Sequence record: FJ373894 | Direction: 5' to 3' (one strand) | From: Shigella phage Ag3 | DNA: 64,000 nucleotides | Shown here: one piece after another, positions 1 through 64,000 of the stretch | Layout of the letters: each line of letters starts with the position of its first letter | How positions within the stretch are numbered: position 1 is the stretch's first letter | Notes under the pieces: generated by a model | Database searches by the model: none | What the model was told of the DNA's origin: nothing | The model's input: the letters and a program-made list of their open reading frames with translations, nothing else | Program-made: the position numbers and the translations under genes

Positions 1-2757
1 ATGAAAATGCGCAAGTCCGAGCACTTCATCCGCTCGTCGTCTTCCATTCAGGGGCAGGCGTTTAACGTCAAAATGAACGACAAGATGTTTGAGACTCTGT
101 TCTCATCATTGTATCGTTACAAAGAGGCTGCAGCCCTGCGTGAAACCACCTGTAACGCCATCGACTCCCATGGCATGCGTGATCGTATGCACCGCATGGT
201 AGCATCCCACTACGCGCCTCTCACTCCCCCTCCTGCCCGCCACAGCAAATACCTGGCACCGAAGGGCACACGAGTTGTTGTGCATTTGCCTGATGACTTT
301 GAGCCATGGCTGGAAATCCGTGATTACGGTATCGGTCTGCCGCTTGAGAAGATCATCGGTGAAGCCATCCCAGCGCAGGAAGATGAGGTGCTGCTGGAAG
401 GCAACATGGTCGTGAAGGAAGACGAGATCCCCGATTCGGCCGAAGTCATCGGTATTCCAGGGTTCTACAATGGGTCTTTGGTGTTCCGTCGTGAAGACGG
501 CGAGATCATTCGTACGCCTGGATTGTACACCACCCTCTTCCACAGTACGAAGGAAGAAGATGATGATCAGATTGGGGCATTCGGTCTTGGCTCCAAATCA
601 CCATTTGCGGTATCGGATTCGTTCACTGTGGAAAGCCGCATGAACGGTAAACTCCATCGCTTCCTGATGTACCTGAACGCCAAGCGCATCCCGACTGTTG
701 ATCTGATCACCAAAGATCTTGAAACCCGTGATCCTAAGCCGGAAGACACCGATGAGTTCAACGGCATGACGGTGAAGATCCCGGTGAAGAACGCTCGTTT
801 CTCTGCATTCTCCGATGAACTGGTCCGTCTTGGTCGTGTTATGCGCCCTGAACAACGCCCGGTTGTCGAGAACGCTTCATACCGCTTCAGCTGGGAAGAT
901 ATCAGTTATGATTTCAAGGTCAACAATACGTACATCCAGCCGAAAGGCCAGGGGAACACCCATTATGCTGTGATGGGCGGCGTGTCATACCCGATTGACC
1001 TGGATCAGCTCGACCCAGACACTGCTTCTATCATGAGCAAGTTCCCGTCGTCTTATACATTCTTTGAACTCGGCTCACTGAACGTACCACCGTCACGTGA
1101 AGACCTGTCGTATGACGAATTCACGCGTGAGACGCTCTCTGAGGAGTTTAAGGGCACCGCCAATGCAATCTTGGCAGAAAAGATGCGCGACCTGGAGTTG
1201 GCGTGTAAGCGTGGTCCTCTTGCCCTGTATATGGAGAAGGCAAGACTGAGCGAAATGTTCGGCAGCGGGTTCCGTAAGATGGTTGAAAAGGAATACCCGG
1301 CGGACAAGCGCTTCCACGATTCATATTATCGTTACCCTCTGCCTGTTGAGATTGATCGCGATTATGACCATACCGCTCCGTTCAATGAGCTGTCATCGCC
1401 GTTCTCTATGGAGATCTTCTATGACTGGGGTGAGTCCAGTACTTTGACCATTTCAGAAATCCAGAAGTGGATTGATCGTGGACAGCATGTTACTGTGGTG
1501 ATCGAAGATAGTGTTCGTGCTCGTAACCTGAAGATCAAGCAGCTGAAAGATACAGGGACGATGGTCATCGTGGCCAAGCCGAACACATCCTATGTCACCA
1601 AGCGCAACCAATCTAAGGACAACCCTGCGTTCAAGAATTCTCAGGCTCTCTATGATTTCTTTGAAACTTGGATTGGCAAAGAAGAAACGACAGTCGATTA
1701 TCTGTGCTTCGCTGACAAGTTCGTCGATTGGCTGAGTGCGGTGCTGGAGCCTGCTGAAGTCAAGTTCATGAACGAACTGACGTATGTCACGCCTCCGGTC
1801 ACCAAAGACCCTGGCCTGTTTCCGTTCACGTCCAGCAACTTCGACATAAAACAGTATGAAGAACTGACGGGCGACCAGATCTCAGATATTATCAACAAGG
1901 GCGAGCGCATCGTCTATATCGAAGTGTCTGGGCACGAGTGTATCCACCAAGTAATGGACAGAACGTTGACAGCTGCGGCGGCGCGGGGTATTCGTAAATC
2001 TCTGTATGAGCACGCAGTCAGTGTTGACGATGAAGGCAAGCCAGTGTATATCAGCGATATGTTGAATGTCCACAATAGGATCTTCCTGGCTCGCCGTAAA
2101 TCCGTGCCAATGATGAAGAAGTTCCCAGAAGTCTTCATCCCGATTGATGAAATCCTGAAGATCATGTTGGAAAACGTGAAGCCTATGATGGAGCGCGATA
2201 GCGCCAGGCGCATACTGGAATCATACCGCCGCATGCGCCTTGGGGCAGATCGTTTAAAATACGGGAGCCGTCTGGTTCACCAGGCGTTTGGTGTTGTTGA
2301 AGACGATCGTTATGGCAAATTGGTCAACCGTTACAACAAGTTAATGAAAGTCGTGGACGATATCTTGGATGAGCAGACTGTACGTCATTACCAAAGCCTG
2401 GCGAAAGCCCCGGTTTCAATCAATGACAAGCGTCGCTTTAGCCATTTCCAGGACACAATACATTCTCTTAACGTGAATTTGTACGCCAACGAGCGTGACG
2501 AAAAGATCTTCCGTTCAGAACATCAGATGCTACAGATCTTTGGCTACGCTTCGGATGTGTTGCGGTCTCATGGTTTTACGCCGTTTGATATATCGAGGAC
2601 TCCGTCATTGAAAGCAAGGCGGGAAAACCGATTGACCATCGAGCGCCACCGTGTTATCCGGTTCTTGAAAGAGAATTACAAACCAAGCGCCCTGAACCCG
2701 ATTGAAAATTCTTCGGATTACTTGGACGTTATTTCAAATTCCATCATCAGGGCATAA
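1..2757 (+). CDS. rIIA: rIIA-like protein with N-terminal GHKL (Hsp90/GyrB-type) ATPase domain
   Basis: 918-aa ORF; GHKL motifs in canonical order: N-box ETTCNAIDSHG, G1 IRDYGIGLP, G2 GAFGLGSKSPF; followed by rIIB-like gene. ATG at window position 1, so the true N-terminus could lie upstream. Confidence 0.55.
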   Translation: MKMRKSEHFIRSSSSIQGQAFNVKMNDKMFETLFSSLYRYKEAAALRETTCNAIDSHGMRDRMHRMVASHYAPLTPPPARHSKYLAPKGTRVVVHLPDDFEPWLEIRDYGIGLPLEKIIGEAIPAQEDEVLLEGNMVVKEDEIPDSAEVIGIPGFYNGSLVFRREDGEIIRTPGLYTTLFHSTKEEDDDQIGAFGLGSKSPFAVSDSFTVESRMNGKLHRFLMYLNAKRIPTVDLITKDLETRDPKPEDTDEFNGMTVKIPVKNARFSAFSDELVRLGRVMRPEQRPVVENASYRFSWEDISYDFKVNNTYIQPKGQGNTHYAVMGGVSYPIDLDQLDPDTASIMSKFPSSYTFFELGSLNVPPSREDLSYDEFTRETLSEEFKGTANAILAEKMRDLELACKRGPLALYMEKARLSEMFGSGFRKMVEKEYPADKRFHDSYYRYPLPVEIDRDYDHTAPFNELSSPFSMEIFYDWGESSTLTISEIQKWIDRGQHVTVVIEDSVRARNLKIKQLKDTGTMVIVAKPNTSYVTKRNQSKDNPAFKNSQALYDFFETWIGKEETTVDYLCFADKFVDWLSAVLEPAEVKFMNELTYVTPPVTKDPGLFPFTSSNFDIKQYEELTGDQISDIINKGERIVYIEVSGHECIHQVMDRTLTAAAARGIRKSLYEHAVSVDDEGKPVYISDMLNVHNRIFLARRKSVPMMKKFPEVFIPIDEILKIMLENVKPMMERDSARRILESYRRMRLGADRLKYGSRLVHQAFGVVEDDRYGKLVNRYNKLMKVVDDILDEQTVRHYQSLAKAPVSINDKRRFSHFQDTIHSLNVNLYANERDEKIFRSEHQMLQIFGYASDVLRSHGFTPFDISRTPSLKARRENRLTIERHRVIRFLKENYKPSALNPIENSSDYLDVISNSIIRA

Positions 2758-2788
2758 TAGTCCTGTTAACCAACGTGGGAACTACAAG

Positions 2789-4351
2789 ATGAACAAGATT
2801 GACGAAAAGATCCTCAAGCATTTGAAGGCAGGCATGAGCCAGAGCGCAATTGCTACTCTGTTGGGCATACCCCGCTCGACTGTACAACGTGTTGCAGACA
2901 CGGAACTCGGTGTTAACCCGTTATCGCTGAAATCTCTGACCACTGAAGAGATTCAGCAGATTCAGGTGAAGAGCAAGGCTGGTGAAAGCAACCGCGCCCT
3001 GGCTGAGTTCTTTGCTGTAAGCGCCAAGACCATTGCTCGCGCTCTGCTGGTCCGGATTACTGAGGAGGAAAACAAGGTAACTGTGATCTCTCCTATCAAG
3101 CAGGAAGAGCAGGAAGTATTCGAAGTACAGCCTGGTGGAACAGCCAAAGACAAAGATGGCTCAGAATGGTATGTTGGGGCATACCTACCGAACCACAACA
3201 AGTATCTGTGTCTCACTAACGACGGTAATTTCAAAGGGGCTTTCTTTGAAAAATCCGAAATGACTCCTGTGGAAGGTGATAGTCGCGCTTTCGGTGTTGA
3301 AGCTATCGGCAAGATGGCAGAAATTTCTGTGGCGCTGTCAGAAGGTGCGGATAAAGTTCCGAGCAACGTTGAAATCAGCGTTGTGGTTGATGGGGAAACC
3401 TATCCTATTCGTGGATCCTTGGATGCCCGTCGTCGTGTTGGTTACTTCGATGCCATCCTCGGCCGCACCCTGCGCCTGGCTCTGTCTTCTGTAGAATTCA
3501 CCGTCGCTATCAAAGACGTTGAAGAAGTGGCTGATGACAAGAAGACCAAGCAGGACTTCGGTGCGAAAGACCTGGACGTGTTCCTGAACGAACACCAGAT
3601 CCTGATTCTGCCTGACAGCGTTGTTATCGCGATTGATGGCAAGCCGGAAACGATCACCACTTCACATCCAGCATATGACCGCATCGTACAGGCGATCAAA
3701 GACAAAGACGTGAAGCTGGCTTACTCCCTGATGCGCCCTCGTGATGCCATCGCGAAGTACGCTGAAGGTCTGGTAGACGTGTCTGACAACCGTGTCCGCT
3801 GGTCTGGCCATGACATCACAGGCACATCCATCGCCAAGCGCGTACTGGCGCTGATGCTGAAGGGCGACTTCCACAACCTGGACCGCATGGCGAAGTTTAT
3901 GGACAAAATGTTCCAGAACCCGTCGGCTGCTCTGGTTCAGTCTGGGCGCATCTATGAGTTCATGGCGTACTCCGACATCGAAATTGACGACGATGGTGAC
4001 ATCATCCTCTACAAATCGGTGCGCGGCAACTACATGGACAAGCACAGCAACACGATCAGCAACGCCCCTGGCACTATCGTGCGGATGGCTCGCTCATTCG
4101 TGAACGACAACAACTCCGACCTGTGTTCATACGGTCTGCATGTGTGCTCCCTGGCCTACCTGAAACAGTGCTTCGGTTCTGTTGGCCAGCGCGTTGTTCG
4201 CTGTAAGCTGAACCCGAAAGATATCGTGTCTATCACCAACGATTACGGTTCCAGTAAAATCCGCTGCTGCGAATACCTGGTGTTGGATGACTACACTGCT
4301 GAGTACAACCGTCAGCACAAGTCTATTGACGTGACAGGTCTGTACAAGTAA
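2789..4351 (+). CDS. rIIB: rIIB-like protein with N-terminal helix-turn-helix
   Basis: 520 aa from ATG 2789 (GGGA upstream); HTH-like MSQSAIATLLGIPRSTVQRV; directly downstream of rIIA-like gene; assignment by position and size only. Confidence 0.4.
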   Translation: MNKIDEKILKHLKAGMSQSAIATLLGIPRSTVQRVADTELGVNPLSLKSLTTEEIQQIQVKSKAGESNRALAEFFAVSAKTIARALLVRITEEENKVTVISPIKQEEQEVFEVQPGGTAKDKDGSEWYVGAYLPNHNKYLCLTNDGNFKGAFFEKSEMTPVEGDSRAFGVEAIGKMAEISVALSEGADKVPSNVEISVVVDGETYPIRGSLDARRRVGYFDAILGRTLRLALSSVEFTVAIKDVEEVADDKKTKQDFGAKDLDVFLNEHQILILPDSVVIAIDGKPETITTSHPAYDRIVQAIKDKDVKLAYSLMRPRDAIAKYAEGLVDVSDNRVRWSGHDITGTSIAKRVLALMLKGDFHNLDRMAKFMDKMFQNPSAALVQSGRIYEFMAYSDIEIDDDGDIILYKSVRGNYMDKHSNTISNAPGTIVRMARSFVNDNNSDLCSYGLHVCSLAYLKQCFGSVGQRVVRCKLNPKDIVSITNDYGSSKIRCCEYLVLDDYTAEYNRQHKSIDVTGLYK

Positions 4352-4369
4352 TCTTCAGTAAACCTACAA

Positions 4370-4392
4370 GGGGGCTTCGGCCTCCTTTTCTT
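4370..4392 (+). terminator. intrinsic terminator after rIIB-like gene
   Basis: GGGGGC-TTCG-GCCTCC hairpin (one G-U pair, UUCG tetraloop) followed by TTTTCTTT, 19 nt after the stop codon. Confidence 0.6.
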
Positions 4393-4402
4393 TGAGGTCG
4401 AT

Positions 4403-4708
4403 ATGTTAACCACTGATGTCTACTTCAAATATGCCCAGCAAGCATATGGACCACACCGCCGGATAACGAAGTTCCTGATTGACTCTTTCCAATTCGAAGG
4501 AGAGACCAGGGAATACTCCCACAAACAATTCCCTCCCCGTGAAGTGCATGGCGACCAGTTCGTGAAGTTGTTCTGTCGCTGTGGTGGTTGTGACTTCACA
4601 GATGATGGGTATGCAATGCACGTATACTGCTGCAATTGCTGTGGTAAATACATAACAGTCTATAGGAGAACCAATCATGGCGAAGAAACCCGAAACCAAG
4701 AAAGTTGA
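4403..4708 (+). CDS. hypothetical Cys-rich protein
   Basis: 101-aa ORF with GAGG 5 nt upstream of ATG; Cys cluster CRCGGCDF...CCNCCGKY; overlaps next ORF by 32 nt, so uncertain. Confidence 0.3.
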   Translation: MLTTDVYFKYAQQAYGPHRRITKFLIDSFQFEGETREYSHKQFPPREVHGDQFVKLFCRCGGCDFTDDGYAMHVYCCNCCGKYITVYRRTNHGEETRNQES

Positions 4709-5102
4709 AACCGCAACTACAGCCCCCGTTGATGACATCCAGGCGAAGGAGGAAGGTGTGTTACCTACCTACCTGCAACGCGCTGTAGACAACATGCCTA
4801 CAGGCGGGGATGGAGGCGTCGTCTACGCTGGCGGGTACGGTTGGGTGTGCGAATACCAAGACGGCACCAAAGAACTCCTCCAGGAGCTTCCAGGGCTGGC
4901 GTCCACGCTGAAGCGTTATGGTCGCGACAAGTATGGCAAGCCGTTTGAGAAGGGCGCTGTCATCTCCACCAACATTACAGCAGATACTCTGAACCTTCTG
5001 GGTGTGGACGACCTGAAGCTGCTGGCTGAACCTTTGGGTATCACAGTAGAAGATCGCATTACGTTGATTGCTCAACTGATCGAAAAATTGCAGATTAAAT
5101 AA
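4677..5102 (+). CDS. hypothetical protein
   Basis: 141-aa ORF, AGGAG 8 nt upstream of ATG; no recognisable motif. Confidence 0.45.
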   Translation: MAKKPETKKVETATTAPVDDIQAKEEGVLPTYLQRAVDNMPTGGDGGVVYAGGYGWVCEYQDGTKELLQELPGLASTLKRYGRDKYGKPFEKGAVISTNITADTLNLLGVDDLKLLAEPLGITVEDRITLIAQLIEKLQIK

Positions 5103-5131
5103 AGCAGTGTACAACAGCTGAATTAATCTAT

Positions 5132-5524
5132 ATGGTTATCGTTGACGAAAGCAATCTGATAGAGTATGCCCTGAGGCATTACATTGTTGATTCTATCTCA
5201 CGGGATGAGTTGCTGACAGACATACAGCGAATTTCGCTAATTAACCAATCATTGAAGAGATTTGTGCCTGGCAAGAGTCCAAGGCTCATATTGAATCAGC
5301 TGATCACTCTCTTCAATACGTTCGAAGCAGAAGCAGTCTGTCGTATGCTTGTGTTGAAAACGGATAAGTCTCAGCTTCCGCGCCTCAAGGCTGCTTTGTT
5401 GACGTTAGGCGTATGGCGTGATGATTTATGTTCCGGTTCATACGAACCAGATAACGAGCTATTAATGGCTCTGAACAACGATTTGGGCGAGTGGAGGAAA
5501 CCATGCCAACAATCACTGTATTAG
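5132..5524 (+). CDS. hypothetical protein
   Basis: 130-aa ORF; weak RBS; no recognisable motif. Confidence 0.4.
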   Translation: MVIVDESNLIEYALRHYIVDSISRDELLTDIQRISLINQSLKRFVPGKSPRLILNQLITLFNTFEAEAVCRMLVLKTDKSQLPRLKAALLTLGVWRDDLCSGSYEPDNELLMALNNDLGEWRKPCQQSLY

Positions 5525-6312
5525 TAGCACCGGAAGTTGTTCGCAACAAACCGGAAACCGAGCGTCTGCACACCGTGACAGGCACTGCCAAGGGTTGGGA
5601 AAAGACCAGTCTTAACCAAGACCCTGACGAGATCCTGACCGAGTGTAAAGGCCTGGATGCACTTCTGACCAAGAGCAATCTTCAGGCTGATGGCGTGACC
5701 AAAGTTGATCCAACCAAGCCTATCGGCTTCGAGATCTCTTACGAAATCCACGACCCAAGCGCCGTGCTGACCACTGGCCTGACCATCACCCCTGCGACTG
5801 CTGGTGGTGAAGTCGGTCAGGTTGTTGAACTGCTGGCGACCGTCGCTCCGGCGAACGCGACCTACCAGGGTGTCAACTGGTACTCTGGTGACATCACCAA
5901 AGCTGTACACATCGGCGGTGGTAAATTCAAGCTGCTGGCTCCTGGTTCTGTGACTGTGTACGGTGTTACCATCGAAGGTGGTCACACTGACTCTACCGTC
6001 ATCACAGTGGCGGGTGCGCTGGCTCTGTCTACTGATCTGGCCGCTTCTCAGGATGTGACAGCAGGTGCTGACGCAACCTTCACCATCGCCGCTACAGGCG
6101 GCACTACCCCATACACATATGCTTGGTACTTCTCTGATGTCCCTGGCGGTGAAGGTGTGGTGATCGATGCTGGCGCTAACGCCACTGCTGCTACAGCAAG
6201 CCTGGTTATCACTGCCGTTGATGCCGCCGACGAGGGTGAGTACTGGTGCGTTGTTGAAGACGCCGACGGCCACTCTGTGACCTCCACCCGTTGTGAAATG
6301 GCTGTGGTCTAA
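5503..6312 (+). CDS. Ig-like domain protein (Big_2-like plus second Ig-like domain); possible virion decoration protein
   Basis: 269 aa from ATG 5503 (GGAGGAAA upstream); Big_2-like segment VVELLATVAPANATYQGVNWYSGD...TVITV; second Ig-like segment with TYAWYF and DEGEYWCVVED, as in phage Hoc-type proteins. Confidence 0.5.
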   Translation: MPTITVLVAPEVVRNKPETERLHTVTGTAKGWEKTSLNQDPDEILTECKGLDALLTKSNLQADGVTKVDPTKPIGFEISYEIHDPSAVLTTGLTITPATAGGEVGQVVELLATVAPANATYQGVNWYSGDITKAVHIGGGKFKLLAPGSVTVYGVTIEGGHTDSTVITVAGALALSTDLAASQDVTAGADATFTIAATGGTTPYTYAWYFSDVPGGEGVVIDAGANATAATASLVITAVDAADEGEYWCVVEDADGHSVTSTRCEMAVV

Positions 6313-6314
6313 TC

Positions 6315-6545
6315 ATGAAGGGCTTCCAGGACTTTCTTGAAGACTCGGCAGCCCCTGGCACCACTACCACCGATGTGGGGAAACCCGAAGGTGGTATGGT
6401 GAAAGAGCCTGTCAAGAAGCCCAAGGATCTTGAGGAAGAACAAGAGCAGACCCCCTTCCAAAAGATCTTTGGAAACATCTTCAAAGACCTGGATCTGAAG
6501 AATGCGCGAAAGTGGAACTTCAGGACAGGCAAATATGAAGACTAA
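6315..6545 (+). CDS. small protein with capsid-targeting-sequence-like N-terminus (candidate internal head protein)
   Basis: 76 aa; N-terminus MKGFQDFLEDS resembles T4 internal-protein CTS (MKTYQEFIAE, recalled); same N-terminal motif in ORFs 60863..61102 and 61112..61681. Confidence 0.4.
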   Translation: MKGFQDFLEDSAAPGTTTTDVGKPEGGMVKEPVKKPKDLEEEQEQTPFQKIFGNIFKDLDLKNARKWNFRTGKYED

Positions 6546-6546
6546 A

Positions 6547-6568
6547 AGAGGCTCCGGCCTCTTTTTCA
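6547..6568 (+). terminator. intrinsic terminator
   Basis: AGAGGC-TCCG-GCCTCT hairpin followed by TTTTTCATTT, starting 2 nt after the stop at 6545. Confidence 0.65.
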
Positions 6569-6633
6569 TTTCCAGCATTCGGTGTATAATGGACCCGTTC
6601 CCCATGAGCGGAACCTAACTGAGGATACACCAA

Positions 6634-7146
6634 ATGCAATCCATGATCAAACGTAAAGTAGAAATCTCCCTGAATGCCCATGTTGAAATGATCCAGCAGC
6701 TTGTGTCTGACGCATATGAGATACAAAAGGATCGCCAATCGAAGGGAGGCGTGATGGACCCCACCTGTCCCGGAAACATACTACACTATCGCATGCTGCG
6801 CTGGACTGGGCATACGGCTGCTCTGAAGAAACTGCTTTCTAAAAGATTCCAGGCCGAAAACGATGCCTATGTGTTTGGCGTCTTCCATAATTCGCGTGAA
6901 CGCGATGCGCTCTTCCATCCTTCCCGCAACCCACAGACAGGCGAAGAACTGCCTATCCCTGATGTCGACAAGAAAGAGAGCACGGCCACCATCGCTCATT
7001 TCATGGGCACGGATATCGATAAAGCAAACATCATCGTGTTCTCTGATACACTTCATGATCCGAAACGCTTGGCTGCCGCCCATGAAATGTTGCGTAATAG
7101 CCGCAGTGCTTTCACAAATTTGACTTTAGTAGTGTTTCTGGGCTAG
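6634..7146 (+). CDS. hypothetical protein
   Basis: 170-aa ORF; GAGGA upstream; TATAAT at 6585-6590 about 45 nt upstream. Confidence 0.45.
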   Translation: MQSMIKRKVEISLNAHVEMIQQLVSDAYEIQKDRQSKGGVMDPTCPGNILHYRMLRWTGHTAALKKLLSKRFQAENDAYVFGVFHNSRERDALFHPSRNPQTGEELPIPDVDKKESTATIAHFMGTDIDKANIIVFSDTLHDPKRLAAAHEMLRNSRSAFTNLTLVVFLG

Positions 7147-7195
7147 ATAGTTACAGGGGAGGAAACTCCCCTATTTCCCTAACAGGAGGCGCACA

Positions 7196-7393
7196 ATGTA
7201 CAAGTTCAGAATTAACAGAGAACGTAATTCGTTCAAGTTCGGTGTAGTCGCTGGAGTTTGTTTGTTCCTGGCGCTCGAAAGCGTTGTCAGCCTGCTTACA
7301 ACATCACAAATGCAGGTGACTCGTTACCTACTTGCCATTATATTTTCTGCTGTCGGTTTACTCTGCTCCTATTTGGGGTGTGTGAAGAAATAA
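7196..7393 (+). CDS. small membrane protein
   Basis: 65 aa, AGGAGG RBS; two hydrophobic segments (VVAGVCLFLALESVV, LLAIIFSAVGLLCSYL). Confidence 0.4.
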   Translation: MYKFRINRERNSFKFGVVAGVCLFLALESVVSLLTTSQMQVTRYLLAIIFSAVGLLCSYLGCVKK

Positions 7394-7435
7394 ACTGGCT
7401 GCACACAGCAATACTTTGATTTGAGAAACTACATC

Positions 7436-7924
7436 ATGATGCTGTTAATGAGCGTTCCACAGAACAAGATGACCCCTGAAACAGAGGGTAAGAATCACTT
7501 CAACATCTACAGCCAGAGCCAAACGGAACTCGGGCGCTTCCTCTCGCATTTTGCCCATCATCCAGTGACTACCTATGAGCACGGCGTGTTCAACTCCATG
7601 GAAGGCTACTGGTATTGGCTAAAGTACAGGGATGACAACCTGCGCTTGCTCGACGGCTACGAAGCCAAGCAATATGGGCAGGGGTTGGCGGCCACTCGCA
7701 TCGCTGTCCTTGATCCATCATCCGAAGAATTCAAGCGCGACATTCTGTTTGCCACCAGCATGAAACTCCAGACAATGCCCGACCTGCTGAAGATCAGATT
7801 GGCGTACAGTCGACTCCCTCTGATCCATGCATACGTTCGGAACGGGAAATATAGTTTTCAAAACTCTATGGACTTTATCATAGACCACATTAATCGTCTC
7901 CGCATACAAGGAACTTTGAAATGA
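7436..7924 (+). CDS. NADAR-domain (YbiA-like) protein, putative ADP-ribose/N-glycoside hydrolase
   Basis: Segment IYSQSQTELGRFLSHFAHHPVTTYEHGVFNSMEGYWYWLKY matches the YbiA/NADAR core pattern (FYS.S..G.FSNF...P.....G..F.SxEhYFQ..KF) recalled from E. coli YbiA; about 162 aa, typical domain size. Confidence 0.5.
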   Translation: MMLLMSVPQNKMTPETEGKNHFNIYSQSQTELGRFLSHFAHHPVTTYEHGVFNSMEGYWYWLKYRDDNLRLLDGYEAKQYGQGLAATRIAVLDPSSEEFKRDILFATSMKLQTMPDLLKIRLAYSRLPLIHAYVRNGKYSFQNSMDFIIDHINRLRIQGTLK

Positions 7925-8502
7925 AATTTCTACATACCATCATTGGCACTTCTTATGATTGCACTGCTCATTGCCCTGACCGTTCGTCTGTGTTCGTCCT
8001 AGGTAAACTGGTAGAAGAATTGTGTGAGCTGTCTGATGTCTACAATGGCCTGGCGGCGTCGGAACCCCTGAACGGTGAAATCGCTGATGTTATCATCTCT
8101 GCGATTGATTTGCTATATGTCGTGGAGTTTAACCCTCACCAAATCAATGGTTGCATGAACAAGGAAGAAATGATCGATTCTGTTATCTTCCGTCTTGCAG
8201 AATTGGGGGCGACAGAATCAAAAGATGTGGAGAGCCACTGGTTCCATGTGGGTGATCTGAAACCGGAGAAGCATCTGGCGCTGGCCTTGCACTATCTAGG
8301 CAGAACAACCCGCCTTTTGAACCAACCATACCGTTCAGAAGACGATCTGGCGTACCTGGTGGACAGGATCATCACCTTCGCGGCCAAAATGGCTTGCGCT
8401 GTTGGCATCGTCAACTCTGTGTCTCAGTCGGACACGCGAGTGAAGGTGGAACACGCTATTGAACACAAAGTTGAAAAGTGGCGCACTAAATTTGGTCTAT
8501 AA
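7921..8502 (+). CDS. putative MazG-like nucleotide pyrophosphohydrolase
   Basis: 193 aa; ATGA overlap with upstream gene; acidic helix pattern LGKLVEELCELSD...GEIADVIISAIDLL resembles MazG-type EExxE motifs; weak. Confidence 0.3.
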   Translation: MKFLHTIIGTSYDCTAHCPDRSSVFVLGKLVEELCELSDVYNGLAASEPLNGEIADVIISAIDLLYVVEFNPHQINGCMNKEEMIDSVIFRLAELGATESKDVESHWFHVGDLKPEKHLALALHYLGRTTRLLNQPYRSEDDLAYLVDRIITFAAKMACAVGIVNSVSQSDTRVKVEHAIEHKVEKWRTKFGL

Positions 8503-8551
8503 CCCAAGCCCATACATAATCTTGTGTGTTTACCATTGACGGGATAGACCG

Positions 8552-10465
8552 ATGTCTGATAAAATTGATATTGAACGCAAGTACAAGAAGCTCACGCACG
8601 TCGAGCATATCCTCCTTCGCCCAGAGCGTCATCTGGGCAGCATCCGTTCGTCTGTTGGTACGGTGTGGGTGTACGACCCAACCAAAGACCAAGTCATTTT
8701 CCGTGACAACTTTGAGTACTCCCCCGCCCTGATCAAACAGTTTGATGAAATCATCACCAACTGTGTTGACCACAGCAAGACGCCTGAGGGTAAATCCCTG
8801 ACGGAAATCACTGTCACGGTTTCCCCGATGAACGGTCAAATCATCGTTGCCGACAACGGGGGCATCCCTGTTGTGAAGCACGGTGTTACCAACGAGTGGT
8901 TGCCTGAGATGCTCTTCGGCTCCCTGTATGCAGGCAGCAACTTCAACGACGAAGACGAAGAGTACAACAACCAGAAGTCTGGTGGCCAGAACGGTGAAGG
9001 GGCTTCGCTCGTCAACGTGTTCTCCAAATGGTTCCGTGTTGCTACCAGTGATGGCAAGAAGTCTTATGCCCAGCTGTTTGAAGACAACATGAGCAAGAAG
9101 TCTAATCCGGTCATCAGCAATACGCCGAAAGAGTTCGGCACCACCATCGCCTGGATTCCTGACTATGCTCGCCTGGGTGTCAAAGGGCTTGACCAGAACA
9201 ACCTGCTGATGATCTATCGCCGCGCGTTTGAAGTGGCTGCGTGTAACCCGCGCCTGAAGGTTGTGCTGAACGGGAAGCAAATCCGGATTGACCGCTTTGG
9301 TCACTTCGTTGATTACTTCCATGCTGGTTCCGCTGTTGATGAATCTGGTGAATGGTCGGTTGCTGTAGCCCCTTCATCCGGTACGTTCATGCACGCATCA
9401 TACGTGAACTCTATTGCCACCCACATCGGTGGTCCTCACGTTGATTATGTCGCCGACCAGATCGTGGCTGCGATTCGTCCTCAGCTGGTGAAGAAGTTCA
9501 AGACCGAGCTGAAACCTGCCGTGATCAAGAACCACATGTCCTTGTTCATCGCCGCCGACATCAACAACCCGCGCTTTGACAGCCAGACCAAGGAGCGCAT
9601 GACCACTCCTGTAAGCCAGTTCGGTACGTCGTACAAACCGAGTGACAAACTCATCCGCAAGGCGCTTGAGTTCGTTATGGCTGGTCTGAGCAAAGAACTG
9701 GCTTCCCTGCGCAATGAGCAGGATGATGCTGAGTTTGAAAAGGCCAAGAAGGATATCAGCAAGCGGGATTATCGTGAGATTGAGAAGTATTACCCGGCGA
9801 CCGCCCGTGGTGACCGCAGCGGATGCTCCCTGTTGCTGACAGAGGGTGATAGCGCCTCCAATCCTATCCTGAACGCCCGTGACACCAAAAAGATCGGATT
9901 GTTCCCGCTTCGTGGTAAGTTCATCAACTGCCTGAACGCCCCGCGCACAAAGGTGATGAACAATGAAGAGTTCAAGAACCTGTGTACGATTCACGGCGGC
10001 GCAGTGCCCGGTCAGCCACTTGACATCAGCCGCTACCCACAGACTGTTGTGGCTACCGATGCGGACGATGACGGCATTCACATCCGTGGGTTGTTGATCA
10101 CCCTGTATTGCACCTACTGGCCGGAGTACGTCCGTCAGGGCAGGCTGAAGCTCCTGCGCACCCCTTACATGCGTGTATGGTGTGGTAAGGTGATGCATGA
10201 GTTCATGAACAACGCCGAGTATGAGGAGTTCCTGAAGACGCCTGATGCCAAGAAGATCACGAAGAAGAAATATCTGAAAGGTCTTGGCGGTAACAGCACT
10301 GAAGACTTCAAACGTATTCTAAACAACCTGGATGCGTATACTACGACGGTCACGCTGGACGATGGCTACCAACAGTCACTGAAGAATGGCTTCGGTGATG
10401 AGGCCGCCGATTACCGCAAAACCTGGTTTAGCGATGTTTGCCTGTTTGAAACTGAGGATGAATAA
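8552..10465 (+). CDS. DNA topoisomerase II large subunit (T4 gp39 plus gp60 equivalent, fused), GHKL ATPase plus TOPRIM
   Basis: 637 aa; GyrB-like ATPase motifs (NCVDHS, IVADNGGIP, GGQNGEGAS) and TOPRIM EGDSASNP; size fits fused gp39/gp60. Confidence 0.9.
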   Translation: MSDKIDIERKYKKLTHVEHILLRPERHLGSIRSSVGTVWVYDPTKDQVIFRDNFEYSPALIKQFDEIITNCVDHSKTPEGKSLTEITVTVSPMNGQIIVADNGGIPVVKHGVTNEWLPEMLFGSLYAGSNFNDEDEEYNNQKSGGQNGEGASLVNVFSKWFRVATSDGKKSYAQLFEDNMSKKSNPVISNTPKEFGTTIAWIPDYARLGVKGLDQNNLLMIYRRAFEVAACNPRLKVVLNGKQIRIDRFGHFVDYFHAGSAVDESGEWSVAVAPSSGTFMHASYVNSIATHIGGPHVDYVADQIVAAIRPQLVKKFKTELKPAVIKNHMSLFIAADINNPRFDSQTKERMTTPVSQFGTSYKPSDKLIRKALEFVMAGLSKELASLRNEQDDAEFEKAKKDISKRDYREIEKYYPATARGDRSGCSLLLTEGDSASNPILNARDTKKIGLFPLRGKFINCLNAPRTKVMNNEEFKNLCTIHGGAVPGQPLDISRYPQTVVATDADDDGIHIRGLLITLYCTYWPEYVRQGRLKLLRTPYMRVWCGKVMHEFMNNAEYEEFLKTPDAKKITKKKYLKGLGGNSTEDFKRILNNLDAYTTTVTLDDGYQQSLKNGFGDEAADYRKTWFSDVCLFETEDE

Positions 10466-10466
10466 G

Positions 10467-10913
10467 ATGGAATACCCGCTAACTCATCAAATGCAGCCAA
10501 CAAAAGACACGTGCATGTCAACGTGTCTGGCGATGTTGCTTGGTCGCCCGGTTGCTGAGGTTGCTGAAACATGGCATGAAAGTTTCGCAAATTGGGAAAC
10601 CACGATTGGTGACGTTCTTTGTATGGAAGGGGTTCCGTTCTTGTGTGGGAAGGGAGTCAACCAAACTGTCACCATCTATCATGATTATGTCTACCTTCTT
10701 TGCGTGCCAAGTCCAGCAACGCCAGGGATATTGCATCAGATCATTATGGATACCCGAGGCGACAAAGTTGTCATACATGACCCACTGAAGGGTACTGGCA
10801 AAAGATATTACACCCTAGATGAAGACGACAAATCTCCTCTGGCGGTAAAACTTGAAACTTGGATTGTAGACTACATTGTCGACCCGTATGAAGTGGGAGG
10901 TTATCGTGGGTAA
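10467..10913 (+). CDS. putative papain-like (C39-like) cysteine peptidase domain protein
   Basis: 148 aa from ATG 10467, one base after the topo stop; N-terminal Q-x5-D-T-C-x-S-T-C-L-A-M-L-L-G resembles the C39 catalytic Cys motif; downstream His candidates (GILHQII, VVIHDP). Confidence 0.4.
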   Translation: MEYPLTHQMQPTKDTCMSTCLAMLLGRPVAEVAETWHESFANWETTIGDVLCMEGVPFLCGKGVNQTVTIYHDYVYLLCVPSPATPGILHQIIMDTRGDKVVIHDPLKGTGKRYYTLDEDDKSPLAVKLETWIVDYIVDPYEVGGYRG

Positions 10914-10914
10914 G

Positions 10915-12246
10915 ATGGTTGCCAAGAGCATTACTGTAACGGACTTTGTCAACACTGACCATAAGCAGTTTTCTGTGGTCAACAGCATCCGTCAAATCCC
11001 TCAGCTGATTGACAGCCTCAAGCCGAGCCAGCGCAAGATCCTTTTCGCTGCTCTTGAGTACAACAAGGAGGAGATCGTTGACCGCCTTGGTATGTTCGCC
11101 GCCGCCCGGACCAACTACAAGTCTGGTGGTGAGAACATGAGCGGCACTATCGTGAACATGGCTCAGGGGTTCCCAGGCACGAACAACATCCCATACTTTG
11201 ACCGCGATGGCCAGTTTGGTTCTATCATGGGGCGCGACGCGTCGTCGGCACGTTACATTTCGGTGGCTGTATCTGATGTTATCCGCAAGATCTTCCGCAA
11301 GGAGGATGAGGGCATTTTAGAATACAATTACCTTGGTGAAGAAAGACTGGAGCCGAAGTTCTTCCTGCCCATCCTACCCATGTTCCTGGTGAATGGGATC
11401 AATGGTATCGGCACCGGATATTCCACCGACACCCCGTGTCATTGCGTTAAGTCCGTGCTCAGTGCCCTGAGAGCGCTTCTCCGTGGCGAAGACCCGAAAG
11501 ACTTAAAACCGTACTGGAACGGCTACAAAGGGGAGACAGGCTATACTGAGGAAGGAAGAGCATACAGTCGCGGCATCTTCCGTCGCGTCAATGCCACCAC
11601 CCTGCATATCACCGAAGTCCCAGTGGGTTGGTTCGCCAAGACCTATGAGACCAAGGTGTTGCTGCCTCTGTACAAGGCTGGTATCCTGACCGAGTACGCC
11701 AACGACACGACCGAAGATGGCTGGGATATCACGGTTGTATTCAAGCGGGGTGAACTCTCTAAGCTGAGTGATGAACAGGTTGAGCAGATGTTCAAGTTGT
11801 ACTCTGCTAACAAGCCTGTTTGGACAGCATGGGATGAAGACGGGGTAATCCATCGTTATGCGGGCTGGCAGGATATGTTGCTGCCGTTCTTCAATTATCG
11901 CCTGTCGCGGTATGAAGATCGTCGCCAGTATCTGTTGAAGGACATGGCAGACAGGATCCGCAAGCTGGGTGACCGGGCGGTGTTCATTGAATGGGCGACG
12001 CGTGTTGATCTCCGCCAAAAGATTGACGTGCTGAAGTCTCTGTTCATGCAGGACTATCCGGACTTTGGCGGTGATCTTGACGAGTTGTTCAAGATGCCGC
12101 TGTCGTCTATTACTCTGGACGCCCGTGAGCGCCTACTCAAGCAGATTGAGAACCTTGAAGCACAACACAAGGAATTAAGTAAGAAAGAGGACATCGATCT
12201 TTACACTGAAGACCTTGATGACCTTGAAAAGGCTCTTGGCCTATAA
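10915..12246 (+). CDS. DNA topoisomerase II medium subunit (T4 gp52-like, GyrA-type cleavage-religation)
   Basis: 443 aa from ATG 10915 (GGAGG upstream); GyrA-like N-terminus with SQRKILFAALE and active-site region SSARYISVAV. Confidence 0.85.
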   Translation: MVAKSITVTDFVNTDHKQFSVVNSIRQIPQLIDSLKPSQRKILFAALEYNKEEIVDRLGMFAAARTNYKSGGENMSGTIVNMAQGFPGTNNIPYFDRDGQFGSIMGRDASSARYISVAVSDVIRKIFRKEDEGILEYNYLGEERLEPKFFLPILPMFLVNGINGIGTGYSTDTPCHCVKSVLSALRALLRGEDPKDLKPYWNGYKGETGYTEEGRAYSRGIFRRVNATTLHITEVPVGWFAKTYETKVLLPLYKAGILTEYANDTTEDGWDITVVFKRGELSKLSDEQVEQMFKLYSANKPVWTAWDEDGVIHRYAGWQDMLLPFFNYRLSRYEDRRQYLLKDMADRIRKLGDRAVFIEWATRVDLRQKIDVLKSLFMQDYPDFGGDLDELFKMPLSSITLDARERLLKQIENLEAQHKELSKKEDIDLYTEDLDDLEKALGL

Positions 12247-12250
12247 CATC

Positions 12251-12268
12251 GGAGGGGTTCGCCCCTCC
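12251..12268 (+). terminator. stable UUCG-tetraloop hairpin after topoisomerase genes (terminator or RNA stability element)
   Basis: GGAGGGG-TTCG-CCCCTCC, perfect 7-bp stem, 5 nt after stop; no U-tract, so terminator function uncertain. Confidence 0.35.
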
Positions 12269-12288
12269 TCACCTGCGAGGGTTGTGCT

Positions 12289-12576
12289 ATGTTCTATCTC
12301 CGTTCTGCGGCACCTGTGGTATTCATCATTTTCCTATTTGATTTCCTGGTTCCTCGCTTTATCAAAGAAGAGGTGGCGTTTGGTCTCTATGGTGAGACGG
12401 AAGACCCAGAGGTCGATGAATATTACCCAATGTGCGCCCTGAAAGATATCGAGGAAGGAGAAGATGTTGCAATGGTCGGCACCATGCGTTCTTTCAACCT
12501 GTTTGGGCTTGCACTCTTTCCGAAGCTGGTTGGTGAATTGCGCCCATACGATCCTGATGCTACTGTAGAGGGTTGA
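12289..12576 (+). CDS. hypothetical protein
   Basis: 95 aa; GAGGG RBS; hydrophobic N-terminus. Confidence 0.4.
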   Translation: MFYLRSAAPVVFIIFLFDFLVPRFIKEEVAFGLYGETEDPEVDEYYPMCALKDIEEGEDVAMVGTMRSFNLFGLALFPKLVGELRPYDPDATVEG

Positions 12577-12578
12577 CC

Positions 12579-12890
12579 ATGTCACAGCTTCTGAGTCCTA
12601 AACTTCTGTCTATGGGTGATTCCCTGTATTTTCACTGCCCTGGATGTGATATGCTTCACCCATATCGCGTGAAGGGTGATGCCCAAGGTCCGATGTGGTC
12701 GTGGAACAACAATGTCGTTGCTCCTACGTTCACGCCGAGCCTGCTGGTGGATGCATCTGATCCAGCATCACGTTGCCATCTGTTCCTGACCGACGGCAAA
12801 ATACAATTCCTCGGCGACTGTTTCCATGATCTGAAGAACCAGACAGTGGATATGGTCGACATCCCTGAACCTGAAATTTGGATTGAATAG
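12579..12890 (+). CDS. hypothetical protein with putative zinc-binding Cys/His cluster
   Basis: 103 aa from ATG 12579 (GAGGG upstream); CPGCDMLH ... CHLF ... CFH. Confidence 0.4.
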   Translation: MSQLLSPKLLSMGDSLYFHCPGCDMLHPYRVKGDAQGPMWSWNNNVVAPTFTPSLLVDASDPASRCHLFLTDGKIQFLGDCFHDLKNQTVDMVDIPEPEIWIE

Positions 12891-12893
12891 ATT

Positions 12894-13304
12894 ATGAAAT
12901 TACTCGGTTATTTTCGCGAACTCCCAACGGGCACTGAAGGCAAGTTGTTCTCACAGGTGAAAGGGAATGACATCGGTGATACGATGGTTCCTCTGTACAC
13001 CCGTGACCTTCCTGCCGAAGGTGCCTGGGAGCGCCGTGTGGTCGCTGCTGCAAACAAGTATGGTGACGTGATCGTCGTTGCCGACCGTCACCATAGCAAA
13101 TTCATGAACAGTCAGCTCAAGATCCTGAAAGAGGCTGGTGTGATTAAATCCACCCATACCCGTGAACAGGGCTTTATCGACAATCAGGGCAACTTCCTCA
13201 CTCGTGAAGAGGCTTGCGTCGTAGCCCGTGAAGCCGGACAAATCAATCAGGTGCGCCTGAAGACAACCCCATTCCGTGAACTCTTTTCCGAAGACCTCTA
13301 TTGA
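12894..13304 (+). CDS. hypothetical protein
   Basis: 136-aa ORF in operon context; no recognisable motif. Confidence 0.45.
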   Translation: MKLLGYFRELPTGTEGKLFSQVKGNDIGDTMVPLYTRDLPAEGAWERRVVAAANKYGDVIVVADRHHSKFMNSQLKILKEAGVIKSTHTREQGFIDNQGNFLTREEACVVAREAGQINQVRLKTTPFRELFSEDLY

Positions 13305-13311
13305 AGAAAAA

Positions 13312-13329
13312 GGCGGTATCATTACCGCC
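13312..13329. terminator. hairpin, possible terminator
   Basis: GGCGGTA-TCAT-TACCGCC perfect 7-bp stem 8 nt after stop; flanked by AAAAA upstream and TTGACCCCTTGTTTGG downstream (U-tract imperfect on plus strand). Confidence 0.35.
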
Positions 13330-13354
13330 TTGACCCCTTGTTTGGTAAGACAAA

Positions 13355-13597
13355 ATGAACCCAGAATTTGAAAACCTGTTTGAGCGTTGTTTTGAGCCTG
13401 CGTCTGTTGCGGGTTACATGGACCGCCTCAGTAAAGAGATCATTGTCCGTCTGGCGGCGAAGGGTATCCATGTTGGTACGCTCGTGCGCAACGGTGACAA
13501 CTTCATCATACAGATGTCCGACTGTCGTCATCGTTCTGGCATCTTCTACGTTAAATGCATTGACAACAGCATTATTGAATGGAGACAGTACGCATGA
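13355..13597 (+). CDS. hypothetical protein
   Basis: 80-aa ORF; stop overlaps start of macrodomain gene (ATGA). Confidence 0.4.
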   Translation: MNPEFENLFERCFEPASVAGYMDRLSKEIIVRLAAKGIHVGTLVRNGDNFIIQMSDCRHRSGIFYVKCIDNSIIEWRQYA

Positions 13598-14193
13598 CCA
13601 CATATGTAATCAACGGCGGTGATTTACTGAAAGCCGCCTGTAGTTTCAACCTGATCGACATCTTCGCCCATGGTGCCAACTGCTGGTCTACCATGGGTGC
13701 GGGTATTGCTCTGCATATCGGCAACAACTTCCCCGCCCTGCGTGAAGCCGATGCGAACGATCCTCGTGGTCCAGAGCAACGCCTGGGTGGCATGTCCTAT
13801 GCATTCGACCACAGCAAGGGCGTTTGGGGCGCGAACCTCTACACTCAGTTCTATCCAGGTCCGAATGCCCGCATGCCGTCTGTCATCAGTTCTGTTCAGA
13901 CCCTGTTTGAGCAGGTTCACGAAATTGTGGAAGCAACTAAAGACGAAACCGTCTATGTCGGTCTGCCTGCTATCGGCTGTGGCATCGGTGGTCTGAAGCT
14001 CTTCAGCGTTGTCTGTCAGATCAACAAGGTGGCAGTATCCGTGTTTGAAGAAACGCGCCGCCGGGTTGTGCCTGTGTTCTACATCCGGGAGGAAGACGGG
14101 TTCGATGATGATCTGATGGATCTGTCAGATCTGATTGAAGATGGTATCATGATCGTCGAAGATGAACAAGAAATCATCGACGAGGAGGCGTAA
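13594..14193 (+). CDS. macrodomain protein (ADP-ribose binding/hydrolase family)
   Basis: 199 aa from ATG 13594 (GGAG 9 nt upstream); motifs HGANCWSTMGAGIALHI and GLPAIGCGIGGLK match macrodomain signatures (xNAAN..GGGV..AI and P.IS.G..G); acidic C-terminal tail. Confidence 0.65.
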   Translation: MTTYVINGGDLLKAACSFNLIDIFAHGANCWSTMGAGIALHIGNNFPALREADANDPRGPEQRLGGMSYAFDHSKGVWGANLYTQFYPGPNARMPSVISSVQTLFEQVHEIVEATKDETVYVGLPAIGCGIGGLKLFSVVCQINKVAVSVFEETRRRVVPVFYIREEDGFDDDLMDLSDLIEDGIMIVEDEQEIIDEEA

Positions 14194-14826
14194 ATGTACA
14201 AGTCTAACTTCCTTGCTGTGGCTGATAGCGAGACTCTGGGTCGCTGGGATGATGCTGTCGTGTTGTCCTGGGCGCATACCATCGCCGACCTGACCAAGCG
14301 TTATACTCTTCAGCAGCTGGTTGAGGAGCGCACGACGTTCATCAAGCTGAATGTCAAAGAGCAGATCGAACTCGGTCGCGTGAAGGACCAGGGGACGGTA
14401 GAATGGTGGTTGGGGACGGGTAAACGCAACCCGTGTGATGCGGCTCGCGCCGTCAGTCTATACCCGACTGAGCAGGACATCTCTATCTTCCAGCTGGCCG
14501 ATGAAATCCGCAAGGGTTGTCATCGCCTTGGTGTCGACCCGCGCTCGGTTGACTGGTGTGACCGTAACTTGTTCGATCTGCGCAAGGCTCAACACATCAT
14601 TGAGGTGACGTGTAAGCAGGACTCCAACGAGCCATGGAATTACCACCACACCTTCGACATCGTGAGCTGGCTGAAGGGTGTTGGGCAGCAGGATCGCTAT
14701 GCTGGTATCAAGGCATGGGAACTGGAAGGCATGGTCTATCATGATCCTCGTTATGACGCCGCGCTTGATTGGCTTCGCATTCAAAAGACTATGGAAGACC
14801 TGATGGGTCTGGAGGTGGTAGGATGA
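14194..14826 (+). CDS. DEDDh-type 3'-5' exonuclease (DexA-like)
   Basis: 210 aa; Exo I-like AVADSET, C-terminal YHDPRYDAALD (H-x4-D) typical of the DnaQ/RNase T/DexA fold. Confidence 0.5.
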   Translation: MYKSNFLAVADSETLGRWDDAVVLSWAHTIADLTKRYTLQQLVEERTTFIKLNVKEQIELGRVKDQGTVEWWLGTGKRNPCDAARAVSLYPTEQDISIFQLADEIRKGCHRLGVDPRSVDWCDRNLFDLRKAQHIIEVTCKQDSNEPWNYHHTFDIVSWLKGVGQQDRYAGIKAWELEGMVYHDPRYDAALDWLRIQKTMEDLMGLEVVG

Positions 14827-15128
14827 GCGCATTCTTCGAATTCGTCGGCGTCATAACAGTGACAGTATTCCTCGTGGTGACGTTGGGAGTTCTGTACTCT
14901 CTGTTTGTTCATCCTGTGTTCCAGGCCATCAGTATCATGCGTTGGATCACCGCTTGCTCCTTGTCGGTGGGTAACAAGCCGCCGACCCTGAAAGAGAGAT
15001 GGAGTTTCTTCAAATGGGGATATGAAATCGGTGGACCCAGAACAACCCGCTACTCTAACAACACCGGAGAATGGTGTGGGATAGGCCGATGGCAAGTATT
15101 CAAATCTGAAGAAGATGAAGCCCCGTGA
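14823..15128 (+). CDS. small membrane protein
   Basis: 101 aa from ATG 14823 (ATGA overlap); TM segment FFEFVGVITVTVFLVVTLGVLYSLFV. Confidence 0.4.
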   Translation: MSAFFEFVGVITVTVFLVVTLGVLYSLFVHPVFQAISIMRWITACSLSVGNKPPTLKERWSFFKWGYEIGGPRTTRYSNNTGEWCGIGRWQVFKSEEDEAP

Positions 15129-15140
15129 GGGGCTTTTCTA
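15119..15140 (+). terminator. intrinsic terminator
   Basis: AGCCCC-GTGA-GGGGCT hairpin (GNRA loop containing the stop codon) followed by TTTTCTATAT. Confidence 0.6.
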
Positions 15141-15192
15141 TATCCAGGATAGAGTATCATTGTTTCACCAATGAATCCTCGGGAGAGGCGAT

Positions 15193-15534
15193 ATGAAACC
15201 GTCTGTTGTGGTGAACGACATCACTATGTTGATAAACCTCGTCAAGGATGTGTTTCCACAACAGGTGGATGTCGAATATGTTGGAAAGAACGGGAAGTGC
15301 TATCAGGTTGCTCTGTTGTTGAAGCACGTGTACCCTCAAGCAGAGATCCATTACAGTCAGATTGAAGGCCACGTGTACACTCTGATTGATGGGAACTATT
15401 ACGACATCGACGGCATCCACTTCAGTGTCCCACCGGACACGTGTTTGCTCGAACACAACAGAGGCCACAAACCACATCGCTGGCATAAAGGATTTGTGAA
15501 CGTACCGATTTTAGAATGGTTGAGGAGACCATAA
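15193..15534 (+). CDS. hypothetical protein
   Basis: 113 aa; GGGAGAGG RBS. Confidence 0.45.
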
Positions 15535-16094
15535 TGGCAGGAATTGTGAAGTATCTGGGCGACACCCACCTTGGGCACAAGAAGATCTTCAAGCCCCGTG
15601 GGTTCGACACACAGGAAGCCCACGACGCTGCGGTCATTGACAGTATCTATCAGGGACTGAAGTCCCGAGACGTCCTTGAACTTGCAGGCGACATCTGCTT
15701 CATCGGGGCTGAGGGGTTCATTCGCCTGATGCGCGAGGGTGCCAAGCGGAACATTGATGAGTTCAAACGCCGCCCGGTTCCCGATGACTGGCGACCGAAC
15801 TTTATCATCAGGGTGGCGCAAGGCAACCATGACAGCTTCAAGATGTTGATGCAGCTGTATCAAGAGGGATGGATTAGCTCCTTCGGTGCCATGTATGAGC
15901 GTGACACTCCGGTTGGTCGTGTGCTGACCACTCACGTTCCTTATCAATTAGACCGCTGGGCGTATAATATCCATGGTCATCTTCACGGCGAAATGCGTGA
16001 AGAACGCGAATACCTGAACTGCAGCTGGGAACAATTCAAGCGCCCTGTGACATTGGCCGAGCTGCTCTATACCAATCTGGGGATTGAATTATGA
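15534..16094 (+). CDS. calcineurin-like metallophosphoesterase
   Basis: 186 aa from ATG 15534 (TAATG overlap, GAGGAG RBS); motifs GDTHLG, GDICF, GNHD, HGHLHG. Confidence 0.6.
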
Positions 16095-16128
16095 GGGACG
16101 TCGCTTTGGCTTTCTGTATGGGGGCTGT

Positions 16129-16542
16129 ATGCCTCCTCGTGTTAATCATTGTAAAAACGGTATTGTCATCATGATCATTGCAGTGGATTTTGATGGGACT
16201 TGTGTGACACATGAGTACCCAAAGATCGGGCGGGATATCGGTGCTGAAGACTGCCTGAAGAGGCTCGTTGCCAAAGGGCATCAACTGATTTTGTTCACGA
16301 TGCGTTCTGGAGCGGAATTGGAGCAAGCGAAAACCTGGTTCCATGTTCGTGGCATCCCTCTGTATGGGGTTAATACGAACCCATCACAGAAGACTTGGAC
16401 GGAGTCTCCAAAGGCATACGCTCAGGTTTACATCGACGACGCTGCTCTTGGCTGTCCTCTCGTGTGGGATGAAATTTCCAATCGCCCCTGCGTGAATTGG
16501 CCAGAGATAGAACGCATGTTAAAGAAGAGAGGCATCTTATGA
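16129..16542 (+). CDS. putative HAD-family phosphatase
   Basis: DxDGT-type motif IIAVDFDGT near N-terminus; start ambiguous (ATG 16129 or 16171). Confidence 0.4.
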   Translation: MPPRVNHCKNGIVIMIIAVDFDGTCVTHEYPKIGRDIGAEDCLKRLVAKGHQLILFTMRSGAELEQAKTWFHVRGIPLYGVNTNPSQKTWTESPKAYAQVYIDDAALGCPLVWDEISNRPCVNWPEIERMLKKRGIL

Positions 16543-16877
16543 AAAAGCCGCGTATTACAGGGCACCAACTCTTGGTTCTCTACGGAATAGAGAACTTTGA
16601 GAAAGGTCATCGCCGTTATGGTGAACGGTACTTGCATCCCAAATCCTGGGCCAATGACAAGGGCAACACCGTCTGGACGTTCCAGGTATGCCCGAACGCT
16701 GGTGGTTTCACCTCCGTCAAAGGCGACCCATGGGACACCCGCACAGGGGCTTCCCTGCTCGCCAAGGGGTTGATCGAACCAGCTGGCTCAATGGTTCATG
16801 ACGGTTCGTACGTGAACTGGCCGAACACTGAGGTGACGTTCTACCGCCTGACTGAACTCGGTAAGTCTTATCTCTGA
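16539..16877 (+). CDS. hypothetical protein
   Basis: 112 aa from ATG 16539 (ATGA overlap; AGAGAGG upstream). Confidence 0.4.
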   Translation: MKKPRITGHQLLVLYGIENFEKGHRRYGERYLHPKSWANDKGNTVWTFQVCPNAGGFTSVKGDPWDTRTGASLLAKGLIEPAGSMVHDGSYVNWPNTEVTFYRLTELGKSYL

Positions 16878-16899
16878 ATAAAGATTCAGCGGTTATTGA

Positions 16900-16933
16900 A
16901 GAAGGGGGAGTATATACTTCCCCTTAGTTTATT
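16900..16933 (+). terminator. intrinsic terminator
   Basis: Long hairpin AAGGGGGAGTATA/TATACTTCCCCTT (one G-U) followed by AGTTTATT. Confidence 0.5.
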
Positions 16934-16947
16934 AAGAGGAACCGGAA

Positions 16948-17262
16948 ATGACCCCATTAAAAGAAATGTATGAGCGCCTGGCTGAACTGCAGGCGAAGGA
17001 AAAGCGCTTCTCAGAAGATGAGTCTGAAATCGCCGAGCTGAACAACCTGATTGCCACTCGCGAGAAATACCTGCAGCGCTACATTAATCACCCGCCGCGC
17101 ATGGTAGACCGCGTCAGCACTATCATGGACCTGGATGAAGTTACTCCTGGTAAAGAAATCATTGCCAGAGAAGTTCACCAGATGGTCGCCATGGGTCAGA
17201 TCTTCGGTCGTGCAGACCAGGACGATATGATCTTCCTCCTTGAAAAGAAACTGGTGATGTGA
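16948..17262 (+). CDS. hypothetical protein
   Basis: 104 aa; AAGAGGAA RBS. Confidence 0.45.
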   Translation: MTPLKEMYERLAELQAKEKRFSEDESEIAELNNLIATREKYLQRYINHPPRMVDRVSTIMDLDEVTPGKEIIAREVHQMVAMGQIFGRADQDDMIFLLEKKLVM

Positions 17263-17768
17263 TGGCTATCAAACCCCGTATGTTGTTTGCGCATATGCGC
17301 TCGGCTCACGCATACGCTCTGTCCAGCTATGCACAACGCCTGAAGGTCGGCTGTGTTATCGTTGACCCGCGTGTTGACCAGCCCCTGTCTATCGGTTGGA
17401 ACGGGACTGCTCCTGGCGCTCCTAATGTCTGTGAGCAGGAAGTAGACGGTCAACTGGTATCGGTGGGTGTTATCCATGCCGAGGAGAATGCTCTAAGCAA
17501 ACTCCCCCAGCACACTGAAGACTGTTGTGGCCTGGTGATGTTTGTCACTCATAGTCCATGCCCAGAGTGCACCCGTCGTATTATCGACAGTGGCAAGATC
17601 GCTAAAGTGTTCTATGACCGACCATATCGTATCACAGACGGCATTATTGAAATGCTGGCTGCTGGAATTGAAGTGTACCGTATGTGTTATCAGCATACTG
17701 TTGTTCAGCATTCTGTGAAGAACGGTGAACTGGTATCCACCCCTGTTTTAGTGAACCCTGACAAGTAA
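17262..17768 (+). CDS. dCMP deaminase (cytidine/deoxycytidylate deaminase family)
   Basis: Zinc-binding motifs HAEENAL and PCPEC; 168 aa. Confidence 0.75.
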   Translation: MAIKPRMLFAHMRSAHAYALSSYAQRLKVGCVIVDPRVDQPLSIGWNGTAPGAPNVCEQEVDGQLVSVGVIHAEENALSKLPQHTEDCCGLVMFVTHSPCPECTRRIIDSGKIAKVFYDRPYRITDGIIEMLAAGIEVYRMCYQHTVVQHSVKNGELVSTPVLVNPDK

Positions 17769-17778
17769 GGAATTTATC

Positions 17779-18186
17779 ATGCGTTATGTAGATCGTATGC
17801 TCGGCAAAGACGAGCACGTTATTGCCTTCACCCGCCCGACTTGGTGGAGCGGCTTCTGGATGTATGTGTTGGTTGTGCTTCTGTTTGTGCCAACCTTCGG
17901 CGTCAGCCTGTTGTTCCTGATCCCGACTGTACTGAACGTCCTGACCACTGAATTCGCTGTGACCAACAAGCGTGTCATCGTCAAACGTGGTTTCATCCGT
18001 CGTGATGCTGATGAGTTGCGCATCGGCAAGGTGGAAACAGTGAAGGTCGACCAGTCCATCACAGGTCGCATCCTGGGCTTCTCTACCATCAGTGTCATCG
18101 GTACGGGCGGCACTCGCCTGCTGGCCACGGGTTGTGCTGGCGGCAATGCGTTCCGTCAGAAGATCTACGACCAGCTGGACGATTGA
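17779..18186 (+). CDS. membrane protein with bacterial PH-like domain
   Basis: 135 aa; AAGGAA RBS; TM segments WMYVLVVLLFVPTFGVSLLFLIPTVL followed by a beta-rich domain; pattern reminiscent of bPH domains. Confidence 0.35.
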   Translation: MRYVDRMLGKDEHVIAFTRPTWWSGFWMYVLVVLLFVPTFGVSLLFLIPTVLNVLTTEFAVTNKRVIVKRGFIRRDADELRIGKVETVKVDQSITGRILGFSTISVIGTGGTRLLATGCAGGNAFRQKIYDQLDD

Positions 18187-18188
18187 TT

Positions 18189-18401
18189 GTGATCACTTCA
18201 GGCTACACCATCGACCTGTATTGTGAATGCTCCGACTGCAAATCATGTAGTTGGGCTTGGGAAGAACACCACCCCAAATGCGGGTTCAAGCAGTACTCTG
18301 GTGAGACTTGGGGTGAGTGTGTCAAACAGGCGCGAGCAGACGGCTGGCAAATCGGGCGTGACAGATATACCTGCTACGCCCCTGGCCACAAAAGAAGTTA
18401 A
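18189..18401 (+). CDS. possible small Cys-rich protein
   Basis: GTG start 18189; CECSDCKSC ... C ... C; weak RBS; 4-nt convergent overlap with next gene. Confidence 0.2.
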   Translation: MITSGYTIDLYCECSDCKSCSWAWEEHHPKCGFKQYSGETWGECVKQARADGWQIGRDRYTCYAPGHKRS

Positions 18402-19012
18402 GGCAATAGAAGTCCATCATCCCGCTCCGTTGGGGCGGGTTTAATCTCCTTCCGCATCTGTTCCTTCAGCACCCTGACGCGTTCGGCATGTCGGCGGTCT
18501 TGCATCTCCATATCCCGTTTCTTCTTCGACTTCAGCTCAAACTGTTTGCGGACATCCGGATCTTCACCTGGAACAAGATGCTCTTCAGTCCAGATAATGA
18601 ACTTCCAGTTCTTCTTGGCACACAGTTCACGGGTAGCCTCCCACTTGGCAGAGTTGACCAGCCAGGTTCGCATCGCATTGTTGAATGTCGACTCCTTCAT
18701 GTTCGGAGTCTTCTTCGGCTGCTTGATCTGGTCTTTGGGCTTGATCTCAATGAGGGTGACCTGCAGTTCCTCTTGCCCTTCACGGCGCGTCCAGACCTTG
18801 AGGTCCATGAAGTAACGATGGGTGCGCCCGTCGACTGGGGAAATGTAAGGGATTACAGTCTCCTCGCTCGACCACTTCACTATCGCGGAGTTCATATCAC
18901 AGAACTTGAAAGCCACCAACTCCAGCGAAGAGCGGAAGATGATGTTGTTCACATTCCCCTGATACTTCTTGGGATTAACCGGGGTGTATTTCCCCTGAAG
19001 ATAGTTGCTCAT
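18398..19012 (-). CDS. gp4-like head completion protein
   Basis: 204 aa; N-terminal pattern GKYTPVNPKKYQGNVNNIIFRSSLE...VKWSSEETVIPY...RYFMD...EIKP matches the T4 gp4/gp2 family signature as recalled. Confidence 0.5.
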   Translation of the reverse strand: MSNYLQGKYTPVNPKKYQGNVNNIIFRSSLELVAFKFCDMNSAIVKWSSEETVIPYISPVDGRTHRYFMDLKVWTRREGQEELQVTLIEIKPKDQIKQPKKTPNMKESTFNNAMRTWLVNSAKWEATRELCAKKNWKFIIWTEEHLVPGEDPDVRKQFELKSKKKRDMEMQDRRHAERVRVLKEQMRKEIKPAPTERDDGLLLP

Positions 19013-19062
19013 AATTTAGTCCTAAATAGCCATAACACTCTATCTATTTAAGGGCTGAGACC

Positions 19063-20031
19063 ATGTCCGACTTCAAAAAGACAATCGATAAGATCAAAGT
19101 TCTGAACACGAAGGGATTGTCCCAGGCTCAGAAGCAATTGACTTATCCCCTGGACGTCACTGGGGGTAAGACCCTGGGACACTATGTCCTATTCAACATC
19201 AACCGCATCTCCGGTTCATCTTACGGTGACACGGCTACCCAGACTGTCGAGAACCCAATACAGAATCCTCTGGGGAATACTCCTGTGGTCTATGGGTCCA
19301 AGTCTGGTTCCATCACCAAATATGCATGGGCGCGTCACGTTCGCTCGAACGAATCTATTGTTCTGTGTATGCCAGAGTCCATTACAACCAACTATGGCGT
19401 TGGCTGGAATGGCAGTGAGCTGGGGCTGGCTGGAATGGGGGCACAGTTCCTTTCCCGCGCCGCCCAAGACATGACTCAGTTTAAACTGGGTGATGCGCTC
19501 AACGTCGGGAAGGAGATGGGGCGATTCGCTGCCACCAAGGCCATTCAGTCGGCCTCTGAGTCTATTCCGTTCCTACCGACCATCAACGCCCATGACACCC
19601 TTGAGTTGTTCACAGGCACCATGACCAACCCGTATGTGGAGATGATCTTCCAGGGCGTCCGCAACCGTGAGATTCCATTTACATTCAAATTCACGCCGCG
19701 ATCTCAGAAGGAAGCCAAGATGGTCCGTGAGATCATCCGTCTGTTCAAGATGCACATGTACCCTGAGTACAAGTACAACAAGAACTCCAGTGCCTTCTAT
19801 CTGCATCCATCGACCTTTGATATCACGTTCATGGTCAATGGTGAGCGTAACCAATGGCTCCACCGCATCTCCACTTGTGTACTTTCCAACATGTTCGTCA
19901 ACGAGACGCCGGACAGTTCATACGCGGTTCACAAAGATGATGGTATCGTGTCCACGCAGGTTGACATGACCTTCATCGAACTGGAGCCTCTGCATAAAGG
20001 GCGCTTTGAAACCGAAGGCGATAGCTTCTAA
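19063..20031 (+). CDS. putative baseplate/tail structural protein
   Basis: 322 aa; heads an operon ending in a tape-measure-like gene; call by context only. Confidence 0.3.
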   Translation: MSDFKKTIDKIKVLNTKGLSQAQKQLTYPLDVTGGKTLGHYVLFNINRISGSSYGDTATQTVENPIQNPLGNTPVVYGSKSGSITKYAWARHVRSNESIVLCMPESITTNYGVGWNGSELGLAGMGAQFLSRAAQDMTQFKLGDALNVGKEMGRFAATKAIQSASESIPFLPTINAHDTLELFTGTMTNPYVEMIFQGVRNREIPFTFKFTPRSQKEAKMVREIIRLFKMHMYPEYKYNKNSSAFYLHPSTFDITFMVNGERNQWLHRISTCVLSNMFVNETPDSSYAVHKDDGIVSTQVDMTFIELEPLHKGRFETEGDSF

Positions 20032-20042
20032 GAGAGGATGCC

Positions 20043-20597
20043 ATGAAATATTTTGAGAAGTTTCCCCTTGTTTGGCATCAATTGCAAGATGTCCAAGAGA
20101 ATGACCAGGTGCTGTTACAGAACTTAACGCGCCGGGTAATGATCTTACAGAAAATTAAGGACATCGAAGGGCTTCTCCTGCCGTATACGATCCAAGAGGG
20201 GGAAACCCCAAGGTCTTTCGCAGAACGCGTTTACGGATCCTTCGAGTTGTTTTGGATACCTTGTCTGATAAACGGCATCATGGACATCAATAAGGACTGG
20301 CCGAAACCGGAACGTCGTATTGTTGAAGAACTGACTGCAGACTATGGCATCGATGGTATGTGGGATACAGCCTATTATGTCGACCAGTTCAACAATGTGA
20401 CCGACGCCCGTGCGATCAAATTTGCGTATAACCTGGACCTGGATGAGCCGTCCATAATTGCTAACTATGGTCTGACGGCAGTTTCATATCATGATGATGC
20501 AATCAGTAAGAACGAAGCCAAACGGAACATCCAAGTACTCGACCCAGATTATGTGTCTTCGTTTGTCAATCAGCTGGAGCAGGAGTTGGCGAAATGA
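20043..20597 (+). CDS. putative baseplate hub subunit (gp28-like by size and position)
   Basis: 184 aa; AGAGAGGA RBS; context only. Confidence 0.3.
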   Translation: MKYFEKFPLVWHQLQDVQENDQVLLQNLTRRVMILQKIKDIEGLLLPYTIQEGETPRSFAERVYGSFELFWIPCLINGIMDINKDWPKPERRIVEELTADYGIDGMWDTAYYVDQFNNVTDARAIKFAYNLDLDEPSIIANYGLTAVSYHDDAISKNEAKRNIQVLDPDYVSSFVNQLEQELAK

Positions 20598-21982
20598 TCG
20601 AAAACAGAGAGACCCAAGACGGTATTGTAACACCGTCAACAACATTTGACCTGAAGTATATGGCGATCCTCCCTCATACACCCCAGGGCGGAACACCAAC
20701 GCCATATGACCTGACGGCGTTGTTTGAGGAGTTCAACGTCTTCCAGGATCTGGGTCTTGAAGGGAAGTCATCTCCATCGCTTACAGCCAATGTCTTGATA
20801 AAAGAGGGGTGGGACATTCTGGACACAATGCCTATCTTGGGTGGTGAAGAAGTTGTGGTGTCATTCAAGAGTCCGGCGGCCTCGGATTACACCACTCTCT
20901 CCCTGCGCGTGGCGCGGGTAGGGCGCGTGGCCGATGAGTCCAACAGCTCGTCCAAGAAAGCATTCTGGTTGCACATGGTGACTACCGATGCCTACAAGGA
21001 CAGCATGATCCGCTGCTCCCTCGGTCTTGACGGTTCGTACTCTGACATGGCAAAGGTAATCTTCAATCAGCTGGAGTCGCGCACCAAGTTCGAAGACATC
21101 GACCCGTCATATGGCATTCAAGAGCGATTCGCCACCCCGCTCTGGCCTGTGCTGCGATCTATCGATTATATGGCGAGCCGTTCTTATGACGAATTGTTCA
21201 TGCCATTCGTTTTCTATGAAGACTTCAATGGCTATCACTTCAAGAGCCTGACGACGTTGTTCAACCAGGGAAGCCAGTCATTGACGGCAGAAGAGAAGCA
21301 GGAACTGGCTCAGCAGAACAAGTTATTCCGTGATCCTCAGGACGCACCGCTCATGCAGGATAACAACTTCAACTCTGAGCGTTTCATGCGCACTATCATT
21401 AAGGCAGAGAAGAAGCTGGCGCGTGACCAGTTCATGGCAAACTACCGTGATGTCCTAGCGGTGAACGAGCGTGTCTACGACTTTGAGACCAAGACAGTCA
21501 CCCCAACACAGCGCATCTACACTGAGTGGTTTGCAGAGACGGCTCACCTTGACCCATTCCCGATGTTCTCAGATGAATTCGATCGTCAGAACGTCCGTTA
21601 TATTGAAGCCCAACCGGATGGAGCGGAGCAGATTGATTATGCTCGTCGTGTTATCAACTTCAGTCTTGCCAGTACTGTGATGCGCGTGTTGCTCGTTGGT
21701 GATAACCGCCTGAACGTCGGCCAGGTATTCTACATCGAAGACCAGTCCAACCGTCCTAAGAAGAACGAAAACCTGGCAGAGTTAAGTAAGCTATCGACAG
21801 GCCACTATATCGTGACCAAAGTACGTCACAAGATTTCCCGCCTGACCAAAGATTATCAGTGCATCGCTGAGATTGCCAAGGACAGTTTGCTGGAGCAGGT
21901 GCTTCCACCTCAGACCAATCAGACAACTGCTTCCACCACTACTCCTCAGGCGATTGAGAAAGGCCAAGCACAGAAGGTTTAA
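20594..21982 (+). CDS. putative baseplate hub subunit (gp27-like by position)
   Basis: 462 aa; ATGA coupling; context only. Confidence 0.3.
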   Translation: MIENRETQDGIVTPSTTFDLKYMAILPHTPQGGTPTPYDLTALFEEFNVFQDLGLEGKSSPSLTANVLIKEGWDILDTMPILGGEEVVVSFKSPAASDYTTLSLRVARVGRVADESNSSSKKAFWLHMVTTDAYKDSMIRCSLGLDGSYSDMAKVIFNQLESRTKFEDIDPSYGIQERFATPLWPVLRSIDYMASRSYDELFMPFVFYEDFNGYHFKSLTTLFNQGSQSLTAEEKQELAQQNKLFRDPQDAPLMQDNNFNSERFMRTIIKAEKKLARDQFMANYRDVLAVNERVYDFETKTVTPTQRIYTEWFAETAHLDPFPMFSDEFDRQNVRYIEAQPDGAEQIDYARRVINFSLASTVMRVLLVGDNRLNVGQVFYIEDQSNRPKKNENLAELSKLSTGHYIVTKVRHKISRLTKDYQCIAEIAKDSLLEQVLPPQTNQTTASTTTPQAIEKGQAQKV

Positions 21983-21993
21983 CGAGGTGACCC

Positions 21994-23940
21994 ATGGCAC
22001 AGGAAGCAACGAACAATGATGTTGTCAAAGTTCTAGACAAGATCAAGGCGGAGATGATGCAGCGCAAACAACTCCGCGCTCAGAATGAAACCAACAAACA
22101 GCTTGACCGGATGAACAAGAATCTGGCCAAGCTGGAATCTGCTGCTAAACAGGACACCAAGGCCGAGTCCAAGCCATTTGAAATCCGCATCCCGACGGTC
22201 AATGAGATCGTCATGGGATTCGCTCGCATGTCTCCGATCTTCACCCGCGACTTCGGCGTGTGGATGAAGGATACCGTCGATGTGGGCAACGAAGGCAATC
22301 GGGAACTGGAGAACATCGCAGGCAAGATTGACCGCCTCGGTGAGATCACCCGCATGCCAACAGATGACACGTCCCTGGAGTATCTGAACCTCATCTCAGA
22401 TCAGTTGAAGTCGGCCAATGATGACAGCCTCAAGCGCATGGACGAGCAGAGCGTGTCTCTGGTCCGCGTGGGATCATTCCTGAACATGATCGACGGAGTG
22501 ATGATCGAGGTTCGTGATGATGTTGCTGAACTGAAAAAGAACTCCGACGACAGCCTTACTCGCTTGTCTAGCATTGAAGACAAGATTGGGCGCACGGGTG
22601 GTCATATCGTTGGAGCGCTGACACGCATCTTTGATGAAGACCAGAAGTGGCGTGAGAAGGACGAGATGCGCCGTGGGGAAACCGACAAAGAAACGGGTGG
22701 TCATCCTCAGGCGAGTTCTGTTATACCCAAAGACGATGACCAGAAAGACGATTCCTCCGGTATCGGGGCGGCGGTGGCGGCCATGCTTGGCCTGAATGCA
22801 CTGAAGGGATTCCTGCTCAAGCCATTCAAGATCATCGGCGGCGTTGTCGGGGCTTTCCTCGGTATGTTCTCCAAGCTGGGAGAAGGTATCACCAAACTTC
22901 TGGGTCCATTTGGGAAGGTGTTCAAGTTCCTGAAAGTCGGTCCACTGGCTCTTCTGTCTATGATCTGGGACTTCGGTAAAGGCTTCATTGATGCGAAGGA
23001 GATCCTGGGTAAAGGTGCTGTCACGATAGTTGACCGGGTACGGGCGGGCATATCCGAGTTGGTTGGCGGCTTTGGTGATCTATTTGACTGGGTGTCCAAG
23101 ATCTTTGGCTTCGATACAGAGGCGGGAGAAACCCTGCGCAAATACACCCTCATGCTCACTGAGGCTCCCGCTCGCTGGCTGAATGGTATTGTAGACTGGA
23201 TTAGTAACGACTTGTTTGCAGGGATCGGGAGAGGCACGTCTCTTACGGATATCCCCGGCAAGCTGGCAGACAACCTTCAGTCGGAATTGATGAAGCTGGT
23301 CGACTGGATCACAGGGGGTATCGGTAGTGTGATCGACGAGGGCATGGGTGTGGCCAACAAGGTCATTGACGATATCAAGAAGGGATTTGCTGAAAACGTG
23401 AAGAAGCCTTTCTTCAACATGCTGAACGCTATCACCAACGCGATGTTCGATATCGTTGACAAATTCGTCAGTATCATCCCAGACGCTCTGGGTGGACAGG
23501 CTGCGAAGCAGAAGATGGATGAGGCTCGCCAGTCTATGCTGATTGGCACTGATGAGAATCCGTCTCCTAATACGACAGCGGCCTCGCAGCCACAGACGCC
23601 ACCACAACCGAACATTGATCCACAAACGCTGACTCCGATACCTTCTGGTGTGTCTTCAGATTACAAGAATGTGACTGATGACCGCACCTCTCAGCTGAAA
23701 GATGCGTATGGTTCTATTGGGGGTGGTACTCTGGGTGGGGCTATGCCATCACAAGGGAGGGCGCTGTCTAATATTGAACAAGTGCAAGGCGGCTATTCAC
23801 CGCCTCCAGCCAGCGTCGTAATGCCAGTGCAGCAGAATGTGGATGCTTCTAAGAAGATCAACACGACCAATAACTTCAACAGCTCATCCCTTGAGCCTGA
23901 GAACAAAACAGATAATTCCCGCATCCTGTGGGAATGGTAA
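21994..23940 (+). CDS. putative tail tape measure/baseplate hub protein (gp29-like)
   Basis: 648 aa; N-terminal coiled coil, Gly-rich hydrophobic middle (GIGAAVAAMLGLNALKGFLLKPFKIIGGVVGAFLGMF), Pro/Thr-rich C-terminal part. Confidence 0.4.
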   Translation: MAQEATNNDVVKVLDKIKAEMMQRKQLRAQNETNKQLDRMNKNLAKLESAAKQDTKAESKPFEIRIPTVNEIVMGFARMSPIFTRDFGVWMKDTVDVGNEGNRELENIAGKIDRLGEITRMPTDDTSLEYLNLISDQLKSANDDSLKRMDEQSVSLVRVGSFLNMIDGVMIEVRDDVAELKKNSDDSLTRLSSIEDKIGRTGGHIVGALTRIFDEDQKWREKDEMRRGETDKETGGHPQASSVIPKDDDQKDDSSGIGAAVAAMLGLNALKGFLLKPFKIIGGVVGAFLGMFSKLGEGITKLLGPFGKVFKFLKVGPLALLSMIWDFGKGFIDAKEILGKGAVTIVDRVRAGISELVGGFGDLFDWVSKIFGFDTEAGETLRKYTLMLTEAPARWLNGIVDWISNDLFAGIGRGTSLTDIPGKLADNLQSELMKLVDWITGGIGSVIDEGMGVANKVIDDIKKGFAENVKKPFFNMLNAITNAMFDIVDKFVSIIPDALGGQAAKQKMDEARQSMLIGTDENPSPNTTAASQPQTPPQPNIDPQTLTPIPSGVSSDYKNVTDDRTSQLKDAYGSIGGGTLGGAMPSQGRALSNIEQVQGGYSPPPASVVMPVQQNVDASKKINTTNNFNSSSLEPENKTDNSRILWEW

Positions 23941-24606
23941 TCAGATTCCGTGGGCTTGTATTAGCTCACGGAGTCTCTGTTTTGAATATGTTGTATCCTC
24001 ATCCGGAACTACAGCATTCGTCTTCCTGAGCAGGAAAGCCTCAGAGTTCCAGTAGACGTCCTCCCGCAGCTGGGTGTCATACAGGTGGATGAACCCCACT
24101 ATCTTGTTCAGACCAACCAGGAACCACATCGGGAACCGCTTGGTGATGATGTCTGTCAGCAGCGCCGGGTGCCCCTGGCCTGTACCCTTCACATAATCAA
24201 TGAACGTCAGGTTGCGCTCTTTGATGGCCGGGATCATCTCCCTCTCGAACTCCTCAAGGAAGTTGTATGTGAAGTTGTCGTATAGCTTGCGATATTCATC
24301 ATAATTCGATTGCGCCTGGCGGGTAAGCAATGTTGTTACCCAGGTCTTTGGTGATTTGATGAAGTTGGCGATGATGTAATTCTCTACCACTTCACCCTGG
24401 GATGTTTCGAACCGACGAGCCAGGCGAGCAAACTGTTTGCACACGGCTTCCTTCGCCAAGAAGGTTTCGAACTTGTAGTTCATCGGTCCATACAAACTGT
24501 AGTCGAAGTCCTTGGTGGTGAAGTGCAGCTTGATCGCCATGAAGACACAGTAAACGTTGAACGCCCGTTCAAACTGCATTTTTTCCCAATCGGTATACTC
24601 ACGCAT
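23941..24606 (-). CDS. gp59-like helicase loader
   Basis: 221 aa (T4 gp59 about 217); N-terminal hydrophobic/aromatic pattern similar to T4 gp59 as recalled; moderate. Confidence 0.4.
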   Translation of the reverse strand: MREYTDWEKMQFERAFNVYCVFMAIKLHFTTKDFDYSLYGPMNYKFETFLAKEAVCKQFARLARRFETSQGEVVENYIIANFIKSPKTWVTTLLTRQAQSNYDEYRKLYDNFTYNFLEEFEREMIPAIKERNLTFIDYVKGTGQGHPALLTDIITKRFPMWFLVGLNKIVGFIHLYDTQLREDVYWNSEAFLLRKTNAVVPDEDTTYSKQRLRELIQAHGI

Positions 24607-25294
24607 TTTTCATTTCCTCGAAAAACTTAACCCAATTCTCATCATTGTACGGCACCCATCCTTTTTGAAATCTTTGTATGCAACTTTTGGCGGTCATTTC
24701 GGCGCGATCTACCCCCAATTCCTTGGCCATCGTTACATTTCGACATATGCCCAACCTGGCACCATCGGCTACCCACCAATCATAGAATACTCCTGCCAAA
24801 GCCCAATATTTGCGGGTATGCTTCGCATTTGGACTCTCCCAAGGCTTTGAATGGATTTGTTTTAATTTGGAACGTTGTGAATCTGATTTGGGTCTGTCCA
24901 TCAGCGAATCGGAAATTTTCGATCTGTGTTCGCGGGATAACGCCACCCCCTTGAATCTTTCACTGCATTTTCGTTTAAACTCTGGAGTGCTGTTGGCTGC
25001 CTTCATCCTTTCCCATTTTCTGAGAGCAAACTCTTCATATTGGCGTGAAGTTTGTGATTTTGATCTATTTCTCATCAAAGAAAAGATTTTCACGTATGCA
25101 GGGGACATACTGAATATCTTGGCCAAAAGTTTGTGAACTATGAAATGCTCCCGAGCAGTTAGAACAGCAATATTCTCCGCAGTATCACTCCCTCCCAAGC
25201 TCCTGGGTTCTCTATGGTGTCTTTCTGAATACCCAATCAGATTGCGAGAATAAGACCTTTCAAGGATAGAAAACAACGCTCGGGTGTAGTTCAT
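24599..25294 (-). CDS. HNH homing endonuclease
   Basis: HNH motif ERHHREPRSLGGSDTAENIAVLTAREH; paralogous to ORF 55663..56355 (shared MNY.., GYSE.HH..P..GGSD, KPWESP, GWNP motifs). Confidence 0.75.
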   Translation of the reverse strand: MNYTRALFSILERSYSRNLIGYSERHHREPRSLGGSDTAENIAVLTAREHFIVHKLLAKIFSMSPAYVKIFSLMRNRSKSQTSRQYEEFALRKWERMKAANSTPEFKRKCSERFKGVALSREHRSKISDSLMDRPKSDSQRSKLKQIHSKPWESPNAKHTRKYWALAGVFYDWWVADGARLGICRNVTMAKELGVDRAEMTAKSCIQRFQKGWVPYNDENWVKFFEEMKNA

Positions 25295-25629
25295 TTGCGC
25301 TTCCTCTTATTTCGCCCAGCTTCTACATCATTTAGTTTCAGCCAGTTGGTCTCCTTGACGTCAGAAGACCCCCAGCCCTGGGATTCATGGTGTTTGATGT
25401 ATTTCATCAACTCTGGCATGAGGTCCAGTTCGTGAATAAACCGCAACACCAGCATGAACCGCTTGAAGGAAACAGGAATCTGTCGATACCCCATAGTCCA
25501 ATGGTTCACCACGTTAGAGCAAGACAGCACCCTTGTCAATGCGCTCTGGTTCATCCCCATCATCTTCAAGAATTTCAATAGGAACAGAGAGTCATTATTT
25601 TCCTTGACTTCTCGAAGTTTTGAAATCAT
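25291..25629 (-). CDS. putative XRE-type helix-turn-helix protein
   Basis: MNQSALTRVLSCSNVVNHWTMGYRQIP resembles Cro/C1-type HTH; start uncertain (25629 or an internal Met). Confidence 0.35.
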   Translation of the reverse strand: MISKLREVKENNDSLFLLKFLKMMGMNQSALTRVLSCSNVVNHWTMGYRQIPVSFKRFMLVLRFIHELDLMPELMKYIKHHESQGWGSSDVKETNWLKLNDVEAGRNKRKRK

Positions 25630-25852
25630 GATATTTGTCCGCTAATGTCTTGTAATGTTTGTCAGGATTATACTCCTGTTTGGAATAGTGAAGAGTAAGG
25701 GAAGCGCTCAGACCGAGGATCATCACGGCGATGAGAACCCTGTGGTTCTTGATGTCGGGAATAGCTATCCACACCAGCACCATCACAAGCGAGCTGACAA
25801 CCAAGGACAGCAAGAACGTTAATGTACACACCAATGCGAATAGCTCGTCCAT
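25595..25852 (-). CDS. small membrane protein
   Basis: 85 aa; two TM segments. Confidence 0.4.
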   Translation of the reverse strand: MDELFALVCTLTFLLSLVVSSLVMVLVWIAIPDIKNHRVLIAVMILGLSASLTLHYSKQEYNPDKHYKTLADKYHDFKTSRSQGK

Positions 25853-25853
25853 A

Positions 25854-26099
25854 TTACACCTCTTTGTGATTCTTCATCTTGCGAACAGTGCCCACAAATC
25901 CAAGATCCTTCCCACAGTGGGTGCAGATAGCATGGCAAGCACGGTTCTCGCGGTAGGTGCTGTGCTTACAGCGCCATTGCCTGAAAGCCGAACGGATAAC
26001 CGGAATCATGCCGATACAGAAGAGGACCAGGAACACGATACCGGATATCTGAAGTTCAACCAAGAACTTCGCCCACCAGAAACTCATATACTCGCCCAT
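25854..26099 (-). CDS. small membrane protein with C-terminal zinc-ribbon-like motif
   Basis: About 81 aa from ATG 26099 (GGAG upstream); TM helix, then C-x6-C-x2-H-C (CHAICTHC); overlaps the ligase 3' end by about 44 nt. Confidence 0.35.
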   Translation of the reverse strand: MGEYMSFWWAKFLVELQISGIVFLVLFCIGMIPVIRSAFRQWRCKHSTYRENRACHAICTHCGKDLGFVGTVRKMKNHKEV

Positions 26100-27522
26100 T
26101 ATCCGACTCCAACAGGAACACGATGTTTTCGATGTACGCTTTTTGAATCGCATAGACTTCATCCAGCGTGTTGGCCACTTTCTTGTCAATACGGATTTCC
26201 GCAAGGCGTGGCAGGAACAATGACTTCAGCGCATCATCTGTCTTATCCTGTACGCCATTGGAGAGCACTGCGGCAATCTTGCCAATGTAGTCGCCCTGGT
26301 TCTCCCACATCCGGAGCCTCAGCTCATCTGAGATCCCTGAGACGCCAACAACAAGCAAGCCATCGGAAGTCTTACACAGCAGGGAGCCAAAGGTCTTGGC
26401 GTGTTTGCCCTTCTTGTCCGCCTCGTTGAAGCCCACAATTTCAAGGTCACACTCAACCTCCATCTTCAGCTTCAGACCTTCGGAAGAAGTCCCATCTTCC
26501 CACGGCATGTCGGCGGCCTTACAGATCGTGCCTTCTTCTTTGCGAGCCAGCGCGTCTTTGAAGTGGTCGACAGCTTCGGCAAATGAGTGAACAACACGGG
26601 TTTCCTGGACCTGTACCAGCCCATCTTCTCCGTGGAACATTTGCATGATCATGTCGAAGCGGGTTTCATACGGTAGGTCTATGCGCTCGGCGTTGAACCA
26701 CTTCTCATAAGGTACGACATCCCACACCCGGTAGATCACCTGATAACGATCTTCCAGGGGTTCGCCAGTCTGAATCACGCTGTTGAGTTTGCCGTTGCCG
26801 ACAGCACGAGGTAGGATAGAATTCGACTTGAGGTCAACAACGAGTAGTTCGCCATGGAACACACTCTCACCAATCCCCGTATCATAGATGATGTCCTTGA
26901 ACACCAGTGACAGGTTATCAACCGAACCGCCTGCGATAAGGGAACCGGAGCGAGAGCGTATCTCAGGCGCTTTGTTGTAACGGCAGATGATATTGGCGAA
27001 CATACCGTCTGACTTCAGCTGGCTGTAGACGCCGCGCTTGAAGTCCATCTTCTTCAGCAGGTCAATCGTCATGTTGTCGTAACGATGATACGGAAGGATG
27101 TTGATCAGGCGTCCAGTGCCTCCGGCGGCGTTGAATGCAGCGTTGATGCCCTTCTCAGCAATACCCGCCTTGATATCACGGTCCAGGATCATCTGGATGA
27201 GTTCGTGATACTGTGGGTCCATCTTCAGGGCAACAGAGGCCAGCAGGGCATCAGCCTTTTGACCACCGACAAGGCGCTGCGCCATCTGGTCGAGGACGTC
27301 ATAGACTTCGCTGATGTCATCAGTCTTCTCACGGACGAGCATGCGAGGATACGCGCTGAGCTTCAACTCAGTCCGATAGAACGACGTCATTGGGTCATAG
27401 ACATACTGCAGGAAGTCTACCAAGTCTGGGTTGTTCTTGAATGCTTCAGTCAGCACGGCTTTCTTCGCATTGCTGCCTTTGGTTTCGCGAAGTCGGTGGA
27501 CTGTTTCGAGGATAGGGATCAT
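26056..27522 (-). CDS. ATP-dependent DNA ligase (T4 gp30-like)
   Basis: 488 aa (T4 ligase 487); adenylation motif region SQLKSDGMF (KxDG); GGAG RBS. Confidence 0.8.
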   Translation of the reverse strand: MIPILETVHRLRETKGSNAKKAVLTEAFKNNPDLVDFLQYVYDPMTSFYRTELKLSAYPRMLVREKTDDISEVYDVLDQMAQRLVGGQKADALLASVALKMDPQYHELIQMILDRDIKAGIAEKGINAAFNAAGGTGRLINILPYHRYDNMTIDLLKKMDFKRGVYSQLKSDGMFANIICRYNKAPEIRSRSGSLIAGGSVDNLSLVFKDIIYDTGIGESVFHGELLVVDLKSNSILPRAVGNGKLNSVIQTGEPLEDRYQVIYRVWDVVPYEKWFNAERIDLPYETRFDMIMQMFHGEDGLVQVQETRVVHSFAEAVDHFKDALARKEEGTICKAADMPWEDGTSSEGLKLKMEVECDLEIVGFNEADKKGKHAKTFGSLLCKTSDGLLVVGVSGISDELRLRMWENQGDYIGKIAAVLSNGVQDKTDDALKSLFLPRLAEIRIDKKVANTLDEVYAIQKAYIENIVFLLESDNGRVYEFLVGEVLG

Positions 27523-27531
27523 GCGGTGTCT

Positions 27532-27564
27532 CCAGGGTTATATGTGCTGCTATTATAACCCTGG
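27532..27564. repeat. 11-bp perfect inverted repeat with 11-nt spacer, immediately upstream of ligase start
   Basis: CCAGGGTTATA ... TATAACCCTGG; one arm overlaps the ligase GGAG Shine-Dalgarno sequence on the mRNA. Confidence 0.6.
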
Positions 27565-27577
27565 GGACTTCAATAGA

Positions 27578-27730
27578 TTATTGGCGGGTGCGGGATCTTG
27601 CCTGGCTGATAATGATGTCGACGTTCTTTGGGTGATGTTTCTTGGGCTTCAAGGAACGCACCGCAATACAGAACACCAGAACCCCGAATCCGAATAATAT
27701 ATTCGTCAGAAAAACATCAAAGAAAGTCAT
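27578..27730 (-). CDS. small single-pass membrane peptide, paralog 1 of 3
   Basis: 50 aa MTFFDVFLTNILFGFGVLVFCIAVRSLKPKKHHPKNVDIIISQARSRTRQ; ATGA overlap with upstream paralog; motif D-I-I-x-x-A-R-x-R shared with the other two. Confidence 0.5.
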   Translation of the reverse strand: MTFFDVFLTNILFGFGVLVFCIAVRSLKPKKHHPKNVDIIISQARSRTRQ

Positions 27731-27894
27731 TTCCGTCTTCCTCGAGCTTTGCTCACTATGTGGTCGATGCTTTCCTTCCGAAATTTCGATTTCAGAACAC
27801 CGATAGCCCCAGATGCGTGGAGTGCTATGGCGATCGCCACTAATATGGCCGGAGAAGCCCCGACCAGACCATTCAGAAAGTGTTCTAGCGTCAT
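27727..27894 (-). CDS. small single-pass membrane peptide, paralog 2 of 3
   Basis: 55 aa MTLEHFLNGLVGASPAILVAIAIALHASGAIGVLKSKFRKESIDHIVSKARGRRK; not in ORF track (under 60 aa); ATGA overlaps at both ends. Confidence 0.5.
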   Translation of the reverse strand: MTLEHFLNGLVGASPAILVAIAIALHASGAIGVLKSKFRKESIDHIVSKARGRRK

Positions 27895-28079
27895 TTGCGT
27901 CTCTTCCTGGCATTGTGAACGATGAGGTCAGTATGTGGAAGTCGGTCCAATTCCCTTCGGCGCTTGCGTTCCTTACGCCATTCATGGAATTTTTCGTCTA
28001 ACATTTCTGTGTTGATTATCGTTGCAATGATGCCAAATGCTCCAACAAAGGTCAAGATCATTTTGATCGAGTCCATCAT
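27891..28079 (-). CDS. small single-pass membrane peptide, paralog 3 of 3
   Basis: 62 aa from ATG 28079: MMDSIKMILTFVGAFGIIATIINTEML...HTDLIVHNARKRRK; ATGA overlap with upstream 180-aa gene. Confidence 0.5.
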   Translation of the reverse strand: MMDSIKMILTFVGAFGIIATIINTEMLDEKFHEWRKERKRRRELDRLPHTDLIVHNARKRRK

Positions 28080-28618
28080 GAACCCTCCGCCCAAACAAAG
28101 CCGTATTTGTTCAGTAGATCCACAGTTTCACCACGGGCGCGAGCCACGATGGATTCTACTGTTTCTTCCACCTCGAGTGGCGGGCAACCAGCCTTTTCGT
28201 ACGTGTTAAGCAAGAGAGCAAGTTCTTTTACGAACCCCTTTTGTTCCTCTCTTCCAAAGAACCACATCCGCAGATCGTCACGTTCCCCGTGCTTGTTCAG
28301 AGAAGCCATATTCGCGTACACGTAATCGTTTTTCTGAACAACGCCATTTATCTCCGGCCAATGCAACCCAGTCATCGCATAATTGAAGAATTCCGAAGGG
28401 GTGACTTCATCCGACAAATAATACAAACGGAAGTCACCGCTGGGACCATGTTTGCAAGTTCTATCCAGCATTATTGTGTGGATGTCCACGCGATTGCGGT
28501 AAGATATGAATTTCCGTTTTCTTCTACGTAAAAATTTCAGAGTAAAGTGGATTGTGCCGATCGTTACCATGGCTTGTATGGTGTACGCGAGGATGTCGTA
28601 TTTGTCAAGAATGATCAT
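28076..28618 (-). CDS. membrane-anchored protein (N-terminal TM helix plus globular domain)
   Basis: 180 aa; TM AYTIQAMVTIGTIHFTLKFL then RRRKRK; GGGGGA RBS; first gene of a four-gene translationally coupled chain. Confidence 0.45.
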   Translation of the reverse strand: MIILDKYDILAYTIQAMVTIGTIHFTLKFLRRRKRKFISYRNRVDIHTIMLDRTCKHGPSGDFRLYYLSDEVTPSEFFNYAMTGLHWPEINGVVQKNDYVYANMASLNKHGERDDLRMWFFGREEQKGFVKELALLLNTYEKAGCPPLEVEETVESIVARARGETVDLLNKYGFVWAEGS

Positions 28619-28629
28619 AAGATCCCCCG

Positions 28630-28655
28630 AAATGAATGAGGGGCTTTCGCCCCTC
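28630..28655 (-). terminator. terminator-like hairpin downstream of 28661..29269
   Basis: GAGGGGC-GAAA-GCCCCTC (GNRA loop) on the minus strand followed by ATTCATTTC. Confidence 0.45.
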
Positions 28656-28660
28656 CAATG

Positions 28661-29269
28661 TTATTTGCTCAGGCTGGCGAGGTAGTTGTCAGCTTCGATA
28701 GACGACGGGCTGTTAGCTGAGTAGCTCGAATCAGCGATTTCGGTTTCGCGCAGGATAGCATCAATATCGATGGTGGTCATGCCAGCGGCATAATCGATAT
28801 CTTCAGGGAGCACCAGACCCAGGTCGTTCGTCTCTTTTTGAACACGAACCAGCTCGAGGTTGGACTTCACTTCGTCCAGTTTGTCACCCAGCTGGATGAT
28901 CGCACCGTTCAGTTTGTCGCTGCTTGCTTCGATGTCCTTCACCTGAGCCAACAGGGCTTCGCCAATACGACGGCGATGCAGGACAATCAGGGCGTCGGCG
29001 CGGGTTGGCGTGACACCGCGAGCGATGGCGTCCTTCAGAACCTGCTCGCGCTTGGCGGCTTCGCCCAGGTTCTGTTCTGCGGTCTTCTTCAGCTTGACGC
29101 CGTTGCGAACGTTGGCGACACGGGCTTCTTCCAGGCGGCGGATTTCATCAGACAGCTTGCGAGCAGCCAGGTTCAGGCGCTTTTCGGTGCCGGTCAGTTT
29201 GTCCAGGCCTGTAGTGACGTTGGCTTCAACAGTGGTGAAGATGCGTTTCAGTAAATTTTTCAGTGACAT
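28661..29269 (-). CDS. coiled-coil protein, possible PspA/IM30-like
   Basis: 202 aa; N-terminus NLLKRIFTTVEANVTTGLDKL and extended heptad-like coiled coil resemble PspA ([22 protein letters not shown]) in pattern only. Confidence 0.3.
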   Translation of the reverse strand: MSLKNLLKRIFTTVEANVTTGLDKLTGTEKRLNLAARKLSDEIRRLEEARVANVRNGVKLKKTAEQNLGEAAKREQVLKDAIARGVTPTRADALIVLHRRRIGEALLAQVKDIEASSDKLNGAIIQLGDKLDEVKSNLELVRVQKETNDLGLVLPEDIDYAAGMTTIDIDAILRETEIADSSYSANSPSSIEADNYLASLSK

Positions 29270-29284
29270 TAGTGTAATCCTCAG

Positions 29285-29626
29285 TTATTTCTTCGGGGGT
29301 TTAATTGAGGTGAAAGAATCCTTCCAACTCTTGAATTGTTCAACCAGGGCTTCTTTACCCAGCTCGCCATTTGACACGCTGTGAACGTAGGCGAATGCTC
29401 CATAGCCGGATCCTGGCATAGCCTTGCAGATGCGCAGACTGACCAAAGACTCGCCCACAGAAACAAGGTAATGGTCGCGGCGATTGTTCATGGCATAGTG
29501 GTTGTCGTGAAACTTGTCGATAACAACACAGTTCTGAGGTTCGACGTCAATCGGTAGCCCGTTGGCTTCGGATCCACCGCGCCCAAGCACGCAGCCTGGG
29601 AATAATGTTTCTACGAGTGTGGTCAT
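29285..29626 (-). CDS. hypothetical protein
   Basis: 113 aa; TATAAT about 30 nt upstream; AAGGAAC RBS. Confidence 0.45.
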   Translation of the reverse strand: MTTLVETLFPGCVLGRGGSEANGLPIDVEPQNCVVIDKFHDNHYAMNNRRDHYLVSVGESLVSLRICKAMPGSGYGAFAYVHSVSNGELGKEALVEQFKSWKDSFTSIKPPKK

Positions 29627-29654
29627 GGTCTGTTCCTTCTGTAAGTTCCCATGT

Positions 29655-29660
29655 ATTATA
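29655..29660 (-). promoter_or_regulatory. sigma70-type -10 element (TATAAT) for 29285..29626
   Basis: Exact TATAAT on minus strand about 29 nt upstream of ATG, inside near-palindrome CCCATATAATACATGGG; -35 weak. Confidence 0.3.
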
Positions 29661-29680
29661 TGGGTGAATCGTTTAATGAA

Positions 29681-30031
29681 TTATTTGTTATGAAATCCCA
29701 AAGCCTTGCGGACTTCTTCACGGTGTTTCTGCTCTTTCTGAGCCTCTGTGCGATTAATCCGGCGATTGTGATGTCGGACGAGAGCTTTGTACACAGCCTT
29801 GGCTTCATGGTGAGGCAGGCAATCTGTGTGATAACCAATATCGACTGTGTAGCCTGAACAGCTGTTGACCGTGTAAGCATACACTTTGACGCCGTTATAG
29901 ATCACAGCATCGATCCCAACCAGTCGCTCTCCGTTCCATTCAACGTCATCGGCGTCAATGGCATCGATTAGACAACGGATTTCGGCGCTCAGTGGTGGTA
30001 TACAGAACAACCAGTTGATAAACTTGATCAT
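29681..30031 (-). CDS. hypothetical protein
   Basis: 116-aa ORF in operon context. Confidence 0.45.
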   Translation of the reverse strand: MIKFINWLFCIPPLSAEIRCLIDAIDADDVEWNGERLVGIDAVIYNGVKVYAYTVNSCSGYTVDIGYHTDCLPHHEAKAVYKALVRHHNRRINRTEAQKEQKHREEVRKALGFHNK

Positions 30032-30032
30032 G

Positions 30033-30248
30033 TCACTTCCTCATCAGTGAGAGCAGGTTGACCGCAGCCGGACGCGCATCAGGGGCGTAGAAGACGTCCT
30101 GAGAGTGCCTCTTACAGCACGGGCAGTCCTTCGTGGCGATTACACAGGGAGCCTTGCTTACGGCAAATCCGGCGGCTTCGGCTTCCTTCACGGTGGTGAA
30201 TGGCAGGTAAGCACTTGTACCCTGCCCTCCGCATGAACATTCCATCAA
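30033..30248 (-). CDS. small Cys-rich (putative zinc-binding) protein
   Basis: 71 aa; CSCGG ... C ... CPCC; start ATG 30245 or TTG 30248. Confidence 0.4.
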   Translation of the reverse strand: MMECSCGGQGTSAYLPFTTVKEAEAAGFAVSKAPCVIATKDCPCCKRHSQDVFYAPDARPAAVNLLSLMRK

Positions 30249-30361
30249 CGTTTCCTCTTAAAGGGGATGATCAGAGCTATGATGACAAGCATAGCTGTAA
30301 TCACCCCGCATGCTATCAGACCAAAGGCGAACGACTTCAGAACAAACTCAATCAAATTCAT
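30245..30361 (-). CDS. possible 38-aa membrane peptide
   Basis: MNLIEFVLKSFAFGLIACGVITAMLVIIALIIPFKRKR; ATGA overlap with upstream gene stop; not in ORF track. Confidence 0.25.
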   Translation of the reverse strand: MNLIEFVLKSFAFGLIACGVITAMLVIIALIIPFKRKR

Positions 30362-31563
30362 AACTTCCTCAATTTGGCTCTGGTGACCTGAGTTTGTTTA
30401 ACGCCATTATACTCGGTCAGTTCTTTGACACGACCACGGATGATCATGTCGCCCTGCAGGAACTCGGTATCCATGTACGAGGTCTTCCAGGTAATTGTAT
30501 TACCTTCTGCTGTTTTGAAAGTGAACAGGTAGCTGTCGCCGTATTCATTAGAGAAGAGGAAGGTACGCTTGTCAAACGTGACGCGGACTTCCAGCATTTC
30601 ACCGACTTCTGCTACCCACTTGTTCTCCGTCTTGCGGTCGGTGCGAGGACGATGGATGTAATCGTAATACTTCTTGGCACCCCAACGGACTGTGTTATTG
30701 TCCTTGATGAGGTGATAGCCAGGTTCACACATGCGTTTCAAGCGAACATTGAATTCGTTGGATTCAGACAGCGCGCTGATGAAGAGCTTCATGTGGTACA
30801 TTTCTGACTCGGCGTCTTCGCGATATTCACGTGCCTTAATCAGAAACATCTCGGCATCAGAACCCGCCTTTGGCTTCTGCCCAGCACGCAGGTAGCCCAG
30901 CACCTGGTCAAACAGTTCTGATTTGATGTCCACTCCGGCCAGCAGCACCTGGAAGCATGCACGCAAATAACCGTGGGTGTCCACGAAGCGTTCATTCCGG
31001 ACGCGATAGATCCCCTCTGGGTCGTCTTCATCCGGAATGAAGAATTCGGTGATACCCAGATAGTAGGACATAATCGCATCAAGCGATTTCTGATGCGGTA
31101 CGTAGTGATGCATGCAGGTGCTACCAATCAGCATCTGGGTGTGGGTCTGCTCATTCTCAATCACATATGTGTTCTTGCGATTGATGAGCAGATTGCAGTG
31201 CTGGCACCAAGAGACGTTCTCTCCCTCGAAGCGACGGATGAAGTCGGCATTGATGTTGTCAGACAGTTTGTTCAGGATGACCTTTGGGTATTCGTGATTG
31301 AACTGACCGATAATCTTCCACCCGCCGTAAGAAACCGGGCGGTCAATGCCTTCTCCTTCGAGGGTGACGGGTTTCCACCAGTGAGTGAGAATCTCACCAG
31401 TGATGTCACGGGTGTGGGTCTTGAAGGGTTCACCATAAGTCACAGTCGGGAACGGGACACCCAGCCTTTCGGCAGTGCGCTCGAGCTTCTTCAGCCGCTC
31501 AACGACCAGTTCTTCATTGTCGATCGGAATGTTGAATGTTTTGGCGTTCATTTCCAGCCTCAT
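30358..31563 (-). CDS. hypothetical protein
   Basis: About 400 aa (ATG 31563 or better-placed ATG 31551 with GAGG upstream); C-terminal beta-rich segment; no catalytic motif recognised. Confidence 0.5.
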   Translation of the reverse strand: MRLEMNAKTFNIPIDNEELVVERLKKLERTAERLGVPFPTVTYGEPFKTHTRDITGEILTHWWKPVTLEGEGIDRPVSYGGWKIIGQFNHEYPKVILNKLSDNINADFIRRFEGENVSWCQHCNLLINRKNTYVIENEQTHTQMLIGSTCMHHYVPHQKSLDAIMSYYLGITEFFIPDEDDPEGIYRVRNERFVDTHGYLRACFQVLLAGVDIKSELFDQVLGYLRAGQKPKAGSDAEMFLIKAREYREDAESEMYHMKLFISALSESNEFNVRLKRMCEPGYHLIKDNNTVRWGAKKYYDYIHRPRTDRKTENKWVAEVGEMLEVRVTFDKRTFLFSNEYGDSYLFTFKTAEGNTITWKTSYMDTEFLQGDMIIRGRVKELTEYNGVKQTQVTRAKLRKL

Positions 31564-31635
31564 GATTCAGTAACAACTCTTCAATAGAGATTAAATATTA
31601 GGCGCTTTATTCTTGAAAGTAAAGTTATTGAAATT

Positions 31636-31665
31636 AAAAAGCCCAGTACTTGACTGGGCTTCTTG
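31636..31665 (-). terminator. intrinsic terminator
   Basis: GCCCAGT-CAAGT-ACTGGGC on the minus strand followed by TTTTT, 14 nt after the stop of 31679..31999. Confidence 0.6.
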
Positions 31666-31678
31666 GTGTTCGGTCCGT

Positions 31679-31999
31679 TTATTCTTCAGCAGAATCAACG
31701 TTCGGGTCACGATCCGGCTTGGCGTTCGGGAACAAGGATTCATAAAGATCCTGATACTTCTCGCTCGTTTCGATCGTTTTCTGGTAGGTGCCATTCGCGC
31801 GGTCAGACACAACCTTACGCAGGTCGCTGGCCTTAATGCCCGTGTCTTTCGCCAGCTCGGCCAGAGTCTCAGTAATGAAAGTCTGTTCCGATTTGATGCG
31901 GACCTGGGCGGCGCGGCAGTTTTCAATCGCGCCCATCAGCTTGCGGCGAGACTCAGGATCAGACGGTAGTGCATAAAAGCCGATTTGTTCTACAGACAT
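31679..31999 (-). CDS. hypothetical protein
   Basis: 106 aa; last gene before the terminator in the helicase operon. Confidence 0.45.
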   Translation of the reverse strand: MSVEQIGFYALPSDPESRRKLMGAIENCRAAQVRIKSEQTFITETLAELAKDTGIKASDLRKVVSDRANGTYQKTIETSEKYQDLYESLFPNAKPDRDPNVDSAEE

Positions 32000-32014
32000 T
32001 TGTTGTTCCTCTTG

Positions 32015-32371
32015 TTAAGATCTCATGCCTTGTGGGATCAGATTAGCCCCACGGCGGCGTAAAAAGAAGTTTACGATGGAGTGATATTGGAACTTCGGGA
32101 TGATCTCTACACCGTCTTCCGTCGTATACCATTCCACTGTGTTGGTGCGCACTGGAAGGGGGAATGACGGCAGATCCAGCTGTACGAGTTCACCCTCTTG
32201 GCAGATCATGCCGATGCCATATTCCTCCCAGATTTTACGATTGTCAAAGAACTCCAGAGTCTGCTCCGGACTCAGCTCAATCGCTTGTTTGGTGTGGCAC
32301 ACCTGTTTGGCGGCCTGCACCAGGCCAGCCATAAAATCATTGTGTAACATGATGTGCTCCTGGTTTAACAT
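32015..32371 (-). CDS. hypothetical protein
   Basis: 118-aa ORF directly downstream of the helicase gene. Confidence 0.45.
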   Translation of the reverse strand: MLNQEHIMLHNDFMAGLVQAAKQVCHTKQAIELSPEQTLEFFDNRKIWEEYGIGMICQEGELVQLDLPSFPLPVRTNTVEWYTTEDGVEIIPKFQYHSIVNFFLRRRGANLIPQGMRS

Positions 32372-32412
32372 TCAGATCATAGAATTATACCCTATGACCC
32401 ACGGTATTGAAT

Positions 32413-33846
32413 TTAACCGAAATTCCAATTATTGACTGTTTGGGCTTTCTGCTCATCGCTCGCCGCCGAACCTGACTTGTTGAGGTCATGTTTGATGTGT
32501 ACATTCTCAACATATTTGGCCTCAGCCTCAGTCAGGTCCTTCTTAACTTCATTCCAGTCCAGGTCAAACAGGATCTGTTTGTCTTGGTCCATACCAAACA
32601 GGAATGACTTGAGCTTCTGCTTGTTGGCATAACGGTTCTTGAGTATTGAGGCTCGGGCTTTCTTGACCGCCGCCAGTTCGTCAGGAGCATAGAATGCCAT
32701 GATGAAGTCGGCCACCTTCGGGATACCGATAGCATCTGCCAGATCACTGATTCCACCGTCAGTGCTATTCTGATTCTCACGGTTGAACTGCATACCAGTC
32801 CATACAGGGACATCAAACTCAAATCCCAGCGCACGAAACTCACGAGCCACAGACGTGTAATAGACGTTCGTGTTCTGCATCAGGTGGGCAGGCAGGCGCG
32901 AGGAAGCAGCTTCACCAAGGTAGTCAATGATGATGACGTCAGGGGCGCGGCCTGTTGCTTGGATGTACTCAAGGATGTCGCGGCGGAATAAACCTGTGTG
33001 CCCAGCGCCGGACGGATATTCCTTGATGACGATATCACCCTTGGGTGCACCATCTTGGCGACTGCGGAGCTTCTCTATCGTGGCGATGTACTCGTGCCTT
33101 GTGAGTTTCTCTAAAGACTCAAAGTCGCGACGCATGATACGGGCATCAAGACGGTGTCGCCAGACGTTCTCGGCCACTTCGAGGGTGAATACAAAGACGT
33201 TCAGCCCCTGCTCCGAGTACCCTGCGGTCAGGTCAATCAGCGTTGTGGTCTTACCTGCGTTGATCGCGCCTGTTACGATGTTCAGTGTCTTCTTACCAAC
33301 GCCGCCGCGCGTCGCCTTGTTGAAGATCTCAACCGCGAACGGGATCTTGGCCTCGTTGGAGTTCATATGGTCATACTGCTCTGCCGCCATCTCCCAATAG
33401 ATGTGGCCGAGGTATGAATCAAACCGGATCGCCAGGGCTTCCTGCAACAGGGTCGGGATGTTGTTCATCTCGTCCTTGCGCTTCTCATCCCCATAGATGT
33501 TGACGGCGGTCTTGATTGCGTTATGTACAGCCTTTTGCCGCGCCCAGGTCTCTGTTTCCTTCGCCAGCCACTCTTCATTGAAGGTGTTGTCGTTGATGTT
33601 CTCCAGGGCAGATACCGCCTGGTCAAACACATATTCGTTCAGCTTTGTCCGTTCAAGAATGATAGACAGTGCTTCGATAGACGGGCGGGCATTGTACTCT
33701 GCGGCATAACTGTCAATCAGGCCAAAGATAACCTTTTCGCCTTCGTTGTCAAAATAATCGGCTTTCAGGTACGGCAGGATCTTTCTTTGATAATCTTCAT
33801 TGTAAATCAACTGTGAAAGCACGACAGATTCGAGTAACATTGGCAA
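32413..33846 (-). CDS. replicative DNA helicase (T4 gp41-like, DnaB family)
   Basis: 477 aa; Walker A GAINAGKTT; DnaB-like N-terminal region; downstream of UvsX as in T4. Confidence 0.85.
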   Translation of the reverse strand: MPMLLESVVLSQLIYNEDYQRKILPYLKADYFDNEGEKVIFGLIDSYAAEYNARPSIEALSIILERTKLNEYVFDQAVSALENINDNTFNEEWLAKETETWARQKAVHNAIKTAVNIYGDEKRKDEMNNIPTLLQEALAIRFDSYLGHIYWEMAAEQYDHMNSNEAKIPFAVEIFNKATRGGVGKKTLNIVTGAINAGKTTTLIDLTAGYSEQGLNVFVFTLEVAENVWRHRLDARIMRRDFESLEKLTRHEYIATIEKLRSRQDGAPKGDIVIKEYPSGAGHTGLFRRDILEYIQATGRAPDVIIIDYLGEAASSRLPAHLMQNTNVYYTSVAREFRALGFEFDVPVWTGMQFNRENQNSTDGGISDLADAIGIPKVADFIMAFYAPDELAAVKKARASILKNRYANKQKLKSFLFGMDQDKQILFDLDWNEVKKDLTEAEAKYVENVHIKHDLNKSGSAASDEQKAQTVNNWNFG

Positions 33847-34176
33847 CTACCCCACCAAAAATTTATTGTATTCCTGAGCATTACGCTGCATGAGGGTTAC
33901 AAGGATATCCCCTGTCACCTCAGTGAACAAGTCATTTTCTTTCAAATTCACAAACATCAGACGTAATGGTTTCTTCAATATATCGGTCACGAAAGACAGG
34001 CGGGGTTCGCCGTCCACTTCGTTGATGGCAACCTTGCCGAACCGGAATTGAACGCCACGGAATTTGCCAGAAGTGATCTTGATGATCGCCAGCTGATCAG
34101 CACCAGGGTCGATGATTGTGTAGTTATTGGGGGAGTTGCCTCCCCCTCCGTTGTCACTCGGATGTGTTGATAACAT
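33847..34176 (-). CDS. small protein in the gene-40 position
   Basis: About 109 aa from ATG 34176; call from uvsX-40-41 synteny only. Confidence 0.25.
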   Translation of the reverse strand: MLSTHPSDNGGGGNSPNNYTIIDPGADQLAIIKITSGKFRGVQFRFGKVAINEVDGEPRLSFVTDILKKPLRLMFVNLKENDLFTEVTGDILVTLMQRNAQEYNKFLVG

Positions 34177-35239
34177 GGTCCATTTGCTCCAGCATGTTCG
34201 CAGGCATAACAGTACCGTTAGAAACACCGAACATCTTCTTCACGTCATCGGCGAAGTCGACATTCTCCAGCAGCGGATACCAGAAATCATCATCCATCTG
34301 ACGCTTCTGATATTTCTTTTCCTTCTCAGGATCGAAGCCGCCCTTGGCTGTACGCACATACCAGCCGGAAGACGGCATATCAACGTAACCCAGAGCACGA
34401 GCGATCTCAAGTAGACCGCTCCAACGGTCAATACCGCCGTCGTACAGCACTGTCACAGGGAGTTTGGCTTTCTCTTTGACATGGCGACCTTTCATGATGC
34501 CGATGTTGAAGTTCCAGCCCAGCAGATCTTTGTCTTCCTTCACCTGAGAACGGGTGATGAACCAGATCAGGTTAGACGACAGGAAGCCCTGCTTGCCGCC
34601 TTTGATGTTAGGCTCGGCATACTGGTTGCCGATCTCGTCATAGTAGGAGTTGATCCACACCAGCACGAGGTCTTTGCTGTTGATTTCAGGAGTGATGACG
34701 CGCCAGAAGCTGTTGAGGGCACGGGCACGGGTCATGTCTTGGGTGTCGTTGCCTTTGATCGCATCTTCAACTTCCTTAGTGGAGGGAAGCTGGCTGATAG
34801 AGTCAATAAAGATGATGACATGGTCACCCTTCTTAACTTCCTGAAGGATTTGTAGTAGGCGGATCTTAGTCTGCTCAACGTTGTCAATCGGTACGTACAG
34901 GACGCGGTCCATGTCAATGCCCATGGAGGTCCAGTAATCGGCGTTGGCACCTTTTTCCGAATCCGCGAAGATACACAGGGCATCAGGGAACTTGTCCATG
35001 TACGCCTTGACATCTACCAGACCGAACATCGTTTTGAAGGTACGGGAATCACCCACCATCATCTTGATACCGGAGATCAGGCCACCGTCAATACGCCCAG
35101 ACCAGGCGATGTCGATCAGGGGAATACCAGTAGAACAGATGATAGACGGTTCCAGCGCGTCGGATTGGGACAGCACTGAAGCCTGGTCGTCATGTTTCTT
35201 GGCAACCTTCAGCATGCGGTCCATTAATGAACTGGCCAT
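34154..35239 (-). CDS. uvsX: UvsX recombinase (RecA family)
   Basis: 361 aa; extensive pattern match to T4 UvsX (GDSRTFKT Walker A-like, FIDSIS, DMTRARA, VKEKAK, DGGIDRWSGLL). Confidence 0.9.
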   Translation of the reverse strand: MASSLMDRMLKVAKKHDDQASVLSQSDALEPSIICSTGIPLIDIAWSGRIDGGLISGIKMMVGDSRTFKTMFGLVDVKAYMDKFPDALCIFADSEKGANADYWTSMGIDMDRVLYVPIDNVEQTKIRLLQILQEVKKGDHVIIFIDSISQLPSTKEVEDAIKGNDTQDMTRARALNSFWRVITPEINSKDLVLVWINSYYDEIGNQYAEPNIKGGKQGFLSSNLIWFITRSQVKEDKDLLGWNFNIGIMKGRHVKEKAKLPVTVLYDGGIDRWSGLLEIARALGYVDMPSSGWYVRTAKGGFDPEKEKKYQKRQMDDDFWYPLLENVDFADDVKKMFGVSNGTVMPANMLEQMDHVINTSE

Positions 35240-35766
35240 TTCACTTCCTCTTTATTGTTGATCGTCGTTAATAATTCTACACCCATAACCTTCTGGGACA
35301 AAATGTTAACCGCCTCTTGGATGCTCTTCAGGGACATCATCTCAACAGGAGACGGTGCGTCATTATGTCGGTCGGTTAGGTACATATTGCGCAGATTGTT
35401 GTAGTTCGTGCGGTTGATGCACGCAGCGTTCAGCGCAATATTCAGGATATACATCATCTGTTCAATGGTTACATCCTTCGGCATGGCGTGGATGTAATAG
35501 ATCGAGCCTTCGAAGTAGACGTCCACCAGTTCATCTGGTATCTCGACGCCACCACTGGCATACTCTTCGATCATCCTGAACAGAGACTCTGGTTGCTCGC
35601 TGGCGATCTTATGCGTGACAGTCGCCGAAAGACCATCACCCAGTTTAACAGGCCTGGTGTATTCAGTGAGGAATACATTATGACCGCCGCCGATGATGTG
35701 CTCGGCGAAATTAGCGGATGCGTTCGCCGCGTTGTCTGCATGATATGAAACGACGACTGTAAACAT
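35224..35766 (-). CDS. hypothetical protein in nucleotide-metabolism operon
   Basis: 180 aa; TAATG coupling to upstream NTP-PPase-like gene. Confidence 0.45.
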   Translation of the reverse strand: MFTVVVSYHADNAANASANFAEHIIGGGHNVFLTEYTRPVKLGDGLSATVTHKIASEQPESLFRMIEEYASGGVEIPDELVDVYFEGSIYYIHAMPKDVTIEQMMYILNIALNAACINRTNYNNLRNMYLTDRHNDAPSPVEMMSLKSIQEAVNILSQKVMGVELLTTINNKEEVKWPVH

Positions 35767-36320
35767 TAGAACTCCAGGGTCAGAGGGGTTTCTGTGGACT
35801 TGTCGTAATCCGCGCCGCCAGCAGCACGCAGACGATTGCGATCGTTCTTGCGCTTGTGTGCCAGCATGTAAGTCTCAATATCGATCTCCATGTAAGAACA
35901 CGCAGCCGACAGGAAGAACATGAGGGTCTCGACACAAGGTTCGTTCATGAACTGCCCAAGGCGATACGTCACACCGCGATGCCCAACAGCACCCAAAGCA
36001 GATGGGGTGAATTCGCGACCACCGAGGATTTCGAATTCTTCTTCGATCTCGCCTTTGGTGCGGTCCATAAGGATGAAGCACAGCATGAAGTGTACCACGT
36101 CCACCAGTTCATAGACTGCGTTCGCATGGTGAAACCCGACGTCGTTGCCATAGACCTTCCAGTCGCGACTGGTTTCGTCAAGGAACTCTGCCCATTCACG
36201 ATAGATGGAGTTGATGACTGCGTTCTGACTCCATACATTCTTCCACTCTTCCCCAAAGTAGGCCACGTTGGTGGCCTTTTGGAGTTCGAGCAGGCTTTTG
36301 ATATGCCCTGCTGTGATCAT
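35766..36320 (-). CDS. putative all-alpha NTP pyrophosphatase (dCTPase/dUTPase-like, gp56-like)
   Basis: 184 aa; acidic helix motifs YREWAEFLDETSRDW and ELVDVVHF typical of MazG/dimeric dUTPase-like enzymes; between dNMP kinase and UvsX. Confidence 0.4.
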   Translation of the reverse strand: MITAGHIKSLLELQKATNVAYFGEEWKNVWSQNAVINSIYREWAEFLDETSRDWKVYGNDVGFHHANAVYELVDVVHFMLCFILMDRTKGEIEEEFEILGGREFTPSALGAVGHRGVTYRLGQFMNEPCVETLMFFLSAACSYMEIDIETYMLAHKRKNDRNRLRAAGGADYDKSTETPLTLEF

Positions 36321-36886
36321 TTACGTTCTCCGTAGAATTTAACGAACGGTGCCCAACCATCAAATGGATTGAGGAATTCGTAGTCCACTTCCATCTTGTC
36401 AATGAAAGCCTCTATATCGTCCTCTATGATACCAGCGCGGTCGGCCTTTGAAATGCGGGTGATAGGACATTTCGTACTCAGCGCCCATTCATATTCCTGA
36501 GGGGTACGCAGGTCACTCACGATGTAATGGACGTGAGGGTTCTGCTCTACCAGAGGAAGCTGGAAGCGCTTGAAGAACGCCAGGAACAGATCGGGCTGTA
36601 CATAACGCAAGCCCGTATCGCTGCCGAGATGGAGCCAGATCTGCCTTGGGGTTAAGCCCTTGGGGTTATCAGGGTGGACGTAAGGAACGTCCTTCACGGC
36701 ATCCTCTACCTCCGCTGGCAGCCATGGGTAGATGTAGTTGGCAACCCGGCGCAGTTCGTCTGAGAAAGAAAGACGCTGGATATCCATATCGCCCTGTAGA
36801 TGGTGATAGCTGATGAGGGACTCCAAACAGAAGTCCTTACCGGAGCGCTTGCGCCCCGTAAAGAATTCGAGGTTCGGGTACATCAT
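36317..36886 (-). CDS. deoxynucleoside monophosphate kinase (T4 gp1-like)
   Basis: P-loop FFTGRKRSGKD matches T4 gp1 FLSGVKRSGKD; HYIVSDLRTPQEY matches gp1 YYIVPDTRQDHEM. Confidence 0.8.
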   Translation of the reverse strand: MMYPNLEFFTGRKRSGKDFCLESLISYHHLQGDMDIQRLSFSDELRRVANYIYPWLPAEVEDAVKDVPYVHPDNPKGLTPRQIWLHLGSDTGLRYVQPDLFLAFFKRFQLPLVEQNPHVHYIVSDLRTPQEYEWALSTKCPITRISKADRAGIIEDDIEAFIDKMEVDYEFLNPFDGWAPFVKFYGERK

Positions 36887-37932
36887 ACCACACCTTCCAG
36901 GAACTTAGGATCAACAATCTTGCGGTCAACTGGAGAATGGGTGAGCGCAATGTTCAAACCATGATCCTGAATCCGGTTCATGTTGATGAGCTTATCGTTC
37001 AGTTTGCAGTACAGGCAGTATGCCATTTGCATGATCAAGCCACGATCAGCATCATATTCCTTCAGGTGAGCAACCAAAGTTTCCCACGGGCTACCGATAT
37101 CACAATGATGGAGCACACCAGTGAACAGATTGCGGATATGGTTCTGGTTGGTCACGTTCTTGAAGTGAATCATGGAGTTGATGAACCCAGCTTCTACTTT
37201 GGTGTCCTTCGTGATCTTGCCCAGCTGCTTCTGGCTGACTTCATTGTTGTAGTAATGAAGATTGTTGGAGAAGAGCTTGTACTGGCCGACATCAACATCC
37301 AGCACCTGAGCAATCACTTCCTGAAGAATAGAGAACTCAATGAAGTTGATTGAACTCATCCCCCACAGAACATCCTGTGAGCGGTTGATGACCGTCAGGT
37401 TCAGGCGACCGTCAACGATGGCGAACAACAGAGCCAGGTTACACACCATGTCTTTAGTCTTCGCTTCGCCACTCTCGCTGAACTTCGCCAGGCCAGCATC
37501 TGAATCCAGAGCCGGATCATAGATGGTGAGGTACGCCTGACGGGTGTTTGGGTTCTTGCGCAGGCGGTTGATGACGCTATCCAGCTGGCCATGGGCGTAC
37601 AGACGCGGACCATAAGCGGCTCGCCATGTTACCCCATCATCCGAAAAGTTAGCAGCGCGAGGCAATACGCGTGACAGGAACTTTATGTCGTTGCGGCCTG
37701 ACAACACCCAGAAGGTCTCCCCAATAGCTGCGATAGCCGATGAGTTGCGACCTTCAACGGAGAGCCAGCGGTCACGAATATCGGAAACAGTGATCGTCAC
37801 ACCATCAAGGAATCGGGTGCCGTCCGTGTTGATCTCCGCGTTACCAGGGTCCGACTCAATTCCGTATTCGCGGATAGCCAAGACAGCCTGCTTCAGCATG
37901 TCATTGTTGTTAATTGCTTTGATTTCCATCAA
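36883..37932 (-). CDS. thymidylate synthase-fold pyrimidine hydroxymethylase (dUMP/dCMP hydroxymethylase-like)
   Basis: 349 aa; ThyA-superfamily motifs in order: FWVLSGRNDIKFL, catalytic Cys in DMVCNLALLF, INRSQDVLWGMSSINF, NNLHYYNN; occupies the gene-42 position near uvsX. Confidence 0.8.
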   Translation of the reverse strand: MMEIKAINNNDMLKQAVLAIREYGIESDPGNAEINTDGTRFLDGVTITVSDIRDRWLSVEGRNSSAIAAIGETFWVLSGRNDIKFLSRVLPRAANFSDDGVTWRAAYGPRLYAHGQLDSVINRLRKNPNTRQAYLTIYDPALDSDAGLAKFSESGEAKTKDMVCNLALLFAIVDGRLNLTVINRSQDVLWGMSSINFIEFSILQEVIAQVLDVDVGQYKLFSNNLHYYNNEVSQKQLGKITKDTKVEAGFINSMIHFKNVTNQNHIRNLFTGVLHHCDIGSPWETLVAHLKEYDADRGLIMQMAYCLYCKLNDKLINMNRIQDHGLNIALTHSPVDRKIVDPKFLEGVV

Positions 37933-38591
37933 TCAATACTCCCAAAATCACGACAGAGGAATGCCATTACAGCCTGGTCTACTGTTAGACCGTGAGACTT
38001 CATCATACCTGCGGCCACCGTAGGGAACAAGCCTTTATGGCGCTGGCGATGGTCTTGAACACGCTCCCACTTCTCTACCACGAGGCTCTCATTGAAGTCC
38101 GCACCGCCGTTGCGTGATTTCACACGGGCGATGCACGTTTCAAGAGGGGTGTCCATGAAGAGAACAACCAGTTCGCGCGGTGGGCGCGTCAGGCGGGGGA
38201 TCCAGGAACTCAGTAGAGTTGAAGGGATGATGCCTTCGAAGATCACATCGTATACCTGATATTCAGGTAGATCAGCGATGCTCAGGGCGAAGAGCATTTG
38301 TTCAGTGTCCTTCAGTGAATCAACCCCCTTGGACTTTGACTTGTCATATTTGCCGATACACACCACGTTGAATGACGGGCAGACCGTCAACATAATCTTG
38401 CCGTCATGTGTCACAACATACGCCTGAGGATCCCTCTCCGCCAGCTGAGACGGTACGGTGGATTTGCCGCTACCATTGGAGCCTTTGACGTAATAGAGTT
38501 GCCCTCGTGCTGGGTAGATCCCCTTTACGACGGGTGGTTTAATGAATGTGTGGACGGGGCGCTTGAGCAACCCCTTGAGGGAGTAGGACAT
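37929..38591 (-). CDS. P-loop kinase (candidate 5-hydroxymethyl-pyrimidine DNA or nucleotide kinase)
   Basis: Walker A GSNGSGKST; about 220 aa; translationally coupled upstream of the hydroxymethylase; specific substrate is inferred. Confidence 0.45.
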   Translation of the reverse strand: MSYSLKGLLKRPVHTFIKPPVVKGIYPARGQLYYVKGSNGSGKSTVPSQLAERDPQAYVVTHDGKIMLTVCPSFNVVCIGKYDKSKSKGVDSLKDTEQMLFALSIADLPEYQVYDVIFEGIIPSTLLSSWIPRLTRPPRELVVLFMDTPLETCIARVKSRNGGADFNESLVVEKWERVQDHRQRHKGLFPTVAAGMMKSHGLTVDQAVMAFLCRDFGSID

Positions 38592-38603
38592 AGACTGCTC
38601 CAA

Positions 38604-38635
38604 TAAACAAAAGGAGCTGCTATTATAGCAGCCCC
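38604..38635 (-). terminator. intrinsic terminator upstream of kinase gene
   Basis: GCTGCT-ATAAT-AGCAGC hairpin (extendable with GG/CC) on the minus strand followed by TTTTGTTTATT. Confidence 0.5.
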
Positions 38636-38665
38636 TTCATCTATTGAACAGCTTCTGAACTTAAA

Positions 38666-39532
38666 TTACGCGGCGGCTTTCGCTTCGGCCAGCGCCTGAG
38701 GCAACCATGCGTTGATTGCTTTGACCAGAGACTCAGCATCGGCCTCTTTGATCTTCTGGCGTTTGGTGAAGGACTTGCCGTTCACGTACAGACTGAAGCC
38801 CCAGCCGCCGGAAACGATAGGCGCGACGTCAACGTATGTGTTGGTGCGGGCGTGCAGGTTTTCAGGGTTGGCCAGTTCGGTGACCGGGAACTGGAACCAG
38901 CGCATGTCTGGGTTCACGTAGCTCAGGAACACACCTGGGACAACTCCTGCTTCAATCGCAGCCAAGACCGGACCGTGGGTAGATGCACGGGCGGCGTCAA
39001 CCATTTCTTCACGTTTGGTATGACGGCGTTTACGCTCTTCCAGCGCCGCCTGCGGGGTCAGGGTCTTACCCTTCGCCGCTTCTTTCAGCATAGAAGACGC
39101 CAGGGAACCTACTTTCGCGTCGGACGGCTGATTACCTTCTTCCAGCGCTGCGTTGACTGCGTCTTTAACCGCGTCTACCGGGGCGTCAGACACTGGGGCT
39201 TCACCTGCGTCGGCGTTACCAGCACCAGCGGTTGCGTCGGCAGAGATCGGCGCTTCAGCATCAACGGTTTCAGCGTCTTTCAGGGATACTTCAGCGTGGG
39301 CTTGCTCTTGGGCTTGCGCCAGAGCCTGCTGAGTTTCTTCCTTCTCTTCAGCGCTCAGACCTTCAATCAGTTCGAAGCCGTTGGCGGACTGAAGAACGCC
39401 TTCCACCATACGGCGCAGGGTAACGTTGCCGATCATCAGGCCTGCTTCTTTGATTTCAGCCTGGATAGCAGTAACGTCTTTGCCTTCAATTTCAATTTTG
39501 GTACCAGAATCTACATGAAGAATATATGACAT
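38666..39532 (-). CDS. hypothetical two-domain protein with Ala/Glu/Asp-rich linker
   Basis: 288 aa from ATG 39532 (AAAGGG upstream); low-complexity linker AEAPISADATAGAGNADAGEAPVSDAPVD between two globular parts. Confidence 0.45.
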   Translation of the reverse strand: MSYILHVDSGTKIEIEGKDVTAIQAEIKEAGLMIGNVTLRRMVEGVLQSANGFELIEGLSAEEKEETQQALAQAQEQAHAEVSLKDAETVDAEAPISADATAGAGNADAGEAPVSDAPVDAVKDAVNAALEEGNQPSDAKVGSLASSMLKEAAKGKTLTPQAALEERKRRHTKREEMVDAARASTHGPVLAAIEAGVVPGVFLSYVNPDMRWFQFPVTELANPENLHARTNTYVDVAPIVSGGWGFSLYVNGKSFTKRQKIKEADAESLVKAINAWLPQALAEAKAAA

Positions 39533-39602
39533 AATAAAAACCCTTTCGTTATTAAGACCGTCTTCGCGGCATATTGCTGTTCTGACTGTGTAGTGAGAAC
39601 AT

Positions 39603-39630
39603 AATATACTGCATTTTTCATAAATGTAAA
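39603..39630 (-). promoter_or_regulatory. sigma70-type promoter candidate (TTTACA-16-TATATT)
   Basis: On minus strand: -35 TTTACA, 16-nt spacer, -10 TATATT, about 70 nt upstream of ATG 39532, in a 176-bp AT-rich intergenic region. Confidence 0.35.
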
Positions 39631-39708
39631 CCACTTTTTATTGAAAAGAAGTTTACACCTTAGTGTTACATGGTGCCCCGCCAAGCGGAGCGCGAACTTG
39701 CGTGAATA

Positions 39709-40002
39709 TTAACTTTCTACGTCAATATTGAAAACCATTTCCGGCGGCCAACAAGTTGTTAGCTCGACTTTTGCGAACCGTGGTTGGCAGTACGCATCAA
39801 CTGACTCATCAAACAGACAGTGTTCTACATTTGCGACCATCAGATCATCATCCAGCACTTCAACAGAATGGACAATGATCTTGTGGTCATACGTCAGGCA
39901 ACCGTCTAAATGCATGTTGTCGGCGCGGAGGTGTTGCATGATGAAATACTCTATGATCGACTCAAGGACAGTCGTCATCTTCAGATAACGTTTCATACAC
40001 AC
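39709..40002 (-). CDS. hypothetical protein
   Basis: 97-aa ORF in operon context. Confidence 0.4.
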   Translation of the reverse strand: MCMKRYLKMTTVLESIIEYFIMQHLRADNMHLDGCLTYDHKIIVHSVEVLDDDLMVANVEHCLFDESVDAYCQPRFAKVELTTCWPPEMVFNIDVES

Positions 40003-40016
40003 CTCTCACAGTGGGG

Positions 40017-40766
40017 TTATTTGGACAGGTAGAAGTTTGGAACTTCAGGGAAATGCTCTGGTAGATATTCCCCCAGAATATCCTGCTTCACCTTCCCTTC
40101 GATATCTTCGCGGATCCGACGAATTACGTCTTCCTGTTGTTCTATCGCCATCACTTCTTCCATAGCGGAGTACAAGTTGTCTAGAATGACACCTACGTAG
40201 TTGTGGATGGCACGACAGGAGTTCTGGTCATACTCCATATCTGGATGAATCGCCAGGTCGACCTGATCACGCCCTACCAGCAGATGCCCAGACACCAGAT
40301 TTATCGGGTATTGGAATACTTCACCAGATTTGACAGCAACCCCGTCGGCTTGCTTCAGCAGGAATTCGGTTTCAGAGAAGCGTTCAAGTAGTTCCGATGG
40401 GAATACCATATCGAGATTCTGACGCTTGCGACTAAAGAAGTACAGACAATGCGCCAGTTTCAGGCATGCATCGGTAGCCATCTTCATGTGTGCTTTAGCG
40501 TGTTCATAACCAGCGATCACATCACGGACATAATCGTACAGGTCGGCATGACCAAAACGGATGTCCTCTTCGAAGCGGATTGCCGCCTCGCTGTCTGATT
40601 TCAAACCCAGCACGTCAAAGATGTTGTGTTCACGGACGGATCTGCCTTTGCGATCAAAGCCCAGAACACAACCGACTTCGAATCCACTCTTTTCAAAATT
40701 TGGGAGTTTCATATCAAGGCGAGCTGGGGTGAATTCCAACCCGAACATACGATAAAATTGTGACAT
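40017..40766 (-). CDS. hypothetical protein
   Basis: 249-aa ORF; no recognisable motif. Confidence 0.45.
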   Translation of the reverse strand: MSQFYRMFGLEFTPARLDMKLPNFEKSGFEVGCVLGFDRKGRSVREHNIFDVLGLKSDSEAAIRFEEDIRFGHADLYDYVRDVIAGYEHAKAHMKMATDACLKLAHCLYFFSRKRQNLDMVFPSELLERFSETEFLLKQADGVAVKSGEVFQYPINLVSGHLLVGRDQVDLAIHPDMEYDQNSCRAIHNYVGVILDNLYSAMEEVMAIEQQEDVIRRIREDIEGKVKQDILGEYLPEHFPEVPNFYLSK

Positions 40767-40828
40767 GTTATAGCCTCATTGTTTAGGTTTACCCGTTCAC
40801 GAATTATCCCTCGGAACGGGTTATAGAA

Positions 40829-41533
40829 CTATTTCTTCTTATGCATCCGACGCGCATCTTTCCAAACAGACATCTGACTCTGTTTCTGGAAGCGAGCGGT
40901 GCGCATGAAGAGGACGATCTCCCAGTACTGTGGCTCGATCTCATAGAGCTGAGTTCGGAAGCGGTCGGCGCGGTACAATTTCACACAGTGATTGTACAGC
41001 GGGTGGTTGGCGAACCGCTTCAGAGCATCCCAAGTGAGCTTCAGTCGCGTCTTTGAGCGGTACGCCCGTTCGTTGCGCAACTTGATGAGATCTTCGAACA
41101 CTAACAGCCTGAGCTTCGGTGGCAGGTAATGCATGTTCAGTCCCCAGAGGTATGTCACGCCCTTCTCTCCAAAGGTGATCCCATCACCCTGAGCGAAGTT
41201 GAAGAAGAACACCAGAGGATACATATCCCAGTACGGCAGTTCGTCCTTCGTCAGAGCGTCGTATTTGAAATAGAACATGCGCCCGACCATATACCGCACA
41301 CCCTGTACGGGGCGCTTGTGATCAGCGAACGCCTGTTTCATATGGTTGGGAGTCAGGTTGGCGTCCTTAGACACACGCTCCATGAACCACACATGCGAAC
41401 GGCGGATGTTGCGCTTCGCCTCTGGACCGAAGTGTTGGCGGTACTTTCGGATGTATCGCTTGACGAGTTCAGGGGCGTCCATCTCGGCCGGAAACAGCAA
41501 CGGATCTTCTTCGCCAGCTGCATTCTTTGCCAT
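40829..41533 (-). CDS. hypothetical protein
   Basis: 234 aa; basic C-terminus; no recognisable motif. Confidence 0.45.
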   Translation of the reverse strand: MAKNAAGEEDPLLFPAEMDAPELVKRYIRKYRQHFGPEAKRNIRRSHVWFMERVSKDANLTPNHMKQAFADHKRPVQGVRYMVGRMFYFKYDALTKDELPYWDMYPLVFFFNFAQGDGITFGEKGVTYLWGLNMHYLPPKLRLLVFEDLIKLRNERAYRSKTRLKLTWDALKRFANHPLYNHCVKLYRADRFRTQLYEIEPQYWEIVLFMRTARFQKQSQMSVWKDARRMHKKK

Positions 41534-41544
41534 TTGTCAACTCC

Positions 41545-41552
41545 TATAAATA
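41545..41552 (+). promoter_or_regulatory. T4-type late promoter-like element TATAAATA
   Basis: Exact TATAAATA on plus strand 35 nt upstream of the GTG start of 41587..42531, in a 53-bp divergent intergenic region; GGAG RBS 8 nt before start. Confidence 0.45.
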
Positions 41553-41586
41553 ACAACAGTTATCTTATTTAAGTGGAGTCCTCACC

Positions 41587-42531
41587 GTGGAAGACTATCG
41601 CAATTTTATCACACAGATGTTACAGCGGGGCTTGTCGCGCAAGAACCGCTTCAGAGTGACCATCCCTCTGCCACCAGGGATCTTTGACTCCAATGCCACT
41701 CTGGCTAATGACGGAAAGGCGTATAGCACCAATTCATCTTTCGGCGACTTGTTTAAGCAGTCAGCCCGTATTGTAAACGCTTTCTTTGGAGGGACAAACC
41801 AGACGTCCCGTTCGCTTCAGATGATGTGTATGGTTGCCTCATTGCCGGGGGTTGGTATCGACACCACCCCAATGACGAACAACGGCAACCACATCAAGAT
41901 GCCGAACAACAAGTCCAACGTCGACCTCGACCTGTCATTCTTGTTGGCTAATGACTATTACGAGAAGTCTGTGATGGACAAGTGGAAGAGTCTGATCTTT
42001 GATCCATACACGACCAAGATGGGCTATTACGAAGACTTCGTCACCGACATCTGCATTGAACAGCTTGACACCGAAGATCAAGTGGTCCACCGCGTCTACA
42101 TCGTCGAGGCTCATCCGATCAACTTCAGTTCCATCGAGCTGGACAAAGGTGCCACCGATCAGTTCAACCAATACAACATCTCTTTCTCTTACAACAAAGT
42201 GCTCTCGGAGACAGAATATGAAACACGCAGCCTCGCCAGCGACTTTCTTCCTCTCGGTATTACTGACGCTCTTGCCAGTGGTGACTGGGAAACTGCGGCC
42301 TCAAAAGCCGGACAGCTTTATCGGAAAGTCAAAGAAGGAAACTTCACAGGAGAGGCTCTCCTGGCTTACAAACAGCTTGACCAACTTGTAAACAACCTGG
42401 CTGGGATCAGCCTACAGGACTTCGAGCGCATCTCAGTGGGTATCTCTCGTGACATCATGGGCAACGATAACCTGACGGCGGCGGAGAAGACAAACCTGTT
42501 GGGGATATTGCAAGACGTGATGGGCAAATAA
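41587..42531 (+). CDS. putative late protein (possible virion component)
   Basis: 314 aa, GTG start; sole plus-strand gene in a long minus-strand early block; N-terminal RKNRFRVTIPLPPG faintly resembles the tail-tube family motif (RxNxFxVxI). Confidence 0.5.
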   Translation: MEDYRNFITQMLQRGLSRKNRFRVTIPLPPGIFDSNATLANDGKAYSTNSSFGDLFKQSARIVNAFFGGTNQTSRSLQMMCMVASLPGVGIDTTPMTNNGNHIKMPNNKSNVDLDLSFLLANDYYEKSVMDKWKSLIFDPYTTKMGYYEDFVTDICIEQLDTEDQVVHRVYIVEAHPINFSSIELDKGATDQFNQYNISFSYNKVLSETEYETRSLASDFLPLGITDALASGDWETAASKAGQLYRKVKEGNFTGEALLAYKQLDQLVNNLAGISLQDFERISVGISRDIMGNDNLTAAEKTNLLGILQDVMGK

Positions 42532-42532
42532 A

Positions 42533-42552
42533 AAGCCCTCCGAAGAGGGCTT
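42533..42552. terminator. bidirectional intrinsic terminator between convergent genes
   Basis: AAGCCCTC-CGAA-GAGGGCTT perfect 8-bp stem; A-run upstream (U-tract for the minus-strand gp32 transcript), T-containing tract downstream. Confidence 0.55.
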
Positions 42553-42557
42553 GTTCA

Positions 42558-43589
42558 TTAGTTAGACTTGAGGTACTGCTCGAAGTCGTCGATGGAAGCC
42601 GTGTTCTTGGCGTCCGGTGTAGACTGAGACTGAATTTGAGTCTGAGTCTGTGACGGCGCGGCCTGCTGTTGTTTCAGGCTGTCTTGAGCAGTTGGCTGCT
42701 GGTGAGCAGTCTGGGTGTTAGGGGCATGTGCCATCGTGGCCGCACCACCTTCAACCAGAGGCTGGTCATCAGGGATTGCCAGAACTTTACGCAGGCGCTT
42801 TTCCAGAGAGTCGTAGTCTTTGAAGTTAGCCGGATTGAAGAATTCAAACAGGCTGTGTTCACGAGACCAGACGTCTTCCATATACGCTTCGTCATCACTC
42901 AGCGGGGCAGGATTCTCCCACACCACCTTACTGAAGTTGGCCACCAGACCTTCCCAGTTCCCAAACTTCTTCTGCTCACCAAAGAGCTTCAGGTTCAGGT
43001 TGGCACCTTCCCACAGATCGAACGGATCGAATTTAGGGTCGGTTGGGAATTTCGGGTTCTGCGCCTGATCCAGGATTTTCTTGATGGCGTTACCAAACTC
43101 CAGCAGGAAGACCTTGCCGTTGTTTTCTGGTACGTTGACATCGTTGATCACCAGGATGTTGGCGTAGTATTTGGTGTCAGGCAGACGTTTCTTCAGGATG
43201 TCCTTCAGCTTTTCGTCGTTCGTTTCTTTCTGTTGCGCCCACAGCGGACGGTCATGGTCGCGCACCGGATCGTCGTTGCCGAACGTCTGAGGTGAGTTCT
43301 CAATGTACCAACCACCAGGTCCCTGGAACTGATGCTTCATGATCATGGCGCAAGGGGTCAGGATCTGATCTTTATCGATCGTTCCTTCTTCCTGTGCCTT
43401 GAGGTCTACCAGCGGGACTGGCAGGAAGCGGATGGTGTTCTCGGAGATGCCATCTTTGTTCCAAGTCCATTTCCAGATGCGAGGATCCTTCTGGAAGCCG
43501 GACTTCTGGCCTTGCTGTGCAAGACGCGCCTGCATTGCGTCAGTTTGCTGGCCACGGGACGCTTTCAGACGATCGAATAAATTACCCAT
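42558..43589 (-). CDS. single-stranded DNA-binding protein (T4 gp32-like)
   Basis: 343 aa; TIRFLPVP, YYANILVINDVNVPENNGKVFLLEFG, LWEGANLNLKLFG match gp32 signatures (IRFLP, YWANILVVKD..PENEGKVF, WEGANF.LK); acidic C-terminus. Confidence 0.8.
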   Translation of the reverse strand: MGNLFDRLKASRGQQTDAMQARLAQQGQKSGFQKDPRIWKWTWNKDGISENTIRFLPVPLVDLKAQEEGTIDKDQILTPCAMIMKHQFQGPGGWYIENSPQTFGNDDPVRDHDRPLWAQQKETNDEKLKDILKKRLPDTKYYANILVINDVNVPENNGKVFLLEFGNAIKKILDQAQNPKFPTDPKFDPFDLWEGANLNLKLFGEQKKFGNWEGLVANFSKVVWENPAPLSDDEAYMEDVWSREHSLFEFFNPANFKDYDSLEKRLRKVLAIPDDQPLVEGGAATMAHAPNTQTAHQQPTAQDSLKQQQAAPSQTQTQIQSQSTPDAKNTASIDDFEQYLKSN

Positions 43590-43687
43590 TTCTTAATTCC
43601 TCTGTTTCCGCCCCTCAGGGCTATTCTGTTACATGTATTTTCAGTTTGCTACAAAGCGGGGTAATTATACCCCGATACTACATTGAT

Positions 43688-43927
43688 TTAACCTTTAAGC
43701 ACTTGATTTGCTGGGTCAATTTCAATAATGTCGAACACGTCCGAAAACGTCTTCTTGCCTTCCTCGTGGGTATGGTACTCAACGACATATGAGCGACCAT
43801 CAGGGGTAACGTAACGAATACGATCTGTCTGGTCGGCATGCTCGTTCAGGCTGCCCACTCGCCAGCGCATTGCGCCAGGAAGAAACTCGGCAGCTTTCAT
43901 TGCGCTGTAAATTGATTCTTTGCTCAT
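43688..43927 (-). CDS. hypothetical protein
   Basis: 79-aa ORF. Confidence 0.4.
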   Translation of the reverse strand: MSKESIYSAMKAAEFLPGAMRWRVGSLNEHADQTDRIRYVTPDGRSYVVEYHTHEEGKKTFSDVFDIIEIDPANQVLKG

Positions 43928-43934
43928 AATAAAC

Positions 43935-44180
43935 CTACACTAATTTCTTGGACTTCAGCGTGTCTTTGATCAGGCGCGCATCGGAGCACTCAGCTGTCAG
44001 TCGCGACAACAACGGTGCTGTGATCATCTTTCTGACTTTGGTTTCGTCTATGTCGTTCTCTTCACAGACAGCAGCCAGAGTCTCAAGGATACTATCCTTG
44101 GTTTGGGCGGCGCGCAGTAGGACAATTTCAGAAAATGATTCTGGTGTCATTACAAGCGCTGGTAGTTTTTCGTCAGACAT
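43935..44180 (-). CDS. hypothetical protein
   Basis: 81-aa ORF. Confidence 0.4.
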   Translation of the reverse strand: MSDEKLPALVMTPESFSEIVLLRAAQTKDSILETLAAVCEENDIDETKVRKMITAPLLSRLTAECSDARLIKDTLKSKKLV

Positions 44181-44418
44181 CGATCGTGTTCCCCTTGCCC
44201 GAACCCTTCTTTATCGTGCGCAAGACGTCCTTGAAGCCGTCTGGAGCCGATTGTGGTCCCTTCACCCCAGAGACAATCTTGGGAGCACCCACCACCATTT
44301 TAATCTCCCCTCCGCACTCAGTGCAGGGGTTGGATTCAGGCTCATGGCGATCTGCAATAGATTTACGCAGTGTCAACGCGTTACCGCAGCCCTTGCATTG
44401 ATAATCATACAGCGGCAT
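44173..44418 (-). CDS. FmdB-family zinc-ribbon protein
   Basis: N-terminus MPLYDYQCKGCG and second CTECGG pair match the FmdB-type Zn-ribbon pattern. Confidence 0.5.
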   Translation of the reverse strand: MPLYDYQCKGCGNALTLRKSIADRHEPESNPCTECGGEIKMVVGAPKIVSGVKGPQSAPDGFKDVLRTIKKGSGKGNTIDV

Positions 44419-44716
44419 GGAACACCCCCACAGTTGTCAGTACAAACCGAACCATAATGATAACCAGCAGCAACACTGTAGAAAACACAATGCGCTTAAT
44501 CATTTTGTCACGGATCTGAATGAACTGATATGAGAGGATAGCCTCGGCCTGTTGATCGGCACGAACGTTCGTGTCACGATGTGGTGACAGTGTGTAGAAG
44601 TTGATCTGGTACACATACGCATGAACCAGAGTGAAGAACGACTTCACCCAGACCAAGACAACCACTAACAACAAAGCGAACGTCAGGAAGTTCGCCAACA
44701 ACCAGTAATCTACCAT
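44405..44716 (-). CDS. membrane protein
   Basis: 103 aa; hydrophobic segments at both ends. Confidence 0.4.
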   Translation of the reverse strand: MVDYWLLANFLTFALLLVVVLVWVKSFFTLVHAYVYQINFYTLSPHRDTNVRADQQAEAILSYQFIQIRDKMIKRIVFSTVLLLVIIMVRFVLTTVGVFHAAV

Positions 44717-45306
44717 TATACACCTCTGTTGAAGTCTGGATTATTCTCAATGAAGTAAGAGCCACAAGCCATTATCGCAAACGAATCTACGAGGTCATCG
44801 ATTGGCTTAGGATCCTTAACTTCCAACATGTCCATTATACCGCGCATATTAACATTGAACAGCGACTCGAAGTGAGCGATCATGGCGTGTTTATCCGCGT
44901 TGCCCTTGTCGGTGAACATCTTCTTCACATGGGATGGCGTCACGATCTGGAAGTCGAAATTGTTACGGCGCAGGGCTTGCTTCAACAGAGAGGTATTCTC
45001 TGCGGTCTGGCAGATGTTGTTGGAGTTCTTAGAGTTGCCCATGGCATACCCTTCAAGAGTGATCGCATCCGGCTTCTCGGTCAACAGGACAGCCTCAGCC
45101 CATTTACAGATGTTATAGAAGCGCTCTTCTGGGGTCTCCCACTTCGGCTGCTTCATGATGAGGATGTTCTGGCGAATCTGAGTGCAGTACTTTTCCACAG
45201 TATAATATGCGTAGAAGCGCAGATGATCAAAATCAAGAGGGTCTTTGTCATCCCAGAAGCACAGGGATGGGCAACCATAGGAGTAGTCGATTCCGCAATA
45301 TTTCAT
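44716..45306 (-). CDS. putative RuvC-like Holliday junction resolvase
   Basis: 196 aa; N-terminal GIDYSYG (RuvC GIDPG-like), acidic LEGYAMG, C-terminal IDDLVDSFAIMACG (D..DA.AIA-like). Confidence 0.4.
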   Translation of the reverse strand: MKYCGIDYSYGCPSLCFWDDKDPLDFDHLRFYAYYTVEKYCTQIRQNILIMKQPKWETPEERFYNICKWAEAVLLTEKPDAITLEGYAMGNSKNSNNICQTAENTSLLKQALRRNNFDFQIVTPSHVKKMFTDKGNADKHAMIAHFESLFNVNMRGIMDMLEVKDPKPIDDLVDSFAIMACGSYFIENNPDFNRGV

Positions 45307-45357
45307 GTAAATAGCCCATAACGAAGTTTCATTGGTGTATGGGCTATTTACGCCGGG

Positions 45358-45849
45358 TTAACGGGTGATGATTTTACCTTCAGGCAGAATCAGGCCTGGA
45401 TGATCCAGGTTCTTCTGCATCTGCTGGATGCTCTGCAGGATCACGGTGGTGTCAATGTGGCGCTTCACTTTGCGAGCCTCATCGCCATAAGAGATCTGCC
45501 CCTGAGGATCGATATAATGAGCCGACACAACCTGCAGATCATACCCGCATTTCATCAGGTACTTGGCGATGTTGCTGACTTCCAGCGACAGGGATTCACC
45601 GTCAACGCCGATGTTGGCTGAGTAGACGATAGCGCCGTTTTCTGCTGCTGTCGGGTCAAACAACACCATACCAGCGATCGTCTGGATCAAAGGAACTCCC
45701 TCTGTATCGAAAGCCACCTGATCGAACGCACCGATGAACTCATCCGGCACTTTACCTTCGGCATCAGAAACTGTATGTTTCATAAGGTCCAGGACGTGTT
45801 GTTGTACTTCCTCAATCGGAGCACGTTCAACGGGTTTTTCGTTTTGCAT
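45358..45849 (-). CDS. hypothetical protein
   Basis: About 163 aa from ATG 45849; longer ORF to 45960 overlaps upstream gene by 134 nt. Confidence 0.4.
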   Translation of the reverse strand: MQNEKPVERAPIEEVQQHVLDLMKHTVSDAEGKVPDEFIGAFDQVAFDTEGVPLIQTIAGMVLFDPTAAENGAIVYSANIGVDGESLSLEVSNIAKYLMKCGYDLQVVSAHYIDPQGQISYGDEARKVKRHIDTTVILQSIQQMQKNLDHPGLILPEGKIITR

Positions 45850-46357
45850 TACTTTTCTCCAGTTCATAATCGCGCTCCACAACATATTGGTAGACACGCA
45901 TCTTAATATAGTCGGCACCACCTGCTGAAGACAGCACCCTCCATCCACTACTGAGGGCATTCATCTTATATTGACCAACCCCCTCTTGAAAATAACTTTT
46001 AATCTGTTCCAGCTTTCGCCCACGATGATAATAAGAGATGAGTTCACCGATAACAATACAATCGGGATAATGGTTGTCAAGGGTGTCAATATTGCGGTGG
46101 ACGTAGACAGGCAACACTTCTTCATCGTCGATAGGGCTGTAGTGCGGGTCTACGATGACCACCTGTAGGCCATACGACAATAAATCCTTGACACCCAGAC
46201 GACAGAACTTATAATCTTCGTGCTTCATTGCCACCTGGAGGATATTCTCTTTCTTGGCATAATCGGTCAGGAAGATAAAGAAGTCTGTGTTGGGATCGGG
46301 ATATTGTATAGACAGTTCTTTGCCTATTTCACTAAAACAAAATCCGCGCATTTTCAT
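45827..46357 (-). CDS. hypothetical protein
   Basis: 176-aa ORF diverging from the plus-strand structural genes. Confidence 0.4.
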   Translation of the reverse strand: MKMRGFCFSEIGKELSIQYPDPNTDFFIFLTDYAKKENILQVAMKHEDYKFCRLGVKDLLSYGLQVVIVDPHYSPIDDEEVLPVYVHRNIDTLDNHYPDCIVIGELISYYHRGRKLEQIKSYFQEGVGQYKMNALSSGWRVLSSAGGADYIKMRVYQYVVERDYELEKSNAKRKTR

Positions 46358-46400
46358 TCCTCGTTATAATTACTCTTACAATATACCGTGGAGATACATT

Positions 46401-47207
46401 ATGAATTTGCCATCATTGCCCAGAACAGAAAAGACATATAAAAGCGACTTTTGGCCTACTGTGATCAAATATCGCGCCTTTACTGCGGGGCAACAAACTT
46501 TATTACTTCAGGTGTCAGATCCGCAAACGCCGATTGAAGAACGCGCGGCCATGATGGAGAGCCTCTTCAGCGAATGTGTAAATGCAGGTGCGCCTTTCAG
46601 CAAACTGCCAATCGGTGTTGTTGAGGAAGTGTTCATCCGTATGCGCATGATCGCCATCGGCGAATTGATGAAGATTCGCTACAAGTGCAATAATCAGGTT
46701 GAAGAAACGATCGATCTGGGAGATGGCCAAGAAAAGCGCCAGATGGTTCCCTGTGAGCAGGAACTGACTCTGCCTATCCCGCTGAACAATGTAAAATGCA
46801 TTGCTCAGGACGGCTTCCAGGAGACGTTTGACCTGCCAGGCGGATATCACCTCAAGATGCGCCAACCTTCCTTCTCGGACGCCACGGCGCTGTCTGATGC
46901 TGCAAGTGTTGAGATGATGCTGGCCACCTTTATCGACTGTCTGTACGACGATGACGGTCAGGTGTGGAAGGTTGAGAATCCTGAAGAAATCGGCATCACT
47001 CCGGAAGAGGCTACCGAGCGCCGCCGTGTGAAAGAAGCGTTTGTTGGGTGGGTGAAGGATAACATCGAATCAGATGTCATCGACAGCATTACGAAGAACT
47101 TCTTCCACAAAATACCGCGCATCCACTACAAGAGTTCAATCAAGTGTCCGAAGTGTGGTAAGGAACACAAGATCGAATTCAATAGCATTAATGAAATTTT
47201 CATCTAA
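46401..47207 (+). CDS. putative structural/baseplate-associated protein with C-terminal zinc ribbon
   Basis: 268 aa from ATG 46401 (GGAGA upstream); C-terminal CPKCGKEH; directly upstream of the gp5-like gene. Confidence 0.3.
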   Translation: MNLPSLPRTEKTYKSDFWPTVIKYRAFTAGQQTLLLQVSDPQTPIEERAAMMESLFSECVNAGAPFSKLPIGVVEEVFIRMRMIAIGELMKIRYKCNNQVEETIDLGDGQEKRQMVPCEQELTLPIPLNNVKCIAQDGFQETFDLPGGYHLKMRQPSFSDATALSDAASVEMMLATFIDCLYDDDGQVWKVENPEEIGITPEEATERRRVKEAFVGWVKDNIESDVIDSITKNFFHKIPRIHYKSSIKCPKCGKEHKIEFNSINEIFI

Positions 47208-47356
47208 TGTTTGAAACTGATTTACTATCCTACTTCGTGATGTGTGATGAATTGAAGTTACACGGCTATAGCATATTTGAAATCAACGAGTCGATGCCGT
47301 GGCATCTTGACTTGTTAACCGAAGCCCTCAAGGTCAGGTTGTCTAAGAAACAGTAA
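47207..47356 (+). CDS. possible 49-aa protein
   Basis: ATG overlaps upstream stop (TAATG); ends 1 nt before a strong terminator; not in ORF track. Confidence 0.25.
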   Translation: MFETDLLSYFVMCDELKLHGYSIFEINESMPWHLDLLTEALKVRLSKKQ

Positions 47357-47380
47357 TCCCGCTTCGGCGGGATTTTTATT
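47356..47380 (+). terminator. intrinsic terminator
   Basis: ATCCCGC-TTCG-GCGGGAT hairpin (UUCG loop) followed by TTTTTATT. Confidence 0.65.
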
Positions 47381-47426
47381 GGCTTAACTGTAAAACAGGT
47401 TAACGCGTGCTCTCTTTACCTGAAAT

Positions 47427-47435
47427 TGTTATAAT
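47427..47435 (+). promoter_or_regulatory. extended -10 promoter candidate (TGtTATAAT)
   Basis: TG-n-TATAAT on plus strand within the 360-bp non-coding stretch upstream of the gp5-like gene. Confidence 0.35.
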
Positions 47436-47717
47436 GGGCTTGTTCCTGAGTCATTTGTTGGGGATCGTCTATTTTGAATCAGATTGTCAGTAAAATACCA
47501 TTTTTCAAGGAGTGTTCTGAGGTGTACAGTTATTGCCTCGCTCTTATGCCTCCATGGCATTGGAATGGTGCTGCCTGCATAAGGCGGTGTGATGAGCGAA
47601 GCGAATAGGATCGAATAACAAATAAAATGAACGGAAGCAGAGCTTCCTATAGTATATAAGGCAAAATCCGCTGCGCATAAATACCTTCAAATCCTTGTTT
47701 GACAACCGGAACTCAAT

Positions 47718-49328
47718 ATGTTAGACAATATGAGATGGTTTTATGGCACCGTTGAAGATGTCAACGATCCAGACCAAAACGGGCGCGTCGCCGTCCGCAT
47801 CTATGGCGTCCACACTGATGACACCGTCCTCCTGCCTACGGACAAACTCCCATGGGCGAAGGTGCTGATGCCTGCTTCAAACGCCTCCTCTGCTGGTTTA
47901 GGTTGGTCTCCAACGGGTATCATTCCTGGCACTGAGGTTATGGGGTTCGCCCTTGACGAAGCATACCAGAACCTGCGTATCACTTGGACTTGGCCTGGGG
48001 CAAATCCCACTGATGGAGCTGACACGAATCCGCTGGCTCTCGGACAGGTCGTTCAATCTGTAGAACGTCAGGCGTACAACGCTGTCACTGACGTTCCTGT
48101 GAAACAAGAAGACGAACCACAACCAGATCCACAACCACCTGTTGGCGGGTATGATCCTGAAAAATGGATGACCATCGCTCGCGGCGAGCTGGGTGTCAAG
48201 GAGTACGCCGGAAAGTTCAACAACAACCCGCGCATTATAGAATATCACAAGACAACCTCCCTTGGCGCTTCTGAAGATGAAGTGTCATGGTGTGCGGCGT
48301 TCGTGGGCTGGGTTATGTTGCAGGCTGGATACACGTCTACGCGCTCCGCTCTTGCCCGATCTTACCTTACATGGGGTAGTGCACTGTCAGCACCACAATA
48401 TGGTGCTATCGTAGTCTTCCGGCGCGGTAACAACCCTACATTTGGACACGTGGCGTTTGTACAGAAGTTCGATGCAAACTATGTCTGGTGTATCGGTGGC
48501 AACCAATCCGATTCAGTGAAGGTCAGCCGCTTCAGCCGTTCGTCAGTCCTGGGCTACCGCTGGCCTGGTCCGGCGAATACAGCTTCAGCCGCCCCAGCGC
48601 AACAGAACGGGAAATGGTCTGAGCCTATCCCTGATCGTACCCCAAAAGAGCAGGCAACTCCGGCTCCTACAGGGCGCGTACAGGATATTGATAACACGGG
48701 CGAAACTATGGTTCCGGCAGCGGGTGGCTCCAAGTACCCGTACAACAACGTCATGGCATCCCGAGCAGGTCACATAATGGAGGTGGACGACACTCCTGGT
48801 GGTGAGCGTCTTCATTGGATGCACATGTCCGGCTCCTACAAACAGATGCTCCCGAACGGCGACGTCGTCAACAAGTCAGTGAAGGATCATTATGACCTGA
48901 CCATGTTTGACAAGCGCTATTATGTCGGCGGGGACCACAACCTGACGGTCAAAGGAACTGAAGTGCAGCGCAAGACTGGTGAGGTCTATCACCTTCACTC
49001 CAACAACTACTCCAACGTGGTTGCAGGTACAGCGCTGATGAAATTCAGTGACCTGGCTGAGTTGCAAGCGCAGAATATTCTGCGCATCATCTGCGAGACT
49101 CTGGAGGTCGGCGGGACGTTGAAGGTTCCTAAGATTCTGGCAACAGAGATCATCGCCGACAAACTGACGGTTGCTCAGACGATTAATGGTAACATCATAT
49201 ATGCCGAAGGTGCTGGTCGCGCTTCTTCTCTGTCAGGTGCAACCCCTGCATCCCCTACGGGACCAGGTGAGATTGATATCAAGGCAGAATTAAAAGACAA
49301 TGGTGGTAATTTCGGCACCGAAGAGTAA
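47718..49328 (+). CDS. baseplate central spike/hub protein (gp5-like) with cell-wall hydrolase domain
   Basis: N-terminal OB-fold pattern WFYGTVEDVNDPDQNGRVAVRIYGVH...LPWAKV as in gp5; central CHAP/NlpC-P60-like motifs WCAAFVGWVMLQAGY, GHVAFV, GGNQSD; CATAAATA 26 nt upstream. Confidence 0.7.
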   Translation: MLDNMRWFYGTVEDVNDPDQNGRVAVRIYGVHTDDTVLLPTDKLPWAKVLMPASNASSAGLGWSPTGIIPGTEVMGFALDEAYQNLRITWTWPGANPTDGADTNPLALGQVVQSVERQAYNAVTDVPVKQEDEPQPDPQPPVGGYDPEKWMTIARGELGVKEYAGKFNNNPRIIEYHKTTSLGASEDEVSWCAAFVGWVMLQAGYTSTRSALARSYLTWGSALSAPQYGAIVVFRRGNNPTFGHVAFVQKFDANYVWCIGGNQSDSVKVSRFSRSSVLGYRWPGPANTASAAPAQQNGKWSEPIPDRTPKEQATPAPTGRVQDIDNTGETMVPAAGGSKYPYNNVMASRAGHIMEVDDTPGGERLHWMHMSGSYKQMLPNGDVVNKSVKDHYDLTMFDKRYYVGGDHNLTVKGTEVQRKTGEVYHLHSNNYSNVVAGTALMKFSDLAELQAQNILRIICETLEVGGTLKVPKILATEIIADKLTVAQTINGNIIYAEGAGRASSLSGATPASPTGPGEIDIKAELKDNGGNFGTEE

Positions 49329-49400
49329 GTTGGTATAGTTTAGTGGCAGAGGGGCAGCATGCCTCTCTGCTCCTTATAGGCATCCTGAGAGGATCGCGAA

Positions 49401-49781
49401 ATGAAAGAGTACAAAGATGTCGATCTGAAGTTCGGCATGCACCCGGTGACCAAAGATGTCACCATGAAATCAGGCGTATACGCTGTCTTGCAATCTGTGC
49501 GGAATATTGTCATGTCTTCAGTCGGTGACTGGCCCACTTATCCTGGGATCGGCGCAGGGCTGTATAATCTCCTTGGAGAGAACACCACCCCAACGATTCA
49601 GGTAGATGTGAAGAACAAAGTTGAAGATGCTATTGCTCTGTATGAACCGCGAGCCGAGGTAGAAGAAGTCACGGTGAGTCTGTCAGAGGATTACCATTCT
49701 CTGGGTGTGACCATCACATTCTATGTGGTCAACAATCCAGATCCAATAACAGACACCGTGTGGTTGAAAAGGACGAATTAG
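49401..49781 (+). CDS. baseplate wedge protein (gp25-like)
   Basis: 126 aa; YEPRAEVEEVTVSL...GVTITFYVVNNPDPI matches gp25 pattern (YEPRI..L.V.V...Y.L.V.I.F.VIDNPD). Confidence 0.7.
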   Translation: MKEYKDVDLKFGMHPVTKDVTMKSGVYAVLQSVRNIVMSSVGDWPTYPGIGAGLYNLLGENTTPTIQVDVKNKVEDAIALYEPRAEVEEVTVSLSEDYHSLGVTITFYVVNNPDPITDTVWLKRTN

Positions 49782-50128
49782 AATTTCGTCCTGAATGCCG
49801 GAGCCACGACCAGCATAAAGTGGCTCAATAACCTGAACATCTCTTTACCGTTGAAGTGGTAGAGGATAATCATCGGTCTGACGTCAACCACTGATCCCTC
49901 CAGCTTCTTGTTCAACACAAATCTGGAACCGACACTGACCTTCCCACGCTCTTCGTCTCCTGGTTTGTCGTAGACCACGCAACTGGTGGCATAACCGATC
50001 TGAGTTCCATCCTCAGACCGCAATGGTAGCATGTGCCCTTCAGACATCAGATGATGCAGGTTCTGGTATAAACCTTTGTCTGGTATGGGGACTGCCAGCT
50101 GCATTCTCAACTCTTTGTAATCTTGCAT
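49778..50128 (-). CDS. hypothetical protein
   Basis: 116-aa ORF, convergent with the gp25-like gene (4-nt overlap). Confidence 0.4.
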   Translation of the reverse strand: MQDYKELRMQLAVPIPDKGLYQNLHHLMSEGHMLPLRSEDGTQIGYATSCVVYDKPGDEERGKVSVGSRFVLNKKLEGSVVDVRPMIILYHFNGKEMFRLLSHFMLVVAPAFRTKF

Positions 50129-50133
50129 GAGGT

Positions 50134-50595
50134 CTACTCCGCCAGGGTGATCACAACCATATTTAAGACTGTGTCGATAGCTTGGCCTGTTTCCTCTTCA
50201 TGGAGGGTTTCGGCGCGGAGGTGTACGTCGGTGATGAAATTGTCGATGTGCATTGACGTCAGGTACGGGCGGTGCTGGCTGACCGGACGGTTGATCAGTA
50301 CATAGTTGCGCAGTGTGTTGAAGTCCTGCTGAGAGCACCCTGTGGTGTCGATACGAAGGAAGCGTTCATTGTGGCTTGTCTTCAGTTCAGTTACTTTGCC
50401 GAGGTAGACCAGAGGTCCATTGCGACCGATACGGAACATAACATCAACAACAGACTTGAAGATTTCGCGTTCAATCAGTGCGGTGGGTGACCAGCAGATC
50501 TCTTCTTTGTCGTCGGCGTACAGGGTGTCGATCACCAGAGGGAGTTGAATGTAACCGAAGTTGTGCAGTGGGTTGGTGAGTACTTTGTTTGTCAT
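50134..50595 (-). CDS. hypothetical protein
   Basis: About 153 aa from ATG 50595 (GGGAA upstream); the longer ORF begins with TTG. Confidence 0.4.
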   Translation of the reverse strand: MTNKVLTNPLHNFGYIQLPLVIDTLYADDKEEICWSPTALIEREIFKSVVDVMFRIGRNGPLVYLGKVTELKTSHNERFLRIDTTGCSQQDFNTLRNYVLINRPVSQHRPYLTSMHIDNFITDVHLRAETLHEEETGQAIDTVLNMVVITLAE

Positions 50596-50661
50596 GATAT
50601 AGTTCCCGCTTTCAATTTGTGGCGAATGCCAATGAATTACTGGGAAGTATAGGGGAGGGTG

Positions 50662-50692
50662 TTTCAAAAGTAAAGCCCCTCAATGAGGGGCT
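50662..50692 (-). terminator. intrinsic terminator after nrdH-like gene
   Basis: AGCCCCTC-ATT-GAGGGGCT hairpin on the minus strand followed by TTACTTTTGAAACA. Confidence 0.5.
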
Positions 50693-50700
50693 TTGACAGA

Positions 50701-50925
50701 TCAGCGTTTGAGGCTGGCGGCGAGTCCACTAACGTCGGTCACGGTCTGGTCAGCGAGGACGATAACAGGCATAGACATGCGCTGTTTACCAGTCAACTTC
50801 TGAAGTTCTTCCAGCTGGTAGTCTTTGTCCAGCTTGAGGATCTTGTGTTCCATCCCTTTCATCTTGCACAGATTTTCGGCTGTTACACACTGAGCGCAAC
50901 CTTGTTTGGAATAGATCGTAATCAT
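50701..50925 (-). CDS. nrdH: glutaredoxin-like protein (NrdH-type)
   Basis: 74 aa; N-terminal MITIYSKQGCAQCV with CxxC redox motif; immediately downstream of nrdB. Confidence 0.6.
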   Translation of the reverse strand: MITIYSKQGCAQCVTAENLCKMKGMEHKILKLDKDYQLEELQKLTGKQRMSMPVIVLADQTVTDVSGLAASLKR

Positions 50926-50934
50926 TTCTCACCT

Positions 50935-52038
50935 TTAAGCGAATTTGAGGCCGTCGGATACTGAACCAGTCAGTACACCCATCAGATAATCGGGAGCTTC
51001 AGCTTCCTGCAATGCGTATTGCATTGTCTTATTATTTAGCCATTCGTTGATCCATGGCACTGGGCATTCCTTACGTGGTTCCCCAGGATATGGGTGTCCG
51101 ATAGCGCCCATGCGGTGGGTGAGCAACCAGTCTACCATATGGTGTAGGATCTTCGCGTTCAGACCAAGCATAGAGCCGTCCTGGAACAGATAGTCAGCCC
51201 ATTGCTTCTCCTGATTGCCCACGTCCAAGAACATCTGGGTCATCTCACCGCGCAGTTCCTCACGGATGATTTCGAAGTCAGGGTCCATACCAGGCAGGCG
51301 GTTCAGCAGCGTCTGGGTCAGGATCAGATGATCTTGCTCATCACGGGCGATCTGGCGGATGATTTTAGCATTGCCTTCCATCTTCTTCTGGAACTGTGTG
51401 AACGCCCAAGAGCATGCAAAGGACACGTAGAAGCGGATACCTTCCAGTGTGTTGGCAGCAAACAGAGCACGCCAGAATGCACGTTTGGCATTCATAATGT
51501 CTTCACGGGTAAAGGCACGACCAGCCATACGCATGCCGCTGTAACGAACCATGTCGTCATAGTGAGTACTAATCTGATGCGCGCAATCCACGATCTCTGC
51601 AACGTCCAACACGTGGTCAAACACGATGCCAGGATCGTTCACAGTGTTGCGCAGGATGTGGGTGTACGACAGAGAGTGAATGGCTTCCTGGCGTGTCCAC
51701 TCAAGGACGGCGAACTGCATTTCAGGGGTAGACGCCCACGGACCAAACGCCTCGAACGGAGCCGCACCCTGAATAGAATCCAGCATGGTCTGGCGCTTCA
51801 GGTTGCTCTCATAGATGCGCTTTTCAGCAGGTGTGAGGGTTGCATAGTCGGCCTTGTCCTTGGTGATGTCCACCTCTTCAGGACGCCAGAACTGGCTGAG
51901 ACCTTTCTCATACCACTTCTGTACGAATGGCCAGGCCACAATATCATAGCGCTGGATGCTCACTGGGTCACCGAAGAACGGCAGACCAGTGTTGTTCGAG
52001 CTTGGGTCGAATACGGAGAATTGTTTCTGTTCGCTCAT
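50935..52038 (-). CDS. nrdB: ribonucleotide reductase class Ia beta subunit
   Basis: Close pattern match to E. coli NrdB from FWRPEEVD through EAIHSLSYTHI and FYVSFACS; start taken at ATG 52038 by N-terminal alignment to E. coli NrdB. Confidence 0.9.
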   Translation of the reverse strand: MSEQKQFSVFDPSSNNTGLPFFGDPVSIQRYDIVAWPFVQKWYEKGLSQFWRPEEVDITKDKADYATLTPAEKRIYESNLKRQTMLDSIQGAAPFEAFGPWASTPEMQFAVLEWTRQEAIHSLSYTHILRNTVNDPGIVFDHVLDVAEIVDCAHQISTHYDDMVRYSGMRMAGRAFTREDIMNAKRAFWRALFAANTLEGIRFYVSFACSWAFTQFQKKMEGNAKIIRQIARDEQDHLILTQTLLNRLPGMDPDFEIIREELRGEMTQMFLDVGNQEKQWADYLFQDGSMLGLNAKILHHMVDWLLTHRMGAIGHPYPGEPRKECPVPWINEWLNNKTMQYALQEAEAPDYLMGVLTGSVSDGLKFA

Positions 52039-52039
52039 G

Positions 52040-52333
52040 TTATGCCTTGCCTTCGTGGAGTTTGATCTGTTCAGTGGTGATGTAATTCTTGATGTTAGCA
52101 ACAAAATCCTGGCGTTTGTCTTCAGGTAATTTGCTGAGGTCTAGAAGGAAGTGGGTACGGTTCACAGTATCCAATGGATCCGTGTAGTTCAACGGGATAG
52201 CCGTGACTTCGCCGCCGTTGTGCCAAGCAGCGGCCACCTTCACGTTGCGCAGAACATTCTCCGCTTCCATTTTGCTGTTGTGTTTGAGCAAGATACCTGG
52301 TTGACCAGGGACCAACAATAACGTCTGGAACAT
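52040..52333 (-). CDS. hypothetical protein between nrdA and nrdB
   Basis: 97 aa; AGGAG RBS; stop 1 nt before the nrdB start. Confidence 0.4.
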   Translation of the reverse strand: MFQTLLLVPGQPGILLKHNSKMEAENVLRNVKVAAAWHNGGEVTAIPLNYTDPLDTVNRTHFLLDLSKLPEDKRQDFVANIKNYITTEQIKLHEGKA

Positions 52334-52352
52334 ATAGAACTCCTGATGAATA

Positions 52353-52372
52353 AGGGGTGATATCTCACCCCT
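52353..52372 (-). other. stable RNA hairpin between nrdA and downstream ORF
   Basis: AGGGGTGA-TATC-TCACCCCT, perfect 8-bp stem; no U-tract on the transcribed strand. Confidence 0.3.
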
Positions 52373-52403
52373 GATGATATAACGGTAGCAGGTTTAGACC
52401 AAC

Positions 52404-54683
52404 TCACACCACACAGGTGTCACAAACTTCTTCAGCCTGTTTCAACTCTTCGTCTTCCTTGGCGTCCTTGTTCGTGTTGTAATACAGAGTCTTACCACCC
52501 CACATATAGAAGGACAGGATATCCTGCATCATCTTGGCGCGAGGGATCTTGCCATCTGGGTACTTCTCTGGGTCATACCACGTGTTGGTACTGATGGACT
52601 GGTCAACCCAGCGCTGGATGACAGCAGCGGTCTTCAGGTACTCAATGCAGTCCAGGTCCCACTTGAGGTCATACAGCGGTCCAAGGGTCTCAACATCCGG
52701 AACAACCTGCTTGTACGTGCCGTCCTTGCTGCCCTTAATGCTCACCAAGCCCTTCGGTGGCTCAATGCCGTTCGTTGCGTTGAGGACTTGTGAGGAGCTT
52801 TCGGTAGGGGCTACTGCCAGCAGGGTGGCATTGCGGATACCATAGGTCTTCAGGTCATCCTTCAGGTCATCCCAGTCCAGCCCATATGCCATGCCTTCCG
52901 GCTTCTTACCATTTGGCAGGATGTCAAGCGGAAGCGGCTGAAGATCGGCGGTGACCTGTCCCATACCATGGATGGTTCCACGTTTGCAAGCGCCGAACTT
53001 CATAGCCAGACGGTTGGATGCCTTGACCAGATAGAAGTGAAGGTGTGCCATCCATGCATCCAGCATCTCGAGGCCAGCTGGTGAGCCGTAGCCCGTGAAG
53101 TTCTTGGCCAAGAAGTGGGCCACGTTCACGATACCAACGCCCAGAGGACGATAGTCTTCAACAGCCTTGCGAGCCTGAATCGCTGGATAGTCCTGATATT
53201 CGAGCAGCATGTCCAGCGCAGACACCAACACGAACGCCACGTCTTCCATTTCGGTCGGGTCTTCGAATGCTGTCAGGTTGAAGGAAGCCAGGGTGCACAG
53301 AGCCACGCGCCCGTTTTCATCGTTGTACTGCTCAAACTCACGGGTCGGCAGGGCGATTTCAAGACACAGGTTGGAGCTGTAGATGGTGTCGAGGTTGAAT
53401 GGGCTGTATTCATTCATGTGATCGACGAATGCGATGTAGATGCGGCCTGTGTCTGAACGCTGGTCTAACAGCATCTGGAACACTTCTTCGGCCTGCAGCT
53501 TCTTAGAACGAACCAGGCCTGCATCGGCGGCCTTGATCATGTTCTCATACAGAGTACGGAACTTGTCAACGTCGGCGAAGTATGCTTCGTACATTTCGCG
53601 GTTGTCTTTCGGGTCGAACAGATACAGAGGCTGCTTGGCAACCAGGCGCTCAAACATCACGCGGTTGATCTGAATACCGTAGTCGATACGGCGTTCGCGG
53701 TTTTCTTCAGTGCCACGGTTATTCTTCAGTACAACGACGTCATCGAACTGGTAATGCCACAGAGGGATGTACGCTGTCGCCGCACCACCACGAATGCCGC
53801 CCTGGGAGCAAGACTTGAGCGCCCCAGTGAGATACTTGATGAATGGGATCAGGCCTGTGTGAACCATCTCTCCGCCGCGAATAGGACTGCCAATCCCACG
53901 GATAGCCCCGACGTCAAAGCCGATACCCGCACGTTTGGACACATAGTCAACGATGGTCTTGGCCGTTGCGTTGATAGAGTCCAGGGTGTCACCAGTTTTG
54001 ATCAGGACACAGGAACTGAACTGACGGGTAGGAGTACGAACACCTGCCATAATCGGGGTGGGAAGACTGAACTTGCCTGTGCTGGCATATTCATAGAACT
54101 TCTTCACCATCTCCAGGCGGCTGTCTTTGTCCCAGTTAGAGAACAACGCCATGGCGATTCCCATGTACATGACCTGTGGGGTTTCGTAGAAGATCTTGCT
54201 GTCTTTCTTGGAACGGTCGCGCAGCAGATACTTCTCTGTCAGCTGGCCCATGGCCGCCCACGTGAAGTTCTTATCGCGTTTGTGGTTAATGACATCGTTC
54301 AGCTCGTTGAACTCTTCTGTCGTGTAGAGATCAAGGAACTCACGATCATACACGCGCTGTTTGATGTTCTTGACGAAGATATCCAGCAGGTGAGGCGGCT
54401 TGTACTGGCCATAGACAGCCTTGCGCAGATCATATGACTTCAGACGAGCAGCCACATACTGGTAATTGGGTTTGTCTACAGAGATCAGTGAAGCCGCAGC
54501 CTGGATGAGGATATCCTGAATGCGATCTGTTCTCATGTTGTCGGTGAACTGAATCTTCGATGCAGCGATCACCTCTGACATTGATACACCAGTCAGTCCG
54601 TCACATGCGCGGTCTACGACTTCGTGTGGTTTCTCAATATCAAAGGGGACAGAAGATCCGTCCCGCTTAATGACGTTAATCAT
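52404..54683 (-). CDS. nrdA: ribonucleotide reductase class Ia alpha subunit
   Basis: 759 aa; N-terminal ATP-cone; active-site regions LCTLASFNL and PTESSSQ; contiguous, no intron or intein evident. Confidence 0.9.
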   Translation of the reverse strand: MINVIKRDGSSVPFDIEKPHEVVDRACDGLTGVSMSEVIAASKIQFTDNMRTDRIQDILIQAAASLISVDKPNYQYVAARLKSYDLRKAVYGQYKPPHLLDIFVKNIKQRVYDREFLDLYTTEEFNELNDVINHKRDKNFTWAAMGQLTEKYLLRDRSKKDSKIFYETPQVMYMGIAMALFSNWDKDSRLEMVKKFYEYASTGKFSLPTPIMAGVRTPTRQFSSCVLIKTGDTLDSINATAKTIVDYVSKRAGIGFDVGAIRGIGSPIRGGEMVHTGLIPFIKYLTGALKSCSQGGIRGGAATAYIPLWHYQFDDVVVLKNNRGTEENRERRIDYGIQINRVMFERLVAKQPLYLFDPKDNREMYEAYFADVDKFRTLYENMIKAADAGLVRSKKLQAEEVFQMLLDQRSDTGRIYIAFVDHMNEYSPFNLDTIYSSNLCLEIALPTREFEQYNDENGRVALCTLASFNLTAFEDPTEMEDVAFVLVSALDMLLEYQDYPAIQARKAVEDYRPLGVGIVNVAHFLAKNFTGYGSPAGLEMLDAWMAHLHFYLVKASNRLAMKFGACKRGTIHGMGQVTADLQPLPLDILPNGKKPEGMAYGLDWDDLKDDLKTYGIRNATLLAVAPTESSSQVLNATNGIEPPKGLVSIKGSKDGTYKQVVPDVETLGPLYDLKWDLDCIEYLKTAAVIQRWVDQSISTNTWYDPEKYPDGKIPRAKMMQDILSFYMWGGKTLYYNTNKDAKEDEELKQAEEVCDTCVV

Positions 54684-54716
54684 AGCGATCCTCGGTTTGT
54701 GTTATAAGCAGGTTTT

Positions 54717-54722
54717 ATTATA
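54717..54722 (-). promoter_or_regulatory. -10 element (TATAAT) candidate for nrdA
   Basis: Exact TATAAT on minus strand about 34 nt upstream of the nrdA ATG; preceded by a GC-rich hairpin. Confidence 0.3.
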
Positions 54723-54768
54723 CGCCGCCCTCGTAGATTGAAGGCGGCGGGGAGTGTTGGTGAGTTAC

Positions 54769-55641
54769 TTAAATGTCGTACAGATCGTTGACTTCCAGCA
54801 TCAGGCGGGTGAAGTCCCCGCGCCCGTTGCGGTCGGTCTTGTTGAATTCGATGATGCTGAACGGCTGAACCCATTCAGGATATTCATCACCGACACCAAC
54901 ACCATCGATCTTCAGAGTTCCGGCCTCCAGCTTGGCGTTGAAGTCGCGGAAGGAACCGACGTACTTTTCCAGGGCGCTATCACGCAGGCGCTTGTTGGAC
55001 TGTTTGATGTCACCGTTGACAAAGATGTAGGTTGAATCAGATGCGCGAGTCAGCAGGTTCTTCAGCTGCTCCATATCGCATTCTTGGGCTTCTTCGATGA
55101 TCAGGAAGGTGTCGTCAAAGGTCATCCCCTTGATGGTCTCCAGATCCTGGATCTCGATGATCCGCTTCTCCCACAGGTAGTTGAAGAAACCGTCGCTGCC
55201 AGTATCGGTCTTCAGCACCTTCTTCAACGTCTGAATCAGGGGCATCAGGTATGGCATGAGCTTTTCGTATGTGTCACCAGGACGGAAGCCTGCTGTCTGG
55301 CCTGTTGGCAGCGGAGAGCGCGTGATGACGATCTTGCTGACAACTTTATCGATCAGTAGCTTGGCGGCGGCTGAGGCACCACAGTACGATTTACCTGTAC
55401 CAGCAGGACCGATCGCGATGGTGAGGTTTTCTTCAAGAGCAGATTGATATGCGAGGTTCTGATTCTCTGAGAGGCCATTGAACGGAGCGATTCTGAAGTC
55501 ACCTTTGGAGAACTTCATCCAGTCATCTTCTTTCTGAACAGTCTCTTTCTTACGTGCTGACTTGGTCTTGCCCGCTGGCTTCATACTTACAACTTTGGTG
55601 GCAGATTGCATGGGAACCTTCCTATATCTCAGGGGTGTCAT
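54769..55641 (-). CDS. phoH: PhoH-like ATPase
   Basis: Walker A GPAGTGKS, Walker B-like FLIIEEAQ; 290 aa. Confidence 0.8.
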   Translation of the reverse strand: MTPLRYRKVPMQSATKVVSMKPAGKTKSARKKETVQKEDDWMKFSKGDFRIAPFNGLSENQNLAYQSALEENLTIAIGPAGTGKSYCGASAAAKLLIDKVVSKIVITRSPLPTGQTAGFRPGDTYEKLMPYLMPLIQTLKKVLKTDTGSDGFFNYLWEKRIIEIQDLETIKGMTFDDTFLIIEEAQECDMEQLKNLLTRASDSTYIFVNGDIKQSNKRLRDSALEKYVGSFRDFNAKLEAGTLKIDGVGVGDEYPEWVQPFSIIEFNKTDRNGRGDFTRLMLEVNDLYDI

Positions 55642-55662
55642 CTAATACTAAAGGACAAACAT

Positions 55663-56355
55663 CTATTGATTTACAAAACCTAACCATCCCGCGTCTTCTT
55701 TTGGGTTCCAACCATCTTTGAATTTATTGACCATAGTCCTCAATGAATTGTTCGGAGAGACGAAACCGAAATATCTACCGAGTCTGCAATATCCTTCTTG
55801 TTTTAATTTCCATTTCTCATAGTATTTATCGGCATCTTTCCATATCTTTAACGTGGTGGCGTTGGAAGCTGGGCTTTCCCAAGGAGGAACGCCTTTCATT
55901 TTGGAGTACATGTCTTTCATTTTATCCGGATAAAGTTTATGCATATTCTTCATTCTTTCCGAAGATTCTTTCCTTATATTTGGATTCTCTGAATTCAAAC
56001 GCTTCATCCTTTCCGATCTCATTTTTCTTAATTCAGGATCTTCTTTGCACCTCAGTTTGTGGGCAATTGAGGACTTCCTGCGAAGCCAACCATGAGTTTT
56101 GTTGTTTCTTCCGTTGTGTGGGTTGTAACCACCCATCATGTTGGCGGCGAATATCAATTTCCTGTTGTCTGGGTGCATCTTTACGAGCAAGAGATGAGCA
56201 ACATAATGTTCTTCCGGCGTCAGGCGAACAAGGTTGTCGGGGTTGTCCGAACCACCCATGCATTTCGGCACAACATGATGCAATTCGGAATATCCTTCTA
56301 TGGTTCTTTGTTTGGCTTTGTTGATTAGTGACTGATAGATATTGGCGTAGTTCAT
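55663..56355 (-). CDS. HNH homing endonuclease
   Basis: HNH motif ELHHVVPKCMGGSDNPDNLVRLTPEEH; paralog of ORF 24599..25294. Confidence 0.75.
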   Translation of the reverse strand: MNYANIYQSLINKAKQRTIEGYSELHHVVPKCMGGSDNPDNLVRLTPEEHYVAHLLLVKMHPDNRKLIFAANMMGGYNPHNGRNNKTHGWLRRKSSIAHKLRCKEDPELRKMRSERMKRLNSENPNIRKESSERMKNMHKLYPDKMKDMYSKMKGVPPWESPASNATTLKIWKDADKYYEKWKLKQEGYCRLGRYFGFVSPNNSLRTMVNKFKDGWNPKEDAGWLGFVNQ

Positions 56356-56441
56356 AGAGCACCTCCATATGCTCTAATTAAGGCGATAACCCAGCATACC
56401 CGAGGGGTGGATAAAGAAAAAGGCCGTTTCCGGCCTTTGAG

Positions 56442-57254
56442 TTAACTGAAACTCTTGTATGCAGCAGCGAGCTTCGTGTCGTACTGGTTCTTGGCATACG
56501 CCGGACCATTATAGCGCCGCGCAAACTCAGCCCAGTTCTTGTCCTTCAGAGCCTGCCAGAGCTTGACGTCGGCCTTGATGAACTTCACGAATGCCATCAG
56601 ATGAGCACGTTCGCCTGTCAGGAAGTCATTGAACATCTCCTTGGCGTTGGCGTACCCACAGACCTGGCAGTTGAAGCCCATGATCTGGAAGAGGCCGTAT
56701 GAAGCGCTCTCGTACGCACAATCCTCATCGATGTTGATGGCTGCGTGAAGTCGATCCAACTCCGCGTCGCCGCCCGTGTACCCGCCTGCCACTGGACTGA
56801 CAAGGGTTGGATACATCTGACCAGCAGCATTCGCCCGAGCCTGCCCGAACTTCGCCATCATCTTCTTGTACATGATGTGACGCTCAAACAACGTCTTGAT
56901 CTTACCAGACTTGGTGAAGCCAGTGCCACGGGATTCAACCTGATTGACTGCCTTCACAGAGGCGAGGTCAACTCCCAGCTGGTTGGCTGCGTCGATAAGG
57001 TCAGCCTCAGTCAGGTGATCCTGATGAGAGTCTCCGGCGTTGCGAATAGCATAGGAGGTCTTTGGACCCACAATACCATCAATGACAAGCCCCGCACCCG
57101 CCTGAACAGTCTTGACAGCGTTCTCTGTTGCCTTACCAAAGATGCCGTCAGCGACGAGGGTGAAGCCGATTTTGTTGAGGCTCTGCTGAAGTGATTTGAC
57201 TTCAGAGCCGCGTGTGCCAAGTTTTAGAATGGCCATAAGAAAATACCTCCGCAA
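56442..57254 (-). CDS. endolysin (peptidoglycan-binding domain plus muramidase/transglycosylase-like domain)
   Basis: N-terminal PG_binding_1-like repeat (LKLGTRGSEVKSLQQSLNKIGF...DGIFGKATENAVKTVQ); C-terminal catalytic signature ESASYGLFQIMGFN; start 57254 or ATG 57236. Confidence 0.65.
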   Translation of the reverse strand: MRRYFLMAILKLGTRGSEVKSLQQSLNKIGFTLVADGIFGKATENAVKTVQAGAGLVIDGIVGPKTSYAIRNAGDSHQDHLTEADLIDAANQLGVDLASVKAVNQVESRGTGFTKSGKIKTLFERHIMYKKMMAKFGQARANAAGQMYPTLVSPVAGGYTGGDAELDRLHAAINIDEDCAYESASYGLFQIMGFNCQVCGYANAKEMFNDFLTGERAHLMAFVKFIKADVKLWQALKDKNWAEFARRYNGPAYAKNQYDTKLAAAYKSFS

Positions 57255-57305
57255 TGAATGCGAAGGTATTTAAAGTGAAAGTGAACTACTTGAGGAACTG
57301 CCGTG

Positions 57306-57605
57306 TCACATATTATCGTGGATTTCTTTCAACTGGGTAATGTAATCTTCGACAGCGGACTTTAAACCTTCATATGCCATTATTGCAGAAGCAACATAAC
57401 GACTGGTAATACTATCATCATATTCTTTAAAACCAGAAAACCAAGATCCCGTGGTTAGTAGATGCTGAACGTAAACATCTCCGCAAGAAAGGATAACTTG
57501 GGAGAAAGAACATGTGTCTATTACCCAGGGTTTTGAAGTATGTGAAGCCAGCAGTTGTGCTGTTTCTTCCGCAATCTTGGTCGCTTCTGAGCTGCTCAGT
57601 TTCAT
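57306..57605 (-). CDS. hypothetical protein
   Basis: 99 aa; no TM segment. Confidence 0.4.
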   Translation of the reverse strand: MKLSSSEATKIAEETAQLLASHTSKPWVIDTCSFSQVILSCGDVYVQHLLTTGSWFSGFKEYDDSITSRYVASAIMAYEGLKSAVEDYITQLKEIHDNM

Positions 57606-57790
57606 CTTGCTACCACCACTGGCATGACTTCGTTGAAGGACGTACGAACTTCAGTGTCGTACCCATATTTTTCCAGGACTGCTAACATCGCCTGCTCGAG
57701 TTCCTCTTGGAACTGAGGGAAGACTTTGTTCGGAATGCGGTCGGCAACCCAGAGAGCGCCTGAAGAGGCTTGGATGACAGCGCGGGACAT
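57602..57790 (-). CDS. hypothetical protein
   Basis: 62 aa; ATGA overlap with downstream gene. Confidence 0.35.
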   Translation of the reverse strand: MSRAVIQASSGALWVADRIPNKVFPQFQEELEQAMLAVLEKYGYDTEVRTSFNEVMPVVVAR

Positions 57791-57844
57791 AATGGTCTCC
57801 TACCAAAAATCTGAATAAGGAGGGGAGTTTCCTCCCCCTTTCGA

Positions 57845-58333
57845 TTAAGCCAGTTTACCCACCAGGGTCTGAACGTCTTTGGCGGTCAGTTTACCCATTT
57901 TGACGTACTGAGCTTTTGCTTCACCACCAGCCGCTTTCACGATGTCTTCGTTTGCGTAGCCTTTCTTAGGGAAGACCATCACAGAGAAGGAACCGTTGTT
58001 CAGTGGGTTCAGCTGGATGCGACCTTTACCGACTACGATGGTGCCGTAAGTTTCGGTGTTCGCTTCGACAACGTGGATGTCGCGGCCCAGGTCTTTCAGC
58101 ATGCCAACTTTGTCGGCAGTCTTAGCAACCACAGCTTTGTCAACCACAACCTGCTCTACCAGGGTGAAGCCGTTGGTCGCTTTCACTTTGCCGTTCAGCA
58201 GGTTCATGAAGGAAGTTTTGCCACCAGTGAAGCCAGCTGCCTGAGCGATGCGGAACATTTCAACTTTAGCAACTTCGGTGTTCAGTTCGAAAGAGATGGT
58301 GCCGTTGGTGATCAGAGTTTTGGTAGTAGCCAT
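57845..58333 (-). CDS. hypothetical protein (probably highly expressed)
   Basis: About 162 aa from ATG 58333 (GAGGAA upstream); Val/Lys/Ala/Gly/Thr-rich; preceded by terminator and AT-rich region. Confidence 0.45.
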   Translation of the reverse strand: MATTKTLITNGTISFELNTEVAKVEMFRIAQAAGFTGGKTSFMNLLNGKVKATNGFTLVEQVVVDKAVVAKTADKVGMLKDLGRDIHVVEANTETYGTIVVGKGRIQLNPLNNGSFSVMVFPKKGYANEDIVKAAGGEAKAQYVKMGKLTAKDVQTLVGKLA

Positions 58334-58469
58334 GATGTAATTCCTCATAATGTAGTTGGTTCGTTTCACTTTTCATTCGGCGGTGTGTTGCCGCCCTATG
58401 TGAACTATAATAGTGCATCATTATTGAAGAGTAAAGTCTTTTTCAATAAATTTTTAAAATAATTTTGAA

Positions 58470-58500
58470 GTATTTTAAAAGGCCTCATTCGACGAGGCCT
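58470..58500 (-). terminator. intrinsic terminator
   Basis: AGGCCTC-GTCGAAT-GAGGCCT on the minus strand followed by TTTTAAAATA. Confidence 0.5.
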
Positions 58501-58528
58501 GGAGGGAGGTGATGTGAAGTAAAAAGTT

Positions 58529-58735
58529 TTAGCTCGGGCGAACTCTTACAAACTCGCGAGCCAATTCGGCCTGCTCAGCACTGATAGGAACCCCATGGAA
58601 GTCCACCTGGCCATTCTTCCAGCCGTGGATGAAACTCGGGGACTCTTCCCCAGATAGGACATACCCCTCACGAGATTTCAAGTATCCCCGCACGATCTCC
58701 CCGTCGTCCAGTTTGTTCAGTTCTTCTAACGTCAT
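58529..58735 (-). CDS. hypothetical protein
   Basis: 68 aa; ATGA-coupled to the primase gene. Confidence 0.4.
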   Translation of the reverse strand: MTLEELNKLDDGEIVRGYLKSREGYVLSGEESPSFIHGWKNGQVDFHGVPISAEQAELAREFVRVRPS

Positions 58736-59790
58736 TTCACTTTCCTCAGTTCAGCGAATTGCAATGAAGCGGCCATACCCTGGTAGACGTTCTTGGCGAT
58801 CAGCTTCAGGAGGTCTTGTATCGGCATGTTGCCCTTTGATGGCATGACCATGTCGTTGATATCCTTCCACGGAACGTCAGGCGGGAACAGCACGACCTTG
58901 ACACCTTTATCTATCATCTTCTGAATACCATCACAGACCTGCGGGTTCCGGTACTGATTATCAGGGATATAGATGTCGCCCTTCACGCTCAACAAGTCGG
59001 CATCTGCCGACGCCATACAATTCGGCAGGAAGAGGCTATCAATCGGACCTTCCACCACCAGCTTGGTCTTGTGAATGTTCACCCGGTCTTCCCCATAGAC
59101 TTTGGTGTCCTCGTCCTTGGGCTTGACTGTCGCGTATCGCAGGGTCGCGTTCTTGTCGAATGCACGCCCCTGAACGACCTTCATCCGCCCGTCTTGCGTC
59201 CAGAATGGAATTACCAGGCGCTCGTCATCAGGGATCTTCAGTTGCTTTTCGGGGTCTGTTTCAAACAGCTTCAGGTCTTCACGAAAGCGCTGTGTGTAGT
59301 ACAGTAAGGACCAAGTGCTCTCCGGCAGCCCTCGCCACTGTACGTACTGTCGAGCCTTATGGTCAGGCGGTAGTAGATCAAGCCGGAGCATATTGCCGAG
59401 GAGGCTTTCGTCGCGTTTTGCCGCCACTGAACCGATACGGGCGGTCTGTGTCAGCTTTGGCAACGGCTTCAGGGAAGGAAGTGGTCTGCCCGACGTATCA
59501 CCCAGCAGGCGGAACTTCTCCATGTTGTACTCTGTTGAGAGGCGTTCGTCGAACTTCTTCAGCCAGAACTCAAATGACCAGCCATTCATCTGGTTGCAGT
59601 TGTGGCACTTGAACCGGAAGCAGTCATGATCCCGATCATAGAAGAAGTATCCACGGCGCTTGTTAGCAGACTTCGTGGAGTCACCACACAGGGGACAACG
59701 GAAGTTTGCGACAGTACCAACGCGCTCCCACTTGAACTTGTCAAGGCGGGGCGACACGTTGTTGATAAATTGCTCGTCAAGAAATTTCAT
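58732..59790 (-). CDS. DNA primase (T4 gp61-like)
   Basis: 352 aa from ATG 59790 (T4 gp61 about 342); zinc ribbon CPLCGDS...CHNC; TOPRIM-type EGPIDSLFL. Confidence 0.8.
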   Translation of the reverse strand: MKFLDEQFINNVSPRLDKFKWERVGTVANFRCPLCGDSTKSANKRRGYFFYDRDHDCFRFKCHNCNQMNGWSFEFWLKKFDERLSTEYNMEKFRLLGDTSGRPLPSLKPLPKLTQTARIGSVAAKRDESLLGNMLRLDLLPPDHKARQYVQWRGLPESTWSLLYYTQRFREDLKLFETDPEKQLKIPDDERLVIPFWTQDGRMKVVQGRAFDKNATLRYATVKPKDEDTKVYGEDRVNIHKTKLVVEGPIDSLFLPNCMASADADLLSVKGDIYIPDNQYRNPQVCDGIQKMIDKGVKVVLFPPDVPWKDINDMVMPSKGNMPIQDLLKLIAKNVYQGMAASLQFAELRKVK

Positions 59791-60401
59791 TAGATCTTCG
59801 GCCTCTGGAACACTTCGGTCACAGTATAGTCTACACCACGACTTTGAGCTATACACAGTTGACGCCAAGCCCCATACAGGATATTCTGCTCCCCGGCAGT
59901 GTTGCGCTCAAAGTGGGCGAAGCCGTCCAGGAGTTCCATGTAGCTGCGCATGTGTCGGGTAACAGTCCTTCCTCTCTTGATCTGTTCATCAAGATACTTC
60001 TGATAATGCTCTGGTGATGACAATGAAGAGTACTGCATGTCTGGCACATGAACTGGCATCAGGGACTTGCGGGGTGTGAAGTAGAACAACCCCCACTTTG
60101 GTGGCAGGTCTTCAACCCTGATCACATCCTGAGGGCAGACATAAAAGCGGTATGCGCCCATCCCTGTTGTGGGGTCCATCCGATGGGGCTTCTTCTTGTC
60201 AGTGAGAAAGTCGGCGCGGGACACCTTCACTTCCATCAGGACAGAGCACCCGCCTGAACGAAACCCGATGGCATCAGGTGATTCTTTGTTGTCAAACGAA
60301 TTTGGCTCGATGAAGACAGCGCCGCAGTTCATGCGACCGCGCAGGTAGTTGGCCGCGATCTCACATCCTTCGCGGTGTGATGGGATAAAGATTTTGCTCA
60401 T
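59790..60401 (-). CDS. putative PD-(D/E)xK nuclease-fold protein
   Basis: 203 aa from ATG 60401 (AAGGAAAGGA upstream); motif PDAIGF...SVLMEVKVSRADF (D...E-x-K); TAATG coupling to primase. Confidence 0.35.
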   Translation of the reverse strand: MSKIFIPSHREGCEIAANYLRGRMNCGAVFIEPNSFDNKESPDAIGFRSGGCSVLMEVKVSRADFLTDKKKPHRMDPTTGMGAYRFYVCPQDVIRVEDLPPKWGLFYFTPRKSLMPVHVPDMQYSSLSSPEHYQKYLDEQIKRGRTVTRHMRSYMELLDGFAHFERNTAGEQNILYGAWRQLCIAQSRGVDYTVTEVFQRPKI

Positions 60402-60432
60402 TGTCCTTTCCTTTCGGTGAATAATGAGCAAA

Positions 60433-60438
60433 ATTATA
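60433..60438 (-). promoter_or_regulatory. -10 element (TATAAT) candidate
   Basis: Exact TATAAT on minus strand about 32 nt upstream of ATG 60401. Confidence 0.3.
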
Positions 60439-60458
60439 TGCCTTTATTTTGTATTGAC

Positions 60459-60866
60459 TTACGACAGCTGCTTCAGTTTGTAGATCGTCTGATAGCACAG
60501 CGTCTTGATTTCATCAAGCGTGTTCTGAAGGTGGGAGTCGCACTGCCTGTAGATGCCATCGACGTCTATCACCACGCTGTTGACATAGGAGATAGGGTCT
60601 GGGTTGTACAATTTGATGTTCTCAAACGACGGAACGTACTGGCCACCCGCACCGATGTATGCTTCGGTAAACGTGTCCAGCAAGTCCTCCAGTTCCCCGT
60701 AGAACTCCCCGAGTGCTTTGTGCTTGGCATAGGACGTTGTAACGAAGTGTAAGGCATGAGAGTGGGCTATAGCAAGCAGTCCACGGTTGATGAAAATACT
60801 CGCGTTAACCATGATTTGTTTCCTCAGAAAAAGAAATCCCCCTGTATTTAGGGGGATTGTAATCAC
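60459..60866 (-). CDS. hypothetical protein
   Basis: 135 aa from GTG 60866 (GTGA overlap) or 117 aa from ATG 60812. Confidence 0.4.
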   Translation of the reverse strand: MITIPLNTGGFLFLRKQIMVNASIFINRGLLAIAHSHALHFVTTSYAKHKALGEFYGELEDLLDTFTEAYIGAGGQYVPSFENIKLYNPDPISYVNSVVIDVDGIYRQCDSHLQNTLDEIKTLCYQTIYKLKQLS

Positions 60867-61102
60867 GGCTTGACCAGAGTCATCTTGACGGTTTCACCCG
60901 TGTCGGTGTCTGTCAGGGTCATGACGTCTTGCGCATTCACAGACTTCACTTTCCCTTGTCGTTTGTCGCCGTTGCGGTTGTAGTAGTCGATCAGCTCGCC
61001 TTTAGTTGGGCGACCAACATCAGTGATGTCATACTGTCCACGCTTACCCAGAGCACGATGGTCAACTTTCGCCTCTGCCAGGAAGTCTTTAAACCCTTTC
61101 AT
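60863..61102 (-). CDS. small protein with capsid-targeting-sequence-like N-terminus (candidate internal head protein)
   Basis: 79 aa; N-terminus MKGFKDFLAEAK resembles T4 internal protein CTS (MKTYQEFIAEA, recalled) including an L-A-E potential prohead-protease site. Confidence 0.45.
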   Translation of the reverse strand: MKGFKDFLAEAKVDHRALGKRGQYDITDVGRPTKGELIDYYNRNGDKRQGKVKSVNAQDVMTLTDTDTGETVKMTLVKP

Positions 61103-61111
61103 ACAACCTCC

Positions 61112-61681
61112 TTAGACAGGCTTGACGCCGAGGAACTTGGCGATATCAGCAGCCAGGTTTTTACCCTTGCTGATGTCCTGTTCCTTGCCATTGCATGTGA
61201 CGATCACATACGGGTCGTCTTCGCCGCCGAAGTTCACGGTGATCGCCTTGCCGATGCCAGGGATGCCAGAGTATTCGAACTCAGTGCGACCACTTTTGCG
61301 GGACTTGCCAACACCCAGTGCTTTGCCGATCATCTTGTCCATGTTCGCCAGTTCCTGAGCATAGGCTTCGGTCACCTGACCTTTGTCAGCAGACTTGCCA
61401 AAGAAGAATTCGAAACCGTCATGGACAGCAACGACTTCCTGACCTTGGGAGATACCGTGAGTCTGGTCTGGGGTCAGCTTCACCTTGATGGTATTGCCGT
61501 TGGTTAACTCCAGGTTGTAGACATCCGCCTGATTGTCAGGGGTAATCTGGGTCACGGTAGCACCTGAGCACCACTGAGTGCCGTCAGCTTGCTTGGTGAT
61601 GGATACGCTTTTGCCCTGGACACCAGCATGGGTCTGAGGCTGAGCAGCTTGTTCTTTAAAGTATTGAAGGAACGGTTTCAT
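61112..61681 (-). CDS. protein with capsid-targeting-sequence-like N-terminus (candidate internal head protein)
   Basis: 189 aa; N-terminus MKPFLQYFKEQAAQ; size similar to T4 IPIII. Confidence 0.4.
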   Translation of the reverse strand: MKPFLQYFKEQAAQPQTHAGVQGKSVSITKQADGTQWCSGATVTQITPDNQADVYNLELTNGNTIKVKLTPDQTHGISQGQEVVAVHDGFEFFFGKSADKGQVTEAYAQELANMDKMIGKALGVGKSRKSGRTEFEYSGIPGIGKAITVNFGGEDDPYVIVTCNGKEQDISKGKNLAADIAKFLGVKPV

Positions 61682-61738
61682 CTTGAATCTCCTCGGGGAT
61701 TTCAGTTATTTATAAGCCCCCGAAGGGGCTTTAGATGA

Positions 61739-63595
61739 TCAGATTTTAATCTGCATGTTGCCGCCCAGGGACTGCTCATACTCACTGTATGCGCTCTCCC
61801 CGTCGTCTTTCGCCCACTGGTCAGACTGCTGGGCGCGAGCCAGAGTCATCAGGTTTGGTTCAGTCGGGTTGTAACCCTTGGATTTCGCATCCTGGTACAG
61901 AGTCTGCAGGTACTGGTTGGCGCGGTCAATCTGAGCTTTGAACTCGCGATATGCACCTTCAGTTGTATTGCGGCGGAAGGTGATATCCCAGTCCACGTTC
62001 AGAGTCTGACCATCACGGCTTGCATAGATCTGCCAATCCAGGTCGCGACCTTTTGGAGCGTTGTCGCGGATGGAACCAGCGTATGTTGCAAGGTCAACAC
62101 CAGTCTTCTTAGCAGTATCCGGTTCTTTATCCAGGCGTTCTGTTTCTTTGGACAGGATACCCAACATAAATTCATTGGTGCGGCGATCCGCCATGTCGTG
62201 CCCGCGCCAAAGGACTGAACCGTTGTTGTCAACAAAAATGTCGTCCAAAAATACTTGTTTCGGATTATGTGACGTGCTGTTCAGAGTTTGCATATTCCGA
62301 GATATCATTTCCATTTTAGAAGAAATTTCATCGATCACGGCCTGAACAATATCTTTCTTCAAAGGAAGTTCATATGTCTTCGGATTGTTCAACAGTCGCC
62401 CTTTCTGAGAGATCATCGGCGTGAACGCGACTTTTCCTTTGTCGTAGTAATAGGTCACATTCGTGGTCAATACAGCACCATCATACTTCCCAGTTTTCGG
62501 GAAATTGACACCAGACCAAGTGATGGACATACCGTTGACAGTCTCACCAAACACCATGGCGTTGCGCGGCATCTTCAGGGTTCCAGAGTTGACCAGATCA
62601 GCGCCCTGGGCATTCAGGTCGATAGAACCATAGATGGTCCCGCTACGATCTTTCAGCATCAGGGTCTTGTCGCCCTTCTCTGGGATGATTTCCAGCAGGT
62701 GCTTGCCGCGCAGAGGCTCTTTGTTGAGTTCCAACAGAGCAGTGTTCCCTGGTTTCACACGATTCAGGACAGCGTCGGTCACTTTCAGAGTCCAGTTTGC
62801 GGTCTCAACATAACCCCAACCCTGAGAATGGCGAATACCCTTGATAGGGTAAGGGGCGCTCATCGGCACTGCGCTAATTTCCCATTCGCCGCGATACTGA
62901 TGTTCGGCCACGTATGTGATCGTTTCCATGATTTCGTTTGCCACCCGACGAGCATCGCCAGAGATGACACCAGGCTGAGTTTCGATTTCAGAGAACACGT
63001 TGTAGGTCAGATTCTTGCCATCGACTGAATCGAAGCTGACGATGATCACCAGACCACCTTTAGTTTGATAACGCGCCTGTCCGATCTTCTTAATGCTTTC
63101 CCCTGGGAGATAGCTTGCTTTCTGGTCAATGTTGGTATCAATGATACCCAGAACACGAGCGATGAAACCGCTGTCACGCAATTGATCGATACTGGTTGCC
63201 CCGATTGTGGTGTTGGAGTCAGCTGGCGCGGACTTCTGCTGAGAACCTTTCCAAAATTTTGTGGACGCCGTGGTGAAATCATTCAGGATACTGATAGGGA
63301 CTTGCGGTAATTTCAACTGACGAGCAATGAAATCAGCACTTTGCCCACGCACAGATTTCTCATTCATGTATGCGCCAACATACACGCCTGGCTCATTGTA
63401 GTGGGGAGCGATATTTGCCGTGTTCATGCGGCCTCTCTCCTTACCAACCCATATCAACATGGGTTGATCCCCGTTTGAAGTTAATTTCCATCCGTTGGAA
63501 TCATCAACAGAAGATGAAGCCCCCACATCTGGGGTATTGTCCTGAACCGGAACGTCGCCGACCTTGTCCGGGTCATCCCATGTGATGCCCTGCAT
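61739..63595 (-). CDS. large hypothetical protein
   Basis: About 618 aa from ATG 63595 (or GTG 63658, 639 aa); no catalytic motif recognised. Confidence 0.45.
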   Translation of the reverse strand: MQGITWDDPDKVGDVPVQDNTPDVGASSSVDDSNGWKLTSNGDQPMLIWVGKERGRMNTANIAPHYNEPGVYVGAYMNEKSVRGQSADFIARQLKLPQVPISILNDFTTASTKFWKGSQQKSAPADSNTTIGATSIDQLRDSGFIARVLGIIDTNIDQKASYLPGESIKKIGQARYQTKGGLVIIVSFDSVDGKNLTYNVFSEIETQPGVISGDARRVANEIMETITYVAEHQYRGEWEISAVPMSAPYPIKGIRHSQGWGYVETANWTLKVTDAVLNRVKPGNTALLELNKEPLRGKHLLEIIPEKGDKTLMLKDRSGTIYGSIDLNAQGADLVNSGTLKMPRNAMVFGETVNGMSITWSGVNFPKTGKYDGAVLTTNVTYYYDKGKVAFTPMISQKGRLLNNPKTYELPLKKDIVQAVIDEISSKMEMISRNMQTLNSTSHNPKQVFLDDIFVDNNGSVLWRGHDMADRRTNEFMLGILSKETERLDKEPDTAKKTGVDLATYAGSIRDNAPKGRDLDWQIYASRDGQTLNVDWDITFRRNTTEGAYREFKAQIDRANQYLQTLYQDAKSKGYNPTEPNLMTLARAQQSDQWAKDDGESAYSEYEQSLGGNMQIKI

Positions 63596-63626
63596 CTTCG
63601 GACCGTCGAATACCTGAGCAGGATCT

Positions 63627-64000
63627 TTACCCTTGCGAACCAGCCATACATAAACCACGGTCAGGGACAGGCGCGTAGGTCAGGTCCATGACGTTCAGCT
63701 TCTGCTTCAGGCCGGACTGGCGGATGATCTTAGGAATCAGGGTCATCCCGCGTTCCAGCGCTTTCTTAGAGAAGTTGACAGCATAACCATCGATGGTCTT
63801 GCCCAGAGGGGTCGCCAGGAACTGCTTGGTCGCTTCGATCATGGAAGCAATGACGCGCATTGGGTTCTTGAAGCGAGCGATAGCATCAGGATAGACGGAG
63901 CCGCGCTTCTGGCCGATGAAGACCTGACGAACGTTCTTGCCCAGCCCCTGAGGGGTATAGAACTGAATGCGGTATTCCTTTTCATCTTCGTCGATGAAGG
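63627..64000 (-). CDS. hypothetical protein, 5' part outside window
   Basis: Open reading frame continues in-frame to the window end; C-terminal 124 codons visible; ends at TAA 63627. Confidence 0.4.
   Translation of the reverse strand, partial: FIDEDEKEYRIQFYTPQGLGKNVRQVFIGQKRGSVYPDAIARFKNPMRVIASMIEATKQFLATPLGKTIDGYAVNFSKKALERGMTLIPKIIRQSGLKQKLNVMDLTYAPVPDRGLCMAGSQG

Follow-up and report, generated by a model that had tools for sequence, protein, structure and literature searches.

A conserved hairpin with a candidate promoter in its 5' arm at the ribosome-binding site of the DNA ligase gene in Shigella phage Ag3 and related Ackermannviridae

Several genes of bacteriophage T4, namely e (lysozyme), soc, 49 and I-TevI, carry an inhibitory helix at the translation start and a promoter inside it (Uzan & Miller, PMC3014915; McPheeters et al. 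1986 cited there). The ribosome sites of gene e and gene 49 (endonuclease VII) are sequestered on early read-through RNA, and late promoters lie within the structure (PMC3014915). In the gp43 operator and the RegA sites of the same phage, it is a protein that recognises the RNA, through sequence-specific loops or AU-rich sites that overlap the ribosome-binding site, and initiation is reduced. Phages of the RB49/phi1 type reportedly contain promoter-early stem-loops (PeSL, a term associated with Arbiol et al. 2010), which are said to occur in multiple copies and whose stem-loops are said to be efficient terminators. Closer to the phage considered here, the promoter motif TTCAAT[N14]TATAAT was reportedly first described for 'Viunalikevirus' by Adriaenssens et al. 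in 2012. A paper on the related phage EspM4VN names it, together with CTAAATAcCcc, as one of two 'unique regulatory motifs' of these phages (PMC7283392). The principle of a promoter within a hairpin is already known, as is the promoter motif of the family; the records and literature searched contained no annotation of, or paper on, the ligase leader, nor any on this motif paired with the sequestration of a ribosome site.

The leader described here lies in a window of 64,000 nucleotides from Shigella phage Ag3 (FJ373894), the whole stretch of DNA that was analysed, which is part of an Ackermannviridae phage genome of the Agtrevirus-like kind. Over 2.1 kb around the ligase leader, this genome matches Salmonella phages SKML-39 and P46FS4 at 97-98% identity, and the ligase protein is 99.6% identical to its counterpart in Shigella phage ChubbyThor. 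The gene belongs to a minus-strand block of replication-type genes that also includes primase/helicase and helicase loader. The intergenic space between a 50-aa ORF and the ligase measures 55 nt and is entirely occupied by a conserved element (Table 1). Four co-oriented ORFs (28618 to 27578) adjoin this element with no terminator between them, an order compatible with read-through. Two genes upstream of the ligase block, a 202-aa phage protein (28661-29269, minus strand) matches the PspA/IM30 family (E = 1.6e-9), and its stop codon is followed, at about 28630-28655, by a GC-rich hairpin that has a GAAA loop and then a weak U-run. We hold with moderate confidence that this leader works as a T4 gene e-type gate, with a promoter inside its hairpin.

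Table 1. Positions in the window of the ligase leader, its parts and comparable hairpins
Feature	Position	Strand	Remarks
DNA ligase CDS	26056-27522	-	488 aa; Pfam ATP-dependent DNA ligase domain
Ligase AUG	27520..27522	-	homologous starts annotated in relatives
Hairpin 3' arm UAUAACCCUGG[A]GAC	27528..27542	-	holds Shine-Dalgarno GGAG (27533-27530)
Loop AUAGCAGCACA, 11 nt	27543..27553	-	alignment of variants: A27548, A27545 and C27544 (nearly) invariant
Predicted transcription start A	27545..27545	-	in loop, 7 nt past -10; placed by promoter geometry
TATAAT, candidate -10 hexamer	27552..27557	-	top of 5' arm and first two loop bases; 17/17 variants
Hairpin 5' arm GUC[C]CCAGGGUUAUA	27554..27568	-	pairing kept in 17 variants; GUCCCC is the anti-Shine-Dalgarno-like part
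Conserved upstream box (A)TCTATTGAAG	27568..27578	-	degenerate form of the family TTCAAT box
TAA stop of the 50-aa ORF upstream of the ligase	27578..27580	-	about 9-10 nt before the first stem base
RuvC-like resolvase hairpin	45307-45351	-	before CDS 44716-45306
Endolysin hairpin	57241-57271	-	before CDS 56442-57236 (Pfam Muramidase and PG_binding_1)
Hairpin before the 203-aa ORF 59790-60401	60391-60458	-	GTCAAT-N14-TATAAT, then a perfect 12-bp hairpin

On the minus strand, the intergenic mRNA reads TAA UCUAUUGAA GUC C CCAGGGUUAUA AUAGCAGCACA UAUAACCCUGG A GAC ACCGC AUG. The perfect 11-bp inverted repeat with an 11-nt spacer that a sequence-only reading had reported upstream of the ligase is found exactly there, its plus-strand arms being CCAGGGTTATA at 27532-27542 and TATAACCCTGG at 27554-27564. 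The same reading had the 3' arm end in the GG of the GGAG Shine-Dalgarno sequence, which lies 7 nt from the ligase AUG; this holds for the 11-bp core, but the helix extends outward and covers the whole of GGAGAC. The repeat search gave extended arms of 15 nt with 93% complementarity, corresponding to a stem of 14 pairs and one C·A mismatch (about -21 kcal/mol) in which the outer GUC pairs with GAC beyond the mismatch. The claim that an RNA-level hairpin on the ligase mRNA occludes its ribosome-binding site was thus borne out, the occlusion being more complete than had been proposed.

The folding energy that had been suggested as a check was -24.9 kcal/mol for a 101-nt RNA (z = -4.4), and none of 200 shuffled sequences was equally stable. 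The window contains four perfect inverted repeats of 11 bp or longer (spacer 3-40), against 0.5 expected from 60 first-order Markov simulations, in which the maximum in any single run was 2. The same ligase stem was recovered separately by ViennaRNA, RNAalifold and the repeat search. The excess of repeats over the simulations, the z-score of the fold and the conservation of the element in 224 records together indicate that the inverted repeat is not a chance product. The longest inverted repeat in the window is a different one, located at 30974-31058 inside a 401-aa CDS (30358-31563), with 28-nt arms of 79% complementarity, an 11-bp perfect core and a 29-nt spacer.

Some simple identities for the element could be set aside. 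An intrinsic (Rho-independent) terminator is ruled out by the lack of a U-tract after the stem, which is followed by AGACACCGCAUG; the terminator scan was empty here, in agreement with the sequence-only reading. A search with Rfam covariance models over 27300-27800 returned no family, its sole match being spurious (E = 3.9) and off the element. Nor is the element a repeated genome-wide motif, since TATTGAAGTC-N4-GGGTTATAAT, with up to three mismatches allowed, occurs once in the window, and one place per genome was found in the 224 records. Translational coupling through a terminating ribosome is unlikely: given the geometry of the ribosome, a stem that begins about 9-10 nt past the stop codon, at a distance that varies among relatives, is poorly placed for it.

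Conservation of the repeat had been named as a test of its significance, and it is conserved: a 64-nt query matches one place per genome in 224 phage records, and wherever a ligase is annotated, in the listed rows or in the fetched records, the element stands directly upstream of it. The 33 copies collected represent 22 distinct sequences, 17 of which were aligned; these come from Agtrevirus-like, Limestonevirus, Kuttervirus and Taipeivirus phages and from unclassified relatives. A metagenome scan for further variants added two loci, just one of them informative. In Miltonvirus 2050H1 and Vibrio phage K352, the ligase gene is not preceded by an intergenic leader, which confines the element to the Agtrevirus/Limestonevirus/Kuttervirus/Taipeivirus group. 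The leader of the window shares 80% identity with that of Kuttervirus, against 48.5% at the third codon positions of the adjoining ligase gene. Homology between the window and Kuttervirus ends exactly at the 5' edge of the element, and the sequence further upstream is unrelated. The gene directly upstream of the leader also differs between genera, right up to the element. Judged from this pattern, the leader marks a junction at which gene content is shuffled, which recalls the exchange of modules through PeSLs. Like a PeSL, it is a compact intergenic cassette of putative promoter and stem-loop placed where the upstream gene content differs between relatives; unlike a PeSL, it is single-copy and has no U-tract.

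Pairing within the element is maintained across the alignment. Over the 15-pair helix in 17 variants, 92% of the cells are standard pairs, a proportion that drops to 25-53% when the 3' partner is slid by 1-3 columns as a control. Pair 17-57 is G-C in all variants but CRW-SP2, where both sides have changed to A-U, and pair 27-47 is U-A in all but Bullseye, where both sides have changed to G-C. At pair 23-51, A-U, G·U and G-C are all found, and pairs 18-56, 19-55, 21-53 and 22-52 are Watson-Crick in some variants and U·G in others. The C·A mismatch is limited to the clade of the window, all other variants having a U-A pair at that position, and variant L015 has two mismatches in the upper stem. 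The covariation score was matched by 1 of 500 shuffles, although independent covariation events are few and the 5' arm has changed mostly by transitions facing G or U, which keep pairing automatically. The wobble states pair on the sense strand only, which favours an RNA of mRNA polarity as the structured molecule. The loop has a constant length in every aligned variant, while its sequence differs between genera.

The energetic consequences for the ribosome site differ sharply between an RNA that carries both arms and one begun inside the loop. Hairpin energies in ten variants range from -17 to -26 kcal/mol. For these ten, opening the 6-nt Shine-Dalgarno region in read-through RNA, modelled with 110 nt of upstream sequence, costs 9-16 kcal/mol, as against 2-4 kcal/mol in an RNA begun 7 nt past the -10 element. 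When the cost of opening positions -14 to +3 in read-through context was computed for 68 genes of the window, the median was 6.8 kcal/mol. The ligase start, at 16.6 kcal/mol, is the second most occluded of the 68, with the RuvC-like resolvase at 18.1 and the endolysin at 16.4.

The feature of the element that the sequence-only reading overlooked is the TATAAT of the 5' arm. Its invariance includes its unpaired A and T, and its pairing partners (columns 43-45) vary. Apart from the hexamer, the loop positions that stay (nearly) constant are an A 4 nt after it, an A 7 nt after it, which is invariant, and the next C. By established promoter geometry, a transcript would start at an A seven nucleotides beyond a -10 element. 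We infer promoter activity here and a start at the second of these adenines, which would yield a 23-nt leader without the 5' arm. Ahead of TATAAT, the block (A/T)TCTATTGAAGTC is conserved across genera. In the window, the upstream box reads ATCTAT-N15-TATAAT, with two mismatches to TTCAAT, or TCTATT in the N14 register, with three; in Kuttervirus it reads TTCTAT-N15-TATAAT, with one.

The family motif itself is evident in the window. With at most one mismatch, TTCAAT-N-TATAAT occurs seven times at spacing 14, against 0-2 times at the other spacings tried; with at most two mismatches, the counts are 17 and 4-11, respectively. Matches to the N14 motif precede replication-type genes, about 22-31 nt from their starts (sites include 6565+, 54742-, 29680-, 25692-, 40828- and 44859-), and the TATAAT of the ligase lies about 29 nt before its start. 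At N14-class sites, the hexamer directly follows a G-rich run (in a manual count over 11 sites, G makes up 28 of 44 bases), and the ligase TATAAT is also preceded by one, like most perfect-TATAAT sites of the TTCAAT-type class in the window. The ligase leader thus resembles the Ackermannviridae motif in its perfect TATAAT, its G-run and a cross-genus box before a replication-type gene. It differs in having a longer conserved block, TCTATTGAAGTC, which in this extended form is found at the ligase leader alone. Membership of the TTCAAT[N14]TATAAT promoter class, with a degenerate box, is plausible from these motifs but not established.

Other promoter types found no match at this place. A canonical sigma-70 promoter is set aside, as no -35 element lies at 16-18 nt; TTGAAG stands 10 nt from TATAAT, at a spacing that is not enriched. 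A search for sites resembling CTAAATAcCcc gave no match in the ligase leader, which sets aside a late-type promoter there. A generic promoter scan reported nothing at the leader, and no promoter is marked in the six records that carry annotation over it (SKML-39, UPM 2146, LIMEstone1, Maynard, CRW-SP2 and Mooltan). The literature search found no transcription-start or RNA-seq data for any Ackermannviridae phage. The 10-mer TCTATTGAAG (27568-27577) recurs at 31578-31587 on the minus strand, in the leader of the 401-aa gene, just past a promoter-like site TTTACT-N17-TAATAT; this second copy is conserved in LIMEstone1 and not in Kuttervirus Maynard, and is probably a coincidence.

As a T4 gene e-type gate, the leader would operate as follows. 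Read-through RNA from the upstream small ORFs would carry both arms, which would fold into a helix of 14-15 bp with GGAGAC paired to the upstream GUC(U/C)CC, and ribosomes would be blocked from initiating ligase translation on such transcripts. The 5' arm would double as a TATAAT -10 element with a family-type upstream box, and RNA polymerase using that promoter would start about 7 nt downstream, in the loop (around A27545). The resulting RNA would lack the 5' arm, and its ribosome site would be free. Ligase output would then be set by the gene's own promoter and insulated from upstream transcription. Of this account, the helix with its conservation and covariation, the invariant TATAAT, the energy contrast and the parallel cases described below are observed; we infer the read-through transcripts and the translational effect, and ligase is probably translated from internally started transcripts only.

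The likeness to the T4 gene e type lies in the following. A stable helix sequesters the Shine-Dalgarno sequence in an element conserved among related phages, and, as proposed for the ligase, the DNA of the 5' strand contains a promoter whose RNA would be translatable, upstream read-through being silenced. There are also differences. The candidate promoter embedded in the ligase leader is of the TATAAT type, not the gp55-type late promoter (TATAAATA), and the gene encodes a replication or repair enzyme, not a late or toxic function. The internal promoters of T4 are of a later temporal class (late) than the read-through transcripts, whereas the ligase leader has no late-type motif, and its internal promoter looks to be of the same class as an upstream one (29680), so that a temporal switch is not evident. 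With an embedded promoter outside the late class, the gate may serve to insulate the ligase from upstream transcription and not as a timing switch.

Parallel cases occur within the window. The endolysin hairpin has 13 bp and an energy of -18 kcal/mol (z = -6.4), with the late motif TTAAATAcc in its 5' arm and GGAGG in its 3' arm, 7 nt before the AUG. This element was found in 269 phage records; its TAAATA is a late -10 element in the LIMEstone1 annotation, and the hairpin is labelled 'terminator' in the record of Salmonella phage Mooltan. The arrangement closely parallels the control of T4 lysozyme (gene e). The hairpin before the RuvC-like resolvase is a perfect 14-bp repeat with a 17-nt spacer (-22.9 kcal/mol), whose 5' arm starts with the late-motif-like GTAAATAG / GTAAATAGCCC, including TAAATA, and whose 3' arm ends at the AUG; its start is the most occluded translation start in the window, and the structure resembles the control of T4 gene 49 (endonuclease VII). 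As these two cases mirror T4 genes e and 49, the phage lineage appears to use the promoter-in-hairpin strategy, and the ligase fits into it. In the hairpin before the 203-aa ORF, the 5' arm starts inside the -10 element, the AUG lies in the 3' arm and the Shine-Dalgarno sequence is in the loop; the encoded protein has no Pfam match. An imperfect hairpin at 19020-19062 (plus strand) precedes a baseplate gene (19063-20031); its 5' arm holds the late-type CTAAATAGCC, its 3' arm (CUAUUUAAGG) reaches the likely Shine-Dalgarno sequence, and the start is the fourth most occluded in the window.

Other explanations would make the hairpin a regulatory site on the RNA. The sequence-only reading had compared it to a translational operator such as that of T4 gp43; here the bound protein would be the ligase itself or another phage protein, in the fashion of gp43 or RegA. 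Such operators are used by T4-type phages (PMC3014915), and the conserved hairpin does overlap the Shine-Dalgarno sequence, so that both are RNA elements at a ribosome-binding site that reduce initiation. The comparison is not supported by the alignment: the loops, where a protein would be expected to read sequence, are wholly different between genera (AGCAGCACA, AACAAGACGA, TGGATTACAA, ACCATGACAA and ACAAAGAACC), and the invariant positions are limited to the -10 hexamer and those resembling a start site. A helix of about -20 kcal/mol already blocks the ribosome site with no need of a protein, and we know of no ligase that binds its own mRNA, which leaves this explanation unlikely. An effect on RNA fate, be it as an RNase III site, as an RNase E site at the AU-rich loop or as a stabiliser of the upstream message that holds off 3' exonucleases, is equally improbable. 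The element forms a stable stem where two genes meet, with no U-tract; its loop opens with the AU-rich UAAUAG, and other intergenic hairpins of the window (28630-28655 and 38611-38637) look terminator- or stabiliser-like. Typical RNase III substrates (T7 R1.3-like sites) are about 20 bp, or some two helical turns, and the stem is shorter, at 14-15 bp in every variant. Neither the use of the Shine-Dalgarno sequence as the 3' arm, with its GGAGAC pairing kept by changes in the 5' arm, nor the invariant TATAAT with its upstream box is explained by an RNA-fate role. An RNase site, which the sequence-only reading had also mentioned, gained no positive support from the analysis.

The palindrome could also act on the DNA, as a 15/11/15-bp operator for a dimeric repressor or activator spanning about -24 to +18 of the ligase promoter, or as a cruciform presenting the -10 element. 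The arm centres, about 26 bp apart, flank the putative -10 element and start, and symmetric double changes would suit a co-evolving dimer. Among 18 candidate TTCAAT-type sites, the -10 element is enclosed in a Watson-Crick stem of 5 bp or more at 9, against 12% of random positions, although these sites were partly chosen by eye and restriction to N14 matches leaves 4 of 11 with a stem. The half-sites of Kuttervirus and Taipeivirus differ at 2-3 positions that are G·U wobbles in the sense RNA and, read from the other strand, would be A·C mismatches. It is the Shine-Dalgarno sequence that fixes the outer part of the arms, and no candidate for a binding protein emerged. We consider a DNA-level operator or cruciform unlikely. 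The same stem statistic would fit a broader idea, which we regard as very unlikely, that a -10 element within a palindrome is a systematic trait of Ackermannviridae TTCAAT[N14]TATAAT promoters, with the ligase as its extreme and the structure acting on DNA. Such a trait could mean hairpin- or cruciform-assisted opening on hypermodified DNA, or a dimeric regulator of the 15/11/15 palindrome and the TCTATTGAAGTC box, and this DNA-structure-dependent control would be loosely comparable to the hairpin promoters of phage N4. Equally improbable is a constitutive damper of translation without an internal promoter, in which ligase would be made from read-through RNA only, its level simply held down by the hairpin, and TATAAT kept for structure. 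It would suit a promoter box that is degenerate and unannotated in the records examined; yet -17 to -26 kcal/mol over the full Shine-Dalgarno sequence is expected to nearly abolish initiation (for the gene e structure of T4, a 100-fold effect is cited; PMC3014915), and the unpaired A and T of TATAAT and the start A are invariant though they have no pairing role.

Should the ligase leader indeed be a promoter-in-hairpin gate, the Ackermannviridae, which are widely used as biocontrol and therapy candidates, would share with T4 the ploy of a hairpin-hidden ribosome site split by a promoter. Like T4, they would apply it to genes of lysis and recombination, and additionally to a replication enzyme with a non-late promoter. 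The ligase would then be an independently controlled module at a place where the upstream gene content is shuffled between genera, and database annotation would be corrected, for instance the 'terminator' assigned to the endolysin hairpin of Mooltan. No concept would be overturned by the gate model even if it is true.

Two further palindromes in the window are centred on TATAAT, at 38611-38637 (GGGGCUGCUAUAAUAGCAGCUCC) and 43650-43670 (CGGGGUAUAAUUACCCCG), both on the minus strand and each followed by a U-rich run. Located between replication genes, they look, from their sequence, like combined terminator and promoter elements.

What the first reader, a model, noticed from the sequence alone, without database searches (positions are those of the whole stretch)
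27578..28618. Three tandem, translationally coupled paralogous single-pass membrane peptides with a shared C-terminal basic motif
Reading the minus strand reveals a chain of four genes joined by ATGA start/stop overlaps: a 180-aa membrane-anchored protein (28076..28618), then peptides of 62, 55 and 50 aa. Each peptide is one TM helix plus a C-terminal tail containing D-[HIL]-I-[VI]-x-x-A-R-x-R-[RT]-[KRQ] (HTDLIVHNARKRRK, SIDHIVSKARGRRK, VDIIISQARSRTRQ). The middle paralog is missing from the ORF track and lies in a different frame from the spurious extended ORF 27578..27985. Tandem triplication of a tiny membrane protein suggests selection on dosage or diversification, as in superinfection exclusion, lysis timing or membrane-targeted host takeover.
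Basis: seen in the sequence. Interest (0 to 1): 0.6.

Follow-up and report, generated by a model that had tools for sequence, protein, structure and literature searches.

The report
Membrane anchors beside a phage PspA gene
Three tiny membrane peptides in this Salmonella-type phage, plus the 180-residue protein before them, form one family that shares a short conserved tail helix and always follows a phage copy of the membrane-repair protein PspA, so they are probably its membrane docking sites.

Summary
On the minus strand, four genes (180, 62, 55 and 50 aa) are chained by ATGA stop/start overlaps. The motif D-x-I-[VI]-x-x-A-R-x-R occurs exactly three times in the six-frame translation of the window, always at the peptide C-termini (0.005 expected).

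- The 180-aa protein carries the same helix (ESIVARARG). It contains two of the four invariant or near-invariant residues of its family.
- The gene directly upstream is a PspA/IM30 (ESCRT-III superfamily) homologue.
- The layout PspA-like, then 1-2 large anchors, then 0-3 small anchors, then DNA ligase recurs across Ackermannviridae isolates and metagenomic contigs. T4-like phages have soluble proteins with a related C-terminal module after their PspA-like gene (e.6).

The three genes share no DNA similarity, so this is not a recent triplication. Copy number changes by recombination at the motif, seen as chimeras, relics and pseudogenes.

Best reading: these are N-out/C-in membrane anchors that display a cytoplasmic docking helix for the phage PspA-like protein, analogous to PspB/PspC or LiaI but unrelated in sequence. 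The binding itself is inferred, not shown. The genes are already annotated as "putative membrane protein"; the shared motif and the PspA link appear undescribed.

The parts
28661..29269 (-). PspA/IM30-like (ESCRT-III superfamily) gene, 202 aa; phrog_1203; called 'e.6-like' in related records
   Evidence: Pfam PF04012 scores 38.1 bits against a gathering score of 33.9, covering residues 5-147. A family profile hits Vipp1/PspA solved structures colinearly, 1-141 against 1-142, E about 6e-5. Seven of 15 homologues hit PF04012 on their own.
28638..28655 (-). Terminator-like hairpin GAGGGGC-GAAA-GCCCCTC followed by ATTCATTT, between the PspA-like gene and the 180-aa gene
   Evidence: Consensus scan. 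Fold of -19.7 kcal/mol, z = -2.7. Function not tested.
28076..28618 (-). 180-aa 'large anchor' (phrog_11433): N-terminal TM helix, cytoplasmic alpha/beta domain, linker, motif helix, then KYGFVW tail
   Evidence: ORF. AlphaFold2 mean pLDDT 78.9, with TM helix 7-33, domain 45-145 at pLDDT about 90, and motif helix 154-161 at pLDDT 57-68. The family has 28 clusters among 1.8 billion representatives.
28130..28156 (-). Motif E-S-I-V-A-R-A-R-G of the 180-aa protein (residues 155-163)
   Evidence: I157 is invariant and A161 nearly invariant across 22 distant family members. hhalign aligns VESIVARARGE with the peptides' VDxIVxxARSR, P = 4e-4.
27891..28079 (-). Peptide 1, 62 aa (phrog_25181): TM helix, basic helix, motif helix
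   Evidence: Orthologues in SKML-39, P46FS4, Gloob (as a chimera) and EspM4VN.
27727..27894 (-). Peptide 2, 55 aa (phrog_34926)
   Evidence: Found in only 3 isolate phages. The substitution pattern favours this frame.
27578..27730 (-). Peptide 3, 50 aa (phrog_33430), last gene of the chain
   Evidence: Homologues 76-80% identical occur in Klebsiella Taipeivirus phages. In the three whose sequence I read (Magnus, Menlow, MDA2066) an in-frame stop interrupts the gene.
27900..27929 (-). Motif DLIVHNARKR of peptide 1; its R-K-R codons (AGGAAGAG) double as the ribosome-binding site of peptide 2
27736..27765 (-). Motif DHIVSKARGR of peptide 2; its R-G-R codons (GAGGAAGA) double as the ribosome-binding site of peptide 3
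27590..27619 (-). Motif DIIISQARSR of peptide 3. No downstream coupling and no SD-like run, yet the motif is kept.
27532..27564 (-). Perfect 11-bp stem-loop (CCAGGGTTATA...TATAACCCTGG) between the peptide 3 stop and the DNA ligase ribosome-binding site; marks the 3' boundary of the module
   Evidence: Fold of -21.4 kcal/mol, z = -4.2. Also present in phages whose module has been deleted.

Best explanation
The three peptides and the 180-aa protein form one family of N-out/C-in inner-membrane proteins. Each exposes a short basic amphipathic helix, [DE]-x-I-[VI]-x-x-A-[RK]-x-R, in the cytoplasm. They form an operon-like module with the upstream phage PspA/IM30 (ESCRT-III-like) gene.

I propose that the helix is the docking site that recruits or nucleates the phage PspA-like polymer on the inner membrane. 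It may bind the polymer's conserved acidic C-terminal tail, ...IEADNYLASLSK. The polymer would then keep the membrane sealed and energised during infection, against premature holin triggering, abortive-infection pores or superinfection damage. This resembles PspB/PspC with PspA, or LiaI with LiaH, but there is no sequence relationship.

The small peptides are minimal anchors: a TM segment plus the helix. Their TM segments are free to vary. Their number changes by recombination within the motif-coding DNA.

**Shown here:** the genes, the predicted topology, motif conservation, synteny, and joint loss and decay.

**Inferred:** binding to the PspA-like protein, and the physiological role.
For: **Upstream gene.** It matches PspA_IM30 above Pfam's threshold and hits Vipp1/PspA structures.

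**Fixed synteny.** The order PspA-like, 1-2 large anchors, 0-3 small anchors, DNA ligase is seen in Agtrevirus, Kuttervirus Vi01, Taipeivirus May, CRW-SP2 and Bue1. It also holds in four metagenomic contigs that reach the ligase (L023, L024, L031, L033). Two shorter contigs (L034, L035) are consistent as far as they go.

**Co-occurrence.** The PspA-like gene at 60% identity or more is in 84 phage records. The 180-aa family is in 85.

**Joint loss.** SW16-7, Magnus and Menlow lack both the PspA-like gene and the large anchor. They keep only relics or stop-interrupted copies of the peptides.

**Motif is the most conserved part.** I157 and A161 in the large family and I53, A57 and R60 in 33 small peptides are invariant or nearly so, while the TM segments are unrelated. 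The Ala and Arg codons differ between paralogues, so the constraint is on the protein.

**Exposed position.** In the AlphaFold2 model the motif is a short helix on a low-confidence linker, not packed on the domain. This is typical of a docking element.

**Distant phages.** In Straboviridae (T4-like) and distant Ackermannviridae genera, the genes just after the PspA-like gene (e.6) end in a related module, for example VESIIDEARKRVLGDKYSPEIMYT. Serratia phage 92A1 has a 41-aa protein that consists of the module alone. In total 9 of 27 downstream genes carry the loose motif, against 0 of 25 upstream genes and 3 of 168 window ORFs.

**Precedent.** PspA homologues are recruited by small membrane proteins encoded beside them, such as LiaI for LiaH and PspB/C for PspA (PMC9239133).
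Against: - No direct test of binding was possible. The tools offer no multimer prediction and no experiment.
- The peptides have no similarity to PspB, PspC or any Pfam family.
- The loose motif for distant phages was defined after I had seen the data. One of its 9 hits, in Pm5461, lies inside a TM segment and is spurious. AS-zj and PSTCR6 do not match it.
- Synteny shows only a functional link, not the direction or the mechanism.
- Klebsiella phage MDA2066 keeps the PspA-like gene and the large anchor, but its small peptides are truncated. L034 has only a 39-aa TM-only peptide. So the small peptides are dispensable.
- The co-occurrence figure compares totals, not per-genome intersections.
Confidence: 0.5

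Rival explanations
1. The shared helix makes the four membrane proteins bind one another, with the small ones capping or regulating the 180-aa protein. They would form a membrane complex with its own activity, such as a channel or a regulator. The PspA-like protein would be co-encoded only to buffer the membrane stress this complex causes.
For: All four proteins carry the same helix and are translationally coupled, which favours stoichiometric co-assembly. The motif helix of the 180-aa protein is not packed on its own domain.
Against: T4-like phages have soluble, TM-less proteins with the related module after their PspA-like gene, including a 41-aa protein that is the module alone. This points to a soluble common partner rather than a membrane complex. 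Many phages have one large anchor and no small peptide.
Confidence: 0.2
2. The helix binds a host protein rather than the phage PspA-like protein. Candidates are host PspA or PspF, a protease such as FtsH, or a membrane-acting defence effector. The array would be a host-takeover or anti-defence set, with variable TM segments aimed at different host membrane partners.
For: The TM segments are highly diverse and are swapped between phages. Copy number turns over quickly, which fits an arms race. PMC9409062 proposed an anti-abortive-infection role for the phage PspA-like gene.
Against: The motif stays the same in phages of Salmonella, Klebsiella, Enterobacter and Shigella, and relaxed versions occur in Erwinia and Serratia phages. 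The only partner that always travels with it is the phage PspA-like gene. No PADLOC or anti-defence test was run.
Confidence: 0.17
3. The peptides act on their own as superinfection-exclusion or lysis-timing factors (holin or antiholin-like), and were amplified for dosage.
For: They are small single-pass proteins with charged C-tails, an architecture shared by some holins and exclusion proteins. In some T4-like phages the PspA-like gene lies near the endolysin.
Against: Pfam, PHROGs and NCBIfam give no hit to holin, antiholin, Imm or Sp families. In Ackermannviridae the genes sit among replication genes (helicase, ligase, helicase loader), not in a lysis cassette. The paralogues share no DNA similarity, so this is not a recent dosage amplification.
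Confidence: 0.1
4. The motif reflects nucleotide-level constraint, because the ribosome-binding sites for coupled translation lie in the last codons. Alternatively the small ORFs are decaying relics with no function.
For: The R-[KG]-R codons of peptides 1 and 2 are the SD-like runs for the next gene. Across phages, internal peptides end in R/K-rich tails and terminal ones in SR-type tails. Interrupted copies exist in Klebsiella phages.
Against: Peptide 3 and the 180-aa protein keep I-[VI]-x-x-A-R with no downstream start nearby. The invariant I, A and R use different codons in each paralogue. pN/pS is well below 1 only in the coding frame. The motif survives at 25-30% overall identity.
Confidence: 0.03

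Closest known systems
E. coli/Yersinia PspA with PspB and PspC (pspABC operon)
   Same: A PspA-family gene is followed directly by small inner-membrane proteins with cytoplasmic tails. PspB is 74 aa with one N-terminal TM. PspB and PspC control where and when PspA acts at the membrane (PMC9239133).
   Different: No sequence similarity. The profile of 33 peptides scores about 0 bits against E. coli PspB and PspC, and there are no PspB or PspC Pfam hits. The phage module has no PspF-type regulator, is encoded by a virulent phage, and has a variable number of anchors sharing one motif.
Bacillus subtilis LiaI-LiaH
   Same: A small membrane protein encoded beside a PspA homologue serves as its membrane anchor (PMC9239133).
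   Different: LiaI is unrelated in sequence to these peptides as far as Pfam shows. It is a single gene, not an array, and it is bacterial and stress-induced.
Phage PspA homologue phrog_1203 (T4-type 'e.6'; Kuttervirus SeF3a gp125)
   Same: It is the same gene family as the window's 202-aa protein. PMC9409062 recognised it as a PspA homologue and proposed an anti-abortive-infection role.
   Different: That paper, read by term search only, describes gp125 without mentioning the downstream membrane genes or a shared motif. It states the gene is present in only some Kuttervirus genomes. The present analysis adds the partner family.
PHROG families 11433, 25181, 34926, 33430 and GenBank 'putative membrane protein' ORF133-136 of phage P46FS4
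   Same: These are the same proteins, already called as genes.
   Different: They are filed as four unrelated families of unknown function or generic 'membrane protein'. The shared helix and the PspA link are not recorded there.
ESCRT-III adaptors that nucleate filaments through short helices
   Same: By analogy only: a short helix on a membrane-bound adaptor engages an ESCRT-III-type subunit. The phage PspA-like family has a conserved acidic C-terminal motif with an invariant Tyr.
   Different: This rests on general knowledge, not on a test made here. There is no homology.

Membership tests
PspA/IM30/Vipp1 (ESCRT-III superfamily), for the upstream 202-aa gene | Match to Pfam PF04012 above the gathering score | tested here: met
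   38.1 bits against 33.9, E = 1.6e-9, residues 5-147 on profile positions 1-144. Seven of 15 homologues also match at E of 0.01 or better.
PspA/IM30/Vipp1 (ESCRT-III superfamily), for the upstream 202-aa gene | Colinear similarity to solved PspA/Vipp1 structures starting at the N-terminal helix | tested here: met
   The eight best PDB hits of the family profile are all Vipp1/PspA/sll0617, aligned 1-141 to 1-142, E from 6e-5 to 4e-3. The direct alignment to E. coli PspA is weak, P = 0.003 over the first 52 residues.
PspA/IM30/Vipp1 (ESCRT-III superfamily), for the upstream 202-aa gene | Helical-hairpin ESCRT-III fold and polymer formation | not tested
Polymerisation needs an experiment.
PspB (PF06667) / PspC (PF04024) | Sequence match to the family profile or to E. 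coli PspB or PspC | tested here: not met
   No Pfam hit at E of 1 or better. hmmsearch of the 33-peptide profile against E. coli K-12 PspB and PspC gives about 0-1 bits, aligning TM residues only.
PspB/PspC/LiaI-type PspA membrane partner (functional class) | Small inner-membrane protein encoded directly beside a PspA-family gene | tested here: met
   The synteny holds in every PspA-containing locus inspected.
PspB/PspC/LiaI-type PspA membrane partner (functional class) | Physical binding to the PspA-family protein | not testable with these tools
   No multimer prediction or experiment is available.
phrog_11433 large-anchor family, with the small peptides as minimal relatives | N-terminal TM plus a C-terminal [DE]-x-I-[VI]-x-x-A-[RK] helix | tested here: met
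   The 180-aa protein matches phrog_11433 at 1.9e-83. The helix is shared with the peptides (hhalign P = 4e-4; blastp-short of peptide 2 against the 180-aa protein, E = 0.004). Homology beyond the about 12-residue helix cannot be shown.
Holin, antiholin or superinfection-exclusion proteins (T4 T, RI, Imm, Sp) | Profile match, or a position in a lysis cassette | tested here: not met
   No such family appears in Pfam, PHROGs or NCBIfam. The neighbours are replication genes.
PH-like / bacterial PH domain, for the cytoplasmic domain of the 180-aa protein | Structural match to PH-like folds | tested here: inconclusive

The most novel reading that the evidence does not exclude
Large virulent phages of enterobacteria (Ackermannviridae and T4-like Straboviridae) encode their own ESCRT-III-type membrane-repair system. 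It has two parts. One is a PspA-like polymer. The other is a fast-evolving set of adaptors that all present one conserved docking helix. In Ackermannviridae the adaptors are membrane-anchored and range from 180-aa proteins to minimal 50-aa 'TM plus helix' peptides. Their interchangeable TM segments would direct the polymer to different membrane sites or threats. The array grows and shrinks by recombination within the helix-coding DNA.
Probability: 0.35. Interest if true: 0.75.

Novelty: new variant of a known kind. Interest (0 to 1): 0.55.

Why it matters
**For PspA biology.** How PspA/Vipp1-type proteins are targeted to membranes, and what a phage gains from carrying its own copy, are open questions. 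This module offers a compact test system. It has one PspA-like gene and up to four natural anchors that share a helix of about 10 residues with three invariant positions.

**If the helix is the docking site.**
- It defines a new short recruitment motif for a bacterial-type ESCRT-III protein.
- It links four PHROG families and the T4-type e.6 neighbourhood into one system.
- It points to a phage function, membrane or PMF protection against premature lysis or abortive infection, that may matter when choosing therapeutic Ackermannviridae phages. Closely related isolates differ in having the module or not.

**For annotation.** The region shows how small genes hidden under a longer out-of-frame ORF can be recovered from a repeated motif.

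Tried and rejected
- **Recent tandem triplication.** Rejected. blastn-short finds nothing beyond chance 7-9-mers among the three genes. blastp finds only the tail.
- **Motif as a by-product of the Shine-Dalgarno sequences.** Rejected as the main cause, though the basic residues after the motif are partly dual-coded.
- **Membership in PspB or PspC.** Tested and not met. By eye, the PspC C-terminus LRSRFRQL resembles ARSRTRQ, but this is not significant.
- **Fold of the 180-aa cytoplasmic domain.** Only weak PH-like matches. BFVD gave only orthologues. The afdb50 library was unavailable.
- **NCBIfam.** Nothing meaningful.
- **Loci for distant large-anchor relatives in IMG/VR.** Three single-protein scans found nothing. 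Exact-protein look-ups in assemblies worked instead.
- **Literature.** No paper links T4 e.6 with PspA. None describes partners of phage PspA. Only PMC9409062 mentions the phage PspA homologue.
- **Pseudo-complex prediction.** I considered translating through the PspA-like stop codon into the in-frame 180-aa gene. I dropped it because the tool returns no contact or PAE data, so the result could not be read.
- **Covariation.** PspA-like tails ending Y-I-x-x-L go with F-[IV]-x-x-C motifs in JS10, AS-zj and Miller. Tails ending Y-[LM]-... go with I-[IV]-x-x-A elsewhere. This may reflect a single phylogenetic split, so I do not use it as evidence.
Full report
**What the window is.** The region 27300-28900 is 98% identical to the Agtrevirus phages Salmonella phage P46FS4 and SKML-39 (Ackermannviridae). 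In P46FS4 the four genes of the finding are annotated as ORF133-136, 'putative membrane protein'. They lie between an 'e.6-like' hypothetical protein and the DNA ligase.

**Checking the observation.** The minus strand carries these genes:
- a 180-aa gene at 28618..28076
- a 62-aa gene at 28079..27891
- a 55-aa gene at 27894..27727
- a 50-aa gene at 27730..27578

Every junction is an ATGA overlap. A purine-rich ribosome-binding run sits in the last codons of the upstream gene.

The motif D.I[VI]..AR.R occurs three times in the six-frame translation of the whole 64-kb window. All three are at the peptide C-termini, against 0.005 expected.

Each protein has one hydrophobic segment, a net-negative N-flank and a strongly basic C-side. 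This predicts N-out/C-in. AlphaFold2, run with 33 homologues, models the 62-aa peptide as a TM helix, a basic helix and a motif helix.

The 55-aa gene is in a different frame from the 135-aa ORF 27578..27985. Against two relatives, its pN/pS is 0.17-0.24 in its own frame and about 1.7 in the other frames. Only 11 substitutions underlie this.

**Not a recent triplication.** The three genes have no significant DNA similarity. At protein level only the tail aligns. Each type has its own distribution:
- Peptide 2 is found in only three isolates.
- Peptide 1 is found in five phages, across seven records.
- Peptide 3 is found in 30 records, including 76-80% identical copies in Klebsiella Taipeivirus phages.

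**The 180-aa protein belongs to the same family.**
- It carries E-S-I-V-A-R-A-R-G about 20 residues from its end.
- Among 22 members down to 18% identity, the invariant columns are M1, P88, I157 and G173, and A161 is nearly invariant. I157 and A161 lie in the motif.
- In 33 distinct small peptides the only invariant columns are the corresponding I, A and R.
- hhalign aligns the two motifs at P = 4e-4.
- The Ala and Arg codons differ among paralogues, so the constraint is on the protein.
- The AlphaFold2 model (pLDDT 78.9) shows a TM helix and a well-predicted alpha/beta domain. The motif is a short helix on a low-confidence linker.

**The upstream gene is a PspA homologue.**
- The 202-aa protein at 29269..28661 matches Pfam PspA_IM30 above the gathering score.
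- A profile of 15 phage homologues hits Vipp1/PspA structures colinearly from residue 1.
- The family is phrog_1203, called 'e.6' in T4-type annotations.
- PMC9409062 had recognised the Kuttervirus copy as a PspA homologue and suggested an anti-abortive-infection role. In the passages I retrieved by term search, it says nothing about the downstream genes.
- The family also has a conserved acidic C-terminal motif with an invariant Tyr, IEADNYLASLSK in the window.

**A conserved module with variable copy number.** Wherever I looked in Ackermannviridae-type genomes the order is PspA-like, large anchor(s), small anchor(s), DNA ligase.

| Phage or contig | Large anchors | Small motif peptides |
|---|---|---|
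| Window, P46FS4, pSal-SNUABM-02 | 1 | 3 |
| SKML-39 | 1 | 3 (all three types found by tblastn; locus not read) |
| EspM4VN, MK-13 | 1 | 2 |
| Gloob | 1 | 1 (chimera) |
| ZQ1 | 1 | 0 (out-of-frame relic) |
| Vi01, SeF3a, May, CRW-SP2 | 1 | 1 |
| Contig L023 | 2 | 2 |
| Contig L024 | 2 | 3 |
| Contig L031 | 2 | 2 |
| Contig L033 | 1 | 2 |
| Contig L034 | 1 | 0 (39-aa TM-only ORF without motif) |
| Contig L035 | 1 | 1 |
| Erwinia phage Bue1 | 1 TM protein of similar size with a degenerate motif, plus a 248-aa motif protein | 1 |

- In the phage collection, the PspA-like gene at 60% identity or more occurs in 84 records and the large anchor in 85.
- SW16-7, Magnus and Menlow lack both genes. They keep relics of the peptide 3' ends or stop-interrupted peptide 3 copies next to the ligase.
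- Chimeras whose junction lies inside the motif show that the motif-coding DNA acts as a recombination point. One joins the peptide 1 N-terminus to the peptide 3 tail (Gloob, P0024). The other joins the peptide 2 N-terminus to the peptide 3 tail (P0054).
- The TM segment of the window's 180-aa protein matches EspM4VN's. The rest of the protein matches P46FS4. This is a module swap.

**Distant phages.**
- In Straboviridae, the genes just after the PspA-like gene end in a related module. Examples are Serratia 4S and 92A1 (...VESIIDEARKRVLGDKYSPEIMYT), Citrobacter Miller (...KFIHSCKKNVMEKYDPSLSYT) and JS10 (...FIKEC[RK]).
- These proteins have no TM segment. Phage 92A1 has a 41-aa protein that is the module alone.
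- A loose motif, [ILVF][ILV]..[AC][RK] within the last 40 residues, is present in 9 of 27 downstream genes. It is present in 0 of 25 upstream genes and 3 of 168 window ORFs, two of which are the module's own.
- The pattern was defined after seeing the data, and one of the hits is spurious. The enrichment is therefore indicative, not exact.

**Interpretation.** The conserved element is a short, exposed, basic amphipathic helix held at the cytoplasmic face of the inner membrane. The only component that always travels with it, and is lost with it, is the phage PspA-like gene. PspA homologues in bacteria are recruited by small membrane proteins encoded beside them, such as PspB/C and LiaI (PMC9239133). 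I therefore propose that the peptides and the 180-aa protein are membrane anchors or nucleators for the phage PspA-like polymer.

- The peptides are not PspB or PspC homologues.
- Binding is inferred, not shown.
- The rival readings cannot be excluded with these tools. They are self-association of the anchors, a host target, and a direct role in exclusion or lysis.
- The small peptides are dispensable in some lineages. This fits an accessory role with fast turnover.

**Signals.**
- A terminator-like hairpin follows the PspA-like gene. It could lower expression of the anchors relative to PspA.
- A stable 11-bp hairpin lies between peptide 3 and the ligase ribosome-binding site. It is kept even where the module is deleted.
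- Neither signal was tested.

**Verdict.** The better-supported reading is a phage PspA-like module with a variable family of membrane anchors that share one docking helix. This is a new variant of a known kind, of moderate interest, and directly testable.

Noticed in passing
window 27532..27564 (- strand): A perfect 11-bp stem-loop (CCAGGGTTATA / TATAACCCTGG, -21.4 kcal/mol, z = -4.2) that contains TATAAT. It lies just upstream of the DNA ligase ribosome-binding site. It is conserved even in phages that have lost the whole module (SW16-7, ZQ1), and Klebsiella phages have a variant. It may be an RNA-processing, regulatory or promoter element.
   Followed up: partly
window 28638..28655 (- strand): A terminator-like hairpin with a GAAA loop directly after the PspA-like gene. 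It might set the ratio of PspA-like protein to anchors.
   Followed up: partly
window 28499..28618 (first ~40 codons of the 180-aa gene): The N-terminal TM segment is the EspM4VN type (95% identity over the full length). Residues 41-180 are 98% identical to P46FS4, whose own TM segment is unrelated. This is a recombinational swap of the TM module within one gene.
   Followed up: partly
window 28661..28700 (C-terminus of the PspA-like gene): A conserved acidic C-terminal motif [DE]-phi-[DE]-x-Y-phi-x-x-L with an invariant Tyr, found across Ackermannviridae and Straboviridae homologues. It is a candidate partner for the basic anchor helix.
   Followed up: partly
L008 (Klebsiella phage Magnus) 3014..3163; L029 (Menlow); L030 (MDA2066): Peptide 3 homologues, 80% identical to the window's copy, are interrupted by the same in-frame TGA just before the motif (KKRR*KNVDNIVSQAISRTRQ*). 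MDA2066 has a second stop inside the motif. A relic of the peptide 1 3' end lies upstream in Magnus and Menlow. The 33-aa TM-only remainder is annotated as a gene in Magnus.
   Followed up: yes
L025 (Serratia phage 92A1) 3857..3982: A 41-aa TM-less protein that consists only of the C-terminal module (..VEQVLHKARLRVLNEKYNPDIMYTVIE). It sits among paralogous 179-189-aa proteins downstream of the PspA-like gene.
   Followed up: partly
window 27891..27910 and 27727..27746; related loci L002, L003, L005, L024, L031, L033: A position-dependent tail. Peptides followed by another coupled gene end in R/K-rich tails whose codons form the next gene's Shine-Dalgarno run (for example ARKRRK, ARGRRK). The last peptide of an array usually ends in ARSR(T)RQ or similar. 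This is an example of dual coding.
   Followed up: partly
L007 (Salmonella phage SW16-7) 5213..5908: A putative homing endonuclease gene is inserted between the ligase-downstream genes and the helicase loader in this module-less Agtrevirus. The region appears to be a hotspot of gene gain and loss.
   Followed up: no

Follow-up and report, generated by a model that had tools for sequence, protein, structure and literature searches.

Operon upstream of uvsX in Shigella phage Ag3 with a predicted role in thymidine hypermodification

Does the gene block that precedes uvsX in Shigella phage Ag3 serve the synthesis of a non-canonical thymidine, and which of the neighboring genes would take part in it? 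We examined a 64,000 nt stretch of DNA of this phage (accession no. FJ373894; hereafter, the window), for which a gene set for 5-hydroxymethyl-dU (5-hmdU) synthesis and further hypermodification had been predicted from the nucleotide sequence. The finding of a kinase of family PF18748 and of a hydroxymethylase-like protein with a thymidylate synthase (TS) fold agrees with this prediction, and our comparisons indicate that the operon is very probably the ortholog of genes Vi01_061c to 058c from phage ViI, the front end of the 5-NeOmdU thymidine hypermodification pathway. The cluster is not new, as it is already published for ViI (Lee et al., 2018, PNAS, PMC5889632; Lee et al., 2021, NAR, PMC8989533).

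Organization of the operon

The region 38591..35224, on the minus strand, contains five translationally coupled genes upstream of uvsX. The four ORFs originally noted (kinase, TS-fold protein, dNMP kinase, and NTP pyrophosphatase) are all present where they had been placed, on the minus strand. The features considered here are the following:

17262..17768, plus strand: dCMP deaminase, dUMP supply (PF00383, E = 4.1e-16)
34154..35239, minus strand: UvsX recombinase, downstream of the operon and overlapping it (PF00154 and PF21134)
35224..35766, minus strand: ACT-like domain protein, translationally coupled to the operon (PF24021, E = 1.1e-80)
35766..36320, minus strand: all-alpha (dimeric dUTPase/MazG-like) NTP pyrophosphatase (PF08761 dUTPase_2, phrog_173)
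36317..36886, minus strand: dNMP kinase (phrog_139, deoxynucleoside monophosphate kinase, E = 5.7e-47)
36883..37929, minus strand: TS-fold enzyme, predicted dUMP 5-hydroxymethyltransferase (PF00303, similarity to SPO1 gp29)
37929..38591, minus strand: 5-hmdU DNA kinase (5-HMUDK), ortholog of ViI gp67 (PF18748, synteny, Walker A motif)
38610..38638, minus strand: terminator-like hairpin with a T-run after it, immediately preceding the kinase gene (motif scan)

The genes overlap by 1–4 nt at their junctions (TGATG, ATGA, ATGA, and TAATG), and the last one overlaps uvsX by 16 nt; the operon kinase, of the gp67 type, is co-transcribed with the predicted hydroxymethylase. The block had been described as occupying the position of T4 gene 42, upstream of uvsX, which fits the T4 gene order 41-40-uvsX-segA-beta-gt-42. 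The hairpin marks the 5′ boundary of the operon; it carries the sequence TGnTATAAT in its loop and is 100% conserved across the window, the Salmonella phage P46FS4 and ViI. It occurs as a single copy in the window, which rules it out as a repeated promoter motif. In our scan, no sigma-70-like promoter immediately preceded the kinase gene, with counts not above those of shuffled sequences.

Enzymes encoded in the operon and supply of dUMP

The kinase ORF spans 38603..37929, although the likely true start is the ATG at 38591, preceded 7 nt upstream by GGAG; the resulting product of 220 aa agrees with the annotation in relatives. Its P-loop, the Walker A motif GSNGSGKST (residues 37–45), had already been recognized, and a profile search then assigned the protein to the 5-hmdU DNA kinases (Pfam PF18748 HMUDK_HMUD1; E = 3.2e-107, 356.9 bits against a gathering score of 27), with residues 18–212 covering positions 1–195 of the 196 in the profile, i.e., its full length. 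The product shares 88% of its residues with ViI gp67 (Vi01_061c, YP_004327432) over 220/220 aa, and the two genes are syntenic, both adjoining the gene for the TS-fold protein; comparison with PDB sequences produced only P-loop noise. ViI gp67 was biochemically demonstrated to phosphorylate 5-hmdU in DNA (PMC8989533). By homology, the Ag3 protein is a bona fide member of the 5-hmdU DNA kinase family, with a predicted role in phosphorylating the 5-hydroxymethyl group of 5-hmdU within DNA. Databases still name this kinase "terminase small subunit."

The TS-fold protein has 348 aa from an ATG, or 349 aa from a TTG one codon upstream, and matches Pfam PF00303 with 59.4 bits (cut-off, 24.3). The original prediction had proposed a uracil substrate from the presence of the catalytic Cys and of an Asn, rather than an Asp, in the specificity motif, and the alignments bear out both residues. 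Cys163, within KDMVCNLA, falls in the same column as the Cys found in thymidylate synthase, MilA, SPO1 gp29, and T4 gp42, and it does not vary when the protein is aligned to SPO1 gp29, the M6-type enzyme, and T4 gp42. At the position of Asn195 (SSINF), thymidylate synthase, SPO1 gp29, and the M6-type dUMP hydroxymethylases also have an Asn, whereas T4 gp42 and MilA have an Asp. The protein also contains Glu71, Tyr106, and Arg183-Ser184-x-Asp186. It fell below the cut-off of all seven NCBIfam ThyA models (equivalog cut-offs span 108–427 bits), the best score being 58.8 bits vs. the 327 required, and showed 34% identity to SPO1 gp29 (E = 3e-26) vs. 22–24% to T4-type td (E about 1e-5). These sequence comparisons place the protein beside SPO1 gp29 and the dU hydroxymethyltransferases of the M6 type, and not with ThyA or td; from its homology to SPO1 gp29 and the logic of the pathway, we infer that it is a dUMP hydroxymethylase. 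As anticipated, no canonical ThyA or ThyX was seen: a TS fold is encoded nowhere else in the window, and none of the long ORFs contains the ThyX RHRxxS motif. Many GenBank and RefSeq records name the TS-fold protein "thymidylate synthase."

The other products would act on the nucleotide pool. The description of the dNMP kinase as gp1-like holds at the profile level (phrog_139), but not as direct similarity to T4 gp1 beyond the P-loop: GRKRSGKD resembles GVKRSGKD from T4 gp1, and this segment alone aligned (E = 0.003, single comparison), so that resemblance to gp1 as a whole is marginal. No match was found among PDB sequences, including 1DEK-type chains. By analogy with hmU phages, the enzyme is predicted to convert 5-hmdUMP to 5-hmdUDP. 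The assignment of the next product as an all-alpha NTP pyrophosphatase agrees with its match above the cut-off to PF08761 (32.1 bits; gathering score, 22.9) and to phrog_173 (E = 5.5e-40). It weakly matches the dimeric dUTPase from Campylobacter (1w2y) and shows an acidic metal-binding motif, read from the sequence as E42xxE45...E71xxD74; the analogy with hmU phages suggests a dUTPase, possibly also a dTTPase. Finally, the dCMP deaminase proposed at 17262..17768 is in agreement with its PF00383 match, and the P46FS4 counterpart is also annotated as dCMP deaminase.

Late steps of the pathway and rival explanations

The ORFs at both sides of the block, 38666..41533 and 35224..35766, had been put forward as candidates for the transferase steps, and this part of the prediction did not hold. 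One of them corresponds to a different function:

40829..41533: gp2 DNA end protector (phrog_429)

The ORFs 38666..39634, 39709..40002, and 40017..40766 matched only families with no assigned function in Pfam, NCBIfam, and PHROGs. The ACT-like protein showed no transferase fold by alignment, in its AF2 model, or in a Foldseek search against the PDB, and it is probably not a transferase. The model, with a mean pLDDT of 72, comprises an N-terminal beta-alpha-beta-beta-alpha-beta domain (pLDDT about 90) and C-terminal helices of low confidence; the best Foldseek hits were generic ACT/ferredoxin-like domains (E about 0.01), and there was no match among PDB sequences. A search of 5.8 billion proteins retrieved only 14 clusters of homologs, whose named members are Ackermannviridae phage proteins. 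It is conceivable, if unlikely, that this coupled protein is a small-molecule sensor tuning the pathway. Additionally, tblastn with the ViI proteins gp160, gp226, gp243, and gp247 found no homologs in the window, which means that no neighboring ORF of unassigned function is homologous to the known transferases or the decarboxylase. The ViI pathway was reconstituted in vitro with five proteins, none of them from this gene block (PMC5889632).

Sequence comparisons revealed that the operon region matches 274 phage records, including ViI, CBA120, and Dickeya Limestone-type phages, with the names of nearly all of them pointing to enterobacterial hosts, and that it is 98.4% identical to the Agtrevirus (Ackermannviridae) P46FS4. 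This phage contains homologs of the ViI late enzymes gp160 (84% identity), gp247 (92%), gp226 (93%), and gp243 (83%), all outside of the region homologous to the window, with the transferase and decarboxylase genes located about 40–100 kb from the operon. Its gp243-type kinase lacks the N-terminal 74 residues, including the P-loop, and adjoins a homing endonuclease. The activities of ViI gp67, gp243, gp247, and gp226 (kinase, serine transfer, and decarboxylation) were demonstrated (PMC8989533), and gp247 and gp226 acting in vitro on kinase-phosphorylated 5-hmdU DNA yielded O-SerT and then 5-NeOmdU. The late-step genes would be expected in Ag3 from its 98%-identical relative, probably close to the MazG/regA locus and to the DNA polymerase gene, and identities of 83–93% suggest that the ViI-type kinase, serine transfer, and decarboxylation also operate in this lineage. 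According to a review, conservation of the modification genes extends to the whole family Ackermannviridae, and 5-NeOmdU was measured by LC-MS in a Taipeivirus carrying the same gene set.

The pathway would thus run in two stages. Before replication, the dCMP deaminase and the NTP pyrophosphatase would provide dUMP, the latter probably also clearing dUTP and dTTP from the pool. With methylene-tetrahydrofolate, the TS-fold enzyme would convert dUMP to 5-hmdUMP: Cys163 would attack C6, Asn195 would read the uracil face, and hydration instead of reduction would take place at the exocyclic methylene. The dNMP kinase would then produce 5-hmdUDP and the host NDP kinase the triphosphate, to be inserted by the phage polymerase in place of T. 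After replication, the 5-hmdU DNA kinase would transfer the gamma-phosphate of ATP to the hydroxymethyl group in DNA, generating 5-PmdU. By analogy with ViI, enzymes encoded outside of the window would act next: a clade-2 aGPT-Pplase of the gp247 type, adding serine through its side-chain oxygen, and a PLP enzyme of the gp226 type, whose decarboxylation would yield 5-(2-aminoethoxy)methyl-dU. The leftover 5-hmdU would end up as T. Phages of the Ackermannviridae carry a pair of 5-hmdU DNA kinases as well as a pair of aGPT-Pplases, and it is conceivable, if unlikely, that the gp67-type kinase and the clade-1 aGPT-Pplase (gp160 type) serve this conversion of leftover 5-hmdU to thymidine, the kinase not being a redundant copy.

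Other explanations account less well for these data. It is very improbable that the phage stops at 5-hmdU, with this base replacing T in the virion, as was formerly assumed for the Ackermannviridae, and the kinase having another role. The window indeed contains no late-step genes, but it encodes a full-length 5-HMUDK that is 88% identical to a proven kinase of 5-hmdU in DNA, the nearest complete genome has the transferase and the decarboxylase with 92–93% identity, and ViI virions are devoid of 5-hmdU (PMC8989533). Less probable still, to the point of being scarcely credible, is a reading in which the protein with the TS fold would be a normal thymidylate synthase in a cluster for generic nucleotide salvage, and the DNA canonical. 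The name given to it in many GenBank and RefSeq records and the Asn shared with thymidylate synthase would fit this explanation; however, its scores of 58.8 bits or less stay under every ThyA equivalog cut-off, the SPO1 dUMP hydroxymethylase is nearer to it than td, and the co-transcribed 5-hmdU DNA kinase would be left with no substrate unless 5-hmdU is made.

There is also a slim chance that members of Agtrevirus share the front end of the pathway but finish with another base, by joining to 5-PmdU a nucleophile other than serine. Pathways with a 5-HMUDK are combinatorially diverse (glycine, putrescine, diaminopropane, and other adducts), and our literature searches retrieved no nucleoside analysis, by LC-MS or otherwise, of an Agtrevirus virion. 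Conversely, the P46FS4 transferase and decarboxylase are 92 and 93% identical, respectively, to the ViI enzymes, so that a shift in substrate is hard to accommodate, and 5-NeOmdU is still the product in a Taipeivirus, which represents another genus of the family. The ViI-type pathway leading to 5-NeOmdU remains by far the preferred reading. Many restriction enzymes fail to cut phage DNA with hypermodified thymidine, which is therefore relevant when Ackermannviridae are sequenced, cloned, or used for phage therapy. With the pathway published for ViI in 2018 and 2021, the value of the window is chiefly for annotation: databases still carry other names for the kinase and the predicted hydroxymethylase.

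Comparison with known systems

The window phage belongs to Agtrevirus (Aglimvirinae) and differs in genus and subfamily from ViI, a Kuttervirus. Nevertheless, both show the genes HMUDK, thyA-like, dnk, dUTPase-like, orf, and uvsX in the same order and orientation, with identities of 88% for the kinase, 77% for the TS-fold protein, and 100% for the intergenic hairpin; divergence is much greater in the ACT-like protein (55%) and in the last ~100 aa of the TS-fold protein.

SPO1 and other Bacillus hmU phages follow the same pre-replicative logic, with a dCMP deaminase, a dUTPase/dTTPase, a dNMP kinase, and a homologous hydroxymethylase; SPO1 gp29 and the TS-fold protein from the window have in common a C-terminal extension that is absent from T4 gp42. 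However, the kinase and transferase genes found only in hypermodifying phages are missing from SPO1 (PMC5889632), whereas the window operon includes a 5-HMUDK. Virions of hmU phages (SP8) retain 5-hmdU instead of T (PMC5889632).

As in the window, genes for a pyrimidine hydroxymethylase with a TS fold and for a DNA-level modifier directly precede uvsX and gene 41 in T4, on the same strand, although the specificity position of T4 gp42 is an Asp, its substrate is dCMP, and the modifier is a glucosyltransferase and not a kinase. In Pseudomonas phages of the M6/PaMx11 type, the 5-HMUDK also adjoins the dU hydroxymethyltransferase, each 33% identical to its counterpart in the window; there, the full set of modification genes forms one cluster together with the polymerase gene, whereas those of the Ackermannviridae are dispersed over three loci.

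Organization and conservation of the operon upstream of uvsX

Five minus-strand ORFs within 38603–35224, coding for a 5-hmdU DNA kinase, a thymidylate synthase (TS)-fold protein, a dNMP kinase, an NTP pyrophosphatase and an ACT-like protein, are followed by uvsX (35239..34154) and then by the gp41 helicase gene. Because the gene junctions overlap by 1–4 nt (TGATG, ATGA, ATGA, TAATG) and the last ORF extends 16 nt into uvsX, the five ORFs form one translationally coupled unit. A hairpin with a 13-bp stem followed by a T-run (38638..38610) sets the operon apart from the upstream gene.

Features of the operon region
38610..38638, minus strand: hairpin and T-run just upstream of the kinase gene, GAAGGGGCTGC TATAAT AGCAGCTCCTTT
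37929..38591, minus strand: 5-hmdU DNA kinase (PF18748), equivalent to P46FS4 ORF117 and ViI Vi01_061c
35224..35766, minus strand: ACT-like domain protein (PF24021, "phage ACT-like domain"), coupled between the NTP pyrophosphatase and uvsX

The hairpin sequence occurs once in the window and is 100% conserved across the window and Salmonella phages P46FS4 (the nearest complete genome) and ViI; ViI differs at just a few positions in the 86-nt stretch around it, and the flanking proteins show 55–88% identity to their ViI orthologs. Since its loop forms a TGnTATAAT extended −10, the hairpin may be a terminator and a promoter in one.

The 6.3-kb operon region is 98.4% identical to P46FS4 (Agtrevirus, Ackermannviridae) and matches 274 phage records, among them ViI, CBA120 and Dickeya Limestone-type phages, with names that almost all point to enterobacterial hosts. 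The records of "Enterococcus phage Efm 3-10" (38.5 kb) and "Pseudomonas phage Pa-sanjiao" contain Ackermannviridae-type genes (76–91% protein identity) and are probably mislabelled or contaminated entries. The first position of the window is the rIIA start codon. Elsewhere in the window, two HNH homing endonuclease ORFs, 24599..25294 (−) and 55663..56355 (−) (phrog_655, E 3e-54 and 1e-62; 29% mutual identity), lie in stretches of ca. 720 bp without counterpart in P46FS4.

Predicted enzymes for the synthesis and phosphorylation of 5-hmdU

The kinase matches Pfam PF18748 (5-hmdU DNA kinase) from end to end with 356.9 bits, and ViI gp67 (Vi01_061c = YP_004327432) is 88% identical to it over all 220 residues; for gp67, gp243 and further 5-HMUDKs, transfer of the gamma-phosphate from ATP to 5-hmdU in DNA has been shown (Lee et al., 2021; PMC8989533). 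A GGAG stands 7 nt before the ATG at 38591, the most likely start of the kinase (220 aa); the TTG listed at 38603 is a less likely one. RefSeq records and PHROG 800 label this protein "terminase small subunit", which is a propagated misannotation: the gp16-like small terminase is the product of a separate gene (P46FS4 ORF13, ViI Vi01_162c).

The next gene starts with the ATG at 37929 and its 348-aa product has a TS fold (PF00303), with a score far under every NCBIfam ThyA equivalog cut-off. Of its relatives with solved structures, the CMP hydroxymethylase MilA matches best (66 bits), versus 34–43 bits for thymidylate synthases. Among phage proteins, the classical dUMP hydroxymethylase SPO1 gp29 (34% identity, E 3e-26) is much closer than T4-type td (22–24%, E about 1e-5), and M6-type dU hydroxymethyltransferases match at levels similar to SPO1 gp29. 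In the alignment Cys163 is invariant, and the residue opposite Asn195 is Asn in the dUMP enzymes and Asp179 in T4 gp42. From this homology, and because the co-transcribed kinase needs 5-hmdU as substrate, the protein is predicted to be a dUMP hydroxymethylase, although sequence alone cannot tell hydration from reduction of the methylene. The original prediction had also noted the lack of canonical ThyA/ThyX, and indeed there is no second TS-fold locus in the window, no ThyX signature in its long ORFs and no other thymidylate synthase among the 212 annotated features of P46FS4. The coordinates and sequence features that it gave were likewise correct, including the GSNGSGKST motif, the catalytic Cys, the Asn and the dCMP deaminase at 17262..17768.

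The TS-fold protein is 77% identical to its ViI counterpart overall, and its C-terminal ca. 100 aa (36883..37200, minus strand) are the most diverged part. This extension is found in SPO1 gp29 and M6-type enzymes, whereas it is missing in T4 gp42. The divergence from ViI, together with a 94–95% identical allele in other Salmonella phage records (SPTD1, SP1 and vB_SalM-ps4), points to a possible exchange of alleles within the family.

As proposed, the 189-aa product is a member of the phage dNMP kinase family (phrog_139, E 6e-47); however, the likeness to T4 gp1 that had been attributed to it is confined to the surroundings of the P-loop. The 184-aa product, an all-alpha NTP pyrophosphatase, falls into the dimeric dUTPase family (PF08761 over cut-off; phrog_173) and carries acidic ExxE...ExxD motifs. 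We infer the substrate ranges of both from the scheme for hmU phages (Lee et al., 2021; PMC8989533), in which thymidine nucleotides are depleted by dTTPase and dTMPase, dUMP is supplied by dCMP deaminase and converted to 5-hmdUMP by the hydroxymethylase, and dNMP kinase plus host NDP kinase lead to the triphosphate. A second, MazG-like nucleotide pyrophosphatase gene (7921..8502, plus strand; phrog_1247, E 8e-36) is present in the window, and its product may also shape the dNTP pool.

Neighbouring genes proposed as transferases

The unassigned genes at 38666..41533 and 35224..35766 had been put forward as candidates for the transferase steps, a proposal that the analysis did not support. ORF 40829..41533 encodes the gp2 DNA end protector (phrog_429, E 1e-67), while 38666..39634, 39709..40002 and 40017..40766, upstream of the putative terminator hairpin, are members of function-unknown PHROGs. 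For the family of the ACT-like protein, a search of 5.8 billion proteins gave only 14 clusters; those members that bear a name are Ackermannviridae phage proteins, and the others are unnamed. Its AF2 model (mean pLDDT 72, about 90 over residues 1–95) comprises a beta-alpha-beta-beta-alpha-beta domain and, C-terminal to it, poorly defined helices, and in the PDB it is matched best by ACT and further ferredoxin-like domains (E about 0.01); a ferredoxin/ACT-like fold is predicted with confidence for the N-terminus. None of these ORFs resembles a helix-hairpin-helix aGPT-Pplase or a PLP enzyme. Reconstitution of the ViI pathway succeeded with five proteins, none of them from this block (PMC5889632).

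Late steps and comparison with phage ViI

The late-step proteins of ViI are gp160 (clade-1 aGPT-Pplase), gp226 (PLP decarboxylase), gp243 (second kinase) and gp247 (serine:DNA transferase), and we found no homologs of these four in the window. In ViI, their genes are 50–115 kb away from the operon, and P46FS4 contains homologs at syntenic places (84, 93, 83 and 92% identity, respectively); therefore, the whole pathway is very probably present in this phage lineage. The P46FS4 gp243 homolog (21564..23156) covers only residues 75–304, without the P-loop part, and adjoins a homing endonuclease gene, so that the second kinase may be disrupted or split in this lineage.

A 2024 review describes the modification genes as conserved throughout the family, and LC-MS measurements in a 2026 preprint show 5-NeOmdU in a Taipeivirus that has the same gene set; for an Agtrevirus, the literature searched yielded no comparable measurement. 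The hypermodification pathway deduced from the raw sequence is real. Gene order in ViI, Vi01_061c, 060c (thyA), 059c (dnk), 058c (dUTPase), 057c and uvsX, is identical to that of the window, and the pathway is the already known, published ViI-type thymidine hypermodification system, here carried by a phage closely related to sequenced ones.

Follow-up and report, generated by a model that had tools for sequence, protein, structure and literature searches.

A very probable T4-type late promoter of the lone plus-strand gp54 gene of Shigella phage AG3 and its likely mirror-image partner at gp2

The gene for the gp54-type baseplate tail-tube initiator of Shigella phage AG3 lies alone on the plus strand amid minus-strand genes, and just upstream of it is an exact copy of TATAAATA, the octamer of T4 late promoters. 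This element is very probably a T4-type late promoter of gp54, and the spacer that holds it, only 53 bp between gp54 and the divergent gene for the DNA end protector gp2, likely serves as a compact bidirectional late control region in which the gp55-type promoter TATAAATA is opposed by a mirror-image TTAAATA. The analysis dealt with a stretch of 64,000 nucleotides (sequence record FJ373894), referred to here as the window, and used for whole-genome comparison the phage Gloob (OL615011; 158,676 bp, 97% identical), assembled for the analysis. A preliminary description of this DNA had proposed that a T4-type late promoter drives the lone plus-strand gene, and the proposal is supported by the placement of the motif, its conservation, the machinery genes that accompany it and the lack of a sigma-70-type site; the transcription starts, the late timing and the gp55 dependence of the gp54 and gp2 promoters are what we infer.

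The spacer between gp2 and gp54 and its flanks

Orf073, which encodes the gp54-type protein of 314 aa, occupies 41587..42531 (+) and begins with a GTG at 41587. It is divergent from orf072 (40829..41533, −), the gene for gp2 (phrog_429, E 1.2e-67), and it converges on orf074 (42558..43589, −), confirmed by its PF08804 match (E 9e-56) as the gene for the single-stranded DNA binding protein gp32. In the published annotation, all genes from 23941 to 46351 are on the minus strand except orf073, a block of 22.4 kb that bears out the earlier claim that this is the only plus-strand gene within about 23 kb. The surroundings had also been called an early block; they are indeed minus-strand but not uniformly early, as the divergent neighbour gp2 is a late-type gene.

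The exact TATAAATA is present where it had first been noticed, at 41545..41552 (+), as a −10-like element with its TAAATA core at 41547-41552 and with 34 nt between it and the GTG. The Shine-Dalgarno sequence of orf073, GGAG, follows at 41575..41578, 8 nt before the start codon. On the opposite strand, TTAAATA (TATTTAA as read on the plus strand) at 41566..41572 (−) is the predicted late promoter of gp2 and sits 32 nt upstream of the gp2 ATG at 41533, a distance that mirrors the one on the gp54 side. Both elements touch translation signals: the T that opens TATAAATA pairs with an A in the gp2 Shine-Dalgarno AGGAG on the other strand, and TATTTAA sits directly 5' of the gp54 GGAG. The shared base pair may be part of the reason that the T4-like first positions do not vary at this promoter.

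In the proposed mechanism, the host core RNA polymerase with a phage gp55-like sigma would read TATAAATA, assisted by a gp33-like coactivator and a gp45-like sliding clamp, which would couple transcription to replication. Following T4 numbering, gp54 transcription would start near 41558 and yield a leader of 29 nt with the GGAG, followed by the GTG-initiated gp54, and the transcript would end at or near a hairpin at 42533-42552. The mirror TTAAATA (41572-41566, −) probably drives gp2, with a start predicted near 41560. A promoter for gp2 is needed within the spacer because the next gene upstream on its own strand, gp32, ends in a strong terminator.

For gp54, a sigma-70 scan of the plus strand from 40500 to 44000 found no promoter, and since the gene upstream is divergent as well, the gp54 promoter must lie in this region. 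The same scan weighs on the reading in which TATAAATA is a host sigma-70 −10 element and orf073 is expressed early or constitutively by the unmodified host RNA polymerase. The octamer does contain TATAAA, which matches TATAAT at five of six positions, and the early promoters of this phage family are poorly defined. However, the only TTGACA-like hexamer is TTGTCA at 41534-41539, which lies 5 nt from the −10 element where 16-18 nt are required, TATAAATA has no TG extension, and TAAATA recurs 25-35 nt before many structural-gene starts that have no −35 boxes. A sigma-70 promoter is therefore an improbable reading of TATAAATA, and the gp55-type reading is preferred.

The proteins that such a promoter would call for are encoded by these phages. 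A gp33-like late-transcription coactivator is the product of orf076 at 43935..44180 (−), with matches to PF16805 (E 1.2e-18) and phrog_254 (E 3e-21), while in Gloob matches to phrog_234 (E 3.6e-52) and phrog_223 (E 1.8e-64) mark the genes for a gp55-like late sigma and a gp45-like clamp. All three proteins have been reported for AG3 (Anany et al. 2011, PMC3121705), where the genes for gp55 and gp45 are beyond the 64 kb of the window. A search of the literature for Ackermannviridae phages found no usable transcriptome, start-site map or time course.

At the other end of orf073, the gap between its stop codon and that of gp32 is 26 nt and holds the hairpin AAGCCCTC/GAGGGCTT at 42533..42552, common to the two convergent genes, with an 8-bp stem (z-scores −2.7 and −3.1) and a 4-nt loop that reads UUCG on the minus-strand RNA. 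It is a canonical intrinsic terminator for gp32, as a T-run (TTTATTTG) follows the stem in that direction and the terminator scan called the minus strand. The plus-strand tail, GTTCATTAG, is a weak U-tract, and the scan made no plus-strand call. Since the T-run is canonical in the minus direction only, to call this hairpin a bidirectional terminator is no more than partly right for the AG3 genome. In phages 3M and K356, the orthologous hairpins are bordered on either side by A- and T-runs.

Identity of the orf073 product

The relationship to the tail-tube family that had been suspected from a faint N-terminal motif is borne out by comparison with PHROGs, where orf073 matches phrog_3629, 'tail tube protein', over the full length (E 1.6e-177) and also matches phrog_45, 'tail tube', with an E of 6e-26. 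A Pfam search gave no significant family, the gp19 family PF06841 being sub-threshold (E 0.077) with matches admitted up to E 10, and therefore PHROGs, PDB sequences and pairwise comparison were used. The best match by sequence among solved structures is T4 gp54 (PDB 5IV5 chain W, 5iv5_W; E 0.0067, residues 99-207), and at E up to 1 only two PDB matches were obtained, both of them gp54, the second being 9ufn_C (E 0.076). Compared by BLASTP with the protein annotated as gp54 in PX29, a phage of the Straboviridae, orf073 gave an E of 7e-14, with about 22% identity across an aligned core of 147 residues; for the C-terminal 100 or so residues of orf073, no counterpart was detected.

Judged from these comparisons, the orf073 product is a gp54 orthologue, and it is a structural baseplate protein, as the earlier suggestion of a late structural product had made plausible. 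Its orthologue in LIMEstone1, ORF50, has been detected in virions by mass spectrometry (7 peptides, 24.5% coverage), and 'baseplate tail tube' proteins are present in mass spectrometry data from Vi01-like virions. The possibility that orf073 is a gp48 paralogue was ruled out, as a separate gp48-like gene, orf037 at 19063-20031, matches phrog_230 'baseplate tail tube cap' and is without similarity to orf073.

The linkage of gp2 and gp54 is kept in Vibrio phage K356, Pseudomonas phage pf16 and PX29. In PX29 the order is gp4-gp2-gp54-gp26 with all genes co-directional, and in pf16 and K356 gp2 and gp54 are also adjacent. By this gene order, the linkage goes back far beyond the Ackermannviridae, with a difference in orientation alone. 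About 280 related genomes carry an annotated gp54, but relatives do not agree on where it begins: the start is set 289 nt (XF4), 123 nt (IME250) or 119 nt (phiEa2809) downstream of that of gp2, and in 0507-KN2-1 the annotated gene overlaps gp2. Those starts are probably mis-annotated, because all the genera that were aligned keep the GTG of gp54 together with a ribosome-binding site, which is GGAG in most of them.

Conservation and placement of the TAAATA core

The AG3 region is 97% identical to that of Agtrevirus phages (Ackermannviridae), and about 280 related genomes match it. To look further afield, the gp2-gp54 spacer was aligned for seven sequences, one each from Agtrevirus, Limestonevirus, Kuttervirus, Miltonvirus and Nezavisimistyvirus and two from Taipeivirus, genera that share roughly 70% nucleotide identity. 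TATAAATA is intact in six of the seven, with TATAAGTA in Limestonevirus XF4, and TATTTAA is invariant in all seven, while the bases between the two blocks vary. Miltonvirus 3M keeps TAAATA at the orthologous promoters of gp54, gp2, gp5, gp26, gp48 and gp4. In pf16 the gp2-gp54 spacer reads CTAAATA N12 TATTTAA and in K356 it contains CTAAATA..CTAAATATATTTAG; in both phages gp54 shares only 28-34% identity with orf073. The intergenic DNA is AT-rich, and TATAAATA overlaps the gp2 ribosome-binding region on the opposite strand, so part of the conservation of the motif could reflect that constraint.

Counting the motif was of little use. The exact TATAAATA occurs twice in the window against 0.43 expected, a figure of at least two being reached in 10 of 100 shuffles; copies with one mismatch number 10 against 18.65 expected; and the TAAATA core is found 16 times where 11.5 +/- 3.3 are expected. 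A first impression that TAAATA is depleted genome-wide was gone under dinucleotide-preserving shuffles. As the exact, one-mismatch and core counts were all at chance level, they were dropped as evidence, and the non-random signal therefore lies in placement and conservation. It is these counts that would favour regarding the T4-consensus match as a functionless accident of AT-rich intergenic DNA, given that one shuffle in ten yields as many exact copies and that one-mismatch copies fall below expectation. Such an accident would not be expected to persist across genera at about 70% nucleotide identity, or where gp54 has diverged as far as it has in pf16 and K356, and the placement of TAAATA likewise speaks against it, which makes chance a highly improbable explanation.

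In the whole genome of Gloob, the five exact copies of TATAAATA (about 4.8 expected) all sit 25-35 nt upstream of a co-directional start codon, yet in four cases the function of the gene is unknown, and a single copy stands before an annotated structural gene. The motif that recurs upstream of structural genes is CTAAATA, often followed by C-rich sequence. Among the 19 copies of CTAAATA, 15 are followed within 80 nt by a start codon in the same direction, and nine of those 15 precede the genes for gp48, the prohead core, the sheath, the gp14 neck protein, three tailspikes and gp6; the TAAATA core is also found upstream of gp4, gp2, gp5 and endolysin. Overall, 24 of 42 TAAATA sites in Gloob are promoter-placed, against a background of 1.5% (binomial p 3e-33), whereas the orientation control, the reverse complement of TAAATA, gave 10 of 42. 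A point on the other side is that the major capsid, portal and tail tube genes of Gloob have only variant cores, CTAAGTA or CTAATTA.

A control that is free of annotation took every one of the 15 hexamers with four A and two T, in both the window and Gloob, and counted as placed those found 20-40 nt upstream of a Shine-Dalgarno sequence and start with an ORF of at least 60 aa. TAAATA was placed in 55-56% of cases, and the other 14 hexamers reached at most 20% in the window and 17% in Gloob, with the one exception of TATAAA (two of four placed in the window), a hexamer contained in TATAAATA. As read from placement, the functional core is TAAATA, mostly in the form CTAAATA, and the first two T4 positions are free in AG3-like phages. 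An exact match to the T4 octamer thus does not define the late-promoter class here, and from the placement of TAAATA and the presence of CTAAATA upstream of late genes, the gp54 promoter is seen as one member of a TAAATA class. Enrichment upstream of structural genes, which the preliminary description had set as a check, was not found for the exact TATAAATA but was found for TAAATA and CTAAATA. Its further remark that a near-match precedes the gp5-like gene near 47685 was correct, as CATAAATA at 47676..47683 (+), 34 nt upstream of the ATG at 47718, is the predicted late promoter of this hub/lysozyme gene, and phage 3M keeps TAAATA at the same place upstream of gp5.

An arrangement like that of gp2 and gp54 was found a second time in the window. 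Between gp4 and gp48, a CTAAATA at 19022-19028 (+) for the gp48-like orf037 stands face to face with a TTAAATA at 19051-19045 (−) for the head completion gene gp4, both conserved in 3M, and the resulting TAAATA-spacer-TATTTA at 19023-19050 has flanks unlike those at gp2 and gp54. The pattern TAAATA N8-22 TATTTA thus occurs twice in the window where 0.02 are expected, and no shuffle reached two. In both cases the −10 elements are only 13-16 bp apart, the predicted starts overlap by about 3 nt, and each −10 abuts the Shine-Dalgarno sequence of the other gene.

That abutment is what recommends a translational reading, in which the conserved blocks are mRNA signals, namely the gp2 ribosome-binding region and an A/U-rich gp54 leader, and transcription starts elsewhere, for example in the neighbouring coding regions; TATAAATA does share its first base with the gp2 AGGAG, and TATTTAA does come directly before the gp54 GGAG. 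In 3M and phiEa2809, however, the gp2 ribosome-binding region differs and TATAAATA is unchanged. Furthermore, the same pattern recurs at gp4 and gp48 with other flanks, at the excess over expectation given above, and TAAATA precedes many late genes that are not divergent. We accordingly regard the translational reading as unlikely and retain that of promoters. Whether the gp2-gp54 and gp4-gp48 spacers are examples of one conserved module of two face-to-face gp55-type late promoters is an evenly balanced question; the arrangement is retained from Ackermannviridae to pf16 and Vibrio phages, at 28-34% identity of gp54. If they are, two polymerases could not share a module at once, and each module might balance or alternate the expression of a head-completion or DNA-end gene with that of a baseplate gene.

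Several other sites were noted along the way. The only other exact TATAAATA in the window, at 61707..61714 (−), stands directly behind the terminator-like hairpin gccccttcgggggc. The ORF that follows it after 25 nt, at 61112-61681 (−), encodes 189 aa and belongs to phrog_4048, of unknown function; it may be structural, because LIMEstone1 has a cluster of unnamed virion proteins in that region. In Gloob, an exact TATAAATA at 71969-71976 (+) lies 35 nt upstream of gp103, a lone plus-strand gene of unknown function inside a minus-strand block beside RNase H and gp55, a layout like that at gp54. For the gp26-like baseplate hub gene, the published annotation (start at 46551, 218 aa) seems to have chosen the wrong start codon, for an ATG at 46401 is preceded by a GGAG at 46390-46393 and, at a distance of 28 nt, by TATAATTA at 46365-46372; the longest ORF starts with a GTG at 46287, and the Pfam T4_baseplate match begins at residue 52 of the 306-aa ORF. 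Between the orf083 terminator and the gp5 promoter, 360 nt (47357-47717) are without an ORF, which is unusually long for so dense a genome.

At some sites TAAATA is joined to a hairpin. The window has a palindrome, TAAATAgcccata...tatgggcTATTTA, with TAAATA at 45308-45350 between orf080 and orf079; at 57236-57272 (−), upstream of endolysin, TAAATA is followed directly by the hairpin published as Torf098; and at 60845-60850 (−) TAAATA is in the loop of a ccccc/ggggg terminator hairpin. The tailspike promoters of Gloob contain inverted repeats of the form AATAcccc...ggggTATT. Such fusions may be compact terminator-promoter units or leader structures.

Published annotation and known late promoters

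Much of this locus was described when the genome of PhiSboM-AG3 (Ackermannviridae, Agtrevirus) was annotated (Anany et al. 2011, Virol J 8:242, PMC3121705, Additional files 1 and 2), and the coordinates of the window agree with that annotation at every feature compared, which makes the window the first 64 kb of this genome. Orf073 at 41587-42531 (+), 314 aa, is listed there as 'gp54 baseplate tail tube initiator', along with orf072 at 40829-41533 (−) as gp2, orf074 at 42558-43589 (−) as gp32 and orf076 at 43935-44180 (−) as gp33. The same source gives two putative late promoters of interest, 'Porf072' at 41524..41552 (tctttgccatttgtcaactcctataaata) and 'Porf084' at 47655..47683 (...gcgcataaata, upstream of gp5), and the terminators Torf073 at 42535..42555 (+) and Torf074 at 42526..42550 (−) (PMC3121705). 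The gp54 gene, its putative promoter and its terminator have thus been known since 2011, and the value of the present finding as a discovery is modest, a correct but ordinary case of a gene, a promoter and a terminator already in a genome paper.

What can be added concerns the direction of the promoter and the class to which it belongs. The published label assigns Porf072 to gp2, whereas the motif reads on the plus strand, in the direction of orf073, and the label is corrected here to gp54. The minus-strand TTAAATA, the CTAAATA class and the conservation across genera, all three described here, are not part of that annotation (PMC3121705). According to the CBA120 paper, phages like ViI still lacked an identified late-promoter sequence (PMC3184105); the core predicted here for Ackermannviridae late promoters is TAAATA, mostly CTAAATA. 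In addition, the possible module of face-to-face divergent promoters could help in engineering late-expressed reporters in these biocontrol phages.

The closest comparison is with T4 itself, in which late promoters have TATAAATA at −13 to −6 and are read by gp55 together with gp33 and the gp45 clamp. The gp54 promoter of AG3 shares with them the identical 8-mer, the absence of a −35 element and a site in front of a morphogenetic gene, and the AG3 group has its own homologues of gp55, gp33 and gp45. The difference is that most late genes of the group would use CTAAATA and then a C-rich stretch. In this they resemble Aeromonas phage Aeh1, for which a putative, computationally predicted late consensus CTAAATA beginning at −12 has been proposed (Nolan et al. 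2006, PMC1524935), as a C-TAAATA consensus also dominates upstream of structural genes in the AG3-like genome. The gp54 promoter departs from the consensus of Aeh1, a phage of a different family, in having an A in place of the C.
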